NCBI GenBank assembly: GCA_005191425.1
Contig: SUPR01000063.1
Location: 1-21,812, forward strand
Reading direction: 5' to 3'
Length of the DNA: 21,812 nucleotides
Source: Candidatus Helarchaeota ASGARD archaeon Hel_GB_B
GTDB taxonomy: Archaea; Asgardarchaeota; Lokiarchaeia; Helarchaeales; HEL-GB-B
Shown here: positions 1 to 21,812 of the stretch, in pieces
Numbering within the stretch: the first letter of the stretch is position 1
Layout: every line of letters begins with the position of its first letter
The notes under the pieces: model-generated
Database searches by the model: none
Told to the model about the DNA's origin: nothing
What the model saw: the letters and a program-made list of their open reading frames with translations, nothing else
Made by a program: the position numbers and the translations under genes

Positions 1-64
1 CTAAATTATCTATCATCTGAATAATTTTTTCTATCTTGTTTCCTCTAACACTCAACCAAATCAC
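1..64 (-). CDS. possible 5' end of a divergently transcribed gene running off the window (partial)
   Basis: The minus-strand frame is open from GTG at 64 (alternatives TTG at 55, ATG at 16) to base 1 and reads MIWLSVRGNKIEKIIQMIDNL. It lies at the far side of a 380-bp AT-rich intergenic region. Only about 21 codons are visible. Confidence 0.2.
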   Translation of the reverse strand, partial: MIWLSVRGNKIEKIIQMIDNL

Positions 65-441
65 ATTTCAATTTTTTTTCTCTATGTATACATGGCTTTA
101 ATTAATGATTTTAAATGATATTAATGATAAAAAACAAACATGATAAAAATATATTTTTCACTATTGAATAATAAATTAATCATTTAAATATTTATCAAAC
201 ATTAATCACTGAATTAAATTTACATATATATTTTTTTAAAATTTATAAAATTTTAGTGAATTAATTGGACGAGATAATTTCCGCTTTATATTATTTAGTT
301 TCTAATTAATTTTTAATCAAAATAAAATTTAGTAAATAATTTATTAATTAATTTTTTTAAATCTTACAGAAAACAAAATTTTAATAAATTTAGACTATAA
401 TTGATTTTACAATGTGATAATTTTAGAAAAAGGTTAAAAAA

Positions 442-1161
442 ATGACTGACATTAAGAAAATTATCCAAAATGCATATAATGAAAATAGAACGGGGCTGTT
501 AGAACACGAAAGTATCGAAATTCTGGCAGCTTATGAAATACCTGGAAACAAATATAAAATTGTTTCATCTCCAGAAGAGGCAGTAGCCGCCGCTAAGGAA
601 ATGGGTTATCCAGTGGTCGCTAAAATTGTTTCACCTGATATTTTACACAAAACCGATGCTGGTGGGGTAAAACTAAACCTAAAATCAGATGACGAAGTTA
701 AAAGTGCATTTAATGAAATTATGAATAATGCAAAAAAGTATAAAAGCGATGCAAAAATTATTGGCGTTAATATTCAACCATTTGCTAAAGAAGGAATTGC
801 AGAACTAATTATTGGTATGACGACTGACCCTCAATTTGGCCCAGCTTTAATGTTTGGACTGGGTGGAATTTTTGTAGAGATTTATAAAGATGTAAGTTTT
901 AGAGTTTGTCCTATTACTGAATATGATGCAAATGAAATGATTAGAGAAATAAAAGCATTTCCTATATTAGATGGGTTTAGAGGTCGTCCTAAAGCTGATA
1001 TTGATACATTGGTTGAAATTTTACTTAAAATATCTAAATTGGCTATGGAAAACCCTGAAATTGACCAATTAGACCTAAATCCCGTAATTATCTACGAAAA
1101 AGGGAAAGGTGCAGCTATCGTAGATGCTAGAATAATTTTAAAAGAGAAAAAAGAAGAATAA
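442..1161 (+). CDS. acdB: acetate/acyl-CoA ligase (ADP-forming) beta subunit, ATP-grasp domain
   Basis: 239 aa with ACD-beta motifs: GYPVVAKIVSPDILHKTDAGGVKLNL (phospho-His HK[S/T]), ELIIGMTTDPQFGPALMFGLGGIFVEIYKDVSFR, DLNPVII and VDARI. No alpha subunit in the window, so substrate specificity cannot be assigned. Confidence 0.9.
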   Translation: MTDIKKIIQNAYNENRTGLLEHESIEILAAYEIPGNKYKIVSSPEEAVAAAKEMGYPVVAKIVSPDILHKTDAGGVKLNLKSDDEVKSAFNEIMNNAKKYKSDAKIIGVNIQPFAKEGIAELIIGMTTDPQFGPALMFGLGGIFVEIYKDVSFRVCPITEYDANEMIREIKAFPILDGFRGRPKADIDTLVEILLKISKLAMENPEIDQLDLNPVIIYEKGKGAAIVDARIILKEKKEE

Positions 1162-1830
1162 ATAATTTTTTGACACATAAAATCTTCTATTTTATTTTAT
1201 AATTGTCCAATACATTAAATACTCTTAATTTTTAATTAAAAAATTGATACAATTTTATTTTTATATATTTATTACTCTATAAATTATATTTTTCCAAATT
1301 AAAATATATTAAATAATATTCCCATATTCTAATTAAACCTACTTTTCTCTTAAATTGACTGATACTCTTATTCAATTCCTAACTAGAACTTAATTCGCAT
1401 GTCCCTTAAAATTTTTATTACAATAATTTTTTGTCTTTATTTAGTCATTTTTTTAAATTTTATTCAATTTTATTTAATATTATAAAATCAATTTTTTAAT
1501 GGAATTTTTATCATTATATATTAAAAGATAGGTAAATCTTTTTTAATATAAACTTAAACTAATGTATCTAATAAATAATAATAATTATATAATTAAAAAT
1601 TTACTTAATTATTATCACCCTACTTTTTATCCTTTTATTTATAATATAAATTTAAAAAAATCGTTTAATTTATCTTAATTTTGAAAATTTTATATCAATT
1701 TTTACCCATTTTTCTTAGGTCTTATTTAGGCATAAATTTGTTCAACAAGAGATATAATATTTCATGACTATAAAATATATTGAACAATCAAAAATTTTAA
1801 CAAATACAATTTTCAGATGAAGGTGAAAGA

Positions 1831-1938
1831 ATGATCTATTTAATAGCTTTTATGTTATATGCATTAGCAGCTTATGGTATATTATTTTCATTAGTTTTTT
1901 ATATGGTCGCTAAAAAAAAGAAAAAAATAACTGAATAA
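1831..1938 (+). CDS. small single-pass membrane protein, 35 aa (not in ORF track)
   Basis: Hand translation: MIYLIAFMLYALAAYGILFSLVFYMVAKKKKKITE*. About 26 hydrophobic residues are followed by a poly-Lys tail (positive-inside rule). A strong archaeal SD, AGGTGA at 1821-1826, lies 4 nt before the ATG. Confidence 0.65.
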   Translation: MIYLIAFMLYALAAYGILFSLVFYMVAKKKKKITE

Positions 1939-2046
1939 TTATAATTTAGAATAATTATAAAATTTTTATGATAAACTAATCATCAAATTTGTTATCTTTT
2001 ATCATTTTTTTCTTTTTACTATTTTTTTAGTTCTATTTTTTATAAT

Positions 2047-2076
2047 TTATTAGGGGTTAATTATTAGGGGTTAATT
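2047..2076. repeat. perfect 14-bp tandem direct repeat (TTATTAGGGGTTAA x2, plus TT)
   Basis: Read directly: 2047-2060 and 2061-2074 are identical, and periodicity continues to 2076. Each unit carries a GGGG run in an extremely AT-rich spacer about 215 bp upstream of thrC. Confidence 0.85.
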
Positions 2077-2220
2077 TTTTGTAAAGTAAATTAAAAAGTG
2101 ATTGTATATTTGAATTAAATTAAAACAAATCTTTAAAATTTAAAAAAATTAATAATTTAATTAAAGCGGAATGTTTATTTATCCTATTTAATTCCAATAA
2201 AATATACATTTACAATAATT

Positions 2221-2255
2221 TATTCCGTAGTCGTCCTAAAAAAGGAATAGACGAC
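2221..2255 (+). promoter_or_regulatory. GC-richer inverted-repeat element in the thrC leader (putative RNA structure or operator)
   Basis: GTCGTC (2230-2235) is the reverse complement of GACGAC (2250-2255), and TATTCC (2221-2226) is the reverse complement of GGAATA (2244-2249). The repeats are seen directly; the function is unknown. Confidence 0.35.
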
Positions 2256-2288
2256 CAGTTATTAAGAGTAGAAAATCCATAAATCAAA

Positions 2289-3587
2289 GTGTTTAAAATG
2301 AGTATGATCCTAAAATGTATTGAATGTTCTAAAGAATATTCTTTTAATAAAATTAGGTATGAGTGTGACTGTGGCGGCCTTTTAGATGTTGTTCATGACA
2401 TAGAACAAGTGAAAGAAGTAGTTTCAAAAGATTTATTTGATAAAAGGTTAGGGTCTAGAGCGTTTCCATATTTTAGTGGTGTTTGGCGGTATAAAGAATT
2501 AATATTACCTATTGATAACAAATATATTATTACAAGACCTGAGGGAAATACAAATTTATATAATTCAAAAAAAGTTGCAGATTATGCCTGTATTAAAGTT
2601 AAAAATTTATTTTTAAAACATGAAGGTGAGAACCCTACAGGTTCATTTAAAGATAGAGGGATGACTACAGGTACCACAATGGCAAAATTATTGAATTCAA
2701 AAATAGTGGCATGTGCTTCGACTGGAAATACTAGTGCCTCAATGGCAGCATTCGCTTCAGTTGGTAATTTAAAAGCAATTGTATTTATACCCGAAGGTAA
2801 AATCGCATTTGGTAAATTATCGCAAGCGCTTGCTTATGGCGCTTCAACAATTCAGATCAAAGGAAATTTTGATGATGCCATGGCGTTAGTTAAAGACGCT
2901 TCATTAGAATTAAATCTATATCTATTAAATTCAGTTAATCCATTCAGATTAGAAGGTCAAAAGTCTATAATCATTGAAATGTTGCACCAGCTTAATTGGG
3001 AAGTCCCTGATTGGATAATAGTACCTGGGGGAAACCTTGGAAATAGTTCTGCATTTGGGAAGGCATTAAATGAATTAAGAGAAATTGACTTCATTGATCA
3101 CCTACCTCGAATTGCTGTCATTCAAGCAGAGGGCGCAAATCCATTGTATTTAAGCTATTTGAATGAATTTGAAAGATATATTCCTGTAAAAAATCCTGAG
3201 ACTATCGCAACAGCTATTAAAATTGGAAACCCTGTTAATTACAAAAAAGCTGTGAGAGCAATTAGATGGACAAATGGCATTGTAGAACAGGTATCCGAAG
3301 ACGAAATTATGAATGCAAAAGCAATTGTTGATGGTGCAGGAATTGGAGCTGAACCTGCATCATGTTCCACTATTGCTGGTTTAAAAAAATTAATTACAAA
3401 GGGTATTATTAAAGAAGATGAAAAAGTCTGCTGTATTTTGACTGGAAACCTCTTAAAAGACCCAGATGCTACAGTTAATTACCATATGAAAAAATTGGAT
3501 GGTTTTGACATTAAATTTGCAAACGAGCCTATTACTTGCGATGCAGACCTTGATTCCGTTAAAAAAGTTTTGAAACGAATATTGTAA
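2289..3587 (+). CDS. thrC: threonine synthase (PLP-dependent, fold type II)
   Basis: N-terminal Zn-ribbon CIEC...CDCGG, PLP-lysine motif NPTGSFKDRG, then ASTGNTSAS, NSVNPFRLEGQK, PGGNLGN and EPAS. The real start may be ATG at 2298 rather than GTG at 2289. Confidence 0.93.
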   Translation: MFKMSMILKCIECSKEYSFNKIRYECDCGGLLDVVHDIEQVKEVVSKDLFDKRLGSRAFPYFSGVWRYKELILPIDNKYIITRPEGNTNLYNSKKVADYACIKVKNLFLKHEGENPTGSFKDRGMTTGTTMAKLLNSKIVACASTGNTSASMAAFASVGNLKAIVFIPEGKIAFGKLSQALAYGASTIQIKGNFDDAMALVKDASLELNLYLLNSVNPFRLEGQKSIIIEMLHQLNWEVPDWIIVPGGNLGNSSAFGKALNELREIDFIDHLPRIAVIQAEGANPLYLSYLNEFERYIPVKNPETIATAIKIGNPVNYKKAVRAIRWTNGIVEQVSEDEIMNAKAIVDGAGIGAEPASCSTIAGLKKLITKGIIKEDEKVCCILTGNLLKDPDATVNYHMKKLDGFDIKFANEPITCDADLDSVKKVLKRIL

Positions 3588-3606
3588 TAATAATTAATTA
3601 CTACTT

Positions 3607-4470
3607 TTATTTGAGAATAATAATTGATCCATAACCTACTACTCTACTTTTATCTGATATTATATCACCAGAACTTGCCCATTTTAAAAATTTTGCTTGT
3701 CGTGCATTTAATTTATTTGAAGCAATAATTGTAGCAGTTACTGGATTTACTCCACACATTGAAATTCTCTCTTTTGAAACTGTGTCAAATAAAAGTTTTG
3801 CATCTAACTTTTCAATTGCAGAAATTGCCATTCTATCTTTTTTTCTCGCCACTTCATGGGGCTCAAAATGAGTAAAATCTGTACTAGCTACTATTAAAAT
3901 GTCTTTGTCCTTATTTTTTTCTATCACAGATGAAACTGCATCACCAATTATTTTACAATATTCAAAACTATGTGATAGAATACAAATCGGGACAAATTTA
4001 AAATTGCTACCGTAAAGATATTGCAAAAATGGTAATTGGACTTCAATTGAATGTTCATATGCCTGACTATAAAAGTCTGGTTGTATAATATCGCTTTTGC
4101 TTGCAATTTCATTAGCAATATCTACATCTATGTTAACCGTCCCTAATGGTGTCTTCCAGCCCCCTTCATTCATTATTGATACATCAATTCCTCCATGATG
4201 ATTTGGACCAAGAATAATAATTGTGTCTGGTGGTTCTATCCTATCCTTCCATAATTCTAGAAACCCATGTGCTGCAACAGGTCCTGAATACATATAACCA
4301 GCATGAGGTGAAATTAATGAAATTATTTCTCTTTTATTATGTCGTTCTACATCTTTTGGTAATTTACCTGGCCCTACATTTGATTGTAAAAAACAGTTCT
4401 CTATACTTTTCCTAAGAGCATCTGGATTTCCTTCATAAAATTGTCCTGCAACTGCGGGTTCTCTTATCAT
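3607..4470 (-). CDS. amrB: MEMO1 family protein (AmmeMemoRadiSam system protein B)
   Basis: Family motifs REPAVAGQFY, SPHAGYMYSG, ILGPNHH, EHSIEVQLPFLQ, ASTDFTH, SMCG and C-terminal VVGY. Confidence 0.93.
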   Translation of the reverse strand: MIREPAVAGQFYEGNPDALRKSIENCFLQSNVGPGKLPKDVERHNKREIISLISPHAGYMYSGPVAAHGFLELWKDRIEPPDTIIILGPNHHGGIDVSIMNEGGWKTPLGTVNIDVDIANEIASKSDIIQPDFYSQAYEHSIEVQLPFLQYLYGSNFKFVPICILSHSFEYCKIIGDAVSSVIEKNKDKDILIVASTDFTHFEPHEVARKKDRMAISAIEKLDAKLLFDTVSKERISMCGVNPVTATIIASNKLNARQAKFLKWASSGDIISDKSRVVGYGSIIILK

Positions 4471-4642
4471 TTTATCACTTTTTGATTTTTAATTGCATAT
4501 ACTTCTTATTATATATATTAAAATAATGTAACTTTTTAAGAAATTTTTGATAAAATAAAAAATTTAAAAAGATTTAATTATATAATTTGTCAAATTTAAC
4601 ATCTATTAATAAAAAATAATTGAATATTTGAGGATTTTAGAT

Positions 4643-4774
4643 ATGAGTGAAGATAAAGAAGAAGATCGATCTAAAAGAAAATTAAGAAGTTTTTCGATAA
4701 AAAAAGGCGGTGCAAAAAGAGCAGGTGATGCCGGTAAAAAGGCAATTCTTGAAAATTTAGACGATGATGACTAA
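4643..4774 (+). CDS. small highly charged peptide, 43 aa (not in ORF track)
   Basis: Hand translation: MSEDKEEDRSKRKLRSFSIKKGGAKRAGDAGKKAILENLDDDD*. SD GAGGA at 4630-4634 lies 8 nt before the ATG. The segment is clearly GC-richer than its flanks, and a T-rich tract follows the stop. Confidence 0.65.
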   Translation: MSEDKEEDRSKRKLRSFSIKKGGAKRAGDAGKKAILENLDDDD

Positions 4775-4859
4775 AAAACAAACTGAAAATTTTTTATTTG
4801 TTTAATTTATCTTTTATTTAAACACAATTTTTCCATATTATGTATTAGGTTGACAAATA

Positions 4860-6368
4860 ATGGATGAAGAAACCCCAATTAAGTTTAAGAGTATCGATTT
4901 AATTTGGATGTTTACTGTAGATTTAATACATCCTATTAAAAATTTAAATGAAGCAATAAATAGAATTGCGGCAAGTAAATATTGTGATGGATCATTAAAT
5001 TATTATACTGCAGAAGATAGAATAAAAGGAATTGGTGAACTTAAAATATATTGTCAAGATGACTCAAGAAAAGATTATTGCAATAAATTATTGGATTTAT
5101 TTTTAAATACTGATTTTTATACATTGGACGAAGATTATTTAGAAGCACGAAGTTTCGTCCGTTTTATTTTAAAAGATATTAAATTAAAATTTCCTTTTTA
5201 TGAAAAATTTTTCAATGTTCAAGTCCTATTAACGGTATCAAGTTTAGGGATTGGTGTATTTTCTTTCTGGGCATCAATCGACGAAGGAATTGATTCAAAG
5301 ACTATTGCTCGGCTTCAAATCCTTCCCATGGAAGAAACAGGCAATATTTCAGCTGAACTACCTATTGAGTTACTTGAAGAGTTAAGTATTTTAGATAGCG
5401 ACTATAAAGCTGTTTACGAAAAAAGAAAAGCTCAAAATAAAAATGTATTTCGGCTTAAAGAAATCAATTTTGAAGCGATAATTGGTTATTATTGGTATAC
5501 TATTATTAATAGGTTATATAATTTTAAATTTAAGTCTCAATCTGAAATATCTGATCAATTGAGATGTGAATCTTATTGTGTTTTTCCAATTGTATTAATT
5601 CACTCTAAAGAATATAAATATGCAGATGAATTGATAAAAGAAAAACCGAAACAATTATACCAAATTCTCTCGCATATGTATAATATTGATTATACTTTAA
5701 TACTTTCAGATATTTTAGACGAATTCCTTACTCCCAACATAACTGAAAGGCGAGATATAGCCTATTTAGATGCTCTCGGTTCGGTATTATTAATCTTTGG
5801 ATCTGAAACGAAAAAAATAATTAAAAAACAGATGAAATATGATAATAAAATTGTTTCTGTAGAATCTGAATATCAAAAAATGATAATTGAAGCATTTATT
5901 ATTATTGAAATTTTGCAGATCCAGAGACAATATTTCAATTTCTTAACGCAAATTTTGACCCGACCTATAGCCGAAATGAGTCCTAAAGAGATATCAATAA
6001 TCAGATCATATCTATCTAAAGCTTTGGATATGTATCATGGAAATGTTACAGGAAATTCTCTGGCGAGGAAAAGAATGAACCACGGTAAAGATATCATGGA
6101 AATAGATGAAAGTTTCGATATGGTAAACGAGAAAATGGAGCTTCTAGGTGATGCACTAAGCAGTTTTAATGATTTAAGGACAAGTTTCTTTGAGATTGCA
6201 CTTGGACTGATCTTAGGTATTGTTCCATTATTTTATATCTTTTCCCCATTTCAAGATTCAATAATGAATTCAATTTTTGCTATTACTATCACGATATCCA
6301 TAATTTTAATTTTCACACTGCTATCAAGATGGTATTGGCGTAATATAAAACGTAAAGAAATCAAATAA
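4860..6368 (+). CDS. uncharacterised protein with two C-terminal TM helices, possibly a divergent CorA/MIT-like fold
   Basis: 502 aa. A large soluble region is followed by long amphipathic helices (IIEILQIQRQYF...VNEKMELLGDAL), two hydrophobic segments (FFEIALGLILGIVPLFYIF and IFAITITISIILIFTLL) and a basic tail. The CorA GMN signature is absent. The fold call is inference. Confidence 0.75.
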   Translation: MDEETPIKFKSIDLIWMFTVDLIHPIKNLNEAINRIAASKYCDGSLNYYTAEDRIKGIGELKIYCQDDSRKDYCNKLLDLFLNTDFYTLDEDYLEARSFVRFILKDIKLKFPFYEKFFNVQVLLTVSSLGIGVFSFWASIDEGIDSKTIARLQILPMEETGNISAELPIELLEELSILDSDYKAVYEKRKAQNKNVFRLKEINFEAIIGYYWYTIINRLYNFKFKSQSEISDQLRCESYCVFPIVLIHSKEYKYADELIKEKPKQLYQILSHMYNIDYTLILSDILDEFLTPNITERRDIAYLDALGSVLLIFGSETKKIIKKQMKYDNKIVSVESEYQKMIIEAFIIIEILQIQRQYFNFLTQILTRPIAEMSPKEISIIRSYLSKALDMYHGNVTGNSLARKRMNHGKDIMEIDESFDMVNEKMELLGDALSSFNDLRTSFFEIALGLILGIVPLFYIFSPFQDSIMNSIFAITITISIILIFTLLSRWYWRNIKRKEIK

Positions 6369-6496
6369 TTTTTTTAATTTTATTGAATGCTTTTATTAAT
6401 CTTTAAATTCATAACATTTATTAAAAGAATTTTTATTTATTAAAAGAAATAAATAATAGTTATCAAAATATATGTTATATTAAAGAAACGATTGAA

Positions 6497-7177
6497 ATGA
6501 CAGATGAAAATAAAAAGATTTCAGCAAAGGATTGGGATAATCTTAAAAAGGAATTTCAAACTGAGCTGTGGAAACGAGCCGAAGTAATAAAAAAATTTGA
6601 TGTTACAAAAATTAAACCGACTAATATTGTATTATTTTTAGAAGACAATGAGGGGGCTGTCCAAAAAATAAAGTTAATTTCTATAAGAGGTAGAGGTGGC
6701 GTTTTAGGAAAACCATGTCCAATTAAGAATGAATATGTCGAAAAATTAATGAAAAAGTATAAAAAAGCATATCCATTCATTTCTAAAATTCTTTATTATG
6801 ATAAACCTTATTTTCCATACTCGAAAAATGATGAAATTGTAAAATTTTCACCTTTATTTATTTTAACTCATAACAAATCTTATGTACAAGATAAAATTGA
6901 CCCTTATAATGTTGAAATGGCTGGTTTTTTAATTAATTACTATCCACATCAGGGTATTTTTCTTGAAGCAGTCACTAAAAGTGTGGCAGGGACTATATCG
7001 GTAATTGAAAATATAATGTATAGAAATAAAGAAGTTTATTCTCGAAAAAATCATCTTTTAAACTGGTTATATTACTTAATAAGCCGGGACAGTTCTTCAT
7101 TAAGGGTCAAAATATTCAATATGCAACGAAAATATTTATTAGATTTTACTGATTATTTAAAATCCTTAAATGAATAA
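6497..7177 (+). CDS. hypothetical protein
   Basis: 226-aa ORF with normal composition and no recognised motif. It ends 28 nt before gatE on the same strand. Confidence 0.75.
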   Translation: MTDENKKISAKDWDNLKKEFQTELWKRAEVIKKFDVTKIKPTNIVLFLEDNEGAVQKIKLISIRGRGGVLGKPCPIKNEYVEKLMKKYKKAYPFISKILYYDKPYFPYSKNDEIVKFSPLFILTHNKSYVQDKIDPYNVEMAGFLINYYPHQGIFLEAVTKSVAGTISVIENIMYRNKEVYSRKNHLLNWLYYLISRDSSSLRVKIFNMQRKYLLDFTDYLKSLNE

Positions 7178-7205
7178 CCTAAATTCCAGTTAAAAGGTAA
7201 GCAAA

Positions 7206-9128
7206 ATGTCTAAATGGAATTATGAAAAATTGGGATTAAAGGCTGGAATTGAGATTCACCAAGAACTGAGAACGAATTCAAAATTATTTTGTAGATGTAG
7301 TCCGATATTGACTACTGAGAAACCCGATTTTATTTTGCAAAGAAACTTTCGGCCTGTACTTGGTGAAATGGGCGAATTCGATAAAGCTATGTTGGTTGAA
7401 TATCAAAAAGGACTAAAAATTCAATATGAAGGTTTTGATAATTGTACATGCAGCTACGAAATCGATGAAACTCCTCCATTCGAAATCGATAAAAGGTCCA
7501 TTGAAATTGGGATCACCTTGTGTCTTTTATTAAATATGTCTCTTATTAAAGAACTTCATGTTTGTCGAAAAAATTATCTAGATGGTTCCGTTCCATGCGG
7601 ATTTCAAAGAACACTAATAATGGGTATTAATGGACATATAGAAATTAACAACAAAAAGTATGGAATAAATACGTTGTGTATTGAAGAAGATGCTGCGAGA
7701 AAAGTAAGTTATAATGAAAAAAATAAAATTATTACTTATAGGTTAGATCGGCTAGGAATACCACTTGTAGAAATAGTCACAGATCCAGATATTAAGACCC
7801 CTGAAGAGTTTAAAGAGGTGGCTTTTAATTTAGGGCTGTTATTAAGGTCATCTGGGCTTGTTAAAAGAGGTCTAGGTACAATTCGTCAAGATATCAATGT
7901 TAGTATTGAAAATGGTGCAAGGGTTGAGATTAAAGGCGTTCAAAAATTAGATTGGATTAAAGGGTTAATCGACAACGAAATTGAACGTCAATTAAACCTT
8001 ATCAAAATAAAAATGGAAATGGAAAAGAGGGACTTGAAAGAATCTGATTTTGATACTGATATAATTGATTTATCTAATATTTTTAAAAATACCAAGTTTA
8101 ATTATCTAAAATCGGCACTTAAAAAAAACATGAAAGTTTTTGGAATTAAAGCACCAAAAATGCAAGGATTATTATGTTTTGAGATTTTACCTAAAAAAAG
8201 ATTTGGAAAAGAAATTGCCGAAAAAATCAAAATCATCACCGGTCTTAAAGGTATAATACACTCAGATGAAGATTTGAATAAATATAATTTGACAGATACT
8301 GAAATTTCAGCAATTAAAGAAAAACTAAATATTTTGGACAATGATGCTTTTATTTTTTTATTTGGCCCAGAGGATAAAGCTAAAAAGTCATTAGAAGTAG
8401 TAATATCCAGGTTAAAAATGGCATTAAAAGGAGTCCCACAAGAAACCAGACGAGCTAAAGAAGATCTTACTACTGAATTTATTAGAGAACTACACGGTGG
8501 TAAAAGATTATATCCAGATACCGATACACCCCCCATTATTATTAATGATAAGATGATTTCTGAAATAAAATCAAATTTACCTGAATATCCTTGGAAAATA
8601 ATTGACAAAATAAAAAGCAAATTTAAATTGGACGAAAAAACAATTACGGACCTCATCTTAACTCAAAATCTTCATTTATTTGAAAAAGTTATGAACAATT
8701 ATAATGTAGAACCTAAATTAATTGCAAAAACACTTCTGGAAACTATCAAAGCAATGCATAGAGATGGAATTCCCGTCCAAAATATAACTGACGACCACAT
8801 TTTGAGTTTATTTAAAGCATTAAGTGAACAAAAAATAGCTAAAGAAGCAATTAATGACGTTTTAAAATTAATGGCACAAAATCCTAATAAATCTCTTGAC
8901 AAGATTTTAAAGTCCTTGAATTTAAAATCTATTTCTGAGGAATCATTAGAAGAAATTATTGAAAATGTCATTGAAAATAATAAAAATTTAATTAAAAATA
9001 AGGGTGAGATGGCTTTTAAGCCATTAATGGGTGAAATAATGAAGTCTGTTCGGGGTAAAATTGATGGTAAAAAAGTATCATCTCTTTTAAAATCAAAATT
9101 ATCAAGATATATTATGAATAATAAGTAA
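7206..9128 (+). CDS. gatE: Glu-tRNA(Gln) amidotransferase subunit E
   Basis: GLKAGIEIHQEL...KLFCRC, GFQRT, CIEEDAARK, YRLDRLGIPLVEI, KRGLGTIRQDINVSI, RVEIKGVQ, an AspRS-like insertion (GIIHSDE), GVPQETRRA and a C-terminal YqeY-like tail (LMGEIMKSVRGKIDG). Adjacent to gatD. Confidence 0.93.
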   Translation: MSKWNYEKLGLKAGIEIHQELRTNSKLFCRCSPILTTEKPDFILQRNFRPVLGEMGEFDKAMLVEYQKGLKIQYEGFDNCTCSYEIDETPPFEIDKRSIEIGITLCLLLNMSLIKELHVCRKNYLDGSVPCGFQRTLIMGINGHIEINNKKYGINTLCIEEDAARKVSYNEKNKIITYRLDRLGIPLVEIVTDPDIKTPEEFKEVAFNLGLLLRSSGLVKRGLGTIRQDINVSIENGARVEIKGVQKLDWIKGLIDNEIERQLNLIKIKMEMEKRDLKESDFDTDIIDLSNIFKNTKFNYLKSALKKNMKVFGIKAPKMQGLLCFEILPKKRFGKEIAEKIKIITGLKGIIHSDEDLNKYNLTDTEISAIKEKLNILDNDAFIFLFGPEDKAKKSLEVVISRLKMALKGVPQETRRAKEDLTTEFIRELHGGKRLYPDTDTPPIIINDKMISEIKSNLPEYPWKIIDKIKSKFKLDEKTITDLILTQNLHLFEKVMNNYNVEPKLIAKTLLETIKAMHRDGIPVQNITDDHILSLFKALSEQKIAKEAINDVLKLMAQNPNKSLDKILKSLNLKSISEESLEEIIENVIENNKNLIKNKGEMAFKPLMGEIMKSVRGKIDGKKVSSLLKSKLSRYIMNNK

Positions 9129-9142
9129 AAAGGGTATTTGAA

Positions 9143-10534
9143 TTGAGTAATGAAGATAAATTAAAAGGTTATTCTGGTCCAATCAAAAAAAAGTTAGAAC
9201 AATTAAATATTAAAATTTGGGATCGCATCAAAATTACTTCAGACAAGGATAAATTTGAAGGTATTCTACTTCCACGTACAGAATTTGACAAGCCAAATTT
9301 TTATTATCTTAAACTTGATAATGGATATAATATTGGAGTCGAATATCAAGAAGACCATAAAATTGAAGTTATTGGTTATCATGAAGGTAAATATCAATTA
9401 CCTGAAAAAAAAGTAATATACAATGAAAAAAAGCCGAACATATCATTACTTGGGACTGGAGGCACGATAGCATCTCGACTCGATTACAGAACTGGTGCTG
9501 TATTGCCAGCATTTACTCCAGCAGAATTATTTACTGCAGTTCCAGAATTAGAAGAAATTTGCAATTTAGATACAAAAATTGTTTTTGAATTATTATCTGA
9601 AGATATGACACCAGAAAAATGGCAAATATTAGGCAGAGAAGTAGCACATCAAATTAATGACAACAATGTTGATGGTGTGGTTATAGCTCATGGGACTGAT
9701 ACAATGGCTTTTACAGGTACAGCACTTTCACTTATGTTAAAAGATTTACCAGTCCCTGTTGTTATGGTGGGTAGTCAAAGAAGTTCTGACCGTCCATCCA
9801 GCGATTCAGCAATGAATTTAATTCATGCAATCAATGTTGCAGCAAAAAGCGATATAGCTGAAGTATTACTATGTATGGCTGGGTCTTCCAATCACAAATT
9901 TGGATATATTCACAGACCTGGTCTAGTCCGTAAAATGCATAGTTCTCGCCGGGATACTTTTAAAACTATTGGGTCTAGGCCAATTGGAATGGTTGAAAAA
10001 GACAAAATTACTATTTTTGAAACAAATTATAACAAAAGAAGTAAAAATAAAAGAAAAAAAGTTAAACTAGATGATAAATTTGACCCTCGTGTTGGCTTAA
10101 TTTATCATTACCCTGGAATACAACCTGATATAATTGAAAATTTAATTGATAATGATTATCATGGAATCGTTATTGCAGGAACTGGCTTGGGTCATATAAG
10201 TAAAAACTTAATTGAGCCTTGTAAAAAAGCAATTTCCAATAATATAGCTATTGTAATGACTGTCCAAACTCTATGGGGATTTACAGGGCTTCAAGTTTAT
10301 GAGCGCGGACGAGAATTATTAAATATTGGAATAATACCTGGTCATAATCTTCTTCCAGAATCTGCATATGTAAAATTAAGTTGGGTTCTAGGACATACAA
10401 GAGATTTATCTGAAATTAACAAATTAATGAGAGAAAATATCGCTGGTGAAATATTCGACCGTGAAATTTATAAGGGATTTTTAATATTTCAAGGAGTTGA
10501 ACCTTGGATTAATGATATTTTAACAAAAATATAA
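9143..10534 (+). CDS. gatD: Glu-tRNA(Gln) amidotransferase subunit D (asparaginase-like)
   Basis: N-terminal Sm-like extension (EGILLPR...KLDNGYNIG), LGTGGTIASRLDYRTGAV, HGTDTM, GSQRSSDRPSSD, KMHSSRRDTF and GTGLGH. TTG start. Confidence 0.95.
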   Translation: MSNEDKLKGYSGPIKKKLEQLNIKIWDRIKITSDKDKFEGILLPRTEFDKPNFYYLKLDNGYNIGVEYQEDHKIEVIGYHEGKYQLPEKKVIYNEKKPNISLLGTGGTIASRLDYRTGAVLPAFTPAELFTAVPELEEICNLDTKIVFELLSEDMTPEKWQILGREVAHQINDNNVDGVVIAHGTDTMAFTGTALSLMLKDLPVPVVMVGSQRSSDRPSSDSAMNLIHAINVAAKSDIAEVLLCMAGSSNHKFGYIHRPGLVRKMHSSRRDTFKTIGSRPIGMVEKDKITIFETNYNKRSKNKRKKVKLDDKFDPRVGLIYHYPGIQPDIIENLIDNDYHGIVIAGTGLGHISKNLIEPCKKAISNNIAIVMTVQTLWGFTGLQVYERGRELLNIGIIPGHNLLPESAYVKLSWVLGHTRDLSEINKLMRENIAGEIFDREIYKGFLIFQGVEPWINDILTKI

Positions 10535-10544
10535 AAACAATTTA

Positions 10545-11024
10545 TCAATCAATTTTTTTAAAAATTTTTTTCAAATCTTTAAGTGTCTCGGAAACTACAG
10601 TTTCAAATGATGACAGTTCTGATCTATTTACCAATCTATCTAAATTTTCTTCCCAATTATTGAACTTATTTAAATCATTAAAAGGGTTTTTCCTCTTTAA
10701 ATCTTTATTAAATTTTGTTATAAAACTACGTTTTATAGAGTTTAATAATATTTTTGCTTGGTTTATATCGTCATCTTTCTCACAAATTACTATAAATTTG
10801 ATTTTATATTTTTTAGATATATCCCCAACAAATTTATACTCATCCGTTTCAATTGTCTGGATTTGTGTTCCTGCCCCTATAGATTGAGCGAATGAATCAA
10901 TTGCGGTAAGAAATCCTGAAATTATTGAAGGGCTCTCTTTGATTGAGTGATAATCTTTTGAAAAGATTAATGTCCCATTCGGTTGTAATACTAAAATATT
11001 TTGGATCGCCATTTTGATCGTCAA
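10545..11024 (-). CDS. stand-alone longin-like domain protein
   Basis: The pattern IQNILVLQPNGTLIFSKDY...IISGFLTAIDSFAQSI...IQTIETDEYKFV...KFIVIC...LLNSIKRSFITKF matches the beta-beta-alpha-beta-beta-beta-alpha-alpha longin order familiar from Asgard proteins. The start is probably ATG at 11012. Confidence 0.7.
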   Translation of the reverse strand: MTIKMAIQNILVLQPNGTLIFSKDYHSIKESPSIISGFLTAIDSFAQSIGAGTQIQTIETDEYKFVGDISKKYKIKFIVICEKDDDINQAKILLNSIKRSFITKFNKDLKRKNPFNDLNKFNNWEENLDRLVNRSELSSFETVVSETLKDLKKIFKKID

Positions 11025-11306
11025 TCGATTTAAAGATCATTACTTATTTTATCAAAAACATTTGTTTTCTAATTATTATTAAAACATAATTTTCTGATTT
11101 TTTAATGGGAATATACAATTAATTATATAAAATTTTTAATTAAAAAAGATTATTTAAATTCTGATTAAATAGTTTAAAAATAAAATACAAATAAAAACGT
11201 AATAAATAATTTCATTTTATTTTATATATTGCATTTTAAAAGGAAAAAATGTTAAAAAAATTTAACTAAATAAATTTTAAAATAAATATGGTTCATAGTC
11301 GATATT

Positions 11307-12608
11307 ATGTCATTACAAAACGAGTCAATAGATCTGACAAAAGGGAAATATTATCAATTAATTGGCCCATGTAAAGTTATTATTAAATTAGGCGAAATTC
11401 AAATATTGGGGAAAAAATTCAAAAAAAGTGATTCTTTTATAATAAAAAATGGGAAAGCTTTACCCATTAAAGTATTACAAAATTCTGTAATAATACTTTC
11501 AGGGAATAAAGATTCTATTATTGAATTAGAAAATACAATTGGAAAAGATTGGCTGAGATTATTGGAAGAAATTCTCGCTATCAAGAAAAATAAAAAACAA
11601 ATTAAAATAGTTGTTATCGGCAAAATTGATTGTGGGAAAACAACTTTAATCATTTGGTTGACAAATAAATTATTAGAATCAAATCCTGACGCTAAAATCG
11701 GAATAATTGATCTGGATATGGGGCAAGGTGCGATCTCACCTCCAACTACATTTGGACTGGGAATTTGTAATCAACAAATAATAAATATTGAATCCGTTCA
11801 GCTTAAACAAATGGAATTTATTGGTAATATTTCTCCAAAAAGACATATGCTCCGCTGTTGTACTGCATTATTAAATTTATTAAAAGAAACTTCCAATTTA
11901 GATTTTATTCTTATTGATACTACTGGTTGGGTAAATGATACTGCTTCTAGGATGTATAAAACAGCAAAATTAAAGATAATAGAGCCTGATATTATAGTTA
12001 ATATTAATGAATCATATAATGATAATGTCGAATTATATACGCTTTTAATTCCATTAAGAAATACATATAAAATATTTTCAATTAAAAAATCGCCCTACAT
12101 TTATAGTCGAAATAGAATAATGAGAAAAAATATTAGAGAAAATTCATTGTCCAGATATTTTAACAATTCAAGACTTAGGACATTTAATTTTGAAAAAATT
12201 GACTTACTTTACACTCATTTGAGGTTAGGTAATTCTGTTGATACTAAAATAATTAAATATATTGAAGATTATTTAGGAATTAAAATAATATACTCTGAAA
12301 TTTCTCCGGAATGCCTTTTAATCGTGTCTAATAAAAAAATAATCCTAACTAAAGATGATTTTTATTTTTTAAGATCTCGTTTTGAGGTTTCTGAGATAAG
12401 TATTCATACTATTGAAGAATTAACTGGGCAAATTGTTGGATTAAAAAGGCATGAAAATTTTTTAGGACTTGGAATTATCTCTAATTATGATTTTAATAGT
12501 AAAAATATTGTGATTTTAACTCCTATAGATGGAAAAATAACTTCTATCGAATTTGGGTCTTTAAAACTCGATAAAAATTTTTCAGAAGTTTCTTACATTC
12601 AGTTTTAA
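11307..12608 (+). CDS. Clp1/Nol9/Grc3-family polynucleotide 5'-OH kinase
   Basis: Walker A GKIDCGKTT, Clp1-type DLDMGQ, Walker B region LIDTTGWV and a lid with RNRIMRKNIRENSLSRYF. It also has an N-terminal beta-rich domain (YYQLIGPCKVIIKLGEIQILG) and a C-terminal domain (GQIVGL...FLGLGII...IVILTP). Confidence 0.85.
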   Translation: MSLQNESIDLTKGKYYQLIGPCKVIIKLGEIQILGKKFKKSDSFIIKNGKALPIKVLQNSVIILSGNKDSIIELENTIGKDWLRLLEEILAIKKNKKQIKIVVIGKIDCGKTTLIIWLTNKLLESNPDAKIGIIDLDMGQGAISPPTTFGLGICNQQIINIESVQLKQMEFIGNISPKRHMLRCCTALLNLLKETSNLDFILIDTTGWVNDTASRMYKTAKLKIIEPDIIVNINESYNDNVELYTLLIPLRNTYKIFSIKKSPYIYSRNRIMRKNIRENSLSRYFNNSRLRTFNFEKIDLLYTHLRLGNSVDTKIIKYIEDYLGIKIIYSEISPECLLIVSNKKIILTKDDFYFLRSRFEVSEISIHTIEELTGQIVGLKRHENFLGLGIISNYDFNSKNIVILTPIDGKITSIEFGSLKLDKNFSEVSYIQF

Positions 12609-12618
12609 TTATTAATGT

Positions 12619-13194
12619 TTATCCTATTCTTCCCACTGCTCTGACCATAATTTGAAATCCTTGTTTTGTTTTGTCATAATTGATCAATTTTTCAATCATA
12701 ATTTTATAATCGATTTCCATTATTTGGGAAATTGTTTGAGGTATTGATTTCATAGCGTTTGTTAATAATATTCTACAGACCTCTTCTATGGGATAATCTA
12801 ATGAATATTCTTTAAGTTTTGATTCAATAATGTTAAGCTCTTCTGGAGAATAAAAATAATTCACTAGTATCACTGCATCCACTGAGCTTGGACCTCTCAT
12901 ACAACTTAAACGGAGTGAATAATATTGAAAAGGATAAATCTCAGTAAGCCATTTACGAAAAATCATATTACCATAAGCCTCAATGAACGGTGATATTAAA
13001 TGTTTACCTTGATCCTTCTTCCATTTCTCCCAAATTGGCTTAAAACTCTCAATAAAATTATTTAATATGTTTTCGTCTCTTAAAGCTTCCGATAAAAATG
13101 CATTTGTTAATTTACCGCCGGTAATTTCCAATTTACTTTTTGATAAGATGCGGTCTACAAAATCCGAAAATTGAGAACTCATGTTAATCATCAA
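12619..13194 (-). CDS. hypothetical protein
   Basis: About 190-aa ORF that fills the gap between two clear genes. No recognised motif. The start could be TTG 13194, ATG 13191 or ATG 13182. Confidence 0.75.
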   Translation of the reverse strand: MMINMSSQFSDFVDRILSKSKLEITGGKLTNAFLSEALRDENILNNFIESFKPIWEKWKKDQGKHLISPFIEAYGNMIFRKWLTEIYPFQYYSLRLSCMRGPSSVDAVILVNYFYSPEELNIIESKLKEYSLDYPIEEVCRILLTNAMKSIPQTISQIMEIDYKIMIEKLINYDKTKQGFQIMVRAVGRIG

Positions 13195-13344
13195 TTTCTT
13201 TAATTCTTTTATATAAATAATTGTATTATGATCTAATTATTCATTAAATAAAACTTTCTTTTAAAATGTCAGAAATCAACACCAGATAACTTATAATCAA
13301 AATTAGAAAAAAATAAAATAAAAAAAATCTATTGGGTAAAAGTT

Positions 13345-14337
13345 ATGAAAATTCTATTTGCTGGTACTGGTTTTAAATTTGCTGCTAATAAATTGATTGA
13401 AAAAATTGATGAAATAAATAATAAAATTGATTATAATGAAAGGTTAGAACTAATATTTCAAGATTCGTCCAGAAGTCTATTATCCCAAATAGAAGGAATC
13501 AGCGTTATCATACCTACAATGGAGAAAATCGATGAATCAATTATTAAAAAAGGAAGTAATTCAAAATTGAAATTAATACAACAATTTGGAGTTGGATTAG
13601 AGGGCGTTGATATAGATTCAGCAACAAAATATAAAATTTATGTAGCAAATGCACAAGATAGTAATGCTATCACTCTTGCTGAATCTGTCTTTTTCCTTAT
13701 GCTAAGTCTTTCTAAAAGATCCAATCTGATTAGTAAAGCATTTAAAAAAAGACAATTGGGGTCTCCTGTCTCTACTGAATTGTATAATAAAACTTTGGGA
13801 ATAATTGGACTTGGTAGATCTGGAACTGAAATTGCAAAGCGTGCTATTGCATTTGGAATGAAAGTTATTGCAATAAAAAAGACTCCAAATCCTGAACTTG
13901 CACATAAATTAAAATTAGACTTCCTTGGTACCGCTGATAATCTAGACTACATTTTAAAAAATTCTGATTTTATTACTCTAAATCTCCCAGCAAATGAGGA
14001 AACTATTAACCTTATTGACATAAAACAATTTGAAATGATGGAGAAAAAACCTTATATTATAAATGTTGCACGCGGTCCAATCATTAAGAAAGAAGCATTA
14101 ATTTCAGCGTTAGAAAGGAATTTGATTAAAGGTATTGCGTTAGATGTTTACTGGAATGAACCACCAGATCCTAAAGATGACTTGTTTACTAAATTTGACA
14201 ATGTGATTACAACTCCTCATATTGGTGGTACATCTGTTGAATCTGTTATGCGTATGGCCGATATTGTAGTTCATAACATATTAGCAATATCAAAAGGCAA
14301 AGTACAATCATTGAAAAATATCGTGAACAAATTTTAA
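13345..14337 (+). CDS. D-isomer-specific 2-hydroxyacid dehydrogenase (NAD(P)-binding)
   Basis: GVGLEGVDI, Rossmann motif KTLGIIGLGRSG, and catalytic Arg/Glu/His contexts NVARG, DVYWNEP and TPHIGG. No ACT domain, so it is not called serA. Confidence 0.9.
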   Translation: MKILFAGTGFKFAANKLIEKIDEINNKIDYNERLELIFQDSSRSLLSQIEGISVIIPTMEKIDESIIKKGSNSKLKLIQQFGVGLEGVDIDSATKYKIYVANAQDSNAITLAESVFFLMLSLSKRSNLISKAFKKRQLGSPVSTELYNKTLGIIGLGRSGTEIAKRAIAFGMKVIAIKKTPNPELAHKLKLDFLGTADNLDYILKNSDFITLNLPANEETINLIDIKQFEMMEKKPYIINVARGPIIKKEALISALERNLIKGIALDVYWNEPPDPKDDLFTKFDNVITTPHIGGTSVESVMRMADIVVHNILAISKGKVQSLKNIVNKF

Positions 14338-14490
14338 TTTTATCTATACTAAACAATCAAAATTTTATAGAAAAAATGATTTTATTTAAATAAAGTTTTT
14401 ATTTTGAAAAATATTTATTTCAACTACATTGTTAAAAATATTCCAAATATAAACTGCCCTCCTTAAGTATATTTTAAAAGAGGAATATAA

Positions 14491-15654
14491 ATGTACTCAT
14501 TGTGGAATTTAATCAAAAAAGAATTCGATCGGATTATAACCGACCGAAAATCATTAATTATGTTATTTTTATTACCTTTAATTACTATTATAATATTTGG
14601 GCTTTCGTCGGGTGGTGGATATATATCTACCTTTGATGCTGCCCTTATTTCTTACGATTCTCAGAGTTGGAATGGGACTTCCTATAATAATTATGAATCA
14701 ACAATGATAAATTCTTATCTTAATAGTTCACTCATTAACCTTAATTCTAATCTTGTATTTACCGAGTCATCGGGATTTAATGATTCAAAAATTTTTAACA
14801 GCCTACCCCCCAAGGTAAAATTATTGTTGTACAATGGTGATGTTGCAGTCATTGTAGTGATTCCACCAAATTTTAGTGAAACTGTCAATAAGTCAATTAA
14901 TTCTGTTCTATATTATGTATATGATGCTTCTGATTTGATGACCACAAGTAGTATCGGCGTTTCAATGCAAGAACCACTATTACTCTTTAGAGTGGCAATT
15001 AGTAATTTTAAAGGTGTTGTATTAGCATTTCCATCTCCTGAATATGATGTGCCATCATGGTATAACCAAATTTTAAATTATTCAGCTGCAATATTAATAA
15101 TAATAATAATTTTAGGTACATCAATTAATTTGACAGCATTGAGCGTAGTTTCAGAAGGGCCATTACCCAGAATGATGCTTACTCCTGCGAATAAAACTAA
15201 CACTGTATTAGCTAAATTTATTTCATATTCCGCAATTATGACTGTTCAAGCTCTTGTAGTTTTTTTCGGTAGTATGGCATTTGGTCTATATGTTTTGGGG
15301 AATCTTATTGATATATTAATTGTCTTAATATTAGTTGGATTATCTGGTGTTAGTATTGGTCTATTAATTTCATGTATTAGTACTTCAGAGCAGCAAGCAA
15401 ATCAATTATATATTGGTGTTTTCATATTTTTAATACTTTTTTCAGGAGCTTTTATCCCATTAGAATCGATGCCCGCAGCTGCTCAAATGTTTTCAAATAG
15501 CTTATCTATAACGAATGGTATTCAATTATTTTTAGATGTATCACTAAAAGGAATGTCATTAGACCTACTTCGCGTTAGTTTCATTTTAATTTTCATATTA
15601 GTACTCCTTATAGCATCAATTGTTATATTCAGATTTAGAAAAATGGAGGTTTAA
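14491..15654 (+). CDS. ABC-2 type transporter permease (N-terminal TM, large extracellular domain, five C-terminal TMs)
   Basis: KEFDRIITDRKSLIMLFLLP start motif and coupling region PRMMLTP...LAKF. The loop carries several N-x-S/T sequons. SD GAGGA at 14480-14484. Confidence 0.88.
   Translation: MYSLWNLIKKEFDRIITDRKSLIMLFLLPLITIIIFGLSSGGGYISTFDAALISYDSQSWNGTSYNNYESTMINSYLNSSLINLNSNLVFTESSGFNDSKIFNSLPPKVKLLLYNGDVAVIVVIPPNFSETVNKSINSVLYYVYDASDLMTTSSIGVSMQEPLLLFRVAISNFKGVVLAFPSPEYDVPSWYNQILNYSAAILIIIIILGTSINLTALSVVSEGPLPRMMLTPANKTNTVLAKFISYSAIMTVQALVVFFGSMAFGLYVLGNLIDILIVLILVGLSGVSIGLLISCISTSEQQANQLYIGVFIFLILFSGAFIPLESMPAAAQMFSNSLSITNGIQLFLDVSLKGMSLDLLRVSFILIFILVLLIASIVIFRFRKMEV
15645..15650 (+). 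promoter_or_regulatory. Shine-Dalgarno site (GGAGGT) embedded in the last codons of the upstream permease
   Basis: GGAGGT lies 8 nt before TTG 15659. Analogous GAGGT sites occur at 16847-16851 (before TTG 16858) and 17830-17834 (before ATG 17844). Confidence 0.75.
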
Positions 15655-15658
15655 TTGA

Positions 15659-16855
15659 TTGGGACTAAAAGAATCTTTTTCTAGAATTATAAAATTATTA
15701 TATAAAGAATTTTCACTGATTAAAGGCGATAAAAGGGCTCTTTTTATGGCACTTGCCTTACCTCCATTAATTATTTCAGCATTTGGATTTGTTGGAGTAA
15801 TTAGCGATATTGAAGGGACTCCTATTAATTGTGCTGTAATAACTTATGACTCGCTTGGTTATTATTATCCTCAATACAATACTACTTATTATAATTCGAC
15901 TTGGGATAGCGTTTTTATAAATATGTTTAATAATGGTCAATTTCCGCGGTTAAAATTAAAAATCTTTTATAATGCATCAGAAGACCCTTATAGCATGCAC
16001 GAAGCTAGATTAGACCTTGCTAGTGATAAAGTAGATTTAATCATATTGATACCTGCTGAATTTAGTGAAGCTATTGATCTAGGTTTTCCTGCAATTATTG
16101 ATAATATTCCAGATGGGTCTAATATAGAAACAATTAAAGATTCGCTAAATTTAATGTATACTGCTACTAATATTTTTGTTGAAACGAATAATATAACTCC
16201 ACAAATTAATATGAACTCTCGTCCAGTATATGGTGTTCCTCAAAACGCTAATGAAATAATGGCTTGGGCAAGTACAATTTCTTTACCATTTTTAATAATT
16301 GGTTCCTGTTTAACTCTAACAATTTTATCTGTAGTTAATGAAAAACCGATACCTCGTTTATTAATTACCCCTGCAAAAAAGGGCGAAGTTTTAGCAGCAA
16401 AATATATTGCCAATTCTATTATAATGATTGCACAATGTGTATTAACCGTAACTTTTGCGTCAATATTCGGACTTTATATTTCAGGGTCAATTGTAGACCT
16501 ATTTCTAGCTCTCTTTGCTATTGGTTTTTATGGTATGTGTATGGGTTTACTTATATCAACAATTTCTGATACGGAAACTCAAGCTAACCAACTTTTAGTG
16601 GCTGTCTTCTTAATCATGATACTCTTAAGTGGTATGTTTATTGACATTTCTAACATGAATATTGTCCTCCAAGTTATTGCATATGGTCTACCTTTTGCTT
16701 ACGCTGTACCTTTAATTTCTGAAATATGTTTTAAAGCAAAAGGTATTTTTACAAACCCAACACTATTTTGGAATTTTATGGGCATAATTATTATCTGTAT
16801 GGTAATGATCTTTCTAACATATTTGATTTTTAAATTAAAAAGAAAAGAGGTATAA
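15659..16855 (+). CDS. ABC-2 type transporter permease, paralogue of the upstream gene
   Basis: KEFSLIKGDKRALFMALALP, PRLLITPAKKGEVLAAKY and ETQANQL (EQQANQL in the paralogue), with the same topology. TTG start with SD. Confidence 0.88.
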   Translation: MGLKESFSRIIKLLYKEFSLIKGDKRALFMALALPPLIISAFGFVGVISDIEGTPINCAVITYDSLGYYYPQYNTTYYNSTWDSVFINMFNNGQFPRLKLKIFYNASEDPYSMHEARLDLASDKVDLIILIPAEFSEAIDLGFPAIIDNIPDGSNIETIKDSLNLMYTATNIFVETNNITPQINMNSRPVYGVPQNANEIMAWASTISLPFLIIGSCLTLTILSVVNEKPIPRLLITPAKKGEVLAAKYIANSIIMIAQCVLTVTFASIFGLYISGSIVDLFLALFAIGFYGMCMGLLISTISDTETQANQLLVAVFLIMILLSGMFIDISNMNIVLQVIAYGLPFAYAVPLISEICFKAKGIFTNPTLFWNFMGIIIICMVMIFLTYLIFKLKRKEV

Positions 16856-16857
16856 TA

Positions 16858-17838
16858 TTGCAAGCCAGTGAAAAACAAAAAATAATTGAGGTTTCGAATT
16901 TAAATTTATCCTTCGGTAAAAAGCATATCTTAAAAGACATTTCTTTTTATTGTTATGAAGGTGAAATTCTAGGACTAATGGGCATATCTGGAGCAGGTAA
17001 AACTACAATAGTCCGGGTATTGGTAGCACAATTACCAAATTTCACTGGTAAAGTAATCTGTGCAGGAATGGACGTAAAAAAAAGTGGAATAAAAATACTT
17101 CAAAAAATTGGATATGTCCCTCAACTTGAATCTCTAAATCTCTATTATAATTTTACTGCACTTCAAAATGTTAGAATATTCGGGTCTATGTTTGGGTTGA
17201 GTAAAAAAGAAGCTATTGAACAAGGAAAACGCATTTTTCAAGTTCTCGAAATCCCGGAAGATACATGGAAATCTAAAGTAAAAGATATGTCTGGTGGTGA
17301 AAAAAAGCGAGTTTCAATCGCATTGGGCCTTATTAATAACCCCGAAGTCCTATTTCTTGACGAACCTACTACTGGAGTTGATGCTTCTAAAAGATTCGAC
17401 ATTCTTAATTATCTCAGAAAACTAAATCGCGAAATAAAAACTACAATGGTTATTGTAACCCATGATTTAGAAACTTCTAATATTTGCGATAAAGTGGTCC
17501 TTCTTAGAAATGGGCAAATTGTCGATTTTGATACCCCTGCTAATTTAATTTATAAATTACCTTCAAATGGTGAAATCGCCCGCCTTAAAATTGATGAATT
17601 AAGCAATAAAATTATTGAAACAATTCAAAATAAAGATTATGTTAAATATGTGTTAAGAGTCGGAAAAAATGATATCGAAGTTTATCTTCATGACATTAAT
17701 AACAATATTAAAAAGCTTGTCGATCAGTTAGTCGACAACAATATCCTTGTTTCTTCAGTTACTAGAGGTGAAGCTTCTTTTAAAAGATATTTTCAAATCA
17801 GAATGCAATCTATAGAACAATCAAAAAATGAGGTTTGA
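16858..17838 (+). CDS. ABC transporter ATP-binding protein with C-terminal regulatory domain
   Basis: Walker A GISGAGKT, Q-loop YVPQ, signature MSGGE, Walker B FLDEP and H-loop VTHD. Confidence 0.93.
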   Translation: MQASEKQKIIEVSNLNLSFGKKHILKDISFYCYEGEILGLMGISGAGKTTIVRVLVAQLPNFTGKVICAGMDVKKSGIKILQKIGYVPQLESLNLYYNFTALQNVRIFGSMFGLSKKEAIEQGKRIFQVLEIPEDTWKSKVKDMSGGEKKRVSIALGLINNPEVLFLDEPTTGVDASKRFDILNYLRKLNREIKTTMVIVTHDLETSNICDKVVLLRNGQIVDFDTPANLIYKLPSNGEIARLKIDELSNKIIETIQNKDYVKYVLRVGKNDIEVYLHDINNNIKKLVDQLVDNNILVSSVTRGEASFKRYFQIRMQSIEQSKNEV

Positions 17839-17843
17839 TTAAT

Positions 17844-20800
17844 ATGAAAAAATGGATTTCGATATCTTTGATAATTGGAGTTTTAATTGGTGCTCCTGCA
17901 ATTTCATTAATTATTATTAATATTCCACCTCCCACATACTTTTCTAATAGCGAGATGCGGATGATTTATAGTGGATTTTGGGATTATTCGCGTTCTTTCA
18001 GCACTAAACACGAAAATATTTTTATTGAAACTTCGATTGATAATTTATATTACTCTATTATGGTATATAATGAATTAAATAGTACTTCCATATTCAATTA
18101 TTCTGAAATTGATAAAAAAATATATCATTACTTCTTTTGGAGTAGACAAAATACTAACGGTGGATTTTCAGATATTGCAGGTACTGGAAATATGATCGAT
18201 ACCTATAAAGCAATTATGGGAATAAATGAGACTGAAACATTTATTTCACCTGGAAATTCATCGGATCAAATTAATCTATTATTACAATTCATTAATGGTT
18301 GTAAAGTAGACTCATTTAAATTTCCATTTACCAATATTACTGGTTATTCTTCTATGCCTTTATCTTCTATAATCGATGAATTTGGGCTACCAGCTTATAC
18401 CTCTTATATAATAACTGATGTAAGTAGCACTAGTATGGCAGTTGAAATAATGAATTTATACTCAAAACTACCTTCTAATATAACAAGAATAATCAAATAT
18501 TTTCTCTCCTCTTTAGCACCTTTAGGTGGATTTAGGGCATCTCCTTTTACCCCTTATTCAACCGGTGATATAATTTCAACTTATTATGCAATTCATGGTC
18601 TAAAAATTTTGAACTATTCTTTCAGTATTTTTGAATTAAATAATTCTCTAAAACCTTGGTTAAAAAATTGCCAAAATTCTGATGGGGGTTTTGGAGTTAT
18701 GCCTGGTAATAATTCCAATTTGGAATCTACTTTTTATGCAATAAAAGCACTTCAAGAACTTGGTGATACTCCTAATAATATTTCTGCAGCAATTAATTAT
18801 ATAAAATCATGTCAAAATTTTAAAGGTATCCCTTATAATGGTGATGGCGGATTTGGATATAATGAATTAATTTATACCGAACATTCTGATTATAAGTACG
18901 CTTATTTTGCGGTCGGTGGACTTAAAATATTAGGTGGCAGTTTATCATTAGGCAATTTAACTTCTCTACATGAATGGTTTATATCTAATTACGCAAAAAA
19001 TGGTTTTTTTGGCTTAAAGTCTGTAGTAGCTAATTATTGGGGGTTAAATGCAGCAGAAATTGCAAGTAAAAAAGGTTTTAATATTTTTTCAAGCTATGAA
19101 AATATTTCTTTATATCTGAATATGTGCCAAAATAGTGATGGTGGTTATGGGATAAGACCTAATGAACCTTCGGACGTTTTATCAACTTATTGTGCTATTA
19201 AATCCTATTCAATTATACATATTACTCCACCTAATATCAATAAATCAATAAATTGGCTAAAATCTCTCCAAAACTCTGACGGTGGGTTTAAGACTTATAT
19301 TGATTTTACTTATTTAATTCAATTATATGGGCCATTATTTGGTTTAATTAATGAAGAATTAGTCAATGAAAACATTTCATCCGTCCCTGCCACGTTTTTT
19401 GCGGTCGCTTCACTAAATATATTAGGCTCAAATCCTAATGAAATATGGAATTTAACTTTATGGTTAAAATCCCTACAGAACCCTGATGGTGGTTTCGCTT
19501 TTACTCTTGGATCAAAAAGCGAGGTTATTTCTACATATTATACAATTCAGACATTTAAATACGTAGGTTCATCCCAAGATTCTAGAATGTCTGCAATTGA
19601 ATTTTTAAGGAATTGCCAAGGTTCAGATGGTGGATTTGCTCCATATCCATATTTAGCCGATTTTCTGGGATATTCATATTTATTTGTTTCATATACTGCT
19701 AGTAGATCATTATATTATTTAGGATATTTTCCCGAAAATATCTTATTAACAGTTCGTTGGTTTGCCTCATGCTTTGATTACGAATATTACAACCTCACAA
19801 AATCTGGAATTGGCATAGGCGATGTACCCGGTTTTGGTGCGGATTTAAGAAATACTTATTATACAATGGACATAATTGAACAGCTGAATAAAAATCAAAC
19901 ATTTGACCCAGATCCATGGAACACCCTAATTTTATCTATTCTAATCATTGATTCCACATTCTTAATAGCGTGGCTAATTGGCTCTTTATTTATTAAGAAA
20001 ATTAAAAGAAAGCCTAAAGTAGATGAAAAATTAAAATATAGCATCACCTCGAACCCTGCAATTTTTGTAGAAAAAATGATGGTAAAAGCTGGAAAAAAAA
20101 TAATAATTAAAGACATCTCAATTACATTAAACCATAAAGAAGTACTTGGAGTCATTGGTGAGTCTGGAGCTGGTAAATCAACATTTATAAAAGCTGCTTT
20201 AGGTACACGTAAAGCTACTGGAATAAGAAAAATTTATGGCTATGATGTAGAATCTAATAAAAAGAAACTAAGTCCACTCATTGGATATGTACCTCAAGAT
20301 TTAGGACAAACTTTATATCATAACCTATCAGTTCAAAAGAACATAGAAATTTTCGGTGTACAATATGGTCTTAAAAAAGAAGAAATAGAAAAAGAATCTA
20401 ATATTATTCTAAAAGATTTGGGTATTCTGGACAAGAAAGATGAATTTATTAGAAATTTAAGTGGCGGGCAAAAGCGAAGGGCCTCTATTGCAATAGCTAT
20501 GATTCACCATCCTCTATTATTTATTCTTGACGAACCTACTTCTGGCTTAGATCCTATTATTAGAGAACAACTATGGGAAACTCTTCTAAAAGTAAATGAT
20601 AAATATCAAACTACATTAGTAGTTATTACTCATTATCCTGAAGAGTCTAGATATTGTACTAAATGCGCTATCTTTGGTAGAAAAAGAGGTATGATTGATT
20701 TTGGCACACCACAAGAATTAATTTCAAATTTACCTGGCTCTGGCCGTGCAATTGAAGTTTTGATCCAATCTGATAAAAATAATTTAATAGAAATTCTTCG

Positions 20801-20996
20801 GAATATTCCTGAGTTTGATTTTGTCCTGGAAGAAAGGAAAAACGAACTCTTTAAGATCTTTACCAATTTGACTAGATCTGAAATATTGGAAATATTAACA
20901 AAAAATTTTGAGGCATATGAAATCAAGGATATCCAACAAATTGAAGCCGGGATGAGCGATTATTTTAGATTAAAATCTTTAGAAATTACTGAATAA
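17844..20996 (+). CDS. fusion protein: signal/anchor + prenyltransferase/squalene-oxidase-type repeats + TM helix + ABC ATPase
   Basis: A hydrophobic N-terminus (WISISLIIGVLIGAPAISLIIINI) is followed by about 11 repeats of the W/Y-L-x-x-x-Q-N-x-D-G-G-F...S/D-x-x-x-T-Y-Y-A-I type (~18130-19880). A TM helix at ~19917-19994 is followed by KKIKRKPK, then an intact NBD (GESGAGKS, YVPQ, LSGGQ, ILDEP, ITHY). ATG 17844 fits the SD better than TTG 17835 in the track. Confidence 0.88.
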   Translation: MKKWISISLIIGVLIGAPAISLIIINIPPPTYFSNSEMRMIYSGFWDYSRSFSTKHENIFIETSIDNLYYSIMVYNELNSTSIFNYSEIDKKIYHYFFWSRQNTNGGFSDIAGTGNMIDTYKAIMGINETETFISPGNSSDQINLLLQFINGCKVDSFKFPFTNITGYSSMPLSSIIDEFGLPAYTSYIITDVSSTSMAVEIMNLYSKLPSNITRIIKYFLSSLAPLGGFRASPFTPYSTGDIISTYYAIHGLKILNYSFSIFELNNSLKPWLKNCQNSDGGFGVMPGNNSNLESTFYAIKALQELGDTPNNISAAINYIKSCQNFKGIPYNGDGGFGYNELIYTEHSDYKYAYFAVGGLKILGGSLSLGNLTSLHEWFISNYAKNGFFGLKSVVANYWGLNAAEIASKKGFNIFSSYENISLYLNMCQNSDGGYGIRPNEPSDVLSTYCAIKSYSIIHITPPNINKSINWLKSLQNSDGGFKTYIDFTYLIQLYGPLFGLINEELVNENISSVPATFFAVASLNILGSNPNEIWNLTLWLKSLQNPDGGFAFTLGSKSEVISTYYTIQTFKYVGSSQDSRMSAIEFLRNCQGSDGGFAPYPYLADFLGYSYLFVSYTASRSLYYLGYFPENILLTVRWFASCFDYEYYNLTKSGIGIGDVPGFGADLRNTYYTMDIIEQLNKNQTFDPDPWNTLILSILIIDSTFLIAWLIGSLFIKKIKRKPKVDEKLKYSITSNPAIFVEKMMVKAGKKIIIKDISITLNHKEVLGVIGESGAGKSTFIKAALGTRKATGIRKIYGYDVESNKKKLSPLIGYVPQDLGQTLYHNLSVQKNIEIFGVQYGLKKEEIEKESNIILKDLGILDKKDEFIRNLSGGQKRRASIAIAMIHHPLLFILDEPTSGLDPIIREQLWETLLKVNDKYQTTLVVITHYPEESRYCTKCAIFGRKRGMIDFGTPQELISNLPGSGRAIEVLIQSDKNNLIEILRNIPEFDFVLEERKNELFKIFTNLTRSEILEILTKNFEAYEIKDIQQIEAGMSDYFRLKSLEITE

Positions 20997-21027
20997 ATTT
21001 ATATTCTTCGTCAAAATTGTGAAAAAA

Positions 21028-21812
21028 ATGAGTACAAATGAAAATGTTAGAAACGAAATATTGAAAATAATGACCAAATTCGGATTTTGGGCTATAATGA
21101 AAAATTATATGAACGGAGTTGCTGGTTATATCCGGGCAGGTAATAATAAAATTTACTGTGAAATATTATTTCCCAATGATTACCCAAATAAAAATGCAAT
21201 TTTCAAATTTCCAAATAAAACATCAATAAAAATTTTAAACAAATATAATGAACTAATCCAGAAAAATAAAAAAATATCTCCATTTCAAATCATAGACGAG
21301 CTAAGGTCTACCGTCAAAACATTACCACCACCCGGTGTCATCCTTGAAGAAGACCTAGACCTCGAATTAAACCGAATTAGTAAATATTATAAAATTTCTA
21401 CGTCCAACGACAAATATAAAATTAAAGTAGAATTTGAAAGTCCCAAATTAGTTTTTTATTCAATGGACCTAGACGTCCATAATTATCCAAAATTAATTGA
21501 TATTAAATTTTCAAACGACCTTCAAAAAGTTATAGGTGATCCACACGAATTAGAATTTATGAAAAATTGGAATTCGAGTAGACCACTTGATATCTTGGAA
21601 ATTATTGATTCAGTTAATAAAATTTTGAAAAGTTATAAAGAGTCAATCACTGATGACCAAACAATTTCCATCAAAAATTTAGATATAATAATTGATGGTA
21701 AAAAAATAATCAACAATCTTAATTTTCTGATACAATCTGGTGAATTAATTGGAATTTATACCGAAAATCAAGATATTATTAAACCATTTTTCAATGCTTT
21801 TATAGGAAAACA
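21028..21812 (+). CDS. partial CDS (not in ORF track): two UBC/RWD-like repeats + start of a degenerate ABC ATPase-like domain
   Basis: Open frame of 261 codons from ATG 21028 to the window edge, 31 nt after the fusion gene. It contains YCEILFPNDYPNKNAIFKF and MDLDVHNYPKLIDIKF...KNWNSSRPLDILEIIDSV. From 21664 it reads ISIKNLDIIIDGKKIINNLNFLIQSGELIGI, followed by YTENQDIIKP in place of a Walker A. Confidence 0.75.
   Translation, partial: MSTNENVRNEILKIMTKFGFWAIMKNYMNGVAGYIRAGNNKIYCEILFPNDYPNKNAIFKFPNKTSIKILNKYNELIQKNKKISPFQIIDELRSTVKTLPPPGVILEEDLDLELNRISKYYKISTSNDKYKIKVEFESPKLVFYSMDLDVHNYPKLIDIKFSNDLQKVIGDPHELEFMKNWNSSRPLDILEIIDSVNKILKSYKESITDDQTISIKNLDIIIDGKKIINNLNFLIQSGELIGIYTENQDIIKPFFNAFIGK

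Follow-up and report, generated by a model that had tools for sequence, protein, structure and literature searches.

An ABC transporter ATPase joined across the membrane to an extracellular double toroid in Asgard archaea

We identified an Asgard archaeal ABC transporter operon in which one ATPase subunit carries a large domain of its own on the outside of the cell. The gene (17844..20996, + strand) lies in a window of 21,812 nucleotides, the whole stretch of DNA analyzed here, and encodes 1050 amino acids plus stop, arranged as a first transmembrane segment (TM1), a double toroid ectodomain, a second transmembrane segment (TM2) and an ATPase. The barrel region is extracellular and the polypeptide crosses the membrane twice. 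The operon encodes a heterodimeric ABC-2 (type V, DrrA/ABCA-like) transporter, of which the fusion is one of the two ATPase subunits. We know of no described case in which an ATPase subunit recrosses the membrane with a large external domain and the permeases are separate. A search of the accessible literature likewise returned no description of an ATPase with its own outside domain and separate permeases, in agreement with the original prediction that an ATPase with an outside domain is unusual.

Gene structure, topology and operon context

The open reading frame spanning the fusion gene extends from 17835 to 20996 (+). The start codon is likely the ATG at 17844, which is preceded by GAGGT at 17830-17834 and lies 5 nt beyond the stop codon that ends the preceding ATPase gene. 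Hydropathy analysis revealed two hydrophobic segments in the protein. TM1 (17853..17927, +; amino acids 4-28) follows a basic MKK and is probably an uncleaved signal-anchor (a signal or anchor had been noted originally at the N-terminus); its outer end bears a conserved INIP motif, and across the family alignment the N-terminus consists of basic residues, ~22 hydrophobic residues and then [IL][IV]N[IT]P. TM2 (19917..19997, +; amino acids 692-718), also supported by family comparison, is followed by the predicted basic cytoplasmic flank, KKIKRKPK (19995..20018, +; amino acids 718-725). It is reached through a conserved juxtamembrane motif, FDPDPW (19902..19919, +; amino acids 687-692), in which W692 is invariant and which leaves essentially no linker between the second barrel and the membrane. 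Every homologue is hydrophobic at TM2, but the sequence itself is poorly kept, with 15-30% identity in the distant ones. The linker from KKIKRKPK to the ATPase varies in length (5-35% identity, indels of up to 8 residues), and these two segments are the least conserved of the fusion.

The barrel region is placed outside because it is flanked by two transmembrane segments and precedes an ATPase, which can only be cytoplasmic. The same placement follows from the basic residues on the cytoplasmic sides and from a family-wide enrichment of N-x-S/T sequons. The ectodomain contains 17 sequons (at least 15 had been noted), compared with 9.6-10.0 +/- 2.7 in two shuffle sets. Each of the 18 homologues examined shows an excess as well (observed 11-23, expected 6-12), with a density in homologues of ~2.5 per 100 amino acids outside vs ~0.9 per 100 in the cytoplasmic part.

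The ATPase domain, with a C-terminal DrrA/ABCA-type extension (20058..20993, +; amino acids ~739-1050), matches PF00005 (9.5e-26, 91.5 bits) and TIGR01188 drrA (1.6e-43, below the equivalog cut-off). It was predicted to be intact, and all motifs are indeed present and invariant across the family: Walker A GESGAGKST (amino acids 772-780; 20157-20183), Q818 in the Q-loop (20289-20300), LSGGQ (872-876; 20457-20471), Walker B LFILDE (892-897; 20517-20534), the SGLD D-loop (900-903; 20541-20552) and H930 in the H-loop (20625-20636), all on the + strand. The best solved relatives are ABCA4, ABCA3, ABCA1 and ABCA7 (4e-53 to 4e-43), which lead the next class of solved structures by ~11 or more orders of magnitude. 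This affinity does not fix the cargo. Nor does homology settle the direction of transport, as ABCA4, the top match, is an inward flippase.

The fusion gene stands fourth in a tightly packed operon (intergenic gaps of 2-5 nt), preceded by two ABC2_membrane_3 permeases and a plain ATPase and followed by a dead ATPase. Permease A, of the ABC-2 type (14491..15654, +; 387 amino acids), matches PF12698 ABC2_membrane_3 (6.4e-22), PF12679 and PF01061; by hydropathy it has one transmembrane segment, an external loop of ~145 amino acids (~46-189, with 5 sequons) and 5 further transmembrane segments. Permease B, of the same type (15659..16855, +; 398 amino acids; PF12698 1.5e-23), has its external loop at amino acids ~52-199, and its only significant solved relative is an insect ABCH-type 'ABCG23-like' lipid exporter (6.4e-12, amino acids 188-395). 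The plain ATPase, NBD-A (16858..17838, +; 326 amino acids; PF00005 4.6e-28, TIGR01188 drrA 1.7e-58), retains all motifs intact (among them GISGAGKTT, MSGGEKKR, LFLDEPTTGVD and VTHD). It shares 34% identity with the fused ATPase (E 8e-45) and is presumably its dimer partner.

The fifth gene, downstream of the fusion, is cut by the contig end after its first 264 amino acids (21019..21810, +). Near-identical contigs contain the complete form (P0122, 518 amino acids), which has two RWD/UBC-like units of the alpha-beta4-alpha type followed by an ATPase domain in which Walker A, signature, Walker B and H-loop are all lost. It shares 25% identity with the fused ATPase (E 1e-18) and reaches scores of up to 5e-14 with NCBIfam ABC ATPase models. 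The AF2 model has a pLDDT of 86.5, and RWD, UFC1, BRE and FANCL are to be read as fold leads only. The operon arrangement is conserved where the fusions share 35-99% identity: ABC-2 permeases with PF12698/PF01061 lie directly upstream in loci L006, L008, L009 and L010, and the dead ATPase gene is kept 3' of the fusion in L006, L007, L008 and L009.

Fold of the ectodomain and absence of known active sites

The ectodomain of ~660 amino acids contains 12 prenyltransferase-type repeats forming two six-repeat toroids, so that the predicted pair of barrels stands and the repeat count of about 11 is corrected to 12. Eight repeats have clear [DNGL]GG[FY] cores (amino acids 105, 227, 280, 334, 432, 479, 548 and 595), and four are degenerate (amino acids ~52, ~165, ~386 and ~655); strict Q-x2-[DN]GG[FY] motifs number six. 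The Pfam scan suggested originally gave matches above cut-offs to PF00432 (1.3e-41; 143.5 bits vs a cut-off of 26.5), PF13249 and PF13243 in addition to PF00005, and PF00432 was matched in 18 of 18 homologues. Barrel 1 (18021..18992, +; amino acids ~60-383, repeats 1-6) is delimited by the secondary structure of the model and the PF00432/PF13249 stretches, and barrel 2 (19023..19892, +; amino acids ~394-683, repeats 7-12) by Foldseek and AFDB matches. In distant homologues barrel 1 is the less conserved of the two (24-35% identity, compared with 30-42% for barrel 2), and the ectodomain is under clear purifying selection across divergence that still leaves 27-38% identity.

The AlphaFold2 model of the ectodomain consists of two alpha/alpha toroids (pLDDT 87.3, pTM 0.89). 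In structural searches, protein prenyltransferase beta subunits were closest (Z 25.6-27.9, rmsd 2.6-3.4 A, about 280 residues), followed by class II cyclases (Z ~19), glycosidase toroids (~17) and thioester domains (~15). Barrel 2 is the best match to RabGGTase beta, and with Foldseek it aligned to 3dss_B and 6o60_B at target TM-scores of 0.69-0.71 (rmsd 3.0-3.4 A, 21-22% identity). The family profile also found RabGGTase beta among solved structures, at 6e-24. An N-terminal helix of the ectodomain (17946..17993, +; amino acids 35-50, helix H7-22 of the model) probably completes this second, membrane-proximal barrel in the predicted structure, because single-barrel prenyltransferase matches with ~280 aligned residues span model residues ~5-660, whereas sequential Foldseek matches to AFDB single barrels cover only residues 366-657. 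In the model, barrel 1 may thus interrupt barrel 2 behind its first helix, in the way that the gamma domain of the class II terpene cyclases interrupts their beta domain.

The ectodomain shares with protein prenyltransferase beta subunits (RabGGTase/GGTase-II, GGTase-III, FTase and GGTase-I) the repeat family, the fold and the inner-helix aromatic positions. The catalytic beta subunits are, however, cytosolic and form heterodimers with a PPTA-repeat alpha subunit, whereas the toroids described here are extracellular, flanked by transmembrane segments and joined to an ABC ATPase, with two barrels per chain, replaced zinc ligands (D/C/H) and no evident alpha subunit; the alpha-subunit family had no match among the 10 window ORFs scanned from 7206 onward. 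Class II terpene cyclases (squalene-hopene and oxidosqualene cyclases, drimenyl and ent-copalyl diphosphate synthases) also have two toroids per chain, and their families PF13249 and PF13243 match the fusion as well. Didomain alignments to them cover 366-419 residues at Z 15.6-19.4 (DMS 410 and SHC 366 residues, both Z 19.4, rmsd 6.8-10.5 A), but the domain orientation differs (rmsd 6-14 A). The monotopic SHC lies against the membrane like the toroids, which differ in being on the outer face and anchored by two transmembrane helices. Extracytoplasmic and apparently non-catalytic relatives are the ribophorin II N-terminal domain (PF05817), which the nearest non-fused relatives overlap, and the A-macroglobulin/complement thioester domains (PF07678). 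Both gave matches below threshold: PF05817 in 4 of the 18 members (best 8.9e-5) and PF07678 in 9 (best 2.4e-5). The fusion protein itself scored 14.0 and 14.5 bits, respectively, under the curated cut-offs (22 for PF07678). Nothing in the window links the fusion to oligosaccharyltransferase.

Neither the zinc triad and DxDD acid of the enzymatic relatives nor the thioester of the complement relatives has been retained in the toroids. The absence of DxDD, DxC and CGEQ had been noted originally, and a regular expression search confirmed that these motifs, as well as DDxxD and DCTAE, occur nowhere in the 1050 amino acids. In a HMMER alignment, the zinc ligands D238, C240 and H290 of RabGGTase beta correspond to S, E (P in the fusion protein) and S, and the diphosphate-binding R/K pattern is absent at the equivalent positions. 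Three ectodomain aspartates are invariant (D110, D548 and D660), and all lie outside any class II cyclase acid motif, DxDD or DCTAE. The aromatic residues of the RabGGTase beta lipid pocket helices (W52 and W243/W244) align to conserved aromatics in barrel 2, which is weak evidence for a binding or hand-off role, as the general repeat itself includes these positions. Missing known motifs do not exclude a new active site.

Distribution of the family and integrity of the fusion

A search for the same architecture in NCBI, JGI, ENA and Logan recovered 23 full-length clusters with 99-32% identity. The family boundary is sharp: full-length profile matches range from 1e-226 to 1e-120 and are followed by repeat-only matches from 1e-73. 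Among 400 Asgard genomes, 85 encode the fusion, with a single match in all but one. The operon occurs in single copy, for the most part within a single Asgard class. The closest homologues of the window bear the label Helarchaeota, and metagenomes from hydrothermal vents and marine sediments contain near-identical DNA. Three closed genomes of this class, each a single contig, lack the gene, so its function is dispensable for some Asgard archaea. We also observed a different combination, P0114, in which an ECF-transporter S-component (PF12822, DUF6580) is joined to a Prenyltrans/TED-like domain.

The window is the whole contig of 21.8 kb from a metagenome-assembled genome in 182 contigs with 4.9% contamination, a setting in which a secreted toroid protein and a separate ATPase gene might have been joined by assembly or gene calling. 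We give this explanation practically no weight. Contigs from three studies bridge the junction (19676-20512) without differences from the window, five contigs contain a copy with 99% identity (the two shown are separate ENA and NCBI records), and most of the 85 carrier genomes have a frame of ~1050-1090 amino acids without stops. The chimeric assembly against which the original prediction advised a check was rejected, given that independent assemblies and runs bridge the junction and the family is conserved.

Proposed function and significance

We tentatively favor, at a little under even confidence, a reading in which the ectodomain binds or hands off cargo without catalysis and is tethered next to the exit of a lipid-type exporter. 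The fused ATPase would pair with the upstream plain ATPase and two permeases, each with an external loop of ~145 amino acids. By acting as a tether, the fusion would give each pump exactly one ectodomain, fixed on a defined side and next to the permease loops, where the toroids could bind or hand off hydrophobic cargo leaving the pump. A tether is suggested in preference to a rigid rod by TM2 and the linker, the least conserved segments, the latter with indels. The dead ATPase, with its RWD/UBC-like domains, may serve as a cytoplasmic regulator or adaptor and not as a motor. A lipid is the most likely cargo, and a lipid-delivery device the most plausible reading. The cargo may be isoprenoid-based, either an archaeol-/GDGT-type lipid or a polyprenyl-phosphate-linked compound, as suggested by the history of the fold and the nature of archaeal membranes.

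The closest functional analogues would be the extracellular domains of ABCA1, which are thought to receive exported lipid, and membrane-anchored LptC on LptB2FG. ABCA (ABCA1/3/4/7) and ABCH (Tribolium ABCH-9C) proteins, the closest solved relatives of the ATPase and of permease B, respectively, resemble the operon in having external domains above an ABC-2-type membrane core. In ABCA proteins these domains are permease loops, whereas here the large external domain is on the ATPase polypeptide with two transmembrane helices of its own, and the operon has separate permease genes and an additional dead ATPase subunit. The ABCH-type transporter class has been reported to pump ceramide (PMC12578276). 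LptC and MlaD (on MlaFEB) may be compared as membrane-anchored accessories whose external domain takes lipid at the exit, but their folds (beta-jellyroll and MCE) are unrelated, they are separate polypeptides not fused to an ATPase, and they serve a diderm envelope, which Asgard archaea do not have.

Alternatively, the ectodomain could be an enzyme with a non-canonical active site that modifies an exported substrate or surface polymer at the exit, for example by cyclizing, transferring or hydrolyzing an isoprenoid or glycan, the pump thus feeding a tethered extracellular catalyst. Most characterized members of the toroid superfamily are enzymes, glycosidase and epimerase toroids match the model at Z 15-17, purifying selection has retained the ectodomain, and polar residues outside the structural GGF core (S109, D110, D660 and N670) are invariant. 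We nevertheless consider catalysis unlikely, in view of the missing zinc ligands (all three), DxDD/DCTAE, CGEQ and diphosphate-binding pattern, and of the lack of an evident extracellular energy source or activated isoprenoid donor. The invariant aspartates may be structural, as both barrels have them in the usual 'GGF-x-D...TY' register of the repeat. Less probable still is a mechanotransmission machine, in which ATP-driven closure of the ATPase dimer would move the toroids via TM2 and let them perform work on the extracellular side, as in the external domains of FtsEX, MacB and LolCDE. Such coupling needs a covalent link from ATPase through membrane to ectodomain, which is present, the junction FDPxPW between barrel and TM2 is conserved, rigid-looking and without linker, and the permeases have sizeable external loops. 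The variable TM2 and linker, however, point to a flexible tether poorly suited to force, and the permeases are of the ABC-2/type V kind, whereas known mechanotransmitters have the FtsX/MacB type VII fold.

The original prediction also raised corrinoid binding and conversion of an exporter fold to an importer, and neither gained support. We regard it as very improbable that the ectodomain captures a scarce compound, such as a corrinoid, to be imported. Toroids fused to uptake components do exist, as in P0114, and ABCA4 works inward. Against this, Cobalamin_bind (PF01122) and DUF4430 had no Pfam match at E <= 1 in 18 family members, no beta-domain follows the barrels, and transcobalamin, intrinsic factor and haptocorrin are absent from the profile matches to solved structures and from the top 50 structural matches. 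Exporters predominate in the ABC-2 permease family and among the nearest solved relatives, and of the solved relatives nearest to the permease and ATPase most export lipids.

The hand-off reading can be extended to an archaeal version of ABCA-type lipid export in which an isoprenoid-binding double toroid, tethered covalently to the pump, is the acceptor. At the outer leaflet the toroid would receive archaeal lipids or polyprenyl-phosphate-linked compounds from the pump and deliver them, for example, to growing protrusions, vesicles or surface glycoconjugates. Export would be controlled in the cytoplasm by RWD/UBC-like partners and, in Loki-type genomes, also by longin-like ones. Taken jointly, these steps are speculative, and we think it unlikely that all of them hold.

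Few membrane machines have been studied as thoroughly as ABC transporters, and Asgard archaea are the closest prokaryotic relatives of eukaryotes. About one in five Asgard genomes has the design described here, for which we could find no prior description in the searchable literature. It joins an ABCA/ABCH-like core resembling lipid exporters with extracellular toroids that lack the known catalytic motifs and a dead ATPase with ubiquitin-E2/RWD-like domains. Among prokaryotic proteins the toroids come nearest to protein prenyltransferase beta subunits, but they are placed outside the cell. If structural only, they are still a well-defined, lineage-specific transporter accessory. If they bind isoprenoid lipids, they would offer a testable handle on the movement of Asgard membrane lipids to surface structures and a new answer to the hand-off problem of ABCA1, Lpt and Mla. 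Should the acceptor reading be true, the operon would represent an Asgard membrane-remodelling device linked to eukaryote-like regulatory modules, and its toroid would be tied to the ancestry of the eukaryotic prenyltransferase beta and ribophorin II domains.

The fusion gene and its family

We identified the gene for the fused ABC ATPase at 17844-20996 (+), within an open frame spanning 17835-20996. The ATG at 17844 is likely the start codon, with a GAGGT box before it and the stop of the upstream gene 5 nt away. The predicted protein of 1,050 aa opens with MKK and a 25-residue hydrophobic segment (TM1, aa 4-28), and continues with an ectodomain of ~660 residues carrying prenyltransferase-type repeats (8 clear and 4 degenerate), a second hydrophobic segment (TM2, aa 692-718) followed by KKIKRKPK, and a complete C-terminal ABC ATPase. 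Pfam matches to Prenyltrans (1.3e-41), SQHop_cyclase_N, SQHop_cyclase_C and ABC_tran (9.5e-26) all exceed their curated cut-offs. The reading frame, hydrophobic segments and Pfam matches confirm the architecture described in the original prediction; the repeats that it had put at about 11 are present, and number 12.

The window is an entire 21.8-kb contig of a metagenome-assembled genome (3.5 Mb, 182 contigs, 93.7% complete). Its G+C content is ~28%, and genes for GatD/GatE, CLP1 and a longin/sybindin-like protein serve as archaeal markers. The gene at 10545-11024 (-), flanked by gatD and the CLP1-like kinase gene, encodes a 159-aa protein with sub-threshold Pfam matches to Sybindin (1.9e-4) and Longin (7.9e-4), a eukaryote-like trafficking-type domain. 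The G+C content falls to 18% at 1001-2000, and 1162-2288 is without an ORF of at least 80 aa; scanning the window, this stretch included, for Rfam families and tRNAs gave no matches.

A word-indexed search of NCBI, JGI, ENA and Logan recovered 23 clusters that share the architecture at 99-32% identity, with lengths of 1021-1099 aa except for two entries of 960 and 997 aa. An ectodomain profile run against 1.8 billion representatives returned about a dozen end-to-end matches (1040-1100 aa) plus fragments, and scores then dropped abruptly from 1e-120 to repeat-only, multi-stretch matches at 1e-73. The fusion proteins define a compact family. Its members are automatically named either 'ATP-binding cassette domain-containing' or 'prenyltransferase/squalene oxidase repeat-containing', and close homologues are labelled Helarchaeota, Promethearchaeota, Lokiarchaeota or Sigynarchaeum, labels that mark the window as DNA of an Asgard archaeon. 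DNA near-identical to the window was found in hydrothermal-vent and marine-sediment metagenomes. The fusion gene is present in 85 of 400 Asgard genomes, which belong mainly to the class of the window (in one family, 75 of 135 genomes) and to its order; a single match falls in another class. Among the same 400, three closed single-contig genomes of a sister family are without the gene. All but one of the carriers have a single match, and the two matches in the exception (genome G259) share one frame. Full-text literature searches found no study or description of the fusion, and the family is absent from an account of triterpenoid cyclase evolution that treats the superfamily (PMC12324236). Two further Prenyltrans-type loci occur in the window's genome (G000), one in a 368-aa frame (C178:6518-7438 (-), 7.9e-22) and one as a weak match within a 1442-aa frame (C117:12887-13285 (-)).

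The original prediction had raised the concern that the fusion might be a chimera of assembly. We found the junction of barrel, TM2 and ATPase (19676-20512) bridged by contigs from three studies (2017, 2018 and 2025) with no differences from the window, and a 99%-identical copy of the gene on five contigs, the two shown being separate ENA and NCBI records. Most of the 85 carrier genomes contain the same open frame, of ~1050-1090 aa. Together with the family clusters, these observations refute a chimera, and we consider the chance of an artefact negligible.

Topology and fold of the ectodomain

The ATPase is necessarily cytoplasmic and basic residues lie at the cytoplasmic ends of both TM segments; therefore, the intervening region is extracellular. 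The ectodomain contains 17 N-x-S/T sequons (at least 15 had been reported), compared with 9.6-10.0 +/- 2.7 expected from two sets of shuffles, and each of the 18 homologues examined likewise shows an excess (densities per 100 aa of ~2.5 outside and ~0.9 inside). The side occupied by the ATPase, the basic flanks and the sequon enrichment all support the predicted location of the barrel outside the cell, where the double toroid is probably glycosylated. Across the family, TM1 comprises ~22 hydrophobic residues ending in a conserved INIP motif, more in keeping with a signal-anchor that stays on the protein than with a signal peptide that is cleaved off. Only a few residues join TM1 to the first helix, and only a few join barrel 2 to TM2, at which second junction the motif FDPxPW is conserved and its Trp invariant; thus the ectodomain must rest directly on the membrane surface.

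An AlphaFold2 model of the ectodomain, built from an 18-sequence family alignment (pLDDT 87.3, pTM 0.89), has ~27 helices falling into two groups, barrel 1 (aa ~60-383) and barrel 2 (aa ~394-683). Protein prenyltransferase beta subunits rank first in an exhaustive structural scan of the model (Z 25.6-27.9), followed at distinctly lower Z by class II terpene cyclases (~19), glycosidase/epimerase toroids (~17) and complement/CD109 thioester domains (~15). Foldseek matched model residues 366-657 to RabGGTase/GGTase-III beta with a target TM-score of 0.69-0.71, an rmsd of 3.0-3.4 Å and 21-22% identity. Squalene-hopene cyclase and the drimenyl and ent-copalyl diphosphate synthases align across both barrels (366-419 residues) at an rmsd of 6-10 Å, and the modelled didomain is similar to the cyclase beta-gamma arrangement without being a copy of it. 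Structural matches to single barrels span model residues ~5 to ~660 with only ~280 residues aligned, and sequential alignments begin at model residue 366. From these alignment ranges we tentatively assign the N-terminal helix to barrel 2, with barrel 1 as a probable insertion, as the gamma domain likewise is in the cyclases. If so, both TM helices would reach the same barrel. In distant homologues, identity is 30-42% in barrel 2 versus 24-35% in barrel 1.

Although it belongs to the Prenyltrans repeat family, the ectodomain lacks the catalytic hallmarks of prenyltransferases, of class II cyclases and of thioester domains. A motif search of the whole fusion protein found no DxDD, DCTAE, DxC, DDxxD or CGEQ, and in a HMMER alignment the zinc ligands of RabGGTase beta (D238/C240/H290) correspond to S, E (P in this protein) and S. 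The absence of DxDD, DxC and CGEQ remarked on in the original prediction is thus borne out, and without signature motifs and zinc ligands the superfamily's classical activities are excluded; by its sequence, the double toroid is stripped of catalytic features. Aromatic positions in the lipid-pocket helices of RabGGTase beta (W52, W243/W244) align to conserved aromatic residues in the family. Beyond the GGF cores, invariant residues are few (F60, S109, D110, D660, P662, F664, N670 and W692), and D110 and D660 both occupy the usual 'GGF-x-D...TY' repeat register.

The operon and its transporter core

The fusion is the fourth gene of a tightly packed operon, the first four genes of which are 2-5 nt apart. 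It is preceded by permease A (14491-15654 (+)) and permease B (15659-16855 (+)), both ABC2_membrane_3 proteins with a sequon-bearing external loop of ~145 aa, and by a plain ATPase (16858-17838 (+)) that has every motif and is 34% identical to the fused ATPase. Both intact ATPases belong to the DrrA/ABC-2 class. Among solved structures, the fused ATPase is closest to ABCA4, ABCA3, ABCA1 and ABCA7 (4e-53 to 4e-43; next class, 5e-32). ABCA4 flips inward. The sole match of permease B among solved structures is an insect ABCH-type 'ABCG23-like' transporter (6e-12), of a class reported to pump ceramide by a squeeze-pump mechanism (PMC12578276). These relatives are type V lipid transporters, a likeness by homology that is no proof of cargo. 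The ATPase and permeases are ordinary ABC-2 class members. A complex prediction that paired the ectodomain with the external loops of permease A (aa 46-189) and permease B (aa 52-199) scored 0.00 without controls, a value that speaks neither for nor against contact.

A fifth gene (21019-21810 (+)) starts 22 nt after the fusion and is cut by the contig end; a complete copy at the homologous locus L009 (13182-14738) encodes a cytoplasmic protein of 518 aa (P0122). Relatives both near-identical and distant encode a product of this length, except for one with 748 aa. The last 300 aa form an ABC ATPase domain, 25% identical to the fused ATPase (E 1e-18), that has lost Walker A, signature, Walker B and H-loop. 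Pairing of the fused ATPase with this dead copy would leave no ATP site intact; the plain and fused ATPases together therefore almost certainly make up the motor, and the dead ATPase may be an adaptor or regulator. Its N-terminal 200 aa are predicted to form two alpha-beta4-alpha units, which ESM Atlas look-alikes (RWD, UFC1, BRE and FANCL) and sub-threshold RWD/UBC-clan scores mark, as a lead, as candidate RWD/UBC-like units.

The five-gene order is retained at locus L006 with the fusion at 35% identity, and L007, a contig that starts just upstream of the fusion, retains the fusion and the dead-ATPase gene. At these Loki-type loci a sixth gene (L006:12797-13624, L007:5773-6588; 29% mutual identity, E 2e-26) encodes a protein of 271-275 aa with a longin/roadblock-like N-terminal 110 aa followed by ~4 TM segments. 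Helarchaeota-type loci (L008 and L009) have a PAC2 proteasome-assembly-chaperone gene in this position.

Proposed function and relatives of the toroid

The system is an ABC-2 pump of two permeases and two ATPases; the chain of one ATPase also brings two TM helices and a membrane-apposed double toroid. The fusion would act as a tether that sets stoichiometry and position, placing one ectodomain per pump beside one permease. By analogy with the extracellular domains of ABCA1 and with LptC, the toroids may provide a binding or hand-off site for hydrophobic cargo as it exits the pump, a reading that we favour tentatively, at somewhat less than an even chance. Isoprenoids are what this fold binds in all enzymatic relatives, and archaea build their membranes from them, so our best guess for the cargo is a lipid of isoprenoid type or a compound linked to polyprenyl phosphate.

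A tethered enzyme with a new active site is unlikely, given that the superfamily's classical motifs are missing and the two invariant aspartates sit in ordinary repeat positions. Use of the ectodomain as a mechanotransmission device seems improbable: conservation in the fusion is lowest in TM2 and the TM2-to-ATPase linker, both of which vary in length, and this argues against rigid force transmission. We give very little credence to an import receptor such as the corrinoid binder initially suggested, as corrinoid binding has no Pfam match at E <= 1 and transcobalamin-type chains are absent from the sequence and structure matches listed.

The novelty of the tethered pump is the combination of an ATPase whose own chain crosses the membrane to bear an external domain with a fixed operon that includes a dead ATPase. 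A second toroid-transporter fusion was found in a JGI metagenome protein of 620 aa (P0114), in which a Prenyltrans/SQHop/TED-like domain comes after an ECF-transporter S-component (PF12822, DUF6580; aa 31-183). The nearest non-fused relatives (P0091, P0137 and P0141) overlap with the Ribophorin II N-terminal family; these archaeal or bacterial single or double toroids, and two ESM Atlas entries, match both Prenyltrans and PF05817 (up to 9.4e-10). The overlap suggests that the luminal domain of Ribophorin II, a subunit of the eukaryotic oligosaccharyltransferase, may belong to the same toroid family. Given this overlap and the P0114 fusion, extracytoplasmic non-catalytic toroids constitute a wider, poorly understood theme.

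Follow-up and report, generated by a model that had tools for sequence, protein, structure and literature searches.

A tandem UBC-fold protein with a degenerate ABC domain is encoded in an ABC-2 transporter operon of Lokiarchaeia-class Asgard archaea

We analysed a stretch of 21,812 nucleotides (the window), positions 1 to 21,812 of contig SUPR01000063.1 in assembly GCA_005191425.1 of Candidatus Helarchaeota archaeon Hel_GB_B. Its forward strand encodes two ABC-2 permeases, A (14491–15654; Pfam ABC2_membrane_3, 6.4e-22) and B (15659–16855; ABC2_membrane_3, 1.5e-23), followed by a canonical ABC nucleotide-binding domain (NBD) with intact motifs, termed NBD1 (16858–17838; ABC_tran, 4.6e-28), and by NBD2, a protein that joins a prenyltransferase-type alpha/alpha toroid, a transmembrane (TM) segment and an intact ABC NBD (17835–20996; Prenyltrans 1.3e-41, ABC_tran 9.6e-26). 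Downstream of these, an open frame begins at 21019 (GTG) or 21028 (ATG) and runs to the final base of the window without a stop. Because the window is an entire contig (C144), the gene is truncated by the contig end. The whole protein of 518 aa (P0002) is supplied by three assemblies with 99.3–99.6% DNA identity, and its record starts at the ATG at 21028; over their common part, P0002 and the window fragment match at 100% by phmmer, and one residue differs by eye. The window thus holds the 5′ part of the gene, 261 of 518 codons (21028–21812, forward strand, from the open reading frame and the P0002 match). The 3′ half is absent from the window's own assembly, where a search gave only weak matches to other NBDs. 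The first-pass annotation had called this frame un-annotated, but the NCBI records of the sister assemblies list it as 'hypothetical protein' or 'ATP-binding cassette domain-containing protein'. A Pfam search of the 264-aa fragment and of P0002 returned nothing meaningful, and we regard a KH_TffA match (E 0.05) as noise. P0002 can be divided into an RWD/UEV-like domain (aa 1–104), a Cys-less E2-like domain (105–208), a dead NBD (~209–435) and a regulatory domain (~436–518).

The N-terminal part had been read from short motifs as a tandem of non-catalytic UBC/RWD-type repeats, and structure prediction bears this out. AlphaFold2 (AF2) models aa 1–210 as two alpha-beta4-alpha domains (pLDDT 89.4), each of which shows the UBC superfold of an N-terminal helix, a 3–5 stranded beta-meander and C-terminal helices within ~100–150 aa. 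Fold matches to this region are almost exclusively UBC, UEV and RWD proteins that cover each domain separately (Z 8–9.9), and matches in the ESM Atlas and AFDB belong to RWD, RING, FANCL and RNF25 clusters. Domain 1 (21028–21339, forward strand; AF2 and VIA-align) is RWD/UEV-like and has no catalytic Cys. It is laid out as a helix at residues 5–18, four strands and helices at 67–79 and 85–97, and by VIA-align its residues 1–104 resemble the Tsg101 UEV (Z 9.9), the RWDD1 RWD (9.8), the GCN2 RWD (9.4) and the Vps23 UEV (9.3). Domain 2 (21340–21651, forward strand; AF2, VIA-align and profile) has an E2-like topology with NYP and W..P motifs, and VIA-align over residues 104–210 gives the E2s Ubc8, Ube2W and Ubc13 (Z 8.7–9.4) and the UEV-like domain of VPS37A (Z 9.3). 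The motifs quoted in the first-pass annotation are all present, LFPNDYP in repeat 1 and NYP...W..S.P..ILEIIDSV in repeat 2. Its observation that HPN and a suitable catalytic Cys are missing also stands: HPN is absent, and the sole Cys (C44 in P0002) is unconserved and lies in a beta-strand. Nor does any orthologue carry a Cys at the aligned loop after strand 4, where a catalytic E2 (UQ_con, PF00179) would have one.

In an alignment of 16 family members down to 19–26% identity, W21, G30, A32, E45, P53, Y153, P154 and W181 are invariant; P53, Y153 and P154 belong to the YP turn between strands 3 and 4, which in domain 2 reads YPxxP in most orthologues. The Helarchaeota protein has DYPNKN and NYPKLI at these turns, having lost the second Pro of the motif. 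Canonical RWD domains (GCN2, RWDD1, RNF25) and UEVs (Tsg101/Vps23) share with the target an alpha-beta4-alpha2 sandwich of ~100 aa, the YP(xx)P turn and the lack of a Cys, and they superpose at Z 9.0–9.9 with an rmsd of 2.7–4.0 over 100–109 residues. At the sequence level, however, no family member reaches the Pfam RWD threshold (PF05773, cut-off 22.8 bits): the target has no match and the best of the 16 members scores E 0.053. Pfam FANCL_d1 gives E 0.09–0.11 on family members, and the N-terminal family profile finds only suggestive, sub-significant matches among PDB sequences, to E2 L3 and BRE/BRCC45 (E 0.1–0.8). Across both domains, the best Foldseek match is FANCL (E 9.5e-5), an E3 composed of ELF, double-RWD and RING parts (7kzp_L, 3zqs), which likewise has consecutive Cys-less UBC/RWD domains. 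Its central DRWD aligns with the target at Z 8.0 over 173 residues, at 10–16% identity, but the domains are oriented differently (rmsd ~11 Å over both). Moreover, FANCL is eukaryotic and carries a RING and no ABC module, whereas the C-terminus of the target consists of an NBD and a regulatory domain without a Cys/His finger; a RING is found only in paralogues.

The sequence that follows had been proposed to be an ABC NBD with a dead P-loop, and profile, BLASTP, Foldseek and motif alignments agree on this. Its first strands lie at 21652–21812 (forward strand), as placed by BLASTP to the NBDs of the window and by AF2/Foldseek of P0002 aa 205–518. The target matches the two upstream-encoded NBDs with BLASTP E-values of 6e-19 and 5e-16, and the family profile matches PDB ABC NBDs at E 5e-17. 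The model of aa 205–518 (pLDDT 91.8) retrieves TM_1403 as the top Foldseek match (E 3e-18), then PmtCD, NosF, ABCA4 and ABCA7, all of them ABC-2-type NBDs with a C-terminal domain. By descent and by fold, with a RecA-like core and a helical subdomain, this is an ABC NBD, and yet Pfam ABC_tran (PF00005) scores the orthologues below threshold (14–22 bits versus 25) and P0002 not at all. The Walker A remnant YTENQDIIKP lies opposite GESGAGKST of the neighbouring NBD in the alignments; its position at 21757–21786 (forward strand) is exact by our own count. GxxGxGK[ST] is absent in all orthologues, which have YTENQ[D/N]IIKP with Ile in place of the Walker Lys, and in the AF2 model the strand passes almost directly into the helix, indicating that the P-loop is gone. 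In the rest of the domain the fold is present and the motifs are equally dead: the Q-loop is missing, LNLSQKYR stands at the signature, LILINKPE at Walker B and IYSET at the H-loop. In 9/9 orthologues examined, Walker A, Q-loop, signature, Walker B/D-loop and H-loop have all degenerated, and the same motifs are intact in 8/8 companion NBDs (NBD1 and NBD2 of the four operons compared). The signature region does retain a partial L-x-x-x-[QE]-x-x-R pattern with an invariant Arg. In ABC proteins, each ATP site is shared by two NBDs: one contributes Walker A, Walker B and the H-loop, its partner the signature. Because each site needs motifs from both NBDs, no dimer that includes the target would contain an intact ATP site.

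A second, intact NBD later in the same protein, which the first-pass annotation had considered, is not there; a C-terminal regulatory domain takes its place, and the two intact NBDs are encoded by separate genes upstream. The regulatory domain is of the ABC-2/DrrA type (PF13732), with strands and helices at residues 232–313 of the AF2 model, and top structural matches include the C-terminal domains of 4yer, 6xji, NosF and the ABCA RD. Pfam DrrA1-3_C is found weakly in one orthologue (E 0.0098). Several of the residues that are invariant in the C-terminal part (E463, E468, P501 and D505) fall in this domain, and an EER..E..F pattern of the target is common to NBD2. ABC-2/type V NBDs with a regulatory domain (4yer, 6xji, 7o14, ABCA4/ABCA7 NBD-RD) are the best matches to aa 205–518 (E 3e-18 to 1e-15, TM 0.62–0.72), and NBD1 and NBD2 of the window have the same layout; these proteins differ from the target in that they keep the catalytic motifs and have no N-terminal tandem UBC-fold extension. 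Heterodimeric ABC transporters also contain an NBD paralogue that has lost catalytic residues and sits alongside intact NBDs, as seen in TM287/288, CFTR NBD1 and TAP1. There, Walker A is kept, ATP is bound at the one degenerate site and the domain is one of the transporter's two NBDs, whereas the target has lost five motifs, including the glycine-rich loop and the Walker Lys, and is a third module on top of two intact ones.

The target gene comes fifth, and last, in an ABC-2 transporter operon. In 8/8 independent genomic contexts it adjoins the genes for NBD1 and toroid-TM-NBD2, the latter being its constant 5′ neighbour. Four contexts contain both ABC-2 permeases, a fifth contains one, and the remaining contigs end too soon. 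The target start and the NBD2 stop overlap or abut at five loci (L010, L012, L014, L016 and L017), which suggests translational coupling. Most orthologous operons also carry a sixth gene for a longin-like membrane protein. Gene 6 is missing at the target site in the Helarchaeota operon and is therefore not universal as a candidate partner. A downstream PAC2 gene in Helarchaeota was tried as its equivalent and rejected, as there was no alignment (12–21% identity, different layout) and PAC2 matches this Helarchaeota protein only, not gene 6 of the other operons. A gene 6 homologue on contig C119 of the same genome was also set aside, since it lies outside any ABC context.

Of 301 genomes sampled from the phylum, 37 have full-length N-terminal matches with intact frames; all 37 belong to one class, and among the genomes sampled the operon is confined to Lokiarchaeia-class Asgard archaea. 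The family forms one clade in the tree (100/100 support) and synteny is kept down to ~20% identity. With intact N-terminal matches in many genomes that form a single clade, the gene is real and under selection. Three further phmmer matches (P0004, P0020 and P0021) are FG-GAP repeat proteins in which weak matches to a D/L-rich stretch were summed, and we rejected them as non-homologous. The degenerate NBD (psiNBD) of the target is nearest to NBD2 (72 bits versus 64 for NBD1). An unrooted tree separates psiNBD and NBD2 from NBD1 and the outgroups with support of 83/78 and long branches; given this weak support and the influence of the long branches, we take the placement beside NBD2 as a lead. 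Compared with NBD1 and NBD2, the psiNBD diverges several times faster (terminal branches 0.34–1.9 versus 0.14–0.55), and its interfaces may have changed.

Since the gene is always encoded beside the same ABC-2 transporter, its product probably serves that transporter as a docking or regulatory subunit. The reading we lean towards, with modest confidence, is an accessory subunit in which a non-hydrolysing NBD paralogue is anchored to the transporter and presents two docking domains. The dead NBD would have arisen as a duplicate of an operon NBD, most likely that of the upstream toroid-TM-NBD2 gene. Judged by its motifs, it would no longer bind or hydrolyse ATP, nor pair with another NBD to give a competent composite ATP site; the surfaces of the NBD and regulatory domain may have been retained and would attach the protein to the transporter, most likely to NBD2. 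The two UBC-fold domains would then serve as a cytoplasmic docking platform for another protein, and the subunit would modulate the transporter or couple it to that partner and not power transport. Candidates for that partner are the gene 6 product, a longin-like membrane protein, and components of the ubiquitin-like system of Asgard archaea. We counted against an accessory subunit that two permeases and two intact NBDs are already present, so that a complete transporter needs no third NBD. A three-chain complex prediction of psiNBD with NBD1 and NBD2 of the window, run without controls, gave a score of 0.01 and a mark of 0.32 and counts neither way.

A more specific proposal, which we consider unlikely, is that the protein acts as a ubiquitin-system adaptor, its Cys-less UBC/UEV-like domains binding an Asgard ubiquitin-like protein, E2 or E3, such that ubiquitin-type control extends to the transporter or its cargo, or the transporter becomes a site where ubiquitylated proteins are recognised. 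The top fold matches do include E2s and the ubiquitin-binding UEVs of Tsg101 and Vps23, a likeness from which ubiquitin binding by the target is putative only. Furthermore, domain 2 has sequence homologues in Lokiarchaeial multi-RWD-RING proteins (P0008, P0015 and, in the target's own genome, on contigs C152 and C178), which the domain-2 region of the family N-terminal profile matches at E 1e-15 to 1e-18 and which share its NYP..P...W..P..h..h..E motif. These paralogues pass the Pfam RWD threshold (29.5–41.5 bits versus a cut-off of 22.8) as well as that of UQ_con. Unlike the target, they have 3–4 repeats, a C-terminal RING-like Cys/His finger and no NBD; they occupy other genomic contexts (E1-like, RING) and, by genome count, are more widespread in the class than the target family. 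In the target's own genome, one is immediately adjacent to a ThiF/E1-like gene and another adjoins a zf-RING_2 gene, and this proximity to an E1-like gene is the strongest, indirect hint of a ubiquitin connection. In isolated cases, a VWA-Ssl1-RING gene lies two genes downstream of the target at one orthologous locus and a Prok-JAB gene lies upstream at another. E1/E2/RING systems are described from Asgard archaea (PMC5654768, PMC9192718). However, the 8 contexts share no E1, E2, Ub or JAB gene beside the operon, and the RWD-type domains of GCN2, the kinetochore, Mediator and FANCL bind partners other than ubiquitin (PMC6601020). As RWD domains are general protein-docking modules, a protein with this fold need not bind ubiquitin or an E2.

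Inhibition is another conceivable function and we judge it equally doubtful. Here, the dead NBD would compete as a decoy for the head-to-tail NBD dimer or for the permease coupling helices, keeping the transporter inactive until a signal sensed by the RWD domains releases it. Full retention of the NBD fold with loss of all catalytic motifs is consistent with this, as are the conserved neighbourhood and the surplus of three NBD-like modules per two permeases; the same data fit an accessory subunit equally, the releasing signal is hypothetical, and an inhibitor that is constitutively co-transcribed and apparently translationally coupled would be wasteful. It is quite improbable, in our estimate, that the target instead takes the place of one NBD in a separate complex, such as one with only the single-pass toroid-TM-NBD2 protein, and thereby forms a receptor-like, non-transporting ATP switch that relays extracellular ligand binding to the RWD platform. 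In favour of such an arrangement, it is specifically the toroid-TM-NBD2 gene that the target adjoins and whose stop overlaps its start; NBD2 as the nearest paralogue and the partial signature pattern with its invariant Arg also point this way. However, one site would have a degenerate signature and the other a dead Walker A, which makes ATP-driven dimerisation doubtful, and permease genes appear in every context whose contig extends far enough upstream (5/8). Lastly, loss of the catalytic motifs, fast evolution and the lack of a Pfam match in the target might indicate a decaying or non-functional duplicate, or a chance open frame at the contig end. This is extremely improbable and already contradicted by the conservation data: frames are full-length and free of stops in 37 genomes, core residues are invariant, both halves fold confidently and synteny is conserved despite the low identity.

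Taking the accessory subunit as the preferred reading, a further and rather unlikely extension is that its tandem UBC-fold domains couple an Asgard ABC-2 exporter with an extracellular alpha/alpha toroid to eukaryote-like cytoplasmic machinery, either ubiquitin-like (E1-like/RWD-RING) or longin-type through gene 6. If so, ubiquitin- or RWD/longin-based control of membrane transport would have had a prokaryotic forerunner in this system, and tandem RWD modules of the FANCL/kinetochore type would predate eukaryotes. Non-catalytic UBC/RWD domains are parts of the eukaryotic machines FANCL, kinetochore, GCN2, Mediator and ESCRT-I. A kinetochore study reported from Asgard archaea only 'an RWD-like domain', and a single sequence placed at the base of the eukaryotic RWDs (PMC6601020). 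Here, tandem RWD-like domains are fixed in a lineage-specific Asgard protein and belong to a wider family in which FANCL-like multi-RWD-RING proteins are also found, which bears on the content of the archaeal ancestor of eukaryotes. A literature search for RWD/UEV-ABC fusions, Asgard RWD proteins and fully degenerate NBD subunits, with the subscription literature partly covered, did not find this family, and the RWD-RWD-pseudoNBD fusion appears to be previously undescribed. It is unusual for an NBD to lose all five catalytic motifs and yet be kept in a conserved operon as its third NBD-like module, and psiNBD would illustrate cleanly how an ATPase fold can be reused as a scaffold. The system is compact, comprising five or six genes.

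We observed an open reading frame at the 3' end of the window that is open from GTG 21019 or ATG 21028 through the final base. Because the window is an entire contig of a 3.5-Mb, 182-contig assembly, the gene is cut by the contig end. All motifs quoted in the first-pass annotation were found in its translation, with YTENQDIIKP exactly at 21757-21786; the fragment gave no Pfam match. An exhaustive phmmer search recovered the full-length homologue P0002 (518 aa), which is identical to fragment residues 4-264 except for a single D/N difference within the Walker A remnant. P0002 is encoded in three further assemblies. At 99.3-99.6% identity to the window, their DNA continues past its end; the 3' half of the gene is not assembled among the contigs of the window's own genome. 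In the sister assemblies the gene stops at codon 518 and is followed by a 570-bp, very AT-rich non-coding spacer without a sizeable ORF (sister locus L002:11558-12128) and then by an unrelated PAC2-family (proteasome assembly chaperone-like) gene. NCBI names the protein 'hypothetical protein' or gives a generic ABC label, and records of identical or related proteins come from Candidatus Helarchaeota, Lokiarchaeota or Promethearchaeota. Three giant FG-GAP repeat proteins (P0004, P0020, P0021) were rejected as homologues: their phmmer E values, down to 3e-35 against the fragment, are sums of many weak matches to its D/L-rich linker, a false-positive pattern in searches with this query.

The N-terminal 208 residues were modelled with AlphaFold2 from a 16-sequence orthologue alignment with identities down to 19%. 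The model (pLDDT 89.4, pTM 0.74) contains twice a pattern of a helix, a four-strand meander and two to three helices. Foldseek against the PDB ranked FANCL of the Fanconi core complex first, with both domains aligned (E 9.5e-5), followed by Knl1, CENP-O/P, RWDD1 and many E2s. VIA-align, which is independent of Foldseek and covered 48,161 representative chains, gave Z values near its stated background of 7-8: for residues 1-104, 9.9 (Tsg101 UEV), 9.8 (RWDD1 RWD), 9.4 (GCN2 RWD) and 9.3 (Vps23 UEV); for residues 104-210, 8.6-9.4 (the E2s Ubc8, Ube2W, Ubc13 and UbcH5c) and 9.3 (the VPS37A UEV-like domain); and 8.0 for the FANCL double-RWD domain across 173 residues. The weight of these hits lies in their near-single superfold, their end-to-end cover of each domain and the agreeing independent sequence evidence. 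ESM Atlas and AFDB searches returned clusters of RWD, RING, FANCL and RNF25 proteins, the top cluster being archaeal (Promethearchaeota) and labelled 'RWD domain-containing'. This agreement bears out the tandem UBC/RWD-like repeats proposed from short motifs in the first-pass annotation. Domain 1 is the more RWD/UEV-like of the two, and domain 2 retains the E2-like NYP...W..P layout; neither an HPN motif nor a conserved cysteine was found in this region of P0002 or of the orthologue alignment. Since the family falls below the Pfam RWD threshold, we file it under the UBC superfold as RWD/UEV-like, not as a certified member of PF05773.

In the domain-2 region, the N-terminal family profile matched RWD-RING proteins with multiple repeats (E 1e-15 to 1e-18), and these proteins exceed the Pfam RWD and UQ_con thresholds. 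The window's genome encodes two such paralogues, of 367 aa (contig C152, L005:4058-5161, minus strand) and 429 aa (contig C178, L006:3968-5257, minus strand). In both, three UBC/RWD-like repeats precede a RING-like Cys/His finger at the C-terminus, a layout resembling that of FANCL.

The C-terminal 310 residues comprise a dead NBD and a regulatory domain. BLASTP aligned them with the two NBDs encoded upstream at 26% (E 6e-19) and 24% (E 5e-16) identity; the alignments extend through the NBD into the C-terminal domain, and that with NBD2, the NBD of the adjacent fusion protein, begins at the Walker A region. The family profile matched ABC NBDs in the PDB (E 5e-17), and Foldseek with the AlphaFold2 model (pLDDT 91.8) gave as best matches ABC-2-type NBDs with a C-terminal regulatory domain, namely TM_1403, PmtCD, NosF and ABCA4/ABCA7 (E 3e-18 to 1e-15). 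These results uphold the earlier NBD call. We compared the motifs of nine orthologues with those of eight companion NBDs from four operons: all catalytic motifs are degenerate in 9/9 orthologues and intact in 8/8 companions. Between NBD2 and P0002, Walker A changes from GESGAGKST to TENQNIIKP, the signature from LSGGQKRR to LNLSQKYR, Walker B/D-loop from ILDEPTSGLD to LINKPEYQLN and the H-loop from ITH to IYS, and the Q-loop is lost. In the model, the strand ahead of the former P-loop leads almost straight into the helix. The 'dead P-loop' of the first-pass annotation was therefore correct but too modest: the loss extends to the whole catalytic apparatus. The remainder of the NBD fold is present, with signature and Walker B both degenerate, and a second NBD, considered possible downstream, does not follow within the 518 aa.

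Next to the gene lies a conserved operon. Across 8/8 independent contexts, in which identity to the target falls as low as ~20%, the gene has the same neighbours: a pair of ABC-2 permeases, a canonical NBD (~330-370 aa) and a fusion of ~1020-1120 aa (prenyltransferase-type alpha/alpha toroid, TM segment and NBD), which the target follows. Four contexts show both permeases and a fifth shows one; the remaining contigs end too soon. In the window's fusion (17835-20996, plus strand, 1053 aa), a large prenyltransferase/squalene-cyclase-type alpha/alpha toroid and a TM segment are joined to an ABC NBD that is fully intact. In seven contexts the fusion immediately precedes the target, and in five of them the stop codon of the fusion touches or overlaps the target's start; the eighth has a divergent arrangement with target and neighbours still adjacent. 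Of the seven contexts outside Helarchaeota, six have a sixth gene after the target (L010:7722-8585, L011:3299-4105, L012:8295-9104, L014:11568-12374, L016:11786-12574 and L017:5757-6617); its product (262-287 aa) has several TM segments and, N-terminally, a longin-like domain (weak Fuz_longin_1 match). In Helarchaeota it is absent from this site, and a homologue lies in an unrelated context (contig C119:27031-27888 of the window's genome).

Full-length N-terminal matches occurred in 37/301 sampled genomes of the phylum, all within the class of the window's genome. RWD-RING homologues with 3-4 repeats are present in most sampled genomes of this class, more than the target family, and other classes contributed three weak matches. 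Maximum-likelihood analysis joined the dead NBDs in a single long-stemmed clade (100/100), whose terminal branches exceed those of NBD1 (the canonical NBD) and NBD2 severalfold in length; the unrooted topology places them beside NBD2, not NBD1 (83/78). The conservation data, which show an intact gene, contradict the reading as a decaying duplicate, which we consider extremely improbable.

Each ABC ATP site combines Walker A, Walker B and H-loop of one NBD with the signature of its partner. An NBD dimer containing the target would have no competent site, and from this mechanism the protein should therefore be unable to power transport. Context and conservation lead us to lean towards a protein that is retained as a non-catalytic accessory subunit. 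It would probably attach to NBD2, its nearest paralogue, through NBD and regulatory-domain surfaces, the latter domain holding several family-invariant residues, and would display two UBC-fold docking domains in the cytoplasm. An inhibitory decoy seems a rather unlikely role, and a separate receptor-like pair of the target with the single-pass NBD2 protein quite improbable. That the docking partner belongs to a ubiquitin-like system is suggested by the RWD-RING paralogues, of which that on C178 directly adjoins a ThiF/E1-like gene and a gene for a soluble prenyltransferase-toroid protein, and that on C152 a zf-RING_2 gene; the conserved genes at the operon, however, include none of a ubiquitin system, and we consider this partner rather unlikely. 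Two ubiquitin-system-like genes near orthologous operons, VWA-Ssl1-RING (L010:8700-9893) and Prok-JAB (L016:680-1345), are not conserved neighbours.

RWD/UEV-like adaptor domains, degenerate NBDs and ABC-2-type regulatory domains are known kinds. In the literature searched, we found no description of a fusion of RWD/UEV-like domains with an NBD, nor of an NBD stripped of every motif and retained in a conserved operon as its third NBD-like module, and both appear undescribed; in Asgard archaea, Tromer et al. 2019 (PMC6601020) recorded only 'an RWD-like domain'. We regard the model-based structure assignments as solid; owing to their Asgard setting, they bear on eukaryogenesis. Elsewhere in the window, ORFs at 4860-6368 (+), 6497-7177 (+) and 12619-13194 (-), of 502, 226 and 191 aa, had no Pfam match at E <= 0.001. 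The neighbouring genes, among them GatD/GatE and one for a sybindin/longin-like protein, are those of an archaeon with eukaryote-like features. The latter (10545-11024, minus strand, 159 aa) gave weak sybindin/longin matches (E 2e-4, 8e-4) and may be a eukaryotic signature protein of the TRAPP/longin-like kind.
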